A program made the translations under genes and the position numbers. Below the pieces are notes generated by a model. That model was not told the origin of the DNA. It worked only from the letters and a program-made list of their open reading frames with translations, and did no database searches. A stretch of DNA of 64,000 nucleotides. It comes from Perkinsus chesapeaki ATCC PRA-425. Taxonomy: Eukaryota; Protista; Perkinsozoa. The stretch is taken from contig JAAPAO010000017.1 of the NCBI GenBank assembly GCA_013115145.1, positions 62,001 to 126,000 on the forward strand, in the 5' to 3' direction. Each line of letters starts with the position of its first letter. Within the stretch, counting starts at the first letter, position 1. Below, one piece after another: positions 1-64,000 of the stretch.

Positions 1-430
1 AGCTCTCCTCGACCGCCTTCGTCCCTCGCCGAGCCTCCAGCGTATCTACAGGCTCCTCCGCGTCAACCTCTTCAACAGGCGGCCTGGACTTCCGTCTCTG
101 ACTCCTCTTCCGTTCCTTGACGGGCTCTGCCACCTCCTCCAGGCGCCGCGAGGACCGCCGTGCGCTTTTACGTCGCAGCTTGCTTTTTCGTGCCGCACTG
201 TGGGTCTGTCTCTCCTCGTCCTCTTCCCGTTCCAGGAGCCCGGCTCTCCCGAAGTCCGCGTCTGAATCCACAGAAACATCGGCAACCTTCTCCGGCCGCA
301 TCTGCGGTGGCGCTTCAACCCTCGCCGCCGCCGCCGGTTGCTCTGCAGTGGCAGCACGTCGGGCATTTTCCGCGAACAACGAGTGTGCCTGGCGAGTACA
401 GGGATGCAGTCCGGTAGAGCCGCGTGGCAT
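1..430 (-). CDS. Hypothetical charged low-complexity protein, partial (runs off the window start; may have upstream exons to ~700)
   Basis: Stop-free minus frame from ATG at 430 to the window edge (MPRGSTGLHPCTRQ...EEDEERQTHSAARKSKLRRKSARRSSRR...); R/K/E-rich with no recognisable domain. Confidence 0.5.
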   Translation of the reverse strand, partial: MPRGSTGLHPCTRQAHSLFAENARRAATAEQPAAAARVEAPPQMRPEKVADVSVDSDADFGRAGLLEREEDEERQTHSAARKSKLRRKSARRSSRRLEEVAEPVKERKRSQRRKSRPPVEEVDAEEPVDTLEARRGTKAVEES

Positions 431-856
431 GTGATAACCTACCATCTCGAGGATCCTATTAGATGACATAATATAAAGATCCAATTTATCTACAACTCGT
501 TCGAGCCTAAAGGACACTCATACTTCTATGGGACATCAGCTCGCTACCTGTCACAAAGACGATCCAGTCGGAGGTCTGTCAAGGATGCGACCGAATGCGG
601 CATCGCCCCTGCATGCACATTCGGCATGCGATAAGCGCTGCTATAGGGGTCATTTCTATCGTTGGTGACCATGTCCAAAGGGACCAGTAGCTACTCTGGT
701 TAGGGTAATTGACAACACAACAGTCTATCCTACATCACCAAGATCAATTGAATGCTGCACGTGCTCTTCATGGCCAACTTCCCCTGCCGTGCCCGATACT
801 GCACGGTGGTAGTCACGGCCTGCTAAGGCTCTGCGTCGATACAGTACTGGGAGCAG

Positions 857-3800
857 TCATCCAATTGGCGCATCACTAGTTCCGAAGAAGGTGCCAACCT
901 CAACGATGTCACCGAGGGAATCTACGGCAGCCCACCAAGAATGCTTCTCAGGTCTTGCCAAAGGCCGATAAGGCAGCACTGCTGCCACCACACCATTCAC
1001 CTTCACCACAACAGCGTTGCCTTCGGTGGAGGCCCTCATCTCTAGGACGTCACGCTCCTTGATGAACTGGGAGTCATCACCAGCAACCTCGCCAGTAGGA
1101 TTCCCATAGAGTCGGTGAACCACAAGCATGCCGAGGCTGTCCAGCTCATCGATGCTGGGTGCACCGGAAAGGCCATCATTGATCATACCGATCCCCTGGT
1201 CAGCTTGTAGCAATCCTACGGCGATTCCCCACGGTCTGGTGGGGTCCGAGACCGCATTGATGAGAACAGTAAAGCCACTACGGACGTCGATGGGGGAAGC
1301 GGAAATGCAGACCCCCTCAAGGCCTGTACCAGGCAGCTCGCTAGGGTGACCAGCACCGACAGTCTTAGGACCACCATGGACGAAGCTGACCAGGGGTAGA
1401 GGCGGGCGCCCAAATACTGAGCACTGAATAGTGGCCGAGGCATCCATGAGGTCCAGAATGCCCCACATGGAGCCGACTTCGGACGGCATGGCAGCATCAG
1501 AAAGCACCACTGCCTCAGCATTGACTTCCACCTGGAACCTGAAGAGCAACAATACCAACGATCTCCGCATCACATGCCAGATTACCTGCCCTCTTCAGTG
1601 AGGGTAACTCCGAGGACATCTCCTGGACGCAGCTTGCTAGGGTGGTAGTCACTATGGCAATCCACAAAAGCAGCTCCATTGAAGAGTTGACCATCATAGC
1701 CACACACAGCAACAACGCCTTCAACCTCATCAGCCGTTTCACAGCCCACCGTAACCGGTCTCGATCTACCAGCGGCCAGACCTATAGTGAGACCCGCGGA
1801 AGAGCCGCTACGTGAGCTGGTGCATTCACCGACATAGACCTCCAAGCCCCACGTGCCATCCGACCGCAAAGCGAGCGGGATAGGCACTACCGCAGGGCCA
1901 TGGGATGGGTTAGAAATGTCCGTCATGGCGATGCGGCCGCCCTCCAGAGGGACTAGCCTCTCAGATAGACTGCTCAGTCCGATATTTTCGGGGCAGGCTA
2001 CAGATATCGACTGAATCCGTCTGCACTGATGCCACAGTTCCACAGTGGCTCTGAGCTCCTCCTCCTCCTGCTGCTGGTGGTGATCCATGTAGGCTAGGAG
2101 ACGGCATACCAATACCTCGCCGGCATTGAGGGCCACATCACTACAGAGGACTGACTCAGGTGATTCATCATCATCAGGGGAGAAACTAATCATCATCTGG
2201 CCTGATCCCGATGAGTCTTTGAAAATCTCAACTGCAATGAGACAGGCATCCGCAGGAGGATGGCCGGTGTCCAAGCCAAGCGGTGCTGTGGCTAGGGCTG
2301 ATACCTCCTCAGACTGATCCAGCAACCTGTGGTTTGAATCTGCCGACTCGGTGTAATCCGATCGAAGATGGGCAGATGCGGCAGAGGAAGGCATATCACT
2401 TCCGGCGTCCTTTAGCGAACTACTCATCTCTGAGTTGTGGCTTTCAGATTCACTTCCAGGATCCGACTGATACTCTGGCCCATCAGACTCGGGCTCCCTT
2501 TTGTCACTGGTGCCTAGATTCCGTCGTCCAATCACTAATTGCATTTGAGCCCAGCCCTGAGCGAGGAACGCTGCCACCCCACCAGGTTCATCACCACCAT
2601 GAAACGGTTCCGTAAAACTGCTACGTTCTGAGATCTCCTGACTTGTCATCACTACACTCCCGCTGGATCCAGTTGCAGACCGAGGTTGTGCCGAAAGAGA
2701 ATCTTCGTCAGATGTAGGGGAGGCAGCGGCGCCATGCGCCCAATCTTCAGGATCGGATACGTCTGATCCAGAAGTATCGGAGATATCTTCAACATTATTA
2801 GCTGCGATGGCTCGATGGGTGGGTTCAGCTATCTTCGACTTCTGCCAAGACCCTTGGTTACTAACCGAGCCTATCTCCTCCTTGTGGCTTTGGTTACTAA
2901 CCGAGCCTATCTCCTCCTTGTGGCTTNNNNNNNNNNNNNNNNNNNNNNNNNNNNNNNNNNNNNNNNNNNNNNNNNNNNNNNNNNNNNNNNNNNNNNNNNN
3001 NNNNNNNNNNNNNNNNNNNNNNNNNATTGTGGCTTTGGTTACTAACCGAGCCTATCTCCTCCTTGTGGCTTTGGTTACTAACCGAGCCTATCTCCTCCTT
3101 GTGGCTTTGGCTACTAACCGAGCTCAGCTGCTCCTTTATAGAAGGTGAGCCAATAGACTGCATGCTCATTAGTCGTGAGCCCATCTCCTTCGGTGTGCCT
3201 TCGTTTAAAGACGTTCCACTCCAGTGACCCCTCCGATTGGCTACCCCTCCCTCTTCCACTGTCTGTCCAGCTGCTCCCCAACTGGTAGGCGCCGAGCTTC
3301 GTGGAGAACCCTTCTGTGGATTAGTTGCATCGACAATAACCATAGAAGGCGCATCCATCACTCCCGCTAAGCTCATCTTCACATCAACCAGTAGACCACC
3401 GTGCGTTTCCTCACCACTGTGTAGCAGGTCACTTCCAACCAGGTCATCACAGTAATTCGACTCAGCATCATGTCCGCGGCTCTCAGTGCCCTCATCGCCC
3501 ACGCCCGACTCTTCATGTATAGTCTCCACCTCGACCATCCCATGACCCAGTTCACTGTCCTCGTCACCATCACTGCCAAATGACTCTGCTAAGCTGTCAT
3601 CGACGCCGATCAACTCAGCTGCGAGCTGATCCGCTTCTTCCATTGGGGATTCTGTCGCCGTCAGACTGCTGCTAGTTGGTGATACCGACAGCAGTTGCCC
3701 TTCATCACTAGGTAAAGCCACCTCGACTACAGCACCTACACGTGACGGTCGGCTGAGAGCCTCCAGCAAGGCAGCTGAAACCCGTGCCATGGGCGAGCCG

Positions 3801-6165
3801 TTGCCGGTCTCACTGATAGCATCAGACCCGCGCCGAAGATCTCCCGATTCTTCACTGTCCGTGGCTACTGCAGCCATGCCTAGGCTGTCCGTGGCTACTG
3901 CAGCAACCGCCATGGTTTTCGGCCCTTCCACAGAGAGCGCGCGGTCACTGAAGCCCGCACCACCTAACATCTGCCCATCGCCGCTTTGGGATGAGACAGA
4001 GTCCTCCTCCTCCCCCTCTGACCCCGATAGCTCATCATCGCCATGGACACCTGACACATCACTCTCTCGATCAGATGTACTCATCGCAGGGGTGATAGGC
4101 AGCAGGCCAGTAACCTGCTCTGGGTTCTGGTCAGCAGCCGACTCATCCGAGGTCATCTCCCAGCTACTACCAGACGCCCCGTCAACCGAGTCATGAGATG
4201 ACTGGCTCTCTTCGACAGGTGGCTCCTCCTCCTCCTCCACGTCCTTACCTTCTTCATCTTCTTCAAACCGTACCTTCTTAACCGTGGCACTGCTGCCGTG
4301 GTCCTCTACCACACTTGGTCCCTGGTCGACATCCTCATCAATAACCCTCACATCTGTTCCACCGTGGCCGTTCACTACTCTAACCTCAACTACGACCCTT
4401 CTCTCTGACATGGGAGCCCGGCTGACACTACCACTGCCGACTTGATGGACTAGGCTCAAAAGCGCCTCCGAGTGTTGCTTTTGGACATCGATGACAGGCT
4501 TGAGGGCTTCCTGTAGGATAGTCAACGTGGGTGGCTCCTCCACAAGGGCTTCCTTGGCTTTAACTCGCTCGAGGGACGATCTCGTCGAATCAGCGGTGAG
4601 GTTGTCAACAGTGGTGACAGGCTGGGTGACAGAGCCGACGGCAGGCAGGGGAGGTCTGGTGATAATAGACACTGCATCACAGGTGCCCAATAGGTCCACT
4701 ACCGGCCAAAGCTTCTCATCTGCCGCTAGACTTGGCATCTGTGATGCCACTGCCATCTGCTGCCCATCAACATACAGGATAACCTTCATCGATCCTTCCC
4801 GCACCAGCAGACCTATTACCTGGCCTGCACGCAAGTCAGTCGGCCTCCACCCTGTCTGCTCGTACTCACCGATACTCGTGTCGAAGGACTGCCCATTGAA
4901 GCCCATCAACATGGCAGGCTGGGCCATCTCAGCAGCCAGCATCGGTGGCCTGGCCAACTGCTGCCTAAGTCTGACCACCCCCACCGTGAGCCCATCCAGG
5001 AACCTAGACTGGTCCACCATACGTTTAACCCTTAAAGCATAGTACCACCCCAGGCCTGGTATTCTCACCAATGGACCATCTCCCATTACTACTCTATGAT
5101 AGGGCTCATTGTGGTCGATGACAGAGGCCAGCTTACCGTCACTGGACAGCACTATATTCCGCCCGACCCTACTCCATGTCCCAAAGCATCTAGGCTTGCC
5201 AGGAGCCACTGAGTTATCGCTAGGAGGAGGAGGCAGCGAAGGGAACGGCAATAGTGACACTGCTTCGACCGAACCGCCGAGGTCGGCGTAAACGAATACA
5301 GCTCTGTCCAGCACCGGCAGCCGTGGGACCCTGCGTCTCGGAGGGCGACCAACTGACACGCTGTTGATGTAGACGGACAGGTAGCTGCCACCAGTGGCGT
5401 CATCAGGAGCGACCAAGAGACCAAGCCTGTCACCTACTGCTGGGGACCATGGCCCTTCCATATTGACCTCATCACCCTCCTCGACAGTCCATGCAACCGA
5501 ATCCTCCATCACCATAGCACCATCCGATGGCTTCCTCAGTAGCATGTCCGGGCTGCATAAGGTATACCCTATCCGAAACCGACTACCAGATGGTCGCTGC
5601 TCTGTCGAAGGCCTTAACCTCTTAACGCAGACCTCAAAGTACACCACAGCACCACCACGAACAGAGCATCTACCATTCCCATAAACTATTGTCCCATATG
5701 GGCAAGTTGCCAAAGCTATCTGGCCGCACTCTGACACTTCCACATTATGGCCCACAGCCTCCCTAGACCACGCTACTAGCTCAGACACCACAGCTCTCTC
5801 TTTAGCGTTGTACTTGCCGGAGCGATAGGCTAGAGCATCTAATCTACGTACTTCATCTTTTAGCCTAGCTTGTGTGCTTTCTATAAACGATAGTTTCTCT
5901 CGCATGCCGAGAGGCCTAAGCCAAATCCATCCAAGCCACCACCCACTCTCCCCCTGTACTACTACTCTGGCCGCTCTATACAATCCTGCTCCATACTTTC
6001 CGCTAACTCAGATGGCTCCAAATGTGACCATTCTGGCGCCCTCTTCTTCCTCGCCTTCGCCACTGCTGCCGATCCCCTGCCTAGCTGCCTCAATACATCA
6101 TCATAAGCGCCTCTAAGAGCCTCCATGTCCCCTTCCGTAAACATGTGGTATTTACTGATCGCCAT
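857..6165 (-). CDS. Large neuralized-homology-repeat (NHR)/SPRY-like protein, about 1700 aa, four beta-sandwich-like domains and an acidic linker
   Basis: ORFs 5962-6165, 2897-5983, 1582-2652 and 857-1573 join in frame through GT-AG introns 5916-5965 (50 nt) and 1539-1585 (47 nt), with the repeat-unit frame resuming across the N-gap. NHR-like motifs include GRNIVLSSDGKLA..GWYYALRV..DGLTVGV, GDRLGLLV..YING, GDVLGV and WPVVDLLG. Confidence 0.7.
2854..3124. repeat. 36-bp coding tandem repeat (SNQSHKEEIGSV on the minus strand) interrupted by an assembly gap
   Basis: Unit ttggttactaaccgagcctatctcctccttgtggct occurs on both sides of the N run; true copy number is unknown. Confidence 0.9.
2927..3026. 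other. Scaffold gap (100 N)
   Basis: Run of exactly 100 N inside the tandem repeat. Confidence 0.99.
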
Positions 6166-6463
6166 ACTTGGGCGGGAGGAGGAAGGCCTTCATCCAACAA
6201 CAACTACTCTACACTTCTATACCTTCCACAAATCTATCTTAAACCGTAAAAGGACACAAATTTTGAGTTACAGTTCCAACTTCCCTACCAAACAGTTCCC
6301 CAAGAACTTACTCTGTATTACAATGGAAAATTTGCTCGGAAGATAACGCCACGCTCGCCATATAACGCAAGTTCTAAATCACGGTTGATGAAACTGTCAG
6401 AAGTAGTACCAAGAATACATTCATAAAGCGTCAGAAAAACAACAACAAGGAAGATGAGGAGGC

Positions 6464-7716
6464 TTACAGCTGCCACTGGAACTGAATGGTGAAACCGTCG
6501 CCATTGGACTCATACCGACGAGTGAAGTGACCATCGGAAAATGTCGAGGACTCGGAGTGGTCACCGCCGTCGTCATTACTGGCAGAGCACAGGTCATGGG
6601 ATGTCATCTTAGCTCGACAGATCGGACAGGTCGGGGCACGCCTCAGCCATCTACGCCCACATTCTTCATGAAGATAGTGTCCACAGCTCATCTTGTAACT
6701 GATAAGTGATGACCTAGACTGACTCAATGCCCGCGTACAATAGTTGCCATTCGATACCGCTAAGATGCATGCACCTTATCTAATACGCTTTATGTTGGTC
6801 CACAGACTGGGCATATCGACCAACCGACGTCCTCATTGTTTATTATTGCTTCGCCTCTACCGTATTCCCCTCAGTATTACCATTTATCTCCTATATTATA
6901 TTCCTCCATGCATATGGCACATGCCTCCCCCACTATACCATCCCCATCCTCCAGCTCAACAGCTGATACCCCCTCCAAGGACTCTGGAGTCCCTAAAACG
7001 ATATATGCTCTTTCACATAACGCACATTTGCAAGCTCGAAATCCCTTCCCAAACCAAGTCGGGTAAATCGCTATTCTGGGTTCCCGATGTCGCGCAGGAA
7101 GCCACTTAGATTTCCCACTTGAAACGCGATACCAATAAGGCCCATGTTACCATCATTAGTGTCCCACAGATGTGCCGCCTTCTCCTCTCCAAGCACCTCT
7201 ACCAGAAGGGCATTGATCCTCTCATCCAGAGCATCTGGATCCTGTCGCAATGAGGATGGTATTCCTGCCGTTGCCGAAGATATCCTTTCCGCCTAAAACC
7301 GACCTTATCAAGCTCTAAAACCACTATTACAATTCCTCCCATGAAAGGGACCCATGACAGGTAGTGGCTGGCGAAGTAGTTAACCCTATCAGCAACACCC
7401 AGGGCGGCTTGGACGGCCTCGGGGTACCTGTCACCACCGATCAGCAGCGATGGTGACCAGCGGTGGGGTACTACGTCCGAACCATTATCTGTGTTATTCG
7501 AGCGAGAGCTGTTGCCTCCTCAGGATTAGTCTCCGCGAAGCCTATATAGTAAGGAATGGGCACTTCTATCATATACTGTATGTTACCAGCAAATCTCTGG
7601 GCTATGGTGCTGAATAGGCCATCTGGATTGGTACTGGACTCGGGTGAGGTTACAGGCTCATCTGGACTAGTAGAGGAGGAACTACTCACTTCCTCTATAT
7701 TAACCATTATAAGCAA
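6464..7716 (-). CDS. RING-H2 zinc-finger protein, probable E3 ubiquitin ligase (multi-exon)
   Basis: An exon encodes EACAICMEEYNIGDK and the last exon encodes KMSCGHYLHEECGRRWLRRAPTCPICR, giving a C3H2C3 RING-H2 pattern. The N-terminal exon is 7471-7716. Confidence 0.8.
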
Positions 7717-8997
7717 ACTTCAAAGTCGAAGCTAGCCTCTTGCCCGAGGAATCCAAAGGATCATGCGCAGAAACTAAAAATTGGTGAACGTGAGTCGCTT
7801 CGCTCCGCTTTTAAAATGTAAAACGCGCGCGCCTACACCACAATACCATATTTCTTAGTAAGCTCTTCTTCTCGCGAACATGTAACGATAACTACTGTAA
7901 ATAAAAGCATTACGTTTTTGTTACCTCTACTAGAACATCTGCATGTCAAACCCCTCTGGGACCTCATTTGAAAAGCCCACTACGGGTTACCACTGGTAAC
8001 TTACCAGTATAGAGATTTATCGATCTGCGCAATGTCTCCTATACCATATTTTGAGCGAATTCTCTGTCTTTGACGGTGACGAGTTTTCCGCCGTTTGAAG
8101 AGGCCCCCTTCATTATCCATATTCAGGTATTAATTCCCATGACTAAACGGTCGTCAGGAAAGAGGCGGTCCGCCGAAGACACTTCTCGTGACGGTGGCTC
8201 CTCACCTGAGAAGGTCACTCCAGCCCAGGCCGAGACCAGACAGGCTGTAATTGATAGAAATAACGCATTTGCCGTGGCCGATACCAAAGTCCATGGGGCG
8301 GCCCGACCGACGAGATGTCCTATCAGAAGTGGCGTAGCCGTATAGTGACGGCTTTAAAGTTGCCATGTCTTAAGGAAGGCAAGGCGGGAGTTTACTACGT
8401 GTTGAGGTGCTTGAAGGACCCTGTCTTTGGGGAGGTCTGTCGCATGGCTCTCGATGGTCTCACCACCGAGCAGATCATCGATAGGCTGGATAAGCGCTAC
8501 GGTCATAGTGGTGACACCAGGGACTTGCTGAGGGAGTGGTATTTAATAAACCAAGGGGAAGATGAGGAGCCGGCTCATTACGCTACGAGGATCTCGGCGT
8601 TGGTGAAGCTTATTAGGGATGTTGCTGGCATTACTGTAGGCTACAGTAATGCCAGCAACATCCCTGCTGCTAAGCAGCATGGGAAATTCAAGGGAAGTAT
8701 GTAGGGACTTTAATACCAGAATTGAGGGACAAAGTTGAATGGGTATTGGGCCCCAAGCAGTCCAGTCTTGAGGAGGCGTCTGAGGTCGCTCAAAGGCAAT
8801 GGGAGGGTATGGGCAAGACCAAGGATGAGGTCATGGTCGATAGGGATGGCAAAAGCACGGATCCAGTGGACAGGCTCCCTCTGTGTCTGGATCCTTGGGG
8901 ATGATACCCGTACGCCGTCTACTAATGAAGTGCTTTAGCACTCTAAAGGGTGGTGGTCGGGGATGGAGGTGGAACAGGATAAGGGTATGGATTAGAG

Positions 8998-9342
8998 ATG
9001 GAAGGATATAGGGTTCAAACCTTTCACAAGGCTCCTGTGATGGTTGACTCGGGCTCACAAACCACTCTCACTGGGGATCTCTTCTCCCCCCAGACCCTGA
9101 TGGCTTCCCTAGCATTTGCTTCGTGGCCATCAGACTGGGGGCTAGGGATCCAGGTGAGAGGGTTTCTGGACGAGATATTTGGTAATCCTTTTTTTAATAA
9201 CCAGTCCTACCTTGATGTCATTCGTAACGAATGGCATCAAAGGGAAGAATACTATCGTTTGTCCCTTTTAGGGGCATACGAGAATCGGTACTATTCCTTT
9301 AAAGATGCTCCTTCCGATGACTCGTCTATGCCGCCTAACTAA
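8998..9342 (+). CDS. Retropepsin-like (retroviral aspartic protease-like) ORF inside the disrupted gag paralog
   Basis: VMVDSGSQTTL matches the D-S/T-G active-site motif; IFGNPFF resembles the C-terminal hydrophobic-hydrophobic-G motif; 114 aa is retropepsin-sized. Confidence 0.4.
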   Translation: MEGYRVQTFHKAPVMVDSGSQTTLTGDLFSPQTLMASLAFASWPSDWGLGIQVRGFLDEIFGNPFFNNQSYLDVIRNEWHQREEYYRLSLLGAYENRYYSFKDAPSDDSSMPPN

Positions 9343-9346
9343 ATCT

Positions 9347-9486
9347 TCATCATCATCATCATCATCATTGTTACTGTACTTGTCATCACCATCATCATCA
9401 TCATCATCATCATTGTTACTGTACTTGTCATCACCATCATCATCATCATTGTTACTGTACTTGTCATCATCACCATCATCATCATC
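9347..9486. repeat. Compound (TCA)n microsatellite/minisatellite, three units
   Basis: (tca)n-ttgttactgtacttg-tcatcacca repeated three times. Confidence 0.9.
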
Positions 9487-10246
9487 TATGTGGGGATCCT
9501 GGAACGGTGCTGCTGCTGGTGGGCTATCATATTCATTATTTAAATTTAAAGTAATGGATACTGTTAAGTTATCTGGGCTTAGTGATAGGGAGGCCAGAAG
9601 GTACCTGTTGCGGTGCTTGAAGGGGCCAATTAGGCAGCAACAGGTTAAAAAGTGGGTTAAAGGAGGGCTACCATTCAGCACTATAATGGCCTGCTTGGAC
9701 AAGCAGTTCCTTCGGGAACGTAGAGGCTTTGGGGTTTTTGATGAGTGGAGGGAAATTCACCAGGAGGAAGGGGAGAGCCCTGAGCACTTTATCCCGGATA
9801 TATATCTTTATCCCCTTATTTATTTAAGGGGAGGATATCGGCCTATGTCAGGGCGATTAAACAGGAACTTCACTTTGAGATACAGCCACCGGAGCAGGGC
9901 TTCCGGTTCCTGGAGGGGTTCGTCCGACCGATACGCTTCAAGCTTTCGCTGGACTTCATGAGAACTACTAACCCGACGATAGACGTTATTATGCCCAAGG
10001 CGTCGTATTATTGGAATTTGGAGAGGAGGAGGGAGATTGACCCCACCAGGATGCCCTGCAACTTTTATGCCGACGAGCACAAGTGTCGGTTTGGAGTTAA
10101 CTGTCGGTTTAGGCACATCGACAGTATCTGGTGATCATTGCTGACACACCGGAATAAGATTGTATCAACCCTTTTCGCGCTCATGTGGTTGGTGGTTGTT
10201 ATTGCGATGCTGAGTTAGCCAAGTGGCAGGTGTTGTTTCTTTGGCC

Positions 10247-11506
10247 ATGAGCCGCATTCGATTCGACTCGGACGATTGTTCTCCGTGGAGCGCCACGTTG
10301 ATTTTACGGCGAGAGGACATTAAGCCGTGGGGTGGTCCTACAGAGGAGATGTCTTATCAGGAATGGAAAAGCAAAATTGAGTTTGAGGTCAGGGACTCCT
10401 ATGGATTCCGCGGCCAGGAGATTCTCCGCCTCCTTAACTACCTGAAGGATCCTGTCTTCGGAGAGGTCTGTCGGTGGGCTGTTGAGGGCCTCACCATCCA
10501 GGACATATTCCAGCGGTTGGATGAGCGGTATGGGTATAGCGGGGGGCCTCGGGAGGCCTTTGAGAAATGGTCAACATTGAAGCAAAGACCGAAGGAGAGT
10601 CCTTTTACATTTGAGTATAGAGTAAGTTCACAGGCAAGGCTTATTAAAAGGGTTACTGGTAACGAACTGAGCGACGCCGAGATAGGTTACAAATATAGAA
10701 GCGGCCTCCTGCCGAACCTGAAGGAGTACGTGGATTACCATGTGGGGCCAGAATGTGGGAACATAGACGAGATTAGGGAATGGGTTATTAATTACTGGCA
10801 CATTTATCCCGATCAAACGCTTAATAAGTCACCGAGCCATGAAACAAAGGCAGGGGAAGAAGAGCCGGACACGGATACTGTCGAGGCGCTGCCGTTGTGT
10901 GTTGCACCGTGGAGTGGGAGGGATGATGGTATGCCGCATGAGATGTGGAAGATGATAGTGTCGGATACAATCAAGGTGTATGGGCTGAGGCCGTGGGAGG
11001 CCGATCAGTACATCAATCGTTGCCTCACTGGAAGAGCACTGCAGACAGCGAAGTCCTGGGGTGTTTACGGTGCTGATGAGAAGTTTGAGAAGCTGAAGGA
11101 GTGGCATGGCTCCTACCGGCAGTTTGGTGTCCATGAAAAGTGGTATCGAATGGCGGAGCGAGACGGGGAGAGCCCGGATACGTTTTATGGGAGGCTGATG
11201 GCCTATGTTCGAATGTTGAGGCATGAGCTGGGGGAGGACTTGCCGGACAAGGAGGTAGAGTTCAGGTTTAAACAGGGACTGAAGCCGGAAATAAGGGAAG
11301 AGCTCGATGAGTACTTTGCACGCTTTCCGGATGAGAATCCTCAGACTACCGAGAAGATGCTGGAGGTAGCATCGTTTTATTGGGAGCTTGCCAGGGGGAG
11401 AGCTGGCCATCAGGGAGGGAAGCGATGCCGGTTCTATTTCCAGCCTCAGAAGTGCCGGTTTGGGGACAACTGCCGATTCGAGCACCAGAGGAAGATTGGG
11501 GTCTGA
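10247..11506 (+). CDS. Intronless Gag-like protein: two tandem capsid-like domains plus a C-terminal CCCH zinc finger, about 419 aa
   Basis: Two internal repeats each carry an MHR-like motif (LKQRPKESPFTFEYRV; AERDGESPDTFYGRL) and a downstream Y/F..GL.P motif (YRSGLLPNL; FKQGLKPEI). CRFYFQPQKCRFGDNCRFEH fits C-x8-C-x5-C-x3-H. Confidence 0.75.
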   Translation: MSRIRFDSDDCSPWSATLILRREDIKPWGGPTEEMSYQEWKSKIEFEVRDSYGFRGQEILRLLNYLKDPVFGEVCRWAVEGLTIQDIFQRLDERYGYSGGPREAFEKWSTLKQRPKESPFTFEYRVSSQARLIKRVTGNELSDAEIGYKYRSGLLPNLKEYVDYHVGPECGNIDEIREWVINYWHIYPDQTLNKSPSHETKAGEEEPDTDTVEALPLCVAPWSGRDDGMPHEMWKMIVSDTIKVYGLRPWEADQYINRCLTGRALQTAKSWGVYGADEKFEKLKEWHGSYRQFGVHEKWYRMAERDGESPDTFYGRLMAYVRMLRHELGEDLPDKEVEFRFKQGLKPEIREELDEYFARFPDENPQTTEKMLEVASFYWELARGRAGHQGGKRCRFYFQPQKCRFGDNCRFEHQRKIGV

Positions 11507-12247
11507 GGGGATATGTTTCCCCACAAAAAGGCCTCGGTCTAATTTATCTTTTTAGAAGGTTGCATTGTGTTTAGTAATCACCAGAGACCACTATGGGTAG
11601 CTTCAGTAGTGTCTTGTAGAAGGATACCTGTGACCTGGGGCAATTTAGCTGTTATCCTTTACTGTGGGCCTAGCGTATAGCCTATCGTATAGGCCTTCAG
11701 GTCGAGGTAATCGAGACCGGATTGTTGCACCCTGTTGTAGAAGATAGTAGCGAGGGACGAGGGACGATATGGGCGGATGTCTCTCGTCGAATAACGTGTC
11801 TACGGTTACAGAGCTGCTGGCTGCAATTAGAACATTTTTCGTTTGTGAATTTTTAATAAGAGTGAGAGCTCAGGTCTCCATGGAGGGTTTAACGGGCGCG
11901 CAGTGGCGGCGGAGGAAGTACCAGGAAAGCTACTTTTCGGGAATGCAACCTTAAACTCTGTCAAGACACACACTTGCGGTTGAATGTTCGAACCATGCGC
12001 CATGGTGGCGCTGGGGAAGTTAGGGCTGCTTAGCGAGGAGGAAGGAAGTGTTGTGTCTGATGTTGAAGCTGAGTTGTAGAGGAAATGTTTGATAGTGTGT
12101 AGCTCTTGACAAATGACAAGTTGGATGTCGTAGTGTTGTGTTGTTCATTTCGGGTGGGGGTAGATGAGCCATATTGAGCACTCAAAGGGGGGGCCTGCTG
12201 CAGTGTTTTGGCCTCCGTGGCTTAGTGAGGCTTCCTTTTGGTAACTA

Positions 12248-15200
12248 TGGTGAAGGAGGAGAAGAAAGTGAAGAAGGAAAAAAAAGATAAGAAAGTTAAA
12301 AAAGAGAAAAAAGAGAAAAAAGACAAGAAGGAGAAGAAGGACAAGAAAGAGAAGAAGTCCAAGACCACAGCCACCAGCAGTAGCCGGCCAGGTACCAAGG
12401 CCCCTGCTGCACGGAAACCGAGGGCAAAGAAGGTAGTAAGGCCGCTGCTGAGGTACCAAACTTGTACCTGGCAAGGGGGATCATGTACGGCCATTACGGT
12501 CATGGTTGTAGCCCTGGTTAGGCCGTGATGGCGAACTTGGGAGTGGATAAGGCTGTTATGGAATCACATACCGACTTCTATCATTTTAGGGGTGAAACGG
12601 AGCTAGTATAGTAGTGCGTGAAGTATCTTATTTACTGTAACCCTAGAGCGTTTACACATCCACATTTATGTGTTGATGGGCACTGTGGAGCAGTCTGGTG
12701 TGTTAGGAAGGAGATGCTAAGTCGGCAACTGGTGGTAGGAAACGGAAGGCAATAGTGAGGACTGAGGAGGACTTTGAGCCCTTTAATAGATGGTGGGAAA
12801 AGGATCCCGAGGTACTACTGAGGAAGGGGGCGTTCGCCTTGGACGTGATGATATTGGAGGTAGTGGAACTATAACAGCAGGAAGTAGTATAGTATCTTTT
12901 ACTATTGTAGTTGTGGTTGAACATCTATAGTGTTGTTTCTATAGGATACCGATAAGAAGTGGAACTATCTAGAGCATCACGGTATGATGTTCACCCCACC
13001 CTACGAGGCTCATGGTGTGAAGATGCTGTAGGAGTGTAGTGGGGGAGCTGGGTGGCAATCCCTGTATGACAGGTATAATGGTGAACCAGTAGATCTACCA
13101 CCAGAGGCAGAGGAGGTCGCAACGTTCTTCGCTCAAACCTTAGGTGAGATGCTGTTGGTCACTATACGGGTATAAGTTTCTTTATGAGTGAAGGCCTCTG
13201 TTCTCTTCTGTCTAGGCCTCTATTTTGTTGGTTGTAGTCTACAACTGGGAGAGTGGCCCCATAGACAGCTCTAAAAAGGCAAAATGGAATTTAGCTTCTA
13301 GTAGACATAACCATCTAACATTATAGAACTTGTCACTTAAACCACCGGCCTTGGTGTCTAGTGCACCAGATGATATAACCATTTGTACGTCTTTAATCCC
13401 GAGGACCGATGCTTCGATTATACGGCCGCATAATTAGTGGTACGTACTGTGTCCCAGTCTGTGTGGTAGATTGTACTAGGTAATAGAGATACCCTACAGA
13501 TGTAGCGTTATCGGAACCGGGAAAGGTCAAAACACCTTCCGAATTATACGAGGATATGTGTGAATGAACTCCCTCTATGCGACACCATAATTTCCGCCAT
13601 AAACGGTTTCCATAGCTCTGTCAACTTCTCGACGCGCGAAGATAGTATTTTGACTTTGCCTGATGTCCTTTCATGACATTCGAGGAAGGGTGGTTTGATT
13701 GGGTCGCCTCAGGGACGGACTGGTGCCAAAAGGAGAAATTCCAGGACAACTTCTGGACAGATTTCCAGACTAAACTGCCCACGGAATTGAAGTCCAAGAT
13801 AAAGGATTTTAAGAAGTAAGTCGTGGGTTCGATCCCTGGGGAGGGTATTTTATTCAGATGTGATTTCGAGCCAATCAAGAACTTCTTGGATAAACGTAGC
13901 GAAGCTAAGAAGGCTCGGACTAAGGAGGAGAAGGAGGCAGAAAAGGAGAAGAAGCAACGGGAGGATCATCCCTATACCCATGTTATAGTGGACGATCTGA
14001 GGGAAAGGTAAACCCATGGACAGACGGCGATACTGGACGCTGCCAGAGAAGGAACTTATTCTGGTGTGGGTGTTCGTAATGTTACAGTACGAATTAGTAA
14101 TTCTCGAAGGTTATAAGAATTTGAGTGGCTGGTATGGGTTCGAGTAGTTTAGACGTCGTTGTGGAGTCGTTGATTATGTGAGTTGAGAATATAATTAATA
14201 GGATATATTATACCGGCATTCCAGCTGCTCCTGCTCCTGCTCCTGCTGCTGCTTCCATGGTATCTCAAATGGTATGGTATACAGTACGGGTATTAGTAGT
14301 CTGTTGAAGATAGGCTTGGTGATGGTGCGGATCAATTCGTGTCTTGTGATAACTTAACACTCGGTGGTGGTGGTAAATTTTGATGAACGTCAACGGGAAG
14401 AATTGTGGAAATCGATTCGATGACAATTTGTGGGAAAATCTGCTCTAGGCAAGGCTTTGTTTCGTTGTTTAGAGTTGGCAACTTCCGTGTGGAGCCACCT
14501 AATCTCTTCCGAGGTCGAGGAGACCATCCCAAGATGGGCAAGCTGAAGCAGTACATTATGCCAGAGGATGTCACCGTCAATTGTGCAGCTGACGCTCCGG
14601 CGCCGAGAGTAGACTTGGTAGCGAATATGTGAGTGTCATGCCCTCGCTCATGCTCAGTGCCCAGTGCCGGGCCATGCCTACCGCGACGTTGTGCACGACC
14701 CTGCTGTTACATGGCTGGCGTGGTTCACTGATACTATCAATAATCAATTCAAGTAAGAAACGGTAAGATATTCTTTATAGTGCGATTGATCGATGAAGAT
14801 ACGTATTCTTAAACGCTGCGAGTGGATTCAAGGGACAAAGTGATTGGCTGAAATACGAGAAGGCACGGAAACTAAAGAAGTGAAATAATAAATGGTGGGG
14901 TTAGTGTGTTGGAAGGCACGGTTGTTGCTGGCAGGTATATTGGAGGTATTAGAGCTGATTATACGAAGAAGATGAAGTCAAGTGATAACGATGAGAAGCA
15001 GCTTGGTACGGCAGTGTACCTTATTGATAGGCTGGCATTGAGGGTAAGGAAGAGGTCGTCAGGAATAACACCTCCAAATGGGATCATTCGCTACCGTAGA
15101 TCGACTTAACTCGGTTGAGCTCGGTGTTGCGGTAATTGGTCGGTAAGCCTGGCTTAACTATTCATATCTATTAAGGGGAATCCTGTTAGTGGCATACTGC

Positions 15201-16922
15201 TGCTGTTCAGGTTGGTAATGAGAAGAACACTGACGAGGAGGCGGATACTGTGGGCTGCTGTAAGGAATCTCTAATGCCTGCTTTCAACACAATTTACCAT
15301 CTCAGGCAGCCTGCGAGTAGAGCACATGACATTCGAGCCTGATAATCAAATCACACTCGATTTCCTCGGCAAGGATTCCATCCGCTATTTCAATACTGTC
15401 CCCGTTGATGCGTAGGATTGGCTGGGAGGAGCGGCGAACTGTTATTGCCTATGCCAGACTGGTTTATAAAAATCTGAAGTCGCTCACTAAGGGACGGAAG
15501 CCGGATGAGATGATATTCTCCATGGATCCCTCCAAGGTCAATGAGTACTTCAAGCAGTTTATGTCGGATCTCTCAGCGAAGGTTGGCAGGTTGATTCCCA
15601 TCTGCCCTCGACCGTTGATGTTTCAGGTCTTTCGTACCTATAATGCCTCGATTACGCTGGAGCAAGAACTGTGTAAGTAGACAGTTAAAAGGCTTCCTGG
15701 TTATCGAGCCGTGTATATATTTTACTTGGCACGTTGATTATTCAGTAACCGTATGTACTTGCTCGTATCCTATAGTTACATATACAGCCCCTCACAATGA
15801 AATAGAATATTTCGTACTTTCAGTTCTCACTCAATCTTCAGTGTTGTAGCTTGAAATTCTAAGCAAGAGCAGTAGAATGAGAATCGAAACCGTGACACCA
15901 ACGTTGTTGCATTCGATCATTTACTAGTTACTGCTATTATCTACTAACATGCTTCCTATTGCTCGACGGTATACAGTGGAATCGGGTGGTATGTTAGTGT
16001 GGTCAGTGGTGTCTGCAGCAACTCGGTTTGTGTCATAACCACGGTTCGGCAACAACATAAGATGCGCTGTACTAGGTTAAGCGCTGCCGTGGTGTCGGTT
16101 ATTCTAGTTTGAAATATCTCACCATACAGAGAAATCTATGCGTCTACCAATAGGCATGTCTCAGGCAAGTTTGATCCGAATGAGCATGATATTAGTGACC
16201 CTAGTGAGCTGGTGAAGTTCTATAACGATGCCAATAGAAGAGTCGCCATTTTGTGTAACCATCAGGTGAGCCACTATTACTTATATGCTGCACACTTGTC
16301 TGCTATTTAGAGAGCTCCACCGAAGCAACATGAGGCAGGAATGGAGAGGCTCAAAAAGAAGCTTAGCGATCAGGAGGTCGCTCGCCATACCGAATTCTTC
16401 TCTAATCGTGCCCGTCTTTATTAGGCAGTCCTACGGGGCCTGGAAGGTCTACGGGACGAAGAGCTTGGCAAGAGCGTCTCGAAGACAGTAAGCATCCCGT
16501 AGGAGCGTTGAGAAGAATGCCTGCCCGTTCAGGTTAAAGATATCATTGCCGAGAAGAATCTTAAGTTCTCCAACATGGACGCGTTAGTTCGGAAGATTAA
16601 ATCTCAGACTTTAGCAGGTAGGAATGCATTTCGGGCGATGCTGAGGTGAAGCTGTCGCTTTAGTGGAGCGAACTAAGATTCAAATAGCGGACAAAGAAGA
16701 CAATAAAACCGTGTCACTGACTACCTCCAAGATCAACTATATGGACCCCAGGATATCTGTTGCCTTCTGCAAGTCCCTCGACTGCCCAATAGAGAAGGTG
16801 GGTCGACTAGTAAGAGAAAGAGCCTCTGTTGGATATTCGGCTTCGGTCTTCAGATATTTGCGAAGACTATTCGGAACAAGTTCCCATGGGCGATGCACAC
16901 AAAGAGCTCGTGGAGGTTTTAG
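12248..16922 (+). CDS. TOP1: DNA topoisomerase I (type IB), multi-exon
   Basis: K/E-rich N-terminus; [110 protein letters not shown] and catalytic [10 protein letters not shown]; stop TAG at 16920-16922. Confidence 0.97.
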
Positions 16923-17203
16923 ACAGTTGTTACGTGTCGTCGGAGATTACCATTGTTCTACTTCGCGGTCCGTTCTGCAAGCACTGCCCCATTGGTTTCT
17001 GACACCTCTAGCTGTGCAAGTCTATTGCTAACGTAAAACATTATGTGTTGTGTTGTTGCTTATATTACTAACGGGGACAATTCGTTGGTCTCGTGATGGC
17101 GCGGAACCGTGACGCATCCCATCCGATGTTTTGCGTGCTGGGGCGAGCCCGGGGGCTTCCGACTACATTCATACTTTTAGTAGTCGACTTTTTCCTGACG
17201 GAC

Positions 17204-19688
17204 ATGACCAGGGACAGACAGCCTGAACCCCTGAAACTGTCCGACCTTCGATCGGATCTTATTCGCCAAGAGGAGACTATCATTTTTGCTCTGATAGAAA
17301 GAGCCCAGTTCAAGCAGGTAGGGTGCGCCCTAACCACTCCACAGAGCTATTACCTTTCAGAATCTGTCGAACTATTCCCTATGTAACCAGATTGGTACAT
17401 GCTCCAAGCTGGACTATTTCCTTACAGAGACCGAGAAGCTCCATTCTAGGTTCAGGAGATATGAGATGTTAGAAGAGCCCTTCACTAACCCCAAATTCGT
17501 ATGTTTCATGCCACATTGCCGCCTGAGCCTCGAGCCTTTGCATATTCAGCTTCCCGCGCCCTTTTTCTCCGAAGCCCACGATGGTCCCCAAAGGATCGTC
17601 CCCAACACCATTAACGCCAATAGTCGGCTGAAATCGTAGGATTCTGAGAGTAGGTCTCGGTAACCAACTGTAGGTTCTACGTTAAGAATGTCATACCATT
17701 GATATGTCGGCCTGGAGAGGAGGAGGTGTCAGCGGCCTTGGGTACTCAACATTACTGTGTGCTGCTGTTGGGTGCAGCTGTCTCGGCTGAATAGGTGCAT
17801 CGGTGGTTAGGGATGTGACAGCACTACAGGCTATGAGTAGAAGGATACACTATGGCAAACTGGTTGCTGAGGCCAAATTTCAGGCTAATACTCCACTGTA
17901 GGCAGTTCCCGCTCATGTCCTTCCGACAGTGTGAGGATGATAAGGCCCCCTGTCGACTATTCAATAATATCTTTTCCTGGTCCATAGTAGCTCTAATGGC
18001 TCTTCGGTGAGGCTTCCATATTCGTACCACTAGCGATCACCTCCAACTTCAATGCGAATGATGGTGTCCAAGCGAAGTCTGTTTCTTTAGATACTCTCAG
18101 TTGATTCGGGCGCAGGACGCTGACGGTCTCATGGATTTGCTCACGGACTCCGCCGTCGAAGAGAAGCTCCTGCAGAGAGTTCGCGAAAAAGCCCGGGCCT
18201 ACGGCAGGGATATCCAGAACGGTAAGCTACTGGCTGGTGCTGGAAGGTATGGCTCTCAGGTGGGTCTGAGGTTGTAGTCGACGATTCTGCGCTGAAGGTA
18301 GATCCTGAGAATGTCGTCCTTGCTTACAGAGAGCTCATGATACCCCTCACTAAGGAGGTCCAGGTTGGTTCGAGGTATCTTTGCGCATCCGGAAGAATTC
18401 GATCCTGCAGGTCGCCTACCTCCTTCGACGTCTAGATTCTTTGGTCATTGCAGTGACCGCTGGATGGGGAAGAGTGGCAGCTATGGAGTACACCATGGGA
18501 GACAGGGGGAGCATCAGTCCGCATGCCTCCGGTCGTGATGCCAGTGCCGCTGAGCTCAAAGTCCACGAGTAGGAGGCCAGTGGAAGCTTCTTCGGTGTAA
18601 TCCTTTTCAGCTCGGTGAAGAGCGTTTTTGATGATGTTGCTAGCGGCGCCGTTAGCTTCGGTGTGGTCCCCCTAGACAGCAGTGTTACAGGTACGCAGAC
18701 GTTCAGTTCCGGAGGGGTCATATCATTTCAATGCAGGTGTCGAAATTCGGACGTTGGAAGCTTTGATGGATAGTCATAGGCAGAATGGAGCCAACCTGGT
18801 TATTAGCGACCAGCTGTCGCTGCGCCCCAGGTGCGAAAACCATGGCAAGTTGTCGCGTGGTTAGTTGGCTGGTCAGTTACGCTGTTATATCCCATCCAAA
18901 TGGAGGCAAGCCTGTACCTCTAACAAGAGCATCTGTGGTTATAACTACTAGCATGGCTTCTGAATACTGTAGAGCTGAAATCACTGCGGTGCCGGGCATC
19001 AAGACCAGACTGGTAGACTGCTACTTTGAAGCAGTTGAGAAGGTACCACAATTCCTGCTACTGACAGCAAGGCCCTCTCCCTCCTCAGCTCATAGAGGCT
19101 TTAAAGGACGACAAGAAGGCTGTGGCTATTATCCCGACACCTTACCTATATAAAATGATGGAGATGTATGGCCACGAGTTCAAGTCGATCATCATACCCA
19201 ATTCGGACCTTGGCAACATTAAGCTTCAGTAGATCACGCTTTTCGCCCCAACAAACAGAACAGTTCTCTCAGATTCGGTATCCTCCGTCGTCCACTGGCA
19301 TATGGCCCCGCAACTGGCTCGGACCGCACTCTCATTGCTTTCAATGTCGATCACAGCCATGGTTCCCTGATGACCGCCTTGGACTGCTTTAGAGTATCAC
19401 AAGTCAATCTGTCAAGTCTTCACTCATTCCCCGCTAGTAAGATCCCCTCCCGATTAGCCGCTCCAGTCGCCTACCCTCAGGCTCTGGCTTTGATTTCGTT
19501 GCCATCGCTGATGGTCATCCTGATGCCGAGGAAACTAGACATGCCGTCGAGCTTTTGATGGGTGCCAGAACTGCTGCGGGCACTAAACCGAACTGGGCTA
19601 AAGTAAAGTCGCTTCGTGCGCGTGCGTGCAGTCGTTCTTGCATTCGCAGGTGCTGGGCTGCTTCCATGTCCCGGAGGAGGACCGATGA
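17204..19688 (+). CDS. Chorismate mutase (eukaryotic Aro7/AroQ type) fused to a prephenate dehydratase-like domain and an ACT domain, multi-exon
   Basis: CM motifs: LKLSDLRSDLIRQEETIIFALIERAQF, LHSRFRRYEM..EEPF, LQAMSRRIHYGKLVAEAKF, IPLTKEVQV. PDT-like: SVKSVFDDVASGAVSFGVVPLDSSVTG. ACT-like: DRTLIAFNVDHSHGSLMTALDCF..VNLSSLHSFP, ending VLGCFHVPEEDR. Confidence 0.88.
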
Positions 19689-20165
19689 GTGTGTCAGAAG
19701 GCGTATCTCTTTTGTTTGTTGTTTGTTGTAAAACTCGACGTGTTTCTTATCGTCATGATATTATCCGGTGGTATAACACTAATGATATGAGTTTCATTTT
19801 TCACTGAGGCCGGCTCGAGCGTTGTTATTCTCATACCACAAAAGAAAACTTGAACAAACTGAAATTACGGTTTTTATCTGTTAATAAATCACAGTGCATG
19901 TAAGAAACAGACACTGTCGGGCTTTGTGGGATTCGAATGGTCTACAAATACAATAGATTAGAACCCTCCCTCAATAATCGGGCCAACACTATAAGTTACG
20001 CAACACCCGTAGATATCTCATCTGACAACATCATCATTCATGTCCGACCATAAACAGTTTAAGATGGTAAGGGATTAACACGTACACTCAGAAATGAGAT
20101 GACATTAACAAAATGACGCCCAAAGCCTGCTGCTTCAAAATGTCCACCGGACGTTGCGGCGGCTC

Positions 20166-23100
20166 AGCCTAATAGAACGAAGGAATCAACCTCCGTGTAG
20201 AAGGCATCGTCAGCGATGATGGACCAGTCTGAGAGAAAGCTCTACTGTCGAGAAGTGACAGGCTTCCTTACCATCATCGAACTCTGACTCATCTGTACCC
20301 CAATCCGAATCCTCGAAATCTAGCTCATCATCTGGCTCACGGAGAGGCATGGGGATGGCCAACTTTCGGGGCTGAGATAAAAGGAAAAAATGGTATGAGT
20401 AATGTCTTGATAAGGTATACCTCGTAGATCTGAAGGTCAGTGCAGTAGGGTCTTGGGAGGGTTATAACAGCATCTTTACTCATAACTGGACGCTCGGTGA
20501 TGATCTAAAGAATACCTCACAATCGCCACGGTTAACAAGCCTACCTTGGTAAGGCAATTAGAGCCGACATCTCTCATAGTCGGAGAACCTACCAGGAAAT
20601 CACACGAATTCATCCATCGGTGCTGCAAGTTACCCTGGTGTTGTTCTTCTATGTCCCGATGGCGAACCTCAGGAGTCCAGACTTGCGAGGGACGAGAGCA
20701 GCCCTGGTGAAATGTTATTGTCATCTAACGCCAGTTGCCGCCTTACTTGATAAAGCTGTATGGTAGTGCAAGTCTGTGCAGCGTCGAGACGTTCGTCCCA
20801 ATCGGCCATAGCCTTCCGTTCCCGAGTCGCTTCCATCTCCGAGAGCCACGCAGTCTGAAGCACGACAACTGCAGGGCAGTGACAAGGTACGGTCTACCAT
20901 GGCCTCAAGCAGCTCTTTGCGCCGTCGCTGCGCCTCGAAATTACCTGCGGAACTCACTTGGTAACCAGAAATGCATCGCTACCTCGACCAACCTTGGTTT
21001 CCTGCTGACTTTTCTATCTGGATCCGATTCAGCACCGGGGTCTGTCTAAGGGGCTCCTGAGCAATAACCTCTCACAGGCAAGCCTGGGCACGGCTCACCC
21101 TAGCCATCGAGGAGCAGGAAGCGGAAGAAGATCCGTACTCGGAGACTTCGGTGAGGCACTCAAGGCTGGTGTCCGGGTCATCGGGGTCGGTAGAAGCATC
21201 GAGGAAGATAGACTCATCCGATTCCAACGATAACTCGGAGACTATCTCATCGTCAAGCGTGAGTATTCTAGCCTCAGAGGAGCCCTCGACAGTAGAGGAG
21301 CACTCTGAGGTCAAGCCGCTCTCCCAAACCTCGAACGGAGGGGCGGCGTCTGAGATGGCAGCAGGCGGCTCCTCGGCAGATAGGAGATAGTCCGAAGTAG
21401 GCCAGCCGCCAATTGGTACCGGCGGAGCCTGAAAAAATATCTTCAGTAAAGGTGACGCATGGTGTGGTACATTATAGGGAACCAGCTCCACACAAGGCAC
21501 CCCTGAAGGGACATCTTCTACAGAGCTGCTGCTGCTGCTGTCCGGTAGCTGCTGACATGAGAACCTTAGCTGAGAGGCTGAGGGATGAAGGTGATCTCAC
21601 CAATGGACGTCGTAGATCCTGAATCTCATCAGCCAGAGAGATGTAAGGGATGCCTGAGTCGTCTGTCTTAACTAGTTGCATAATCTCTAGCATGCTCCTT
21701 ACCAGTCATGGTGTCCTCATAGTCGAAGTATCGAGGCTGATCTCCTACCTCTTGCAGCCAAACCTCCTGACAGCTGACCGGTTAGCGACAAAGGTTCAAA
21801 GTCACATTCCCCAGCGTACCTGATATCGCCTCAGCTCTGCCTCTGTGATGCGGGGCTCCCAGTCGTCCGCGGTCCATGAGACCTGTTATAGGCAGCAGCT
21901 GCGACGATGGTCAAGGCCAGGTGTCTCACATTAGACACTGCGGATGATGCTTCTGTTGTCTTTTGCCTTTTCGTGACGTTGGAGTTAGGAATATCATCAT
22001 CTTCATCGTCATCTTAACAAAAGGTTCCAAGAATCTTTCGGGTGCGTCACTGACGCGCTTACCTCCATTCTCCACCGCTTCCTCGATCCTTCTCTTGAAA
22101 ATGGTAGGGCTTTTGCTGACAACGATCTGACAAGAACAGTACGACTATGTCGTCGGCCGTAGACATGCCTCATCCTCAGCCAGGTCGAAGGCCTCCATGC
22201 AGGTGAGGAGGTCCCTGAGGCTCAGCATGATACTGTAGACGGGATTGATGGCCCATCTCATCGACTCGGAGGCGGATATCTGAAAACGAAGGGGGTGTCG
22301 GAAAGGGGCAGGCCAGGAAGTAAGTGACCAGTTTGTGGACAGAAGTGAAGTTGAAACCAGAAGTTCTATGACTGAGTGGTGACAGAACTTCTGAAAAGGA
22401 TAAGGTCTAGCAGCAGGACAGAGGCCTTGGTGGCTTACGGAGCTCGACGCCGACCTCAGGGCTAGCAATGGTGGCCGCGTGATGACTACCCACGGAACAG
22501 AAGAGCTGAGGAGGGCGTAGATAGGGGGTATATAGGGGATCCTTACTGGAAGAAGAGGCTCATCGAGTCGAGGAAGAGGAGGAGATCTGCGTAGTGATGA
22601 TGGTAGGCTGAGTGGTGCCTCAATTGGCATCTACATAGGGACACTAGGATACTATAGAGGGTCGGTGGCGAGCCTTACCTGATACTGGCATAGAGGAGGT
22701 CTAGGGAACCACATTTCGATGGTATCTTGAGTAGCGAGGGACGTCTCCTTCCTGAACGGGCGTCTGGATGATGGGACTAGCAGTTCTGTGGCACATACTT
22801 ATCTTCTAGCTGCCTCTTAGGGGAGGCCTCAAACAAGCCGATCAGGTCGACGCTGATTTGTAAGCATTCAACCACTTCTATAAAGCAGCAGCTCACCTTG
22901 TAGCTGCTTGGCGAGTAGCATCCAGCATCTTGACAGCAGGCTCGGCAGATTGCCACCTTAATGGTGTCCAGAATTCCTCCATGTCGAAAGTAGGCAATGC
23001 GACTGGTGATGAATAATCCTCCTGAGGAATCTAGTGACGTTAGTTGGATGGAGCATGCTTCTACCTTGGATTCGTCTTGCTCTTTAGGACTATCTTTCAG

Positions 23101-23790
23101 AGGTATGGGAACCTTGGGGCGAGGGTAAGCCCTGAGATCTTTTATAGTCTCTGAAAGATATGTTTGAGGTCGGAAAGAAGCTACGTTGAAACTTACCTTC
23201 AAGAAGTTTGATGCAACCAGTGAGAGTCTCATGGTCAGGCAGATCGAAGTCTATAGAGTAGACTCTCGACATGGTTATCGACAAACTAATAACAACGTCT
23301 GAGAAGGGCAACTGCTAACAGCAAGATACCCCTGCATAGCAGTTCTCGTAACAAATGGCCTCGAATGGGTGGTAGTCAACATAAGACAGTTAGAAGCCTA
23401 CTGGGGGCTTTCAAGGTTGCTATGAGATCACCAGTACCAAACAAGGAGAACAATAATTCTCTACCGGAGCGTTTGGAAACTCCTCAGCGCACGAAAAGGT
23501 TTTTATTGAAGACGTGATCAGCTTGGAGATGCCGTGGGATGTGTAAAGCAAGTAATCCAACATAACCGCATCCCCCTAGCAGGGCTTCAAACAGTTCTGA
23601 AGGCTTAGGGACAAGTTTCCCCGTTCTCGAGACGACGTTCTGGAAAATAATCGGATCTTGCGCTGTCGTGCAACTTGCAGGAAACAACAATTTCGATTGT
23701 ACCGATGGGAGAGTCATGGGTGGGCTGGAGCTCAAAATGACAACCAAAAAGAGCCGGTTTCGTTGTGGGGATGTAGATGTTACTCGGAGC
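20166..23790 (-). CDS. Hypothetical multi-exon protein (boundaries uncertain)
   Basis: Successive open minus-strand segments bounded by GT/AG (e.g. VSWTADDWEPRITEAELRRYQ, EVWLQEVGDQPRYFDYEDTMT, an acidic S/E-rich exon at 21072-21500, terminal SFLSDWSIIADDAFYTEVDSFVLLG*); no domain recognised. Confidence 0.5.
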
Positions 23791-24073
23791 AAGGGTAGCG
23801 AATCGACCTGTGTCGAATCTTTCCTCGAAGTTCGTCAGTGTAGGCCTTTACGGTGCTTAGCCTATCGACGCTAGTTATATCGATACTTACAGCTTACATG
23901 TATTGTGAATTTCACAATGTGAACCATTATTGGGGATACCTTAGGGGTGATTTGGCGGAAATATGGTATTATTAAATTCAGCACTAGAGGAACGGAGGCA
24001 ATGTTGCGCCACGCTAGATATGTCGTTAAAAAGAGTTGTCGAGTATCTTACAGTAGTTGAGCTCAGCTTAAAG

Positions 24074-25338
24074 ATGCGTTTCAGCAAAAGGCTCGCTTTG
24101 GCGATGCAAGAGGGGACCTTGCCCTACCTCTCTCAGAAGACAATAAAGCATCATTTAGTAGGCCTAGAGAAGCTGTCCAAGACCTATTCTAAACAAAATG
24201 TAAGGCGGGGGATGATAGTAATATAATTGTTATTAATAGGAAGTTATGGAAGAGGAGCCTATGGCCTCCTTGATATTTGTTAACACTGAGAGAGCTAGGT
24301 AATAGAGGAAAATACGGTATGGCTTGTATAGGTAGGTGTGGTAGGTATGGTATACCTCAGAGGGATGTTCTTTTAACTGTTGAGGAAATACGGTATCAAG
24401 ATGGTGAGATGTTTAGTGTTATTGACCGAGATATTGAATGTATTATGGGAGCTATAGAGGAGCTAGAGATGGGACTTATGCACGAGGTAATACACAGTGT
24501 GGGCGCTATTTTACGGTTTTTCTATCAGATTATGCAGTGGATATCCAATGCCAATGAAGGGGGGCTCATCCTAACAGAACGACAAGTGGAATGTGCTCCT
24601 CAGAAAAGTGGTCAGAAGCTAGCTCGGGCACTGGTAGTGGTAGATCTGGTTGTATTAGGTTGTGTGCTAGTTCCTCGTATTAGGTTGCTCATCACGTGAA
24701 ATGCCTTGGTACCGAGGCCGCTTGCTCCTGGGTCGAGTCCTATATCCGAAGCTACTGCCACTTCCATGATAACCTTACGAAGCTTATGGACTATGTCGAT
24801 GTTAACCTAGCGGGCTTTAGGAAGCTGCTGAAGAGGCATGACAAGAATATCCCCAAGCTGTTCCACGCAAGGCAGACTCCTTTCCTAGGGTAAGGGCAGG
24901 AGGAGGAGGGTGGGGTGATGGGTTGATTAGGTTCCAGTCGATTGTCACCAGGGTCACCATGAAGCTCTTTGTGGTGTCGGTGAAGGTGCATACCTTGCTT
25001 AAACAAGCTATCGACGAGATCGACCTCCAGTCACAAAGTACAGGCCCGTCGTCTGAGGTGGAGGCCCTCAGAGTTTTATTGGGTAAGCTATCACAGACGG
25101 CTCTTAGCTTCATGTGGCGGTTTCAGGGCCAGCACCGGTCCTAGGTGCAGAGACTGCTATGGTGGCCCATATAAGGTTTCCGAATCTCTTTGAGCCGGAA
25201 GTATCTGGATCAGACCCACAGCAACCTCAATACGAGCTGAGGGTGTGCAGTAGAGACTCGACCCCGGCAGCAGGACAGGAGACGTCGCATCATCATCGAC
25301 ATCACCAAGGTCATGCCCCCGCCGAGGCCTACAACTGA
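24074..25338 (+). CDS. SPX-domain protein (phosphate/inositol-pyrophosphate sensing family), multi-exon
   Basis: N-terminal MRFSKRL...YLSQKTIK resembles MKFGK...YxxLKK; C-terminal LMDYVDVNLAGFRKLLKRHDK is the SPX lysine-cluster signature. Confidence 0.75.
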
Positions 25339-25622
25339 GAATCGTGGCGCGCAAGATGTTGATTATTATTGCTGCTGTTAAAGAGTAGTGCATGTTTTGG
25401 CCGTCTAGTAAGCGTGTAAGCTCTTTCGGGTACGCTACTACTACAGGCCGTTGTTGTTGCTGATGCTGCTCCTCCGGGGCAGGCCATGACCTGCTGCTCG
25501 GGGCTGGGCCTTAGGAACGTAGCATAGATTCCGCACACTGCGGCGGATGGAGGCGTCAGTTGTGGTGTTGTTGAGTTCATCGGGTGATTGATTTTATCGG
25601 CAGTTTAATCTTCTTCACCAGC

Positions 25623-27163
25623 ATGACCACTACTACTGAAGACAGCACTGCCCCGGCTAAGGTGACTATTGAGGAGACCGCCAAGGTCACCGTTGAGGAG
25701 GGCACTCCTAAGGTGGACCTACCTGAGGGGGCCACTAAGCCACAGTCTGAGCCTATCGAGGATGATGGCAAAGACCACACTCCCACTGAAGACATGAACC
25801 GCCTCGTTCACTTTAATGCTTTGGAGCCTTCTCATGTTGGCACCATTAAGGACGTGTCAGCTGCTAACAAGCTGATTCAGAGGAAGTACGCTCCCAAGGA
25901 CTTCCATTGGTCCAAGTCCGCTGAGATTCACAGGATTAGGAGGAAGCAGATCATTGAAGCGTAGACGCATTCACCGTCTCCATTTACGTAGCTCCTCTCC
26001 TCTTCAGCCATCCGGAGATCCTCAAGGTCCAAGGTGCTGATAACAAGGGTGCCATCTTTGCCACTTGCACTGTGCTCATCCAGTTCATCATGTGCGTGGT
26101 GGTCCGTAACTGGTCCTGGCCATCGGTTATCTTCGCTACCTGGGTAAGGTGGTGATGGTGATGTTGTAGTTAGCTTCATCACTTTTCTTCTTGATCAGCT
26201 TGTATCCGGCTTTATGGAGCATTCTATTGTTATGGGTGGTCACGAGCTGTCGCACGATATGTTCTTCAAGACCAGAATCTACAACAGGATATTTTCGTAA
26301 GTCATCACAGTACTTCCGTTTCGCGTCGTGTATTGCATATATGTGATCTACTCAACCTCATAAATATCTTTATTGTATCATCATTGTCAGGCTCTTCCTT
26401 AATCTCCCCGTTGGTGTTGCTATGATGGCCACCTTCAGAAGGTATCATCTTGATCACCATACATCTCAAGGTGTCCCCGGTGTCGATGTCGATCTGCCCA
26501 CCAGACTCGAGGCTAACTTGTTCCAGCATAAGTTCGGCAAGTTCTTCTGGGCTCTCAATCAGCCATTCTTCTATTCGTTGAGGCCCCTCTTTGTGCACCC
26601 CCTCCCCATGAACTTCTACGAGCTTGTCAACTGGTTGGTCCAGATCCCTTTTGATATCATCGTAGTCAAGTACCTCGGATGGAAGTCCTTTTTCTACCTT
26701 ATCGGTGGTCTCTTCATGGGCTTGAGCATTTTCAACCCCATCTCTGGTCACTTCATCGCCGAGCATTATGAGTTTGTGTACGGCCAGGAGACCTACAGCT
26801 ACTACGGTCCTGCCAACTGGATTGTCTACAACGTTGGGTAAGTGCTACGCTCCGCCTATCCTTCCATCTTTTACTTTCAGTCTTCATAATGAGCATCATG
26901 ACTTCCCTAACGTGGCTGGCTTCAATTTGTGGAAGGTGAAGGCTATTGCTCCCGAATGGTAAGAGGAAGCTTGCTTGTAATTACTGTCATTATATCGTTG
27001 CTATAGGTATGATATGCCCAGCTACACCTCCTGGTCCAAGGTCCTTTATCAGTTCATCACGGGCGAGAATCTTAATTTGTAGGCCACGACTCCACCAGGC
27101 TCCTTCTTCCCTTCACCTTCTTCTGTTGTTAGGTACTGCCGTGTTATGCGTAAGCATGCATAA
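25623..27163 (+). CDS. DEGS: Sphingolipid delta-4 desaturase (dihydroceramide desaturase)-like, copy 1
   Basis: DFHWS...EIHRIRRKQII..HPEI N-terminal motif; His boxes HELSH, HLDHH and HNEHH; [37 protein letters not shown]. Confidence 0.92.
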
Positions 27164-27773
27164 ATCGGTTTGTTGAGTGTTGACTGTTGTTGTAACTGAA
27201 GACAGCTGCTACAGCTTTGTTCATTTTCCCGTGGTTGATTCTGTATAGCCCTATTCTACAGGGCAAATGCTAATTATTGTTCCTTATGACGTGTGCTGCC
27301 GTAATTAAGGCAGTCTACCATTTATACCTCATAATAATAATAATACTACTAACAGTGTATCTTTTTCGAAGAGCTTATGAGGAATATTAATAATGTGTTG
27401 AGTTAGTAATCAACAACTGGGAAGGGGGAGTGAGGCAGCACTCATCGGCGTTGGGGAGAGAGGCTCATCAACAGCCGAACGTGGCATTTTGCAGCTGCTG
27501 TTGATGATTGAAATCAGGTCTGAAATTGCAAAATCAGAGTCTAGTCCTAAACATCTAAGCTTTGACAACAAGCGCAATAGGTAGTCGATAGTCTCCTCCC
27601 TCTCCCGCCGCTCCCGCTCTCTGTAACTGTCTAGATTCACGGCTGTATCCGGCTCCTCATGTTGCAGTGTGTTATTGGTCATCGCACAGTATAGTGAGAG
27701 GAGGTGGTTGAATATGTTCTACTATGTTAACCTACAGTAAAGAGTTTAACATCGTTTTACCTCTGGTTTACGA

Positions 27774-28998
27774 ATGCCTATTACTGCTCCCCACCTCACG
27801 TCCCTACAAATGAGGATTCTGAAGAATCTATCCCATAACAACTTGCCAGAGGATCTGGAGTATACCATTTACACCTACATAACACCCTCGACTAGGCCTA
27901 CAAGGTGCGACCCAAGAGCATCATATCAATTACCGTTGAAGTTTGAGCCCGTCGCATCCTCGGTCATATTTGATCCCACTGGCCGGTTGATGGGTTCTTG
28001 GGAGGGTGATGATGACAAAAAGTTATCGTGTATCGGTCCTGGCTCTAAGAGAGCTTATGGTCCCTTCGGCCGCTCACGTGGTCAGACGAGTGAACTATCT
28101 ATAGCCATAGAAGGTGATATCTTGCTTTCTGTTTTAATGGGCGATGATCACCTCTATTGCGTGGGTCACGAGTCACAAACATTCTTCATCACTGGAACCG
28201 TAAAGCCGCCGACGGCAGCTGGGTTGAGGTGAAATCGTTTGAGTTTCCCAAGACAGTGAGATAAAGCCCGCTGGTGGGCATCTATTTGTATTGTTGGAGG
28301 ACCCCTATGATTTACACATGATGACGGCCAATGACGGCCTCGACCGCTTCGAATTCGTCACTCAACTGTCATGTTCCAGTCCAGATGATCTATTTTCGGA
28401 ATACACGGATGAGGAGTTTGTGAACTTCATGGTCGAGCATGATGAGGAGTACGATGAGATCTTCCTTGATGCTATTGTCCATGACAATCATGTAACCCAT
28501 ATCCTCTTCGCTAAGGCCGATCGTCATCTCTGCGTCTGGCGTCCTGGCGTGGGTGTATACCAGACCCGTGTGCCGAACATCTGCATTTGTAGATTCGTGC
28601 CTGGTACCAACGGGAAAGTAGTGGCTGGTGTCTTTGGCCATGATAGGAAGCCCCGTGGGTTTAACATATTTAATATCTATGATGGTAAGGTGCCCGGGCG
28701 CTCATTATCAGTTGAAAAACGGTTAAGGGTGGTCTCGCTCGTCATCATGCCTGATTGGCGTGTGTCTCTGGTTACTTATAACGACTGGGCACCTCAAGGA
28801 GCTAGAGGCGTCGCTAAGGTATTCCAGCTATCTAAAGGGACGGGCTCGTTTTACGATCATGGGTTCAACTCCCACTTACATCATTATGATGACTGTTATA
28901 ATGAGGGTTATGATTCCGATGGTGAGAGAGAGCTATTGGGCCTCAATGACAGGTACAGCAGTGATGGTTATGAGGATTACTACGACAACGACTGGTAA
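27774..28998 (+). pseudogene. Intronless F-box-like protein with two frameshifts (copy A)
   Basis: N-terminal NLPEDLEYTIYTYI is F-box-like; the frame must shift near 28160-28200 and near 28258 to reach EIKPAGGHLFVLL; shares HLCVWRP..CRFVPGTNGKVVAGVF with copy B; D/Y-rich tail. Confidence 0.65.
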
Positions 28999-29210
28999 AT
29001 AAGGATCATTATTACCTTTAAGTGTTCTCATGGTATCGATCAACTTTAATTATTTCTCATCACGTGACGATGTTGTGTTGTCGATCGAACTCTTACTAGT
29101 ATTAGAATAGTCACCTTCCTCCTCGGAGCTCTCCCATTGCAGTGGACGGGTTAGATATCCCTCGTTGGCAGTGAGATGTGCTCTACGTAGCCCACTATTG
29201 AGTTCAACTA

Positions 29211-30488
29211 ATGCTGAGACGTATCTACGATGCCGTCGCAACCGTTATCAATATGTTGTGGCCGTCGGGTCGCGGACGGCTGGGGGGGAAGCCTTTCAAG
29301 CAGGGAGCTGCTTATATAGCGGCTTTACAACTGACTCTACTGGAGAGCCTTTCTGATAGCTTACCTGAAGAACTGGAGGATTTAATATTCACCTTCATCA
29401 TGCCCATGAGAACACCTTCTTTTTGTGTGAAGAGTAGTCACTGTTTCCTGCCCTATCATTTACGACCTATTCCTTCAAATGATTCAACCGGGCTAAATGC
29501 GCCGCTGGTCTTCGGGGGAGAAATGCCGGAGAACAGAGGTATGGTTTACCATTCTTATCCGGGTAGCATGGTAGCACATGCTGCTCCGGTGACTCCGTTC
29601 ATCTACTCGGAAAATATCTGCTGTATCTCGGATGGACACCTACTCTACTATGATGATTACGTGTACAAGAATACGGTTTGTCGTATCGATATCCTGCAAG
29701 AGACTAGCCCTATCATTCAATTCCGATTCTATGACGAGATACGTCAAGTGAAGCCTGCAAGTGGTTATGTATTCGTGCTTCTTAGAGAGAGCGATGAGCT
29801 GTATATGATAGTGAATGATGATTACACTTATATAACCAGGTTGCCTGAGGTACCTATGTATACACATACTGATGTCTTCTTGGATGCTCTCGTTTACGAT
29901 GGTGAAGTTACCCAAGTCCTTTATAATCCAGATGGTCAACATCTTTGCATCTGGCGACCGTGCTTTGATGAGATATTCCGAGCTAAAGTTCCCGGGCCGT
30001 GCACTTGTAGATTCGTGCCTGGTACCAATGGTACTGTAGTGGCGGGAGTCTTTACCAGAACATGTAATTATGAAGAGCGTCGTTGGTTCAACGCCTTCCA
30101 TATCTACGATGGGTTAGTACCCGCTAAAGGCGTCCCAGTGGGACCTGGAATAGTTGTATCCGTTATCATCTCGCTATCATGTATCTTGTTGGTAAAAGTG
30201 GTTCTATACCAGCGGGAAGTTAAACAAGGACGTGTCGAGACTTATGCTTTCGACTCCCAGTGGCGCTTGCCGCTTGGACCTGATCCTCGCCCGCTCGAGG
30301 AAGATGACGTTGCCGATATATATCCTCCTGGCTTTGAGTTCTATTCAGCTAATCATCCCTATAATCGTTGCTCTATCAAATATAGTGCTGATAGAAAGAT
30401 GATTGAATATATCAAGGAGCCTGACTATTCCAGTTCTCAGTTCGATTCAGATGATGATGATGATGATGAGTGGGCCTACTATGAGTAG
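29211..30488 (+). CDS. Intronless F-box-like protein (copy B), 425 aa
   Basis: Single long ORF with SLPEELEDLIFTFI (F-box-like), a beta-rich body containing HLCIWRP..CRFVPGTNGTVVAGVF, and an acidic tail DSDDDDDDEWAYYE. Confidence 0.7.
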   Translation: MLRRIYDAVATVINMLWPSGRGRLGGKPFKQGAAYIAALQLTLLESLSDSLPEELEDLIFTFIMPMRTPSFCVKSSHCFLPYHLRPIPSNDSTGLNAPLVFGGEMPENRGMVYHSYPGSMVAHAAPVTPFIYSENICCISDGHLLYYDDYVYKNTVCRIDILQETSPIIQFRFYDEIRQVKPASGYVFVLLRESDELYMIVNDDYTYITRLPEVPMYTHTDVFLDALVYDGEVTQVLYNPDGQHLCIWRPCFDEIFRAKVPGPCTCRFVPGTNGTVVAGVFTRTCNYEERRWFNAFHIYDGLVPAKGVPVGPGIVVSVIISLSCILLVKVVLYQREVKQGRVETYAFDSQWRLPLGPDPRPLEEDDVADIYPPGFEFYSANHPYNRCSIKYSADRKMIEYIKEPDYSSSQFDSDDDDDDEWAYYE

Positions 30489-30953
30489 TGAGAGCTATTG
30501 CGAGGGTTTTATCAATCATTGATGAAGATGTGATTGGGGAAGTCAATCACCAGTACTTGGTATTTACTGGTGATTGGATTTGCCCACCCACCTTTCAGGA
30601 TCTGGTGGAGTCTCTACTTCAATTTCACTTATCATTCTTGAACGTCGTTGAGGGCAGCAGGACCTAACGTCTTACGATAATACGCTCCTATTGCTGTCCT
30701 GAACCTGTGAAGCTCGCGAGTTTGTCACTGGTGGCTTCAACACTAATTGTAATACTTCATTACAAAGTCTCTGAATGTATTCCGATGCCATCTGCGTTGG
30801 GAGCTAGCCCCTCAAGTGTGCATGAGGTTCGTGATGTATCTCACCAGCGGAAGATATGACGAGGATTCGGTAGACTAATTCATCCTTTTTAATGGCCCCA
30901 TCACTGAAAATGCCTTCTAACACCGATGAGGCTATGAGTCTGCCATCGGAGAT

Positions 30954-32803
30954 GAAGACACGGAACGTAGAGAGAAATGGAGAGGGAGGTGATAGAACTC
31001 CAACTAAGGAGATGAACAAGATGGTGCATTACGATGTCCTCGAGCCTTCAGAATGCAGTAAGAGGGAATTCATTAGAGAAGGAGTGAACGTCAAATCCGC
31101 CATGCCAAGATTTTTTCTCGTCCGCACGCCACAATTCTAGAAGTAGCTGGTGTTATGAATGTCTGTAAGTGGTATTATATTATGTTTTTTATGATATCTT
31201 TTACGATTACCAATGCTGCTTGTTTAGAGCCTGTACAGGACATCTCCGCCCATGCTGATGAGATTCAACGCAAGCATGCTCCTGACGACTTCCACTGGTC
31301 CCACAGCCCAGAGCTCCATAAAATCAGAAGGAAGAAGATTTTACAGACGTAGCGACAACAACACGCTTGCTAACTTTCATTGCGATAGGCATCCCGAGAT
31401 ATTGAAGGTCCAAGGCCCGGACCCGCTCGCTGCGGTGTTCTGTGTGGGCACTATGCTGGTACAGTTTATCATGTGCTATGTTGTACAGGAGTGGTCCTGG
31501 CCGGCTTTGCTAATAGCAACATATGTAAGACGGTCTCTGTTGGTCATGTTGGATGTTAGTTGATAAGGTTGTGTCGGGGACGATGAACCACTCGTTGGTG
31601 TTGGCCATGCATGAGCTATCCCATGACCTGTTCTTCAAGTCTAAGATGCTCAACAAGGCATTTTCGTAAGCATAGAGGAAGAATGATATGAAAATAAATT
31701 ACGAGAAAACTGCACCGTCCGAGAATCGAACTCGGGTCACAACGATGGCAACGTTGTATTCTACCACTAGACCAACGGTGCTGTTAACCAGAAAGTGCTT
31801 TAAACACGAAGCCCGGTTCAACTCTCAGCTCTTATATTCTCTATTACTCATTCAATTTAGTCTTTCTACCCACCTATCTATCTCCCCTACTCTCCTTTGT
31901 TCAGTATCTTCTGCAATTTACCCACCGGCGTAGCCTCCGCGGCGACATTCAGACGATATCATCTCGAACATCACTCCTCCCAGGTAACGGGTGCCTGCGA
32001 TCCTCACACTGTGCCGTCTGTGGTGCCTCCTTGTGCTCGTTTCCTCCAACCTCTCTCGTACTTGTAGTCATTTAACAACATTTCACCCCGTATGGGCGTG
32101 GCATCTCGGATGGATATCACAGTTACCCTTCGGCATTCAGCTCTTCTAGTTGAAGATCGCACATAAAGCAGCGTCTTGCTCTCAGGGCGTTGACAAGATA
32201 GATGTCGATATCCCAACACATGCTGAAGCGAAGCTCTTCCGTTCAGTTCTCGGTCGATTCGTATGGGCACTTTTCCAGCCGGTGTTTTACGGCCTTCGAC
32301 CGATGGTTATTCGCCCGTTGCCAATGGTCAAGTATGAGGCCATCAACTGGCTCGTTCAGCTCATCTTCGACATCGCCGTACTCAAGTTTCTGGGTTTGAA
32401 GTCATTTTTCTATCTGCTTTGGGGCAGCTTCTTCGGTCTTGGCTTGCACCCTATCTCTGGCCACTTCATCGCGGAGCACTTGGAAGCAGTGTACGGCCAG
32501 GAGACATTCAGCTACTACGGACCGCTCAATCTCCTGGCATACAATGTTGGGTAAGATAGCTAGTACCAAAGTCCGGGTCAGTGGTGTTAGAAGACGGTCA
32601 TCAGATACCACAACGAGCATCACGATTTCCCTGCCGTCGCAGGTCGCAATCTGCCCAAGGTGAAGGCACTCGCTCCTGAATGGTGAGCCCAACCGTGGCG
32701 CGTGACTGGTTAGAGCTGTGTGGCTTAGGTATGACATGCCGAGCTATGATTCCTGGACCAGAGTGCTCTACGATTTCATCAGCAAAGGGAATACTAACTT
32801 GTA
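30954..32803 (+). CDS. DEGS: Sphingolipid delta-4 desaturase-like, copy 2 (3' end approximate)
   Basis: [87 protein letters not shown]; same intron positions as copy 1. Confidence 0.92.
31711..31781 (-). tRNA. tRNA-Gly(GCC), antisense within an intron of desaturase copy 2
   Basis: Reverse complement GCACCGTTGGTCTAGTGGTAGAATACAACGTTGCCATCGTTGTGACCCGAGTTCGATTCTCGGACGGTGCA folds as a full cloverleaf with anticodon GCC and is followed by a TTTT Pol III terminator. Confidence 0.96.
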
Positions 32804-33229
32804 GGGCTCACTCCGACAATGCAATGTGTTCATCTTCATCATCAGGCTGTTGAGCATTAGCATCTGTTCGTGTCTCTTGGATGAACTCTTTGATTCGTTA
32901 TATAGAATTTATTATCTATTTTTGTCCGTGTGATATTCGACGAAACACTTGTCAAATTACCTCCCCTCACGAACGCATGTATGCACTCCGGCATCATCAC
33001 TATGATCATCAGATACTGTCGAGTGAAGCGCACGAAGGCGTGATTTCTTTTAAACAAAGTGCTGTCCGAGCGCTATCAGAATTATCCGGCTCTACGACAG
33101 CTCGAGTGATCCGGCTTATCGTTTTGCTGCAAAGCACGCGGAGTATCAGATTGAGTAGCACTATGACGTAGAATTTTTTCATGTACACGTGATCGATTGT
33201 GTTAACAGTGACCTGAGAAACAAGCCGTC

Positions 33230-33888
33230 ATGAGTCTAATCGAAAACAATGACAACAATCGAACATGCCGCCCGATGCCTCATCGGTACCAACCTCACAG
33301 CGCTCATTTTGTCGGTAACAGCCATTGTAGTCCTACAAGGATGCACTTACAACGAGGTGATGCTATGAAAAAAACAGACGAGTACTTCAGGAAACAACAC
33401 TCGCTCATCTCTCAGTGTTCGATGGCAAGTAGAATGGACCCCGGTAACTCGGTAAATGTTTATTTCGAACATGATGGTGCCTATCCAAGGGTCAGAGTAT
33501 TAAATGCCAGATGCTCAACCAGGGGAACGTACCGATGTCACATGAAGTAGCGAATCATGATCCATCCTAGAGTCTGGAGGAGCACGCTCCCCCTACGGAC
33601 CATCGGTAACTTCACGACGTCATGTAAAGAAGCCGCCGAATTCGTGCGGCCCACGTTGGAGGTAATCATTAACATGGCATGCTTGGACCCGAACCCAGAA
33701 GACAAGCGCGCATGGGTAAGCTGCCGACAGATGCTAACTTATTACTGTCGGACTCTTCACAGAAATTCTGCGTTGCCGACTTCTCCGACCATCGGCTGGT
33801 TTTCCGATTTCTGGCCGACGACTCGCTCGCTGTGACTCGGGTCTACTGCTTCTCGGCCCCCCGGTTGTGGAGTGACTACACAATGTAG
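33230..33888 (+). CDS. Small hypothetical multi-exon gene (5' end uncertain)
   Basis: Exon ..PNPEDKRAW|GTAAG splices in phase 0 through a ~45-nt intron to KFCVADFSDHRLVFRFLADD..WSDYTM*; no domain recognised. Confidence 0.35.
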
Positions 33889-35564
33889 CGGCAGAAGGAG
33901 CTCGCCGCCCCGTGAATAATGTTGCAGGTGGCTAGATCCCGAGGAGGCTGTGGTTCGTGGGGTTGTTGAAGACGATTGTCAAAAAGTTACTAGACAGAAG
34001 GAAAACGAGCTAGCCGAGCTCGGTGAAAGGATATGTCAATCGTACAGTAACTTCGCAGAACCCTGATGATAATGCCTGGTGGTACGCATCTTCATTGTCC
34101 CCCGTTTATTTGCATCTCGTGGCAAATTGCATCCGGCAATATACTAGGCGGTGCCTAGTAGGCGCAACTGGAATGCAAAGCTGGACATTATAGCTACTAG
34201 CTGTACAGCTGATTATCTGCGACGATATTACCATGTCATTACCATTTGTTAAATTATTGTTGTGGTCATTGAATGCTCGAGCCAGCTTATGGTGTTGAGT
34301 TCGAAGCATCAACGACTCAAACGTAACGCTCCAAACAAAGTTTCCTCGACAGTGCCAGTACGTACCGCCCAGAGGCTGCTGCTTTACAAGTCGTTTAAAA
34401 GAGTTGAGAGTCATCTTTTGCATAACGCACGTGAAAGTTCTTCTTATAATGCATCTCAGACTCTCGGCTTCCAGTCAGTTCCAAATAGATCTTCTCAGCG
34501 AGTTGGGATTTAACATAGTTACCGATAGATCAACCACTTGGGTGCGCCTACGTTTAGCCTCTGCTCCGTGGAGGCACCCTCGCATATTCTTCGCACAGCA
34601 TTTTCAAGAAGTCGTTTTCCCCCAGTCCGGGTTAGAATGTCAGCGGCTAGACCACGAAGTCCCGCGTTAGCTACTGACGATCGGATAGCTTCCTAATCAA
34701 TTTGTAGACGACAAACGCAAGGTTGTGCACCGCTCTTGTGAATTAGGGGAACTATGTGAAGTATACGTTATGTACAGTAATACCATATTGCGCGAGATTT
34801 GTTCTCACAAGATGGGCCCCCCTTCTTGAAATACGATTCCATTCATCGATGGGCTCAAGTAAAGAGAAAGTTGTGCGGCGCTGATGGTAATGGAGAGACT
34901 TACCTAACGTGGACCATCAGCCGAAAATCCACCTGGCGGGCACCTCTCACTCCAGCTTCGCCTTTGGATGACGTGTTCAGGGAGAACGTTCTCGTTAGTG
35001 ACCTTTAAAGGGGCGAGGGGGAGGCAGCTAAGACTGTCCCTTAGTGGGGACGACTTATCTGCTATCACTCGTGAACGTGACAGATAAAGGGGTTCATGGG
35101 GTAAAACGCACTCGCACTCGACCTCCCCGCATGCCATACAGAAAAAAAACAACCGCTTTAAGTTGCGGACAGCCAATGGTACATACACATCATGGTCGAA
35201 GGGACAGGAGGTGTCTACAAATGAAATGGCTACACTCGTTGGCGTAGAAGTCTGTGAGTGAGCAAGCACACTCTGCATCTATATTGTATATTTTGCTGAC
35301 TTGCCGCATTGCTCGGCTGACGTAATTGCTGGGTAGTTGAGTTCCTGTGACGTTCAGTCGTCGATGGATCATCCCTGTTACTATCGTGCAACAAAACAGT
35401 TGTGATTGACACTAATGAGAATTAGTTGTATTAGCTTATAAGCTCTGGAATGAGGTGTTTCTCAAAATGAACGGGATAATAAGTGACTAGAGGAAAGGAT
35501 GCATACAAACAAGTGAAATAGAGGGTGTGCGGCATTCCCACCCTGCCGGCCATCACACCTTGCT

Positions 35565-36677
35565 CTAAGGACCGGGCTTTAGCTTGGCAACACCCAGTCT
35601 GTTATCGACCGGTTGAAACTCAATATAGTTACCGACAAGTGCACCAGCAGGAAGTTGCCAAGTGTAACCCTCCAGAGGCATGATCATAACAGTGCAGGGC
35701 TGAGCTCCTACAAACTTTCTCACATAACCTTGAGATGAGATTTCCAAAGGGACATCCCCGTCTGGTCCGAGATAAAAGGTTAATGATGGCAGATACTTCC
35801 TTAAGGGGCAGTCCACTATGTAACTATTTCTTTTTCCATCAAATACGATATCTACTTTCTGGCCACGGATGTTGGAGGCCGCCCCAGCAAGCGCCTGTAC
35901 CAAGCCAGTGGAATATATGGATGGAATTCGAATGTAGTTGTCTCCAGTACGAATAGTGGCTCTCTGGTTGATCCCCAGAGTTGTTCTTCCTGCCTGTATG
36001 GACAGACTGCGTAGCTCTACAACGTAGTCATCAATACTTAGCAATGGTACATAACGTAATGGAATCACGTATTGTGTTGGATCCACTCCTCCCAGGATAA
36101 GTTTGCCACGGAATATATCAGATTCCTTAGTCGGTCTCAGAAAGAGAGTGAAAGTTGCCGTTTTCAATACCCTCTTGGACCTCAGCTGGTCCATTAGTGA
36201 AAACCCAGTTCCGTCGATGTCAGGTTTGAGACCAAGATAGTTAGCTGATGGGAACATCGGGGGAGGAGGGTCTTGGCCACCAATTAAACCAAAAGAGATA
36301 TCATCTGCACCAAATACGTTAGCGGAGTATTCGAATGCAAACAACTGAGTGTTGCGAACCTTGAATACTCTGGGGGGACCACGAGGGTCGGAGCAGGAGA
36401 AGCAAACGAACATGAAAGTTCGACACGCTCCCAGGCCTGTGAATAGTTCATACCACTCTTTCCAGACCAACAGAGTCGACGTCGAGCCGGTATCAACTAT
36501 AGCAACCATAGGTTGTTTATTCACACTCAAGGGACCATAGATAGCATAACCGGTTCGAGGGGATTCCCTATAGGTTATGCCCAATGACATGACCGTGCCC
36601 TCAGACTTGTTTGCCATCATGGCACAGATTAGGCATACCAGGATTAGTTTCATATATCCAAGCAGTTCGATGTACAT
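35565..36677 (-). CDS. Intronless pepsin-like (A1) aspartic protease homolog with a signal peptide; second catalytic Asp missing
   Basis: VAIVDTGST, NYLGL, ATFTLFL, GKLILGGVDPTQY, ATIRTGD (normally DTG), LPSLTFYLG, GALVGNYIEF..NRLGVAK. Confidence 0.88.
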   Translation of the reverse strand: MYIELLGYMKLILVCLICAMMANKSEGTVMSLGITYRESPRTGYAIYGPLSVNKQPMVAIVDTGSTSTLLVWKEWYELFTGLGACRTFMFVCFSCSDPRGPPRVFKVRNTQLFAFEYSANVFGADDISFGLIGGQDPPPPMFPSANYLGLKPDIDGTGFSLMDQLRSKRVLKTATFTLFLRPTKESDIFRGKLILGGVDPTQYVIPLRYVPLLSIDDYVVELRSLSIQAGRTTLGINQRATIRTGDNYIRIPSIYSTGLVQALAGAASNIRGQKVDIVFDGKRNSYIVDCPLRKYLPSLTFYLGPDGDVPLEISSQGYVRKFVGAQPCTVMIMPLEGYTWQLPAGALVGNYIEFQPVDNRLGVAKLKPGP

Positions 36678-37299
36678 GTATTAAACGACTCCGATATTCC
36701 TTTTGTCGCGTTTCGTTCTACGTCACCGACATGTGACTCCTGATCGTCCCCCTCACTCAATGGTTTCGGGTCGTCATTGAAAAACTTCAATGTAAATGTA
36801 TATCAGCGGCAAGGCGTAACAATTTCTCTCGGGTCCTTTGGTGAACTGGTGCTATTCATGGCGTTGGAGTACGAGAGATCGAAGAGAGCTGAGGAGAAAT
36901 TCATGCTACCATAATCGGCAAGCATGCTCTCTCCAGATTTGCGTGTTCAGTTAACATGAAGACAAATCGCGGTGGTCGTGAATGCCGTTGAGTAGTTTTG
37001 CGTGTGCTTCATCCTTCCGGTATTTTAGCAGTGATCTTATCCAGCCCACTATAAAACGCAAGCCTATGCAGCGAGCACCGAAACCGCTGATGAAACTGAT
37101 TGAGCGGCAGCACAACGTCAGTGTTTATCGTTCAAGCTGTTGCCATCACTGCCTCGTGCCGGCAATCTCGGGATTGAAAGCTGGCGGCGCCGTCGCTTGC
37201 GGAAAACTAGGGGCCTGCTGAGTCATCGGAACACTCTGAAAATAAGGAGCTTCACATAAGCATCGTGAATTCCATTCCCCAACTGGGTAGGATAAGCCG

Positions 37300-38616
37300 T
37301 CAGCGGGATAGAACGATCTTTCTCACTTGCGTCTGAGGATGCAGTCCATTTTGGTACATCTGCGTGGAGGGTTGTTGATTAGTAACATACTGATACCCAG
37401 TGGGTGGAGCCGGCTGCTGGTAGATAACCTGCCCTGTGGGTGCAGTCACTTGTGTCGGGTACACCTTACGAACGAAATACAAACATCAATCAATAATGGA
37501 ATCCTTACCACATTCGACTGTTGCTGCGGATGTTGTTGTTGTTGTTGTTGTTGGTATTGTGATGGAGGCTGAGGCCCTTTACCGTCGTCGTAGGTGTCTT
37601 CTATAACCTAGGCAAGTTAACATAGGCCATCCCCCCGAGGCTGAGATCGCCGTCTGTCGACCAATAAAGCGCCCCAGAGCACGTACCGTAACAGTCGTGC
37701 CTTGATCTGCGAGGAATGGTTGCTGGTAACCGTTAGAGTAGACCACCGATTCCGTCTAAGATAATAAATTGTAAGAAACAAACGCCAGTTAGATACCTGG
37801 GAGCTTCCCGCTGCACAACAACATATTATTATTCCTATTATAACAGCTATCTGAAAGGGGCAGCAGTTGTTGGAGAAGTGAACTGGTGGAGCTACGTACT
37901 GCAATGAGTGACATTATGAAAATTGGCACCCATGACACTCCACTGTGAGTGTACACCACTGTGCTGGAATGATACGGGTCATCAACCTGCAGGACAAAAT
38001 TTCCCAACAGGGCCATTTCATGGCGCGTGACTTAACTATAATAGGTGCAGGGGCGACTGGTGCCGGTATGACCATCGGCATCGGCACCACTGCTGGCACC
38101 ACAGCCGGATGGACCTGGTCAACGGTGAGTAGCGAAACTGGATGACCACCACATCACTTACGTAAGGGGACCTGTGATGTATAATAGTTGTTCGCCGGAC
38201 CACTCGGTATCTGATGGCAAGAGCTCCGCGCTACCACTCCAGCGGCAGCGGTTTCACCCATCGCTTTCCCCAGCAAGCTTGGCCGCTTGCTCATCAAGCT
38301 CACTGCAGTCACTGCCGTAGAACCCCGCGAAACATCGGCACGTGAATGCCTCCTCGTTGCCGCGGTCTTCGGCCGATACTAGCAAACACGTTGCCCAGTG
38401 CTCCGTACGCGATACCTACCTGCAGCCCTAACGCATTGACCGTTACCGTTGCACTGCTGCGCTGTGGAGGCTGACGGGTTCTGAAGGTGAGGACTCGAAA
38501 GCCACAGGTATCACGGACTAGCTTACGCATTCTGTGGCGGCTACGGTTTGAGGCTTCTGGGAGAGAAGCAGGAAAATGACCGGCAGCACACAGGCCCGGC
38601 GCGGAAAAGTACGCAT
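37300..38616 (-). CDS. Signal peptide + EGF-like domain + transmembrane helix + Cys cluster + P/Q/Y-rich tail protein, multi-exon
   Basis: MRTFPRRACVLPVIFLLLS signal; spliced C..QQCNGNGQCV..FTCRCFAGFYGSDC EGF pattern; VSWVPIFIMSLIA/IAVIIGIIICCC transmembrane segment; tail PQPPSQYQQQQ, YQQPAPPTGY. Confidence 0.7.
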
Positions 38617-38741
38617 ACCGAATTTATCACAAGCTGGTGTAATTGGACTGTGGGGGAACACTACAGTGGAAAGGGAATGAAAGATGTATTCAATTGTGGT
38701 AGATTGGGGATACTTCAAAATCGAAGAAATGATTCTTCTTT

Positions 38742-39680
38742 TTAAACCCTATCAATCGCCGACTCCTCCATGTCGAAGGTGACATGCTGATTGCTTTCAT
38801 CAGTCTTATGATGCATGAAATGGATTACAATGTAACCGATACCAACACAGCAGAGGTATCTGAAATAGGGATATGGACGGCGGAGCGAAGCAGTAACTTA
38901 CAGGCCGACAAATCCGAGCCAGAAAGTCCACGAGGATATCCAAAGAGTACCCATGAAAATCTGAGAGAAAAGATACTCCGAAGAAATGAGGCTTCGGTGC
39001 GCACTAGAAAGATTCCTCGGCCCAGATTATTCTTTAGGAAACCGAACTGCTCGTAGATCATATCCTGAAGCTTCTTAATCTGAAACCAGAAGCGTGAGGA
39101 AGAGGGCCAGAAGAACGACGCACCCCAGGCCAGCTGGTGTTGGACTCGGCAACGGCCAGAACAAATGCGAATATTATCATATATCTGATTGTGAAGTAGC
39201 CATACCGCTCCCTCCGCGAACCTTACGCATTCATCACATATAGTGCCGGTGATGCTATATTAAATACATTGAGGAACGATACTATTGAGATGGCCAAAAC
39301 CGCTAGCGAGCCAACAAATGAAAAAATCTGAAGTCAAGCATTTACCGTATCCAAAGGCAAGGCGCTACCTTCAAACGCAGAGGGTTATGTACAACATAGT
39401 TCCCGACACCACGAGCGCCGCTGAGCTGAAGAGATAAGAGGTCGCAGGTTCGATCCGCGGCGGGGGCACTCTATCTTGCTACCACAGTCGAGCCAGCATT
39501 GGTGATGACACTTCGGGCTACTCCTGTCTGAAAGCTTTCCGTCATGGAGCTCTTTCCTATGGGATGCTGCTGGGGCTGCTGAGGGGATGAACCTGACCTT
39601 AAACGTATCTTACGCTGCCTCGAAGATTCCTCACCATCAAAAGGATCTTCTGTTGACATTGATGAGAGATTCACTGACAT
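38742..39680 (-). CDS. COPI-associated/TVP15-like Golgi membrane protein, multi-exon
   Basis: Hydrophobic exons IFSFVGSLAVLAISIVSFLNVF and IYMIIFAFVLAVAES, plus the family-like motif YEQFGFLKNNLGRGIFL. Confidence 0.65.
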
Positions 39681-39798
39681 TTATCCTTTCAACTGAACCC
39701 TTACTCCCGCGTCACTCCATAACTCCACAGCAGCACACAGCTTCGAAACACAGTCTGAATTGCGGACAGTAGGACCGCATCTGGAAACTTGCGAAAGT

Positions 39799-41182
39799 CT
39801 ACGCCTGAGTGATCTTAACCAGGGCCTTCTCGAGGAACGTAGTGCCTTCAGCGCTTGAGCTTGCCACCTAAAGCGATATCTTCAGCGGTGGGCAGCGGTG
39901 GTTCATTACGCTCTTAGTGACCTGAGACTTCATCATCATGAACTTGACGAAGTTGCATCCACATTCCTTCTTCCTGAGAAATAGGGGACAGATTAGAGAA
40001 CAGAGAAACTTGACGTATAAAAAGCTTAATAGAAAACATCGCGAACTGTTTGATGCCAGCAGCTTGAGTGTTTCAAGAAGCATTTTCAGACACAAGTCAT
40101 GTTACTCATATTTGTTCAAGTAGAGAAAGTAGAATTCGAATAGGGGATCTATTATTACCACATTTCCGCCAGAAATACTCCTGAACCCCAGTTCTGACTT
40201 ACATAACTACACACTCCTTGCCATTCTCATCCTTTGCATCACGGAACACAGCACGCTCTGCATTGGTGAAGTAAGTACCTATACTCTCTATAGGGAACAA
40301 TGGGAAGATACCTCAACTTACAGAAGGGTGCATCAAGGCTTTGTGAGAGGCTCTGAAGGAGGATGGAGCCATCCTTTTCTACACGTAGCCAGTAGTACAC
40401 AATCACCCTAGTCTTGTCGGCACACCTAATAAAGACCAGTACAAACCGGCGAGATAGACCGGAAACCTTACATGGGGATCTTGGGGATTGGCGTTACCAT
40501 GTTGATCCTCTTACACAGTATCTTATCCTCTGGCGCCTTTTCATCGACAAACCTGAAATACCGGATTCAGAGGATTTCAGATTGTATTGGGAATGCTTTC
40601 CTTCGCCCCAGTGTGACTACTTGAGCCACGAGGTCTCCTCGAAGTCGAAGGCACCTCCTTGCAGCTGCCATTCTTTAACAAGCCCATCCTCAAGGAATGC
40701 CTTCATGAGAGTAGAGGTGTTGATAGACTCCAACTCATCGGCTTCATTCACTACTTCGTATCCATGCTTTGGTAAGGTCACATAGAAATCTATACAAGTG
40801 AGGATGCTTTATAAGATACGCCCTTAATGACTAGCAGTGGGTAGCTTTAATAGTCTAAAGTATAATGCTGCTATTACAGCGTCGTCACACCACCGAAGAT
40901 GGGCCCCGGGCTATATGCCCTGTGACCAACTAATAAGGTGCAACGTGAATGTATTATTACATACAGTAACATATAATCCAAACTGAGGTATAACGATATA
41001 ACGGCGAGCCGAAGTGTTAATTTCATACCAAATTTCCCACACATAGTACTGTCAGGACTGTAGGATATTCTACAAGCCCAAGCTCTTATAGCAACCCTTG
41101 CATCATTACCTTTCATTTCTGGTATGGTGCATTCATCTGCCTTATTAAAAACACTCTCGAAGGCGGTTTGTGCAGTTGACAT
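39799..41182 (-). CDS. Hypothetical multi-exon protein
   Basis: Spliceable exons (DFYVTLPKHGYEVV.., IVYYWLRVEKDGSILLQ, FTNAERAVFRDAK, GVQEYFWRKC, FLEKALVKITQA*); no domain recognised, and it may be two genes. Confidence 0.5.
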
Positions 41183-41875
41183 AATATATGTTTTAATCAA
41201 TGTAATGTCTGAAGCGACTGTACTAGCCCCAGTGTGACGAACAGAGCTACGTCCTTCTGAATTGGAGTAGTGTCAACACAAAACGCAAGTAATGATAGAA
41301 TCCATGTAGAGTCCGCATGCTTCTATACAGGACGGGGCCTTCGATAAAGGCTTGGTCGTGGAAGAGCACTTTCCTTCGGAAGGTTTCACAGTTACTTAAT
41401 CTAGCACTTGCCAGAGCTTCTTAAGTGTCTCAATAGAAAGCGCAGAATTGGCTCCACAAAGCCCCAACTATTACTACATTCATGTGGGAAATGATTATGA
41501 AGGCCACTGTGGGGTTGACCAGGAAGATATGCCAGGAGAGAGAGTCGTTGATACCAACGAGACTTATCAAAGAACCCAGTTAGTGTGTCCATGTTTTTCG
41601 AACTAACAAAAATTCGACAAACTGTGGTGATCATAGCGCTCGCCCAAAAATCAAGTCGAAAGACGAACAGAAGGTAAGTCTACATGGAAACCGGACATGG
41701 CGTCTAAGTTCTGAGCTAGAATCCCTGGAAAGTAATAAGGTATATAATTGACTACATTATAGTTCGCAATCGGTAAGTACGTAGTCAATCACATTGCATC
41801 TAGTAAGTCAACTGAGTATGCACAAGTGTCGACAAACCTTATATGAATGTAACCTAGCATAGTACCATTCCTAGC

Positions 41876-42572
41876 ATGACCAATCTCTCTGACACTGACC
41901 TTGCAGAGTTCAGAGAGGTATTCCGGTTGCTGGACACAGATGGGAGTGGTAGCATATCCGCGAATGAATTGAAAGGCCTTCTAGACTCCATTGGTGAGCC
42001 AGTCGATTTGTCACCAATCGATTGCTAGTATACCTATAGGCATGAGTTTATCTATGGATGAACTCGAGGAGCTAGTAACCGAGATCGACAAAGATTGCTC
42101 TGGTAGCATGGGGATCTCCAACTAACCTGCAAAATATCCTTTAGGCGCCATTGAATTCGACGAATTCACATCGGTACTTTCACGGGACGTCAATCCACCG
42201 TTCTCAGCAGCCGAGGTTGAAGAGGTGAGACCGTACCATAATTTCGGGGCCCCCAGCAGCAGCTCGAAAGCAGTCATTCCGAATGATAGCAAGACATGCC
42301 CCTCCGGGACATATACGGTTGAAAGATCTCGACGAGGCGTTGAGAGTTCACCTACGAGACGTAGACCATCACGAGATTAATGACATCATACGCGCCTACA
42401 TGGTAGGGTTGAGCCATGTTGATAGCTCATACGGTGCTGTTAGGATTCGACAGTCGGGCATCCTTCGAACCCCGACGGAGAATACATCAATTACCAGAGC
42501 TTTATAGACTTGATGATGCGCGAGCTAGTTGTTACTAAAAAGAAGAAACGCTCTACCAAGAAAAAAACATAA
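41876..42572 (+). CDS. Calmodulin/centrin-like EF-hand protein with a basic C-terminal tail
   Basis: EFREVFRLLDTDGSGSISANEL, EIDKDCSGAIEFDEF and degenerate EF-hands 3-4 (DGEYINYQSFIDLM), ending TKKKKRSTKKKT*. Confidence 0.85.
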
Positions 42573-42793
42573 ATAGCGAAGTAGCAGCAACTTGTCCCCA
42601 ATAGTGTGTGCGTTAAAGTTGCCTCAATAACGATCCAAGTGCCTCAATATGCTACAGAGTAGAGCAAGTACGCTCATGGTATAATGCGTCAAACTCTTGA
42701 AGCTTCCTGGCGGACCGAATACGGTCAATTGAAAGCGAGGCTTGGTTTCGGAACGCTTCCGAGTTGCGTGTTGGTGTATGTAACAGTGGCCGG

Positions 42794-42958
42794 CTCAACA
42801 CAATCCGGTTGTTATTTGATCTACCCATGGAACTCCATGACTCAATATGCTATGCATTGTCATGCAGTAGCATAGATTGGTCCCCCACTGAGGGCGGATC
42901 AGGCCAAACTTGGCTTTTATATGGGGACCTATCACCGTAATCGAAATGTAGCAATACA
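42794..42958 (+). repeat. 165-bp dispersed repeat, copy 1
   Basis: Aligns without gaps to 49901-50065, with long identical stretches such as ccatgactcaatatgctatgcattgtcatgcagtag and caggccaaacttggcttttatatggggacctatca. Confidence 0.9.
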
Positions 42959-43417
42959 GCCTTTCACTCTCTGGACTATCACAAGGCGGGCCAGTCTAGG
43001 GCTGTTCTTTATACGTTCACGACATGCCCCGCGGAAGCGAACCACGCTGGGAGCGCCAATCGCGTCTCCGTTATGGCCGTGCAGTTCCGTTAAAGCTATT
43101 GCCCGACTCTGGTTCGGGTGGGAGGCTGCAATCCATCGCGGGAATGGCAGTAAATAATATTACTAAATGGGTGTCGACATCCATCCTGGATGATCCAGGG
43201 TGTACAAGCAAGCGCGTTGAGAGTGTGAAAGATGCACAGGCACCGGCACTGTAAGCAGTAGAAGATGACGGGATAATCGAATAAAAAAAGAAGAATGGTA
43301 TCACAAGACACCTGCTATTCATGAACATAAGCCTCGTTATTAATATTGATCCGGATCTCGAGGCTTTTGTTGTTATATAGTGATTGATATAAATGTAGAT
43401 ACGCACCCTCAGTGGCT

Positions 43418-46168
43418 ATGAAGTCTTTGTCGCATAAACAAGCAGATAACGAAGAAGATGGGCATAGTCACGTATCAGATAGTAACACCAGTGATGATGA
43501 CGCGACATCATCATTGGACGAGAGGAGTAGTGTTGACAGTATTGATATAGCCAAGACGCATCAGTGGGAATCCAAAGACAAGGGAAGGACCACAGAACGA
43601 ACACAAGGGAAGATATACACTATTAAGCAAACGGGGAAAGAGCTCAACGATGTCACTACACGAATAGAGAACATGATACAAACAGTCATACATGATAATG
43701 ACAATAATAATGATGATGATGGTGAAGAAATCGCTACAAAGCAGTATCACATGTGGGACCATTTGGTATAGTTATGTGCGTTGGTTCAGGAAAACTATCA
43801 ACTCCCAGCGAGAAAAAGATAGAACAAAACGAAGGAATATTGTAGAGGATTTGGGTAAGAAAGTCCTCCATAACCAACCTCGGAGATTACTTCTGAATAG
43901 TACACGATGCTTCACGACGAAGTAGAACGGTAACCGACATGCTCAGTATGATGATGTCGTACAAGGATAATAATAAGGCTGGTAACGTTATTCGTATCGG
44001 TCATGTCCAACATATCAGAAGCATTACAATAAAACGAGTGGACTTAGCGTTATATCTCAGATGATGATGAGTGTTCGGCCGCCCTTGCTGACCACATATT
44101 ATCAAGGTCATCTAGCCTTAGTAGTGATGCCACTGTACTTGGTGATGTAAAGACACATATTGACTACTCTGAGGCTGTCGGGGAATATACAATGGAGTCC
44201 TGCGCGGTAAGGGACAACTAGTCACATATACTGGGCACCTCACTTGAGCTACTCCAGACACTTAATAAACTACGGCTGTCCGTCATAGAGGTGCAAGAGA
44301 AGCTCCAACATGACAGCCGCGCAGTGAAGTAGTGATAGCGCTCATGAAAGAGTATTGATAAAATAATAAGGGCTGATGAGATGATGAAGTCTCCAAATAC
44401 GAAGGAGTCGAATGCAATGAAGAAACTGTTCAATAGCTGGGAGAGGCACACAACACTCACACAAGAGATTAGTGACCATGAACTGTATAGCAAACTAAGT
44501 GTGATGATATCTCAGAGGGTCTGGAAAATGAGTTGAGTATCATGGAGGCAGCAATCAGGAGGATAGATGAAGGCTCAGATGGGAAAGGGAATACTCGAAG
44601 AGGAAGTACTGCTAACGGAATGTAGGATTTATATACAGTGCCGTGTACTCTTGCTGTCACAATGAAGGCAGTCTAGAGATCAAACGGATGCGCTCATAGA
44701 AGCGGTAAAAAAGAAGACAAGAAGGGAGACTATACGAGGAGAGATCGAAAAGATAATGCCAAGTGGTGGAAAGATAACGGGAGAAATGAATATGCTTACC
44801 CTACAGATAACATGATACTACAAGTGCCAATATTAAACGATCCTGATGCCGACGAGGATGTATTGAACGCCGAAGCAGAAAGAGTATTGCAATTGGAATT
44901 AGATAAAATGAGAGGAACGCTCGCAATGCTCGAGGAGGAGATAGCTTATATAGAAGTGAAGACTACATGTCTGCTATGTGTTTACTGTGCTCTCCAATCA
45001 CTAGGGAGGTACATCCAATATAGCTGATGAGGAATATACAACAGAAGACCTTCAAAAGTAAGGCATCAGTGAATATTATTCATGATTATATTCTCTTCTC
45101 ATTTGGGAATCTATGCCGAGCAGAATGATATTAGTTGGCAATTTGATCAGAGCGACCGAGACAGTTATCCAAGAAACAAAAGAGCTAAGAGTTGGACTGG
45201 TGAGAAAGAAGAAATTGATAGATGTTGCGGAAGGAACGCTGAAAGCTCTTGATGAGGAGATGGATAGGCTTTTGAGCCAATTACGTGACATGCACAGAGG
45301 AGGTCCTGCAGGACCATCAACCGAAGGCAGGTCGGTATTGGCTCGAATACAAACCAAAACAATTGTAGAGGAAGACGAGCAGTGGGATGCTTTGCGGAAG
45401 AGTGCTCAATCTGTTGAATGGGATATTACCCGAGAGGGTGCGGAAAAGGAGTCTATGTTATTGATGGAGAAATTGGTGACCGCAGGAGATGAATTGGCCA
45501 AGTTGATGGAGAAAAAGAGGGTGGGGAAGCTCTCCTGGTCAAATTTGAGTTTGTTAGTTTGGTAGTGATATCAGATATTACTCAACGCACTAGATGACGC
45601 TAGGAAAGAGCTAGCAAATACCAAGCTGAAGGTGGCCAAACCGGTTCGGGTAGCTGTAGTTGAAGAGCCTACTTCCGTGAAGGAGAGAAGTGTCCCCGGA
45701 TTGGCAGCAGAGGTCATCTCCATTCGAATGTGTAAGGCGATGCTCGAATGATAGTTTTAGGTTGAAGAGCTACGTAGAACACTACGAAGTCAAACACGAG
45801 AAATAAATAACTTGAGAAAAGAGTGGTATGAAGCAAAAGAGAGAGAAAGAGCCCGAAAAGCGAATGCACGAGTTAGTATACTTGGACGAGCTCAAACGAT
45901 AACCTTGGAGGAGCTAGAAGTGATTAACGCAGGCCGAGTTGATGTTATGGACGAGTCTGTTCGTACAGCAGAAGAAATACTTCGACGAGTGAATATGCAT
46001 GCATCTAATACATGATATTCGCAATTTTAACCAGCGGCTCTTCAATGGTATTGTACATTCGTTGAGTTATTGTAGCAATTAGAGGTTGCACTACGAGATA
46101 GACAACTCGGCAATGATTTGCCGAGAAATCATTTGCGGCGAAGTCTCAGTGATAGCGTTGAGAAATAA
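43418..46168 (+). CDS. Hypothetical coiled-coil protein, multi-exon
   Basis: E/K/L-rich heptad exons (LQLELDKMRGTLAMLEEEIA, LKALDEEMDRLLSQLRDM, EWYEAKERERARKANAR) separated by short GT-AG introns; ends HLRRSLSDSVEK*. Confidence 0.6.
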
Positions 46169-47643
46169 GACGATTGAGTGATGGGGTATGATAGCGTGGA
46201 CCCGCCGGTGGTAGAGCCGCCAATAATACTTTGGTGTTAGGGGTTAGACAGATTGATAACCATTACCAGGAGTATAGATAATCGTACTATTGGCAGGAGT
46301 GTTGATTCATGACGCTCCATTCCATCACCAAAATGTGGTTGATAGCTGACTTATGGTTTATTCTTCGAGAGAATTCTCAGCGCTCGCTTTCCCTTTGCTC
46401 TCATAACCCCTTCATTGGTTTAATACGACCCTTTCTCACTTACTCTCGTACCAAAGTCATTCCGACACCTTTACTTTCTGGCTGGAATTACTTTCTCCTT
46501 AGAGAGCAAATAGTATTTGGTCCTGCCTCCCTCGCCTTTCATTTCTTGAGTTTTGACTCTGCCAGATGTACGATGGTATTACTGAACGCTAACACTGCTG
46601 AATATTTTTTTCTTTCACATCTGCGAACATCTCTCATTTATGTTGCCTTTGTTTTCATCCCTTCCTCGAACCACATTGACACAGTGTGTGACGCACACAA
46701 TGACTTTAGGTGTTCCAGCAGTGGTTCATGCAGGATTTTATGTTCGGGAGGGATCCGATTCCCCTGGAAGCAGGGATCCATCTACCCCGTTTCACGAAGG
46801 TTCCTAGAGGCAGCCTCACTTTTCGAGAAGGTTCCTGCTCCAGGAATCCTAGAGGAAAGTAGTTCAGAGAATTCGCGCCGCATCGCGCGACCGCTCTAGG
46901 GAGGTTCCTGCTCTACAAAGTAGTGCATTGAATTACTTGAGGGCCTCATGATGAGGCCCTCATCAGAGCGAGCAGAGCTGGGCATAGCTTCCTCGAGGGA
47001 CGTCTGAGGTTCCTGGATGGAACCCTGCCTGGAAGGGTACGTATGGGCAGGTGAGGTGACTAACTACTGGAAGACTTCCAGTGAACGCACGAGTGTAGGC
47101 TGCCGAATTAGTGTCTTTCCCACTTAGCGATTCTCAAGGTGGAATTGCTTTATATTCAGGGGCAGCTGCCCTGGGCCTGCCCCCTTTCTCCCGGCTGTAG
47201 CTCCATTCTAACAACCTACTTATATGCCGGTTGCTCTGAGTTTGACAGTTCACGAGACTTGAGAGCCCGAAGCACACTAGTTTCAGCAGCTGAAGCTTAA
47301 TTGACTTTCCCACATTGTGAGAATGCTTGTCGATCACTTTATTGTTTCCGCTTAATCCCAACGATTCTATAGCACTTCTATATACTATATACCGATCATG
47401 CTATCCGTCAACAATGGACCATTGTCAATGGTGCCTTGGAAATTCCAATATTATCTGCGATTGTTTTATTGATCTTGTACAACTAAACTATCTTTCTGAT
47501 TCAAACTGACCTATCAGTACTATGCTGTACGAAATATAGTACTCCCAAGTGAAAATGAGATAAGATGACTGAGAGTGATGACCTATGATAGAGCGTAACG
47601 CCCTGGGGCACCCATGCAGGGCCTGGCGAGCCTCAGTATTGAT

Positions 47644-48758
47644 CTAGGGCTTTAGCTTGGCAATCCCCAATTTCATTTCGATCGGTTGGTATTCAATATA
47701 GTTACCGACAAGCGCACAAGCAGAAAGCTCCCAAGAGTCATCCGCGACCTCTGTGATCATAACAGTGCATAACCGGTCTCCAGCATACTTTCTTACATAA
47801 CCCTTAAACGAGATTTCCAAAGGAACGCCTCCATTTGGTCCGAGATTGAAGGTTAGTGTTGGCATAAATATCCTCGAAGAGCATTCCATCCGGTATACTT
47901 CTTCCTCTTCATCCCATTTGATATCGACCACCGACCCACGGATCGTAGAGGCAGCTGATGCGAGTTGCTTCGCCATAACAGCGAAATGCGGTTGTGGAAT
48001 CCCGATGTATTTGTCACCAGTATGAATAGTGGCTCTCTGGTTGATCCCCAGAGTTGTTTCTCCTGCCTGTATGGACAGACTGCGTAGCTCTACAACGTAG
48101 TCATCAATACTTAACAATAGTACATAACGTAATGGAATCACGTATTTTGTTGGATCCACTCCTCCCAGAATGAGATTACCAAAGAATACATCAGGTCGTC
48201 CAGTCGGTTTCAGAAAGAGAGTGAAAGTTGCCGTTCTCAATACCCTCCTGGATCTCAGCTGGTCCATTAGTGAAAACCCAGTTCCGTCGATGTCAGGTTT
48301 GAGACCAAGATAGTTAGCTGCTGGGGAAATAAGGGGAGGTGGGTCTTGGCCACCAATCAAACCGAAAGAGATCGGACCCACACCAAGAACTTAGCTTCGT
48401 ATTCAAATACCACCACATCAGCCTGGCCGACTTGGAAAGTCATTCTCGAACCATGAGGGCAAGGTTCGGGACAGGAGAAGCAGGGGAATATCGAAGTATC
48501 ACAGGCACCAGGGTGGGTTTCATTTTCGTACCACTCTTTCCAGACTAACAAAACTGACCTCAACTTGGTATCAACTATAGACCTCATTCTCCCCCCATTG
48601 ACGGCCATGCTACCATATATGCCGTACCCTTCTTCCGAAAGCTCTTTGTAAAATATATCGAGTGCGATACCTTTACTCTCGGACTCACTCATTGCCATGA
48701 GCCAGATGAGGCATATTAGCATTGGCTTCACATACGAGCAGCAGAATCGAGAAGTCAT
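47644..48758 (-). pseudogene. Pepsin-like aspartic protease paralog with a 1-nt frameshift near 48385 and both catalytic motifs altered
   Basis: Highly similar to 35565-36677. A single-base loss in GCT AAG TTC TT GGT shifts the frame; the motifs read IVDTKL and ATIHTGD. Confidence 0.8.
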
Positions 48759-49900
48759 AAGGTCTCAGTAGTGAGATTATAGAAGTATTCGCACGGTGGT
48801 TCTTGACGCCGCGGAGCGTGACGTATGCGTGACTCACGCTTATAGCGCCATGTAGTCGGGTAGTACGGAAGCATCGCTAGGGACTCGACATGGTTATGTT
48901 ATGGCGTACTCGTATTAAGCTACCCAACTTGCCAAAATATAGCACTTGTATTCGAATCTTGGATGGTGAATGGATGAGCTATCTCACTTGCCCATTTGCG
49001 ACCTGATTATCGCATTATATTCTTGTATGCGCCGTCGCCTGCTCCCTTGAACATGCGTGTACTAGCATTTGGCGTGTAATGATACCACCTTAACAATGAG
49101 GATAAGCATTCTACCCCAGGAGTGAGGAAATAAAACAGGGTACTTGAATTGAAGTAAAATAATTACTAACGTATAAGCCGGATAAGTGGTTACCTATTAC
49201 GCAATACCAAGCATGGAAATGTGTATTACATGCGCCCTCGAAATAAGGTTTTCCTGCGTACATTTTCGTGCGTACTTATCCGTTCGGTAGACTCCATTGG
49301 TGCTACTAATGATTTATTACGAACTTAGCAAGTTTAGCTCCTATAGCAGACAGTTTACATAGACTAACACTCGGTAGGTGCATTATCGGATTTGATCGCC
49401 ACGGGAGGGAGAATTGTGTAGACAATTTATTTCGAAGGGACTCAAAAAGATCAACGTCACCAAATCATCGTTTCAAATCACCGTACGGCCAGAGATAAAC
49501 CATGTTTGCCACTTTACATCGCGAATCAGGAAGCACTGTAGTTGGGGTGCAAAAAGATGGTTCTAGTTGAGCGGTTCTACCAAGGGAAGAGCACGAGCAG
49601 CAGGAGTCGCAGCTTGCCTCCAACAGTGCATCATAGTCGTCTAAAAGACACCTAGTGAACACAGAAGCAAAGCCGGACAAACGGATGACAAACTCCCTGC
49701 AACTTGCAAGCTGCAAGTATGGTATCGATCTACAAGGACTGGTCGATAATTCAATACAGTTCTATAGCGGCCTTGAGCCGCACCAAAGTCTGCTTATCAT
49801 AACCGCACTGTGCAGTGAGCGTACAGACTGTACAGTATAATATACTATGCTGGGAGAATTGTTATTTGTTACTATGGTTCGATACTATCAGGCCGATAGA

Positions 49901-50065
49901 CTCAACACAATTAGGTTGTTATTTGATCTATCAATTGAATTCCATGACTCAATATGCTATGCATTGTCATGCAGTAGGACAGATAAGTCCCTCACTGAGG
50001 GCGGCTCAGGCCAAACTTGGCTTTTATATGGGGACCTATCATCGTAATCGAAATGTAGCAATACA
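49901..50065 (+). repeat. 165-bp dispersed repeat, copy 2
   Basis: Direct repeat of 42794-42958. Confidence 0.9.
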
Positions 50066-50159
50066 TAGCATTATTGCCTCCACGAAGCTGAACCGATCCT
50101 CCAGCCGAGACCCTCAACCGAAGCATCCACATAATTGCTGCGGCTGCTGCCATCCTAAG

Positions 50160-52251
50160 AGGGTTTTATAATCATCTTGTCCTCATTATTTGCCGACTTT
50201 GTCGCGCCAGAGCTAGCCGCGGCGTTGACCACTCTGCTCCCAAAGCTGCAAGATGCTGCACCACCTTCGAGCTTCGAAACTGCTAATGACTGAGAAGCAT
50301 CGGTTGCATAATGCAACTTGCATCATTTGAAGTGTACGTCGACCTACGCTAGAGTTCTGCATTTTCCCACTGAGTGCAGCACGACTTGACAACACCCTTG
50401 CAGCCGTCTGCCATCGTTTCTTGAGAGCTTCCAACTCGGAGTTCTTGCTATCCACCTCAACTTGCAGACCCTTCAGATCAGTCTGTGCCTGACGCAGGAC
50501 ACTAGCGGATGGCACCAAAATGAGGAGCTCTGCGTGCGGCGGTACAGTGTACTGATTACACCAAGTGTAGTAGTGCGAATTATGCGGTCTCTCTGTTTCA
50601 CGTACAGTGCCTCTGTAGTGTTCTGTCTGTACTACAACGCATGTATCGACTGTGACAATCTGACGCCAGTCAGTCAGGTGAATTTAATGAGATTCAGATA
50701 AGTTTATATAGGGTGATTTGGTGACTGTCTTCTTACCCATCGTCTGCTACCTCGAGGTTTTGTAATACAAATGCAGGGCGGCGCATCGCACTGTGCGGTA
50801 ACAATGCACTATGGCCAAATTTGTGGTTACCAATAATGGACGGGTTGAGTTTAATCAATTCTGGGTTGGTACACGCATAAAAAAAGTTTGAACTCTCTGT
50901 GTTGCACCACAATGACGAAAATACAGGTTTAGGAAAACTCAGTATGTGAATACTGGAAGCCATGGACGAACCACTTTCGAACTCGAGATGATCCACTAGC
51001 TCTACAAAAATGTGCATTCGCAGACACGATCGAGATATCCCTGCCTCACTTTCTCAACCTCGGCCTTCAAGGCATCGACCTGCCACCTCAGAAAGCGCAC
51101 TCTCAGGGTAGCATAGGTTAGTGTAGAAAGAACAACAGCTGCACAAGCTATATAGGGTAGTCGACCTGGTACATATTCACAGCCTGCTATTGTATTTCAC
51201 CCTCACCTTTCACTTCCTTCAAGGCTCTTGTGATACGAGATCGTGCGTGGCTGTCATCGATAAGGCCAAATGCACCGAAGTGACTGAAACAGCTGTCCGG
51301 CAAGCGCGGGAGCGGGACACCTACTCTATAGACACTTTAGTGACCATTGAGGGCTTATTAATTGTTGAGGTCGACGACATTGTTAGTAAAATAATTGGGC
51401 AATCAACTGACGGTAGAGATTCCGGTCGTTCCACGAACTCAATAGAAGAGATGCTATCACGGACAAGTATAATAGCAGGTATCGAGTACCGAACAACTGC
51501 CAGACTTGCCAGTGCGGAAGAAGAGCTGAAGCTCTTGAGATTCTGCTGTCGCATCATGCTCTACCCAAGCATTGACCAAAGGTGAGAGGTAGTGGAACAT
51601 GCCAGACAGCACGATGGAAAGATCTCTCCCACGGGACCGTAGAAGGTACGCTAGCTGGAGCTCTGGCGATGTGTAAAATACGTCGGCGAGTTCCTAAGCA
51701 GTGAGTCCTCTCTTTTGTCAGAGTCTAACTTGATTTATCGAAAGTTAGTGCACTCTACAGTATTATATAGAAATCGGTTCCGTGTTACCTCGCGGCGTTC
51801 CAGAATGATGCCAAAGGGTGAGTCCATAGCAACCTCGATGATATCTTCAAGCGCGGTCTTATACCCTACCAAAAAAGATAGAGCAAGCAGATGGATGCCA
51901 CCCTACTGCTCAACAGAGCTCCTGCCTGATCTCAAGGCTCCCGGCTGCGTAATTCCTGGAGCTCTCTCTGTCTTCTCACGGCACAGCCCAAAGCTAGCGA
52001 AGCTAGTCGCCGATTAGCCAGGGCGATACCGCTCGGCAGGAAAGTCTGAAAGACAGGTAAGGGTACAGCAGAGACTCCACCGTTTCAGATTGTACTGAGA
52101 GCGGATCCTCGTTGGCGAGGGCCTTGGCTATTTTGGCGGTGACCAGCCGATCCTCCGCAGCTGAGGGCTGAGCCACCTCGGTTAGGTCAAATAGAAGGAA
52201 ATCGAGGATGTGGCGGAGAATGGGAACATCCAAGGCCATCAACTGGGTCAT
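50160..52251 (-). CDS. Multi-exon protein with an N-terminal F-box-like motif and a C-terminal coiled coil (3' end approximate)
   Basis: MTQLMALDVPILRHILDFL is F-box-like; coiled-coil exons VRFLRWQVDALKAEVEKV and QAQTDLKGLQVEVDSKNSELEALKKRWQ. Confidence 0.5.
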
Positions 52252-52413
52252 AGGGGACCTACACAACTATCGATATGAGATACGGTTATCACTGGCAGAC
52301 CAATTCAACAAGGATCATATTGACACCACCCAGGTAGATAACAGACACATCAACACACACAAGTGAAAGAGAACATGCAGGGCTTGAAGGGCAGGGCGCA
52401 GGTAAGAGAAAGT

Positions 52414-55400
52414 TCAGATAAGAGTGTCGATGTCGGGCAGGTCATCAACCGTCCATGTGGAAGTACCTAAGCTTAGCTCTCTCGACTTATAGCGGAGTGG
52501 GAAAGACTGACCGGAAACAGCACCACTATCACGGACAACGCGGAGTTTCTTCGGGCCGCCCGGGTCTCGAAGTGAGGTCCCCTGTAGGTCCATCAGTTGA
52601 GCTACTCCAGCCATATCAACCGCTCGAACAAAGGCGAAACTGAAGTGAGCGAATTAACAATAGCCATGACGTGGTCTGCCCACCGGCGAGGCTTGAGGGT
52701 TATCGGGCACGCGAGGACTTTGCACTCTGTTAATCGAATGCCTTTCTTGCTTGTTAACCATTTGGAAAGGTGTTCTTGATCCATATCTAGAACATGACCA
52801 ACAGACGGCAATACTACAGGAACCACTCAATTGCAGCGTCACCAGATGGAAGATTCTCGAGCCTCACACCTAAGAAGGCGGACTTCCCCATGCTACTCAA
52901 AGAGCCTCGGCGACCCTTCAACAGAGATAAACCTACAAAAGCTCAACAGAAGCTACTGAGAGCTGGCATCTCACCGTCGAGCTTGAGAGAAGCCCTTCTC
53001 ATGCTTTCCTTCTTCCTTGATCTAGCAGCTGGTAGCAAGCTTTGGCTCAGTTCATGATGACCAGAGTGCTTCGCTATGTCGGATGCCGTCCGACCTGAGC
53101 TTACACACTCAGTATGCTATCGGCATCAACAAGGAGCACCTTCATTGTCCTTCTGACTGCATGATCCACCAGAACAGATGAGAAGGTCAGCCATGTCAGC
53201 GCGGCCCATCTCAGCGCAGTGCATCAGAGGCGTCCACCCTCGGCTGCTGTCGGCGTACTTGAGCTGTCAGCAGGGAATTCAGTGCACCGCGAGGCAGCTC
53301 CTTCCTACGTGATCGATCTCGTCTTCACGTTGCACCTCCGAGAAGACCCTCAAGAAAGCCCTCAGATCCACTGCGGTGACACCACGGTTTCTGATGAGCA
53401 GCATCAGCGCCGATCTTCCATCCTTGTCGGTCGCCAACAGACTGAAGTACAGCAGCACTCAAGCACAAAGCAGTGATCATGTACCGTACGCCTTGTCTCT
53501 CTCCTGCTCGACAATGTTTTGGTATAGGGCCAAGGCTGTCTCGACGAAGCCAGCAGCGCATGCTACAAGTATCTAATGATCGGGTAATCGTACGAGGCAT
53601 ATTGCATCCCTCCAGTAGTCACTCACTGCGTTCATGCCTCTGCTATCGACGACATGGATGGAATGCTCATTCACATCACGTTCATCCGGCGGCCTAGCAA
53701 CTGCGCTAGGCCGTCCGAAAGAGCTACGAGCCGGCAAAGCGGGAGCGATGGCAAACAGTGGCCGACTCAGTATCTCCAGACACGCCTCAGTTGATCCACT
53801 GAAACGACACTTCAACTGCGGAAAGCACGAATGGAGGCTAGTCCTACCAGTCAGCTGCGTAAAGCAGCGCAGTGAAGCGTCTTGACGGAGAGAGGTCCGC
53901 TGCCGTCAAGAGCTTTTTATTGGAAGGCTCGAGTGTGTCGACGGCCAGCTTGACTGTGGCCCGGTTATCCGACTTGATCGCCAGAGACAAGAGGGTGTCA
54001 CCTGCAGCAGTTCAACAAACATGCCACTGCTGGGGGTTCTTCAAAGGGTACCAGTGAAAGAGACGTCGTGTGCCGGACCATCGACCTTGGCACCGGCTTC
54101 GATGAGCATAGCGCAAATCTCAGAGTGACCAGCGGCTGCCGCAAAGTGGATGGCCGTCCAGCCTCCGAGCCTCTCGCGGATGTCCGTTCCTGAAGTTGAG
54201 ATTCAGCAGTGGGTCAGCGGGGTAGTGGGCTTACTGGCACCCGTCCTTAATAGAGTCTTTGCCAAGAGATGCAGGCCCCTAACGAAGCGATTCTATCTGC
54301 ATATTTGGGGACAAAGACTGACCTCATGCAGGTCCACATCAGGGCCGACATCTTCCGCCCTTCTTGGTCGTCATCTACGGTGTCCGGAGAGGCACCAGTC
54401 TCAAGGCACTCTTGCAGCTAAAGTCGAACACTGCAACCATCACCACTAGGGGTCAAAGCTTACTGCGGCAACTTGGGCTTCCTGTTGCTCCTCGGAGGCG
54501 CCACATGTCTTCGCAATGTCCAGCAACCTGTAGGTTGCTGCTCTAAGCCCAGTACCGACACCGGTGTTACCGATCAGTTGCCTCGGCCAAGTCCAGTAGT
54601 TTCTTCCGGGTCTTTTGCAACATTCTCTGATTCACGGTATCATCTTCATCAGGAAGAGACAATAGGTCCACTGCTACTCTAGGGTCAGCACCTGTCGGCA
54701 GAGTAACCACAGGATGATGACTGGGGAGCTAACCTCTGGCAATAAGGAGCTTCACAGCATCCATCGACCCATCCAAAGTTGACTGGGCGACTGTGCCCCA
54801 GTGTGTCCGGTCGTCAGCTCCGTACTCGATAGCATCGGCATCGGCGGTATCTATTGGAAGAGCTCCGCAAGGGATGGAGGCCTGTTGGCCTTACTTGGTT
54901 CCGCAGTGGCCGGGCAAGTGCTGCCCTCATCAACGCCTGCCGCAATGAGTTGCTTCATTCCGTCTAGGTCATTGGTCTTAGCCAGTCTGAATGAAGAAAC
55001 GATAACCGTCTGGGAAGCTTGCATGGTTGTACCTAAGAAGCTCTCTATTAATCTGTGATGCGCCTTGCAGCCACTCGATTGCTTTCAACTGATGCTCGAC
55101 TAAAACAGGGGTTCCGCCATTTACGAGCTCCTCGGTTACACACCTGAATCCACTGGCTGATGGCCCCACCGGTCTTCCGCGTCCAGTCGGCAGCCAAACT
55201 CGCGTGCTAGTATACCAACCTGACCAGAGTTCCAATGCTGTGCGCTACAGGCAGGAGTCGCTCCTTACGGTGCTGAGTTTGCCCTGCCGAGCCGCCCAAT
55301 GAAGGCTGGTCTGGCCGTCCATGTCCTGGGAATCTACACCGTCACCGTGGTCGTAGCTGTCAGCTCTTGGCACTGCTGCAGCTTTAGGTCTGAGAACTTA

Positions 55401-56460
55401 TCCACCACAGGGCTCCGATGACTATCGCGTTACGGGTTCCGAATAGCGGTGGCCAGGAATCTCACACACTCGTCATGGCCGTTCATAGCTGCCCAATGGA
55501 GAGGCGTCCAGCCCCGACGATCGGGTCGCTGATAGAACACATAGTAGCGCCGTTCAAACATCCACTCTTTACTTCGATATCAGCCTTCATATTTACAAGT
55601 AGCCTAGCCATGGCCACGTTGCCCCGGCGACAAGCGATCTGATTAGGATCTCACTCTGCTAGCCGACAGAAGGTTCGTTACTGATAATGCTGTCACGTCT
55701 TCCTCGCTTCCAGGTGACTCTAGGAGCAGATGAGGAGGGAGCTGCTTCTGATGGGGACCTGATAGAGTGAGGGCGCCATCTGTCCGGGGACGTTCGGGCG
55801 GAGTATGATCGTAATAATGATGTGATTAACGGACATTAATAACATCACGATCGATTAACTATTCAAAGGGCCTTCCCTTACCCTCCGCGGCAACAGTCTG
55901 ATGAAGCCCATCATACCGTGCAAAGACCTTCATTAAAGGGTCCCCCTTATCGCCTGGATGTTGGGCAGCTATCATGGGCAGTGACCACCCGAACTCATCG
56001 TGACAGCTGAGACTTGAATGCGATTCCCAAGTAAGGGGAGAGGCCCCCACCTGGCTATCTCTTCCGGGTCGACGTCATGGAAAGCTTTGTCAAGAGCCAC
56101 AGAGTTCATCTTGCGGCACGCAGCAATAGCAGCCTTCTTATCGAGCCGACGACTGTATCTGAGAGTGAAGATGCATTAAGTTCGCACTCGTATAGAGTTA
56201 CACTTTAGCCGGTGGAGTCGGTGGGACTTCATCTTCCTTGTCTCCCTCGACAGGATCCTCAACAAACGACTCGCTGCCAACCCTGGACTTCTTCTTCTTC
56301 AAAACCGACTGTTGTCTGGTTGGCACCGTCAGGCTGAAGTATAGGGGATGTAAGCTGCCAATCATATCGGCAGCTACTTTTTCGACTCCGTTGCGTGTTT
56401 CTTGCCGTCAGCCTCTGCATGACTGGGAGGCGCGCCTCTTCGCGAAGATGCAGCCGTCAT
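52414..56460 (-). CDS. Large ankyrin-repeat protein, multi-exon
   Basis: Ankyrin motifs DEFGWSLPMIAAQ, GNVAMARLLVNMKADIE, DSQDMDGQTSLHWAARQG, FGWTAIHFAAAAGHSEICAMLIEAGAKVD and GSMDAVKLLIARG. Confidence 0.75.
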
Positions 56461-56556
56461 TGCAGATGTCTGCTGCGCCCAAAATCATGATCGAGGGGCA
56501 TTGACCAACACCAGAAAAATTCTGCCTCAGAAACGGAGAAATGATCTCCAACAACA

Positions 56557-57501
56557 TCACCAATAAAGGTGCATGTTAACGCCCTCAACGACCGGTTTCA
56601 CCGGCACCACTTCGTTAACGTCTGCCAGGCGCCATATCCTGCCAGATTCAGTAATAGGGACGAAATTGTCGTCTAAGGGATGCGTTGGGTCCGGCTCGTA
56701 CCTACAGAGGCGAGTGACGCTACCGCGAAACAGTGAAGCTGTGAATAATAACAGGCGGCTAATAGGCGCCTATCATTGAGCTTACTCCATGCCAGCTTCC
56801 ATTATCACTATGTGCTCTGCAACTGGACCAGAGTTTCCAGAAGATGGATCCTCTCCATTAGGATAGCCAACCAACTGAGGAAGCGAGAACCTCCAGAATG
56901 CGCAGAGCCGCCAAGCTTACCGGGTCCCCGTGATGGTCCTCTACCCAGTAGGTCTGCCTTAAGTTAACGACAATGTGCATCCGAGCAACCAGACCTTAAC
57001 TTCAACCGTACCCCGCTCGTTGTAGAGGAAAGCTCTCACCTGCCCCTCGGGCTAGCTGAATGGCGTCTCGGTAGATGTGCCGCTTCTCGGTACAGTAGCG
57101 ATTCCCGTAGAACCGGTACAAGTCCATTTGTGGATCTGAGATGGAGCACTCGCTCAAGGTACTCTATCGGGATTTTTCGAGCGTCTCGTTTCCATGGCGG
57201 GCGCGGGAGACAACGAGAATGACGCGCATCACGGGCGCAGGAAAACCGTTGCTATGGAGATGATCAGCGTACCTAAATTCTCACTGAATTTTTCAATACC
57301 CGTTAATTGAAACAACAGTTTGGCAGTGCGCTGCCATCCGAAAACAGTCGCACTGTGATATTTTAGAAAGGACTGCGTCACGTTACCCGTCTCCTTGGTC
57401 CCAGCTATCCAGAACTGCTTGTCAACACGGGACCCTGCAAATTTATGGATCTCGAATTTGTGCCGTATGTTTCCTAAAACAGATATCGACACTGTCCTCA
57501 C
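56557..57501 (-). CDS. Hypothetical protein, paralog A of a tandem pair
   Basis: Exons IHKFAGSRVDKQFWIAGTKET, KRHIYRDAIQLARGA and TYWVEDHHGDP; terminal VVEGVNMHLYW*. Confidence 0.5.
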
Positions 57502-57624
57502 AGAGAAGGCACACTTCCAACCACGGTCTCACGGTTCCTCTTGAATTCAGAGACCGACTCGGTGAACGCAATCCGTGTCTCAAGTTCCTATTATAGAGGG
57601 CGAAATGAACACTTCCGAAACATG

Positions 57625-57697
57625 GCTCCGCTAGCTCAGTAGGCAGAGCGTGTGGCTGTTAACCACAAGGTCGGTGGTTCGAACACATCGTGGAGCG
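57625..57697 (+). tRNA. tRNA-Asn(GTT), T-stem imperfect
   Basis: GCTCCGCTAGCTCAGTAGGCAGAGCGTGTGGCTGTTAACCACAAGGTCGGTGGTTCGAACACATCGTGGAGCG; anticodon GTT; followed by CTTTT. Confidence 0.88.
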
Positions 57698-57939
57698 CTT
57701 TTACTATCCAATTAGCATCGAACACTAATCTCTACCTATCTTTGCTTCTGCTATCGTTGCTCGAATGTGCGCCTCCATAGCTGGAGTAAAACAGTTGAAG
57801 TCGCCAGCACTTTCATCTTGGCGACCTGCTCGAGGATCATATGCACACAAGCCAGACAGACCGCCCCACAACTTACTCGCAAGCTCTGCTATTCTGGCTA
57901 GGCAAAAATGAGCATCGTCGATAATGCCCTGAGAATAGC

Positions 57940-59709
57940 TTATGGGACTACAAGGAGCGTTGAGGGAAAGACGCAATTACGAGAAACCGCAGCTTGCAGC
58001 ACCTTCTGCCATCCTGTATGGAACCACTTCGAAAAACCACTCTTTTTGAAAAGGGAGGGTGCTATCTCGTGAAGCTCGGAAACTACGGCACAGGACGCGT
58101 TAGCTGACAGCTTATTGACGAGGTGCATCCACGGCACAAATTCCGTCAGAGTAGGACGTCCCAATAGAAGCGACATCCAGCGTTTTAAACAAGAACTTTT
58201 GTACGTCCGATATGGTTTTGGTTCTCCACAGTTGGCAACAACACCACCACAGGGTAATGACAGAAACGCTATTGAGGGATGTACAAAGACGTAACATGAA
58301 AATGCTCACCACTGGGAATACACACCACCAGTCGTTATCACACCATTGGCATCAGCTATCTTCCACGGATTGGCCTCTGTGGACACCGGTTTCATGCGAG
58401 GTATGCCGGGGGGTAAGGGGTCGTCAGATATTTCTGGTGCACCTTCCGCCCTGAAACCACCCTGGTCACCGGTGCTTCAACTGCGTGTCTACTCAAGGGC
58501 ACATTCGAAGGCGAAGGAGTGAGATGCCAGCGTCTTCCCTGATAGTGTCCTGCAGTCCACGAAATCTCGGGAGCCGAATACCTGCAGACTGATCAACCGC
58601 ATGATCGGCAGCTCCGCAGCGGCCCACCTTCTCCCCGTTGCGTCCCTCCACCCAGTAGGTCTGTCGAACATTCGCCACCATATGAACCCGCAAGACCATA
58701 CCTGAGATAGCCCAGTAACCCCAGCTGCAGCAGTCAGGTCTTTTTGCTACCCTTAGCTCGCACCAACTGCATCAACTCTGTATGGGTGTTGACAGGTTCT
58801 GTCGAAAGTCTGAAAGAATCCTCGAAGGGATAGTAGCCTCGGTGGCCCATTCCTGAATCCACAACTTCTGCCATCCTAACCTAGCAGTGACCTCCTAACC
58901 TGGCTCTGTCGTCCCCGCTATATAGTAAGCCCGGTCGACCCGTGCAGCCGGTATCGAATAAAAATCAAGCTGATGGATGATGTCACCTAAGTACGCATCC
59001 AGCCCAACGGCCTTCCAGCAGGCTACCTCTCTCAACCGCTTCTAGGACCATGCGAACATGTTCCCGCATGGGCTCGGTAAGTGGCAAGGTTGACAACGTG
59101 GGCTCCACTGTAAGCGTGTCTGAAGGGAAAGCTACTACCAAGTGTTAAGGACTAGTAGAGACTTGATCGCGCAGAGACAGCAAAGGGTTCTTCGTGTCGT
59201 ACACACGTTACCGTCCAAGCAGATAGACTATTACCATACTTGTATAATACGAGTCGTATTACGCCACGTCAAAGAAATACCAACCACCCACAGTCGCCCA
59301 CAGAAGTTCGGTACAGAAGAAGGATGTCGCAATAAGATATCTCCTAAGCTGCTCATTTACTAGTCTCAGTGTTTTCACAATACCAATCTCTATCGTACTC
59401 GATGCCGCTGCCAGCTTCCGCATCTGCTCTTCAGCTTGTTTCAGGAAAACCTACCACAGTGACATACATCTCCACTGCGCACTGGGAGACTTCTACCCAT
59501 TGCCACCCCAAAGTGAGCCAGCTGGTCATCGGACTTTTTCCGAATAGCCTCGGGCACATCTTATGGGCCTCTGCTATGGCCTGATGGGTGTTGGTCTTTT
59601 TCCACAACACATGCAAGAAACCATTGTAGTTGATGGGCACATGTGTCCCTATCATTAACACGCCCGCCCCGGCGCCTTGGTTCAATAATGCAGATGTAGT
59701 AGAGGCCAT
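57940..59709 (-). CDS. Hypothetical protein, paralog B of a tandem pair (boundaries uncertain)
   Basis: Exons LDFYSIPAARVDRAYYIAGTTEP and TYWVEGRNGEK match paralog A in order and intron context. Confidence 0.45.
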
Positions 59710-60999
59710 ATTAATGGCGCTAATACGGATTCTTCAAGCATGGCTGGCGAACACACCTCACTTAGTGGAAGTGATACTAATGCATATGCTACTAATCACT
59801 GTACAGTCCGTTATTATCATACTGCAGTTTATGCCCCTTAGTAGCCCCTCTATATCATTTCGGTGTAATCGATTTCTTCGAATATCAGTGCCATGTGTGA
59901 GAGTTCAGGTCCCTCATTCGTAGAGGATTATACCTATACTATTTTAACAGTCTAATTCAACCTTAACGTGTCCGCCCTAAACTCTCCTTGGTTGTTGTGA
60001 TCTGCAAAGTCGCACGGAAATTCCTCCACGTATCCTTAGCATACACACTTGGCTTGAGGAAAGCCTAACAATGGGGATGTATTCTTGTACATACGCGCGC
60101 GATGAAACGAACTTCGCCAGTGGAAAGAGCCTAACACTCTACAAAGGAGAGACCTCGACTCTCACACACAGGTACTATATGCGGGAAAAAACTGATTATA
60201 CTTCAACCTGTGGAGAGGTGTATATTTTGTACTTAAGTTTCAACCGATATCTCCCTTAATACAACGAAATATTCTATTTCATTGGGGAGGGCTGTAGCAG
60301 CTCTACACGTAGACACCCAACACAACCACCTCGTCGGCCGTAAGTACTCAGGCATTGAGTCAACACAAATGAGGATGCCACTAGAAACTCTCGTGAAACA
60401 GTGAAACAGTGTGGGAAAGCATGGAGTCCCTAAGTCTTCTGTTTTTTCCTCATGGAATGCTCCCCGCCGCCAACTCTATCACAAAACTCGGAAAAATTCA
60501 GACACACGGTGATCCTCTCTTCGGGTATGCCCGCGCCCCTCAGAGCCTCGTAGGTGTGGCCAGGACCGCAGCCGTGAACTTTAACCTAATGGTTGAATCT
60601 TAGACACGAGAAGGAAGGAGCGGTATGACTAACATCATGTATGGCAAAACCGACACCCACGAGCAGTTCCGAGTTCGGCGGTCCGAGAATTTTTTGCGAG
60701 AAGTACTACTTCTGAAGTAGTATGGTAGATTTAATCAACACAGTTTGATGCAACTGTGAATCCCCCCACAGCGCGATAGTACAGCCCGACGCCATGTTTA
60801 AAATTTCACTCTTTAACACTCAATATTGAGTGACGAATCGATAAGAAACGGAATATTCTATTTCATTGCGTCGGGCTGTAGATCACGAACTTACCCTATC
60901 GACCAGACCAGTAGCTAGCCTCCGAGCCTCGCTGAACGCTGAGCCGCTACCCCAGAAAATATGTGTGGCTGTTTTAAGATCGGCCGGGCAGCTTTCCAC

Positions 61000-63900
61000 A
61001 GAGTACTTAGGCTTGAGGGTATAGGTGCCAAGTGCATCCATCTACAAGAGGAATGTGATGCGGAAATACCAACACGGTATATCAAACACTCACTCGAACG
61101 GCTTCTCCGAAGGCCGCAGTGGCGTGCTGCTTCTCGGCGGCATCACAGTGGGTGACCTTTACCCATCTCTTTAATTTCGGTGCCAATGCTGATAGATCCG
61201 GGTCTTCCTGTACGCCTAGACTATCAGCACTCCCTACATGCAGCCACTACAGTGTCGGAGAGTCCCTGGGAACCTACCAGTGCACCACAAGCCCTTCTTG
61301 GCCAGCTGCTTCCAACTGGTAGTGCCAGCAACCCATACAGGTATACCCATAGAGTTAATAGTCTCTATAAGCTTATCAGGCGATGAAGGCAACGCTGAGG
61401 CCTTGGAAATCCACAGACCAAACTGAAAAAATTATCTTAACCTCGGAAGGAAGGCGAGTCGCCAAACTTGAAATGCACCACCAAATAGTTCACACAATAT
61501 ACCACCGCGGCTTCATCTATGGCATGGTGGACCGTAAATAAGTCACGGCTCGATTTACTAAATAGCGCTCCCAATGAAACTAGGAGAGCTTACCAAACCC
61601 ACCCGGCTACGGAAAGACCATCTTATCTCACAAAACGAGGAAAACAAATGACGGCTCGACGTGGACCGGGCCATGTCAGGATCAAGCGCGTTATGCATCC
61701 CGCTGAAGGCCTACCTCCTGCCCGCCATCTCTGAGCATCCCCATAAGTTTCTCGCCGGCATCTTTCACCACTTCCCGTTCAAACAATGACATGCCCCCAG
61801 CACCACCAACCTGGCAGGATGTAGCGGAAATGTGGTACTAAATTGCCTACTTGCAATGGCGCTGGGTCCCCTTCCTTCAGGCGAAGGTCGTCTAGAAGAG
61901 CATTCTTAGGAGTGATACGGCGATCCAGCAAGTCTAGACCAGCATGTGTTCGGCCACATAGGAAGGTAACTGTACCGTAACTACGAGGTAGTATGGTACA
62001 GCCTATCTTCTGATGGCATCCACCACCGTATCTACAACGACAGCAACACATCGGCACATCAATGTCATCAACAAAGCAGGAGCTGCTGCTCCGCCCTTCA
62101 ACGTGCTTCACAGCTCTGGTACTACGACAATATATGAAAGAACGAATTGACACTATATGTTTCGTGCAGCTGAGGATGTGCAATGATCAATTCAACTATG
62201 GCTTGGAAAACATATAGCCATTCACTTCTACTGGTATACCCGCGTCCGTATGCCGCACCACGGGCTCATAGATATTCCCCGAAGCAGCCGATAAGCCAGT
62301 TCACTTTCAACGCTGCTTCACTCTGGACCACCCAAGAATGGTCTTCCCAATGCCTACGAGTTGAGTATCTCCTTCTCCTTCCAAGCCGCATCAAAAGTAC
62401 TTCTATCATTCAACACCTTCACCATCTAATAGCACCATAATAACCCCACCAACCTCCATCCACTCTACACCGTTACCTTCCTCACATATTCCTTCTCTGG
62501 TGCAGTGCTAACCTCAATTCCCAGCGCCCCCTGGGCCGCAGCTGTAGGGTTACTAGATAGCGGAAGCACCATACAGTAACAGGAGGCTACAAATCTGTAA
62601 TCAGACAACTACACCAGAAACCGCGCGCCACAAAACTGCCTACCCCTTAACGAGCTCTCGACTCTCTTTAAACTCATCTTTAGTACTTCGTACGAATCTG
62701 TCCACGGCGGCCTTCGCCAACACCAAACCGTGTGGGCGCGGCCCGAGGGTATCGTCGTGCATCTCAGGGTCCATCAGCTTACGCATGCGTGTCTAGGAAC
62801 AGTGATGGGGTTTCTATCGGCCTTCCTCAGATGAGTCCTAATATTGCCTCGCCAAATGGATCTAGAATCTCCCTACTGGCCGAAACCTAACCGAATTCTG
62901 CTAATCTTGAATCCAAATTTTCCTTCCTCCCAACACACATAGACGGCCACACGCGTAATACGTCTAGAAGAGGTTATCGCCTCGCCCAATCCGTAGTGGT
63001 TCACCTGTATGTTGCCGCGGACATCTCGGAACTGAACCGTGGAGACTCCGGGTACCACAGTATTAAGGAACGGTGTTAGGTTAAATTGACGGCGCGGTGA
63101 CGATGACAGCACAATGAGCGTGCCTCCGTTCGCAGCGCTGATAACAATACGCTGACGAAGAGCCGTTGAGGTAAGTAAGCTCACATCTCGGGCAGCGCAT
63201 CTTTACGTATAATGATCATGTCTCTTGGATCCGCCCTGGGTAAGGTGGAGGCCACTGTCGTGCCGGGTTCCTCTGCCAACGGAAGGTCCTTCCATGAGTG
63301 CACCACAAGGTCGAATGACCCTGAAAGATAGGTGTTGCATCCAATTACTATGGAATGGGAAAAATGTAATAGACAGGCTACATCGCATTCCCAAAGGAAA
63401 TGTGTGGCTGATTCCTCCCCGTTCATCCTATCAAATTAATAGCGAGTTGCCCAGCTTAACCTGGGTGGCCAGTTCACCTCGGTCGGGCAAGCTGGACACA
63501 TGGGCGACTAGGTCTAGTTACCGCTCATGTCCCAATTAGAAGCTTCATTTCATGGAAACACATTACCCATCAAGAACCCTATAACGAACCAGCTTATACC
63601 CTATGGCATTTTACGAACGTCGTCCCGTTAGAATATGCGCACTACTACTCCGTAGAAAAGATACACAGTCGGAATCTGCGGATTCGGTCCTTACTCACCA
63701 TCCAACAGTCCATCTCTGAGGAATGTCGTGAAGACTCCTGTTTCTGGCATCTTCCACAAAGGGTCCTTCAAGTTGGCGTCACCAGGGGCTTCCCTGTAGT
63801 GGCACTCTATCTGAAGGTATATTCTCAACAAGAAGAAGAAGAAAATGTCCAGGCCAGACAAAATACGAACTTATTTATTCGATAAATTGCACTGACTCTC
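61000..63900 (-). mobile_element. Heavily decayed non-LTR retrotransposon (APE endonuclease + reverse transcriptase)
   Basis: Motifs in the expected order across broken frames: GDANLKDPLW (~63760-63790, like GDFNAxHPLW), GPRPHGL (like PGPDG), SDYRFV (like DYRPI), STFDAAW (like AFDxxW), CFVDDID, GL..ITPKN and VPHFRYI (like FKYLG). Confidence 0.55.
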
Positions 63901-64000
63901 TATGAGATCACAGGCCCTCAGTGAGTGAAACCTAATTCCAACCCTAGAAAGACACTTAGGGTAACACACTGTGTTAACAAGAAACTCACACCGAGGCGTG

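Follow-up and report, generated by a model that had tools for sequence, protein, structure and literature searches.

In a 64,000-nucleotide stretch of the Perkinsus chesapeaki genome (hereafter the window), we identified an intact gene, ORF419, that is almost certainly derived from a retroelement gag: it encodes two capsid (CA) domains in tandem and an inherited CCCH zinc finger, and it carries no pol. We tentatively propose that ORF419 is a solo gag that arose from Perkinsus LTR elements, was retained by the host, and may act on the Gag or RNA of related elements. The reading frame begins with an ATG at 10247 and ends with the last base of its stop codon at 11506, and these coordinates, together with the single-exon gene placed here by the public annotation (Perkinsus chesapeaki GCA_013115145.1, contig JAAPAO010000017.1), agree exactly with the intact, intronless ORF of 419 aa described in the initial annotation of this DNA. 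At the local base composition, an open run of 419 codons has a chance of ~2e-10. By GC3, ORF419 was not separable from host exons. The features of the locus, in window coordinates, are:

247..7707 and extending further, minus strand: large RING/Neuralized-domain gene, the divergently oriented upstream neighbour
8139..10134, plus strand: upstream tandem paralogue (unit 1-like, unit 2-like, CCCH finger), not collinear as it stands
10247..11506, plus strand: ORF419 (protein P0001), intact intronless pol-less gag-derived gene, 419 aa plus stop
10301..10825, plus strand: CA-like unit 1, aa 19–193 (HMMER domain bounds; hhalign; match to polyprotein Gag regions)
10826..10885, plus strand: acidic linker joining units 1 and 2, aa 194–213
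10886..11401, plus strand: CA-like unit 2, aa 214–385 (AF2 model, Foldseek, hhalign, collinearity with the Gag of P0004)
11426..11485, plus strand: CCCH zinc finger C-x8-C-x5-C-x3-H, aa 394–413 (Pfam PF18044)
12247..16922, plus strand: topoisomerase I (TOP1), the intron-rich downstream neighbour

The ORF had been described as two homologous repeats, and HMMER recovered both as full units of ~170 aa (aa 19–193 and aa 214–385). The motifs assigned to them earlier, PW(G/S)G..W, a Y..CL helix, Q/E-x3-E-S-P..F..R and (Y/F)..GL.P, can all be seen in the alignment of the units. Compared with each other, the two halves of ORF419 share 29% identity over 140 aa (E 4e-15). Six residues follow the finger before the stop codon.

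To what family the units belong was clearest from profile searches. A profile built only from the units in the window retrieved 138 proteins from a library of 1.84 billion, and its best non-self matches were Perkinsus Gag-Pol polyproteins carrying the unit at their N-terminus (P0004, E 3e-21; P0008, E 3.5e-12; P0009, E 3e-11; P0011, E 3e-10, all in that library). The matched polyproteins bear gag-asp_protease, RVT_1, Pao peptidase, RNase H and integrase domains; the profile thus finds the Gag region of confirmed Gag-Pol proteins, in keeping with the earlier proposal that the gene is Gag-derived. Unit 1 matches the Gag region of P0008, P0011 and P0004, and unit 2 is collinear with the Gag of P0004 (28% identity, E 4e-20). 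Across the family, 91 of 121 relatives match Pfam PNMA, and others match Retrotrans_gag, Ty3_capsid and zf-CCHC.

That both repeats are CA domains was supported by hhalign for each unit and by Foldseek for the model of unit 2. Against PNMA-type Gags, hhalign gave a probability of 97.1% (E 5e-11) for unit 1 alone and 93% for unit 2 alone. The AF2 model of unit 2 (pLDDT 86) has nine helices arranged as 5 + 4, with the Q/E-x3-E loop between them, and Foldseek matched it to PNMA2, dArc, Arc, MLV, Copia, Ty3 and Ty1 capsids, nearly all of the top matches being retroelement capsids. Unit 1 is predicted to share the capsid fold, given its hhalign match (97%) and its homology to unit 2; a single-sequence AlphaFold model was unusable (pLDDT 39). 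All four units in the window contain the Q-x3-E...R motif at the position of the major homology region, at the lobe junction, and in the unit 2 model this motif forms the loop preceding the first helix of the C-lobe. Across the 121 relatives, conservation of its Q and E columns is 90% or more, and in 24 PNMA-type Gags both columns are invariant.

No Pfam Gag family matched ORF419 or either of its halves at E up to 10, which indicates strong divergence, and the upstream copy matched Pfam PNMA at E 0.01, below the cut-off. The window-only unit profile gave E 0.08 against PNMA2, a value that on its own falls short of significance. When the ORF419 protein was compared with PDB sequences, all matches were CCCH proteins, and word-index protein searches, whether with the whole protein or with the unit alignment, recovered no proteins other than those of the window.

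The finger scored above the Pfam gathering cut-off for PF18044 zf-CCCH_4 (30.9 bits with the whole protein and 32.9 with its second half; cut-off 24.6), a regular expression confirmed C-x8-C-x5-C-x3-H at aa 394, and its closest solved examples are cellular CCCH proteins. The initial annotation was therefore right to call it a true CCCH finger but wrong to treat it as peculiar to this gene, as a resident BEL/Pao-type Gag carries CCCH fingers as well. CCHC knuckles follow the capsid in 79 of 142 relatives; ORF419 has none, and a CCCH finger takes their place, as it does in P0004, P0005 and P0006. In P0004 (KAF4650813.1, P. chesapeaki), two CCCH fingers come directly after the CA unit, the first of which aligns with the finger of ORF419. 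The same genome thus holds a BEL/Pao-type element in which protease, RT and integrase come after a CA unit and CCCH fingers. Related elements in the P. chesapeaki genome still have long open polyproteins (P0004, P0011). To judge from this alignment, the ORF419 finger is inherited from the resident Perkinsus BEL/Pao-type family. In the literature, which we covered in part, no CCCH-bearing Gag and no tandem CA-CA Gag was described, and novelty is not proven by this.

We then asked what surrounds the gene. The initial annotation had placed TOP1 ~740 bp downstream; an exon-by-exon search found Topoisom_I_N, Topoisom_I and Topo_C_assoc there, with the gene starting 741 bp beyond ORF419. It had also reported no pol, LTR or integrase beside the ORF, and searches of the whole 64-kb window bore this out. 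Using tblastn with four Perkinsus polyproteins, only their Gag parts matched in the window, and near the ORF419 locus no pol match was better than E 1; the window's long ORFs contained no pol domains. No LTR-like direct repeats flank the gene, either within 6000–16000 or in the whole window, in searches that LTRs below ~65% identity would escape, and no terminal repeats were found around ORF419 or the tandem pair.

The double-CA layout was confined to this gene. Of the 144 relatives that the 1.84 billion representatives yielded, with or without pol, ORF419 alone had two full units, so the many double-CA/CCCH copies attached to pol and LTRs that would mark a truncated transposable element were not seen. 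No annotated proteome contained a second copy of ORF419 at 50% identity or above, only the tandem neighbour is closer to it than 30% identity in the P. chesapeaki genome, and neither P. olseni nor P. marinus has an annotated two-unit ortholog. P0005 and P0006 were considered as possible orthologs and dismissed: in P. marinus a longer Gag-protease-RT element begins with P0006, and P0005 comes from a short contig, where it adjoins a Pao-type pol. P0017 of P. olseni, alone among the relatives in lying on a long contig, is not syntenic, as it sits at a contig end with unrelated genes alongside. By bit scores and an NJ tree, units 1 and 2 are about as far from each other as each is from Gags of different resident families, and a simple internal duplication is therefore not demonstrated. 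The locus also has a conflict-like pattern, with a lineage-specific gene, tandem birth and decay, and related elements in the genome.

ORF419 had been presented as a lone gene. This did not hold, as an older tandem copy of the whole layout lies directly upstream (8139–10134). This paralogue changes frame three times and is interrupted once, by ~0.6 kb; the annotation splits it into two small genes, P0003 (221 aa) and P0002 (126 aa). We left its frames unjoined and compared the pieces with ORF419 as separate rows. On this comparison, ORF419 and the paralogue form an old tandem pair in which ORF419 is intact. Between the copies, pS was 0.70–0.82, which is saturated, and pN was 0.39–0.51, the reference being the tandem paralogue, with no ortholog pair of unsaturated dS; dN/dS values are unreliable because dS is saturated. 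The combination of saturated synonymous sites and lower pN suggests that ORF419 has probably been kept open by selection, an argument that presumes the two copies diverged in place. There are 202 possible single-base changes that would create a stop in ORF419, and under neutrality the probability of acquiring none falls from ~1e-3 at 0.1 substitutions per site to 5e-8 at 0.25. Decay or fragmentation of the neighbouring copy indicates that the locus is not uniformly protected. From these patterns of substitution we consider it rather likely that ORF419 has been maintained by selection, although part of the constraint may date from the period in which these sequences belonged to a mobile element.

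We propose the following origin and mode of action. ORF419 would be a solo gag gene descended from Perkinsus LTR retrotransposons, with a C-terminal half (unit 2 and the CCCH finger) collinear with the resident BEL/Pao-type Gag and an extra, complete CA (unit 1) in front. Its ancestor would have lost protease, RT, RNase H, integrase and LTRs, and the gene would now be set among ordinary host genes. If purifying selection has kept it open, then it is host-retained, that is, co-opted. Wang and Han (2021, PMC8321522) recognise co-opted gag genes by shared synteny or a host-congruent phylogeny, and by signs that the coding sequence is under natural selection. Against co-option on the first of these counts, P. 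olseni and P. marinus have no annotated ortholog with this layout. Domestication is plausible on the sequence data, with ORF419 a candidate host-retained capsid gene. The protein may keep both activities of Gag: capsid–capsid association, here through a covalently linked CA pair, and RNA binding through the CCCH finger. Like Gag-derived restriction factors, it would most likely target resident elements related to it, through their Gag or RNA, and it would co-assemble with the capsid lattice of these elements and disturb that lattice. Drt2, a Ty1-derived restriction factor, provides a precedent (PMC10951436). We infer interference with resident elements as the function of ORF419 with considerable doubt. 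The nearest resident Gags share only 23–28% identity with ORF419 and may be too distant for co-assembly.

Other histories could leave a similar locus. ORF419 could be functionless, one of two old gag fragments that remained after pol and LTRs were lost, and either decaying more slowly than its neighbour or younger than it appears. The disrupted state of the adjacent copy, with its frame changes and interruption, would fit such a remnant, as would the lack of annotated orthologs in the sister species and the strong divergence reflected in the non-significant Pfam Gag models. However, pN relative to the paralogue is clearly below the saturated synonymous divergence, and an unconstrained frame of 419 codons would be nearly sure to gain stops at the divergences given above. 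In addition, both units retain every column conserved across the family, and the finger still scores above the Pfam cut-off. We regard a remnant as fairly unlikely. A gag-only mobile element, non-autonomous and copied in trans, would instead account for an open frame through selection for mobility. In favour of this, ORF419 lacks introns and is limited to Gag, and the genome contains related autonomous elements, but neither the gene nor the pair has LTRs or other terminal repeats, the annotated proteomes hold no further copy at 50% identity or more, and the sole same-genome relative closer than 30% identity is the tandem neighbour. Such an element is the least probable of these histories.

ORF419 could also be a co-opted capsid of the Arc/PNMA2/PEG10 type, which would form closed shells of linked CA pairs, package RNA through its CCCH finger and serve a cellular purpose unrelated to transposons. 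The best structural matches of the unit 2 model are assembled PNMA2 and dArc capsids (TM 0.51–0.60), each unit appears to have two lobes, and a finger of an RNA-binding type is retained, all of which agree with this model. Known genes of this kind, however, are conserved over long host lineages (PMC8321522, PMC10516033), whereas ORF419 is lineage-specific and its twin has decayed, and we therefore think such a role improbable. The reading that we favour, if tentatively, is still that of a host-retained solo gag directed against related elements.

Host-retained pol-less gag genes have been described in animals, plants and fungi (Arc, PNMA, RTL/SIRH, Fv1, Ty1 p22/Drt2 and Crtg); one survey reported none in alveolates and called protists under-sampled (PMC8321522). 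ORF419 would add a case from Perkinsus, a parasite of molluscs (oyster, clam) related to dinoflagellates and apicomplexans. It would also add the CA-CA-CCCH layout, unique to it within 1.84 billion representatives, and a resident BEL/Pao-type family with CCCH instead of CCHC in the nucleocapsid position. In its strongest form, our proposal would make ORF419 a CA-CA-CCCH Gag kept by selection as a built-in dimer that caps or poisons BEL/Pao and Ty3-type lattices, or that builds shells with a geometry unknown from single-CA Gags, and hence the first co-opted gag of an alveolate and the first CA-CA tandem; we hold this to be unlikely. If expressed and conserved, ORF419 would be a natural, covalently duplicated capsid protein, with bearing on how lattices tolerate or use subunits that are fused, and on the ways in which a host can direct capsids against their relatives. 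If unexpressed, it would be merely an unusually well preserved gag remnant.

Among the closest known proteins, P0004 shares with ORF419 a CA unit collinear with unit 2, a CCCH finger next to it and a genome in common. It differs in its single CA unit and its two fingers, followed by protease, RT, a Pao peptidase region, integrase and an EVE domain, whereas ORF419 has two CA units, one finger and no pol. The finger itself has the canonical spacing of CCCH fingers (PF18044 / PF00642) and scores above the gathering threshold; LTR elements normally have CCHC knuckles in the nucleocapsid position, where ORF419 has a single CCCH. Ty1 p22/p18, Drt2 and Fv1 are, like ORF419, Gag-only and lineage-specific and coexist with related elements, and the fold matches of the unit 2 model include Drt2 (PDB 9rxy) and the Ty1 CA-CTD. 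However, p22 and Drt2 consist of a CA-CTD fragment only and Fv1 of one CA, and neither a pair of full CA domains nor a CCCH finger occurs in any of them; restriction has been demonstrated for p22, Drt2 and Fv1, whereas for ORF419 we infer it.

The PNMA family, also pol-less and Gag-derived, is the best profile match for both units and the Pfam family to which most relatives belong, and PNMA2 (PF14893; PDB 8rb3, 8uyo) is the best structural match to unit 2 (TM 0.54/0.60). ORF419 itself falls below the Pfam PNMA threshold, and PNMA proteins have one CA only, carry an RRM-like domain at the N-terminus and in some cases bear CCHC knuckles; they also differ in being vertebrate genes conserved in synteny. 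Arc, dArc1 and dArc2, which are domesticated Ty3-type capsids, likewise resemble ORF419 in being pol-less gag genes with a bilobed CA fold (TM 0.51/0.60 to assembled dArc capsids). They have one CA and no CCCH finger, and their particles and RNA transfer are experimental, whereas ORF419 is known from sequence and model. dArc1 and dArc2 also form a tandem pair, as do ORF419 and its upstream copy.

ORF419, a pol-less gag-derived gene, lies on the part of Perkinsus chesapeaki contig JAAPAO010000017.1 (assembly GCA_013115145.1) covered by the window, in the following arrangement:

8139-10134 (+): upstream copy, directly 5' of ORF419, with a unit 1-like and a unit 2-like domain and then a CCCH finger
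10247-11506 (+): ORF419, 419 aa with no internal stops, publicly annotated as a gene of one exon
ORF419 aa 19-193: unit 1, a complete copy by the unit profile
ORF419 aa 214-385: unit 2, a complete copy by the unit profile
ORF419 aa 394-413: CCCH finger, C-x8-C-x5-C-x3-H, scoring higher than the zf-CCCH_4 gathering threshold in Pfam
741 bp 3' of ORF419: start of topoisomerase I (TOP1), identified by an exon-by-exon domain search
Other side of the ORF419/upstream-copy pair, opposite strand: large RING/Neuralized gene

The initial annotation had described an intact ORF built of two repeats and ending in a CCCH finger, with TOP1 about 740 bp downstream; its coordinates were exact, and the rest of this description was borne out. 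The two halves are homologous (140 residues aligned, 29% identity, E 4e-15) and connected by a short acidic linker, and every short motif it had picked out is visible in the alignment of the units. On the - strand, an ORF of 231 aa (10829-11524) runs antisense to the second half of ORF419; it probably arises incidentally from the purine-rich coding strand (GC skew of +0.24 across 10-14 kb) and is probably not a gene. The first exon of TOP1 (12238-12528, +) encodes a Lys/Glu-rich, low-complexity N-terminus on a 9-nt periodic repeat.

The upstream copy, which repeats the whole ORF419 layout, had been overlooked. Comparing its pieces separately with ORF419, without joining frames, we found 32-43% protein identity. 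As it stands, the copy is not collinear with ORF419, from which it differs by three reading-frame changes and one interruption of ~0.6 kb that holds about 3.3 copies of a 45-nt tandem repeat. This repeat reads serine-rich on the + strand and Asp/Gly-rich on the - strand, and just before it lies a 114-aa ORF without a Pfam match. The public annotation spans the frame changes by means of three short introns (GT..AG) and makes two genes of the copy: P0003, of 221 aa, and P0002, of 126 aa. The P0002 model omits part of the homologous unit, so in the upstream copy the second unit, at least, is now incomplete.

Curated Pfam models and a sequence search of the PDB matched only the finger of ORF419, and word-index protein searches returned nothing beyond the window's own proteins. 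Since ORF419 was still unidentified and the claim about it leans partly on an absence of relatives, we ran an exhaustive HMMER search with a profile made solely from the window's four units (E up to 1e-3). This profile matched 138 proteins, and its best non-self matches all came from Perkinsus. Several of these, 1300-1800 aa long, are polyproteins that carry the unit close to the N-terminus and continue with an aspartic protease, a reverse transcriptase, an RNase H or Pao-peptidase region and an integrase. This arrangement identifies the unit as the Gag domain of LTR retrotransposons resident there, of the BEL/Pao type (P0004) as well as the Ty3 type (P0008, P0009 and P0011). The distant matches are typical Gag proteins, with a CCHC knuckle after the unit in 79 of 142; Pfam matches among 121 relatives were PNMA (91/121), Retrotrans_gag (11) and Ty3_capsid (3). 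Many of these distant relatives (e.g., P0023) are PNMA-type Gags from metagenomes and from bivalves such as Mytilus galloprovincialis; the bivalve proteins may reflect either the common ancestry of Ty3-type Gags or an exchange between the parasite and its mollusc host.

The capsid identity proposed for the repeats held for both units in profile comparisons with 24 aligned PNMA-type Gags from outside Perkinsus (unit 1 alone: probability 97.1%, E 5e-11, 152 columns; unit 2 alone: probability 93.0%, E 4e-7), and for unit 2 in its predicted fold as well. AlphaFold, given a 121-sequence alignment consisting mostly of PNMA-type sequences, produced a confident model (pLDDT 86.1) spanning unit 2 and the finger, the latter poorly modelled. 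Unit 2 forms five helices, a loop carrying the conserved Q/E-x3-E motif and four further helices. In a Foldseek search of the PDB, its matches were nearly all retroelement capsids, with a modest best E of 5.9e-4: PNMA2 (TM 0.54/0.60), dArc1 and dArc2 (0.51/0.60), then Arc, MLV, Copia, Ty3, BLV, HERV-K, HIV and RSV. The C-lobe alone matched PEG10, MOAP1, Ty1 and Drt2, and a fold search of a viral library returned metavirus ORF1, retroviral Gag and caulimovirid coat proteins. Unit 1 would take the capsid fold by homology.

The finger can be traced within the same elements. In P0004, a BEL/Pao-type polyprotein of 1678 aa from P. chesapeaki itself, the unit occupies aa 109-275 and is followed, ahead of the protease, by CCCH fingers at aa 292 and 349; P0004 aligns collinearly with ORF419 across unit 2 and the first finger (E 4e-20, 28% identity). 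The unit-plus-CCCH layout recurs in two proteins that likewise belong to elements: P0005 (P. olseni), whose 7.9-kb contig also carries an adjoining Pao-type pol, and P0006 (P. marinus), whose DNA runs on into protease and RT. The C-terminal half of ORF419 is thus a standard Gag of that lineage. The finger is inherited from resident elements, and the unusual feature of ORF419 is the extra complete CA domain ahead of the standard half. In P. marinus (GG685356.1, 7435-9516), P0006 is entered as a hypothetical protein of 334 aa (Pmar_PMAR007742); it forms the beginning of a longer, under-annotated Gag-protease-RT element that is 38-64% identical to P0004. After its integrase, P0004 (JAAPAO010001175.1) carries an EVE domain (aa 1545-1643; PF01878, 23.5 bits against a 23-bit cut-off), a position that may hold a targeting module reading modified nucleic acid.

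The absence of pol and LTRs noted earlier also stood. Across the 64 kb, four Perkinsus polyproteins matched by their Gag parts only, and only at the four units; nothing else near the locus scored better than E 1; the window's long ORFs contain no pol domains; and no direct repeats were found flanking ORF419 or the tandem pair. Two aspartic proteases further along the window are of the cellular pepsin type. Their ORFs (Pfam Asp; 35565-36677 and 47644-48381, both -) lie exactly 12,073 bp apart in DNA blocks 75-91% identical, a segmental duplication of a host gene. Many double-CA/CCCH copies joined to pol and LTRs would have marked ORF419 as a truncated element; since it alone among 144 relatives has two full units, and protein searches found no protein at least 50% identical elsewhere, annotated proteins reveal no such family.

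Piece by piece, ORF419 and the upstream copy differ at pS 0.70-0.82 and pN 0.39-0.51, and with synonymous changes saturated, the nominal dN/dS (0.2-0.3) cannot be relied on. Single-base changes create a stop in 202 of 3771 possible cases, so under neutrality the chance of ORF419 staying open is ~1e-3 at 0.1 substitutions per site and 5e-8 at 0.25. The copies lie head-to-tail about 110 bp apart, suggesting that they diverged where they lie; if so, selection would have kept ORF419 open for most of that time. The double-unit layout predates the tandem duplication, as the upstream copy shares it. The distance between units 1 and 2 is about the same as that separating them from Gags of different resident families, and the layout could reflect internal duplication or fusion of two gag genes, the comparison favouring neither. 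Published criteria for co-opted gag genes combine shared synteny or host-congruent phylogeny with selection (PMC8321522). Neither P. olseni nor P. marinus has an annotated two-unit ortholog to provide the former, and ORF419 speaks to selection only indirectly.

Our results show that ORF419 combines a pair of capsid domains with a single CCCH finger of the type that a resident element family carries in the nucleocapsid position, and its protein would keep capsid-capsid association and RNA binding. We tentatively rank interference with resident elements first, because ORF419 is lineage-specific, its locus shows tandem birth and decay, and related elements with long open polyproteins coexist with it; against this, the nearest resident Gags are only 23-28% identical. 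Slightly less probable is a functionless remnant. An Arc/PNMA-like particle former is unlikely, for all the resemblance of unit 2 to those capsids, and the gag of a non-autonomous element, in a locus without LTRs, is more doubtful still.

ORF419 descends from LTR-element Gag and would work like it. It is not a complete element, as pol and LTRs were sought and not found; it falls below every threshold of the curated Pfam Gag families, and it differs from the usual LTR-element Gag in having no CCHC knuckles. Ty1 p22 and Fv1 are Gag-derived restriction factors. Drt2 is another (PMC10951436), and the evolutionary pattern of ORF419 resembles that of these three more closely than that of the Arc/PNMA/RTL genes, which are deeply conserved whereas ORF419 is confined to its lineage. 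We found no report of a co-opted gag in this host lineage in the accessible literature. What would be new in ORF419 is its CA-CA-CCCH architecture, likewise undescribed there for a pol-less Gag-derived gene.
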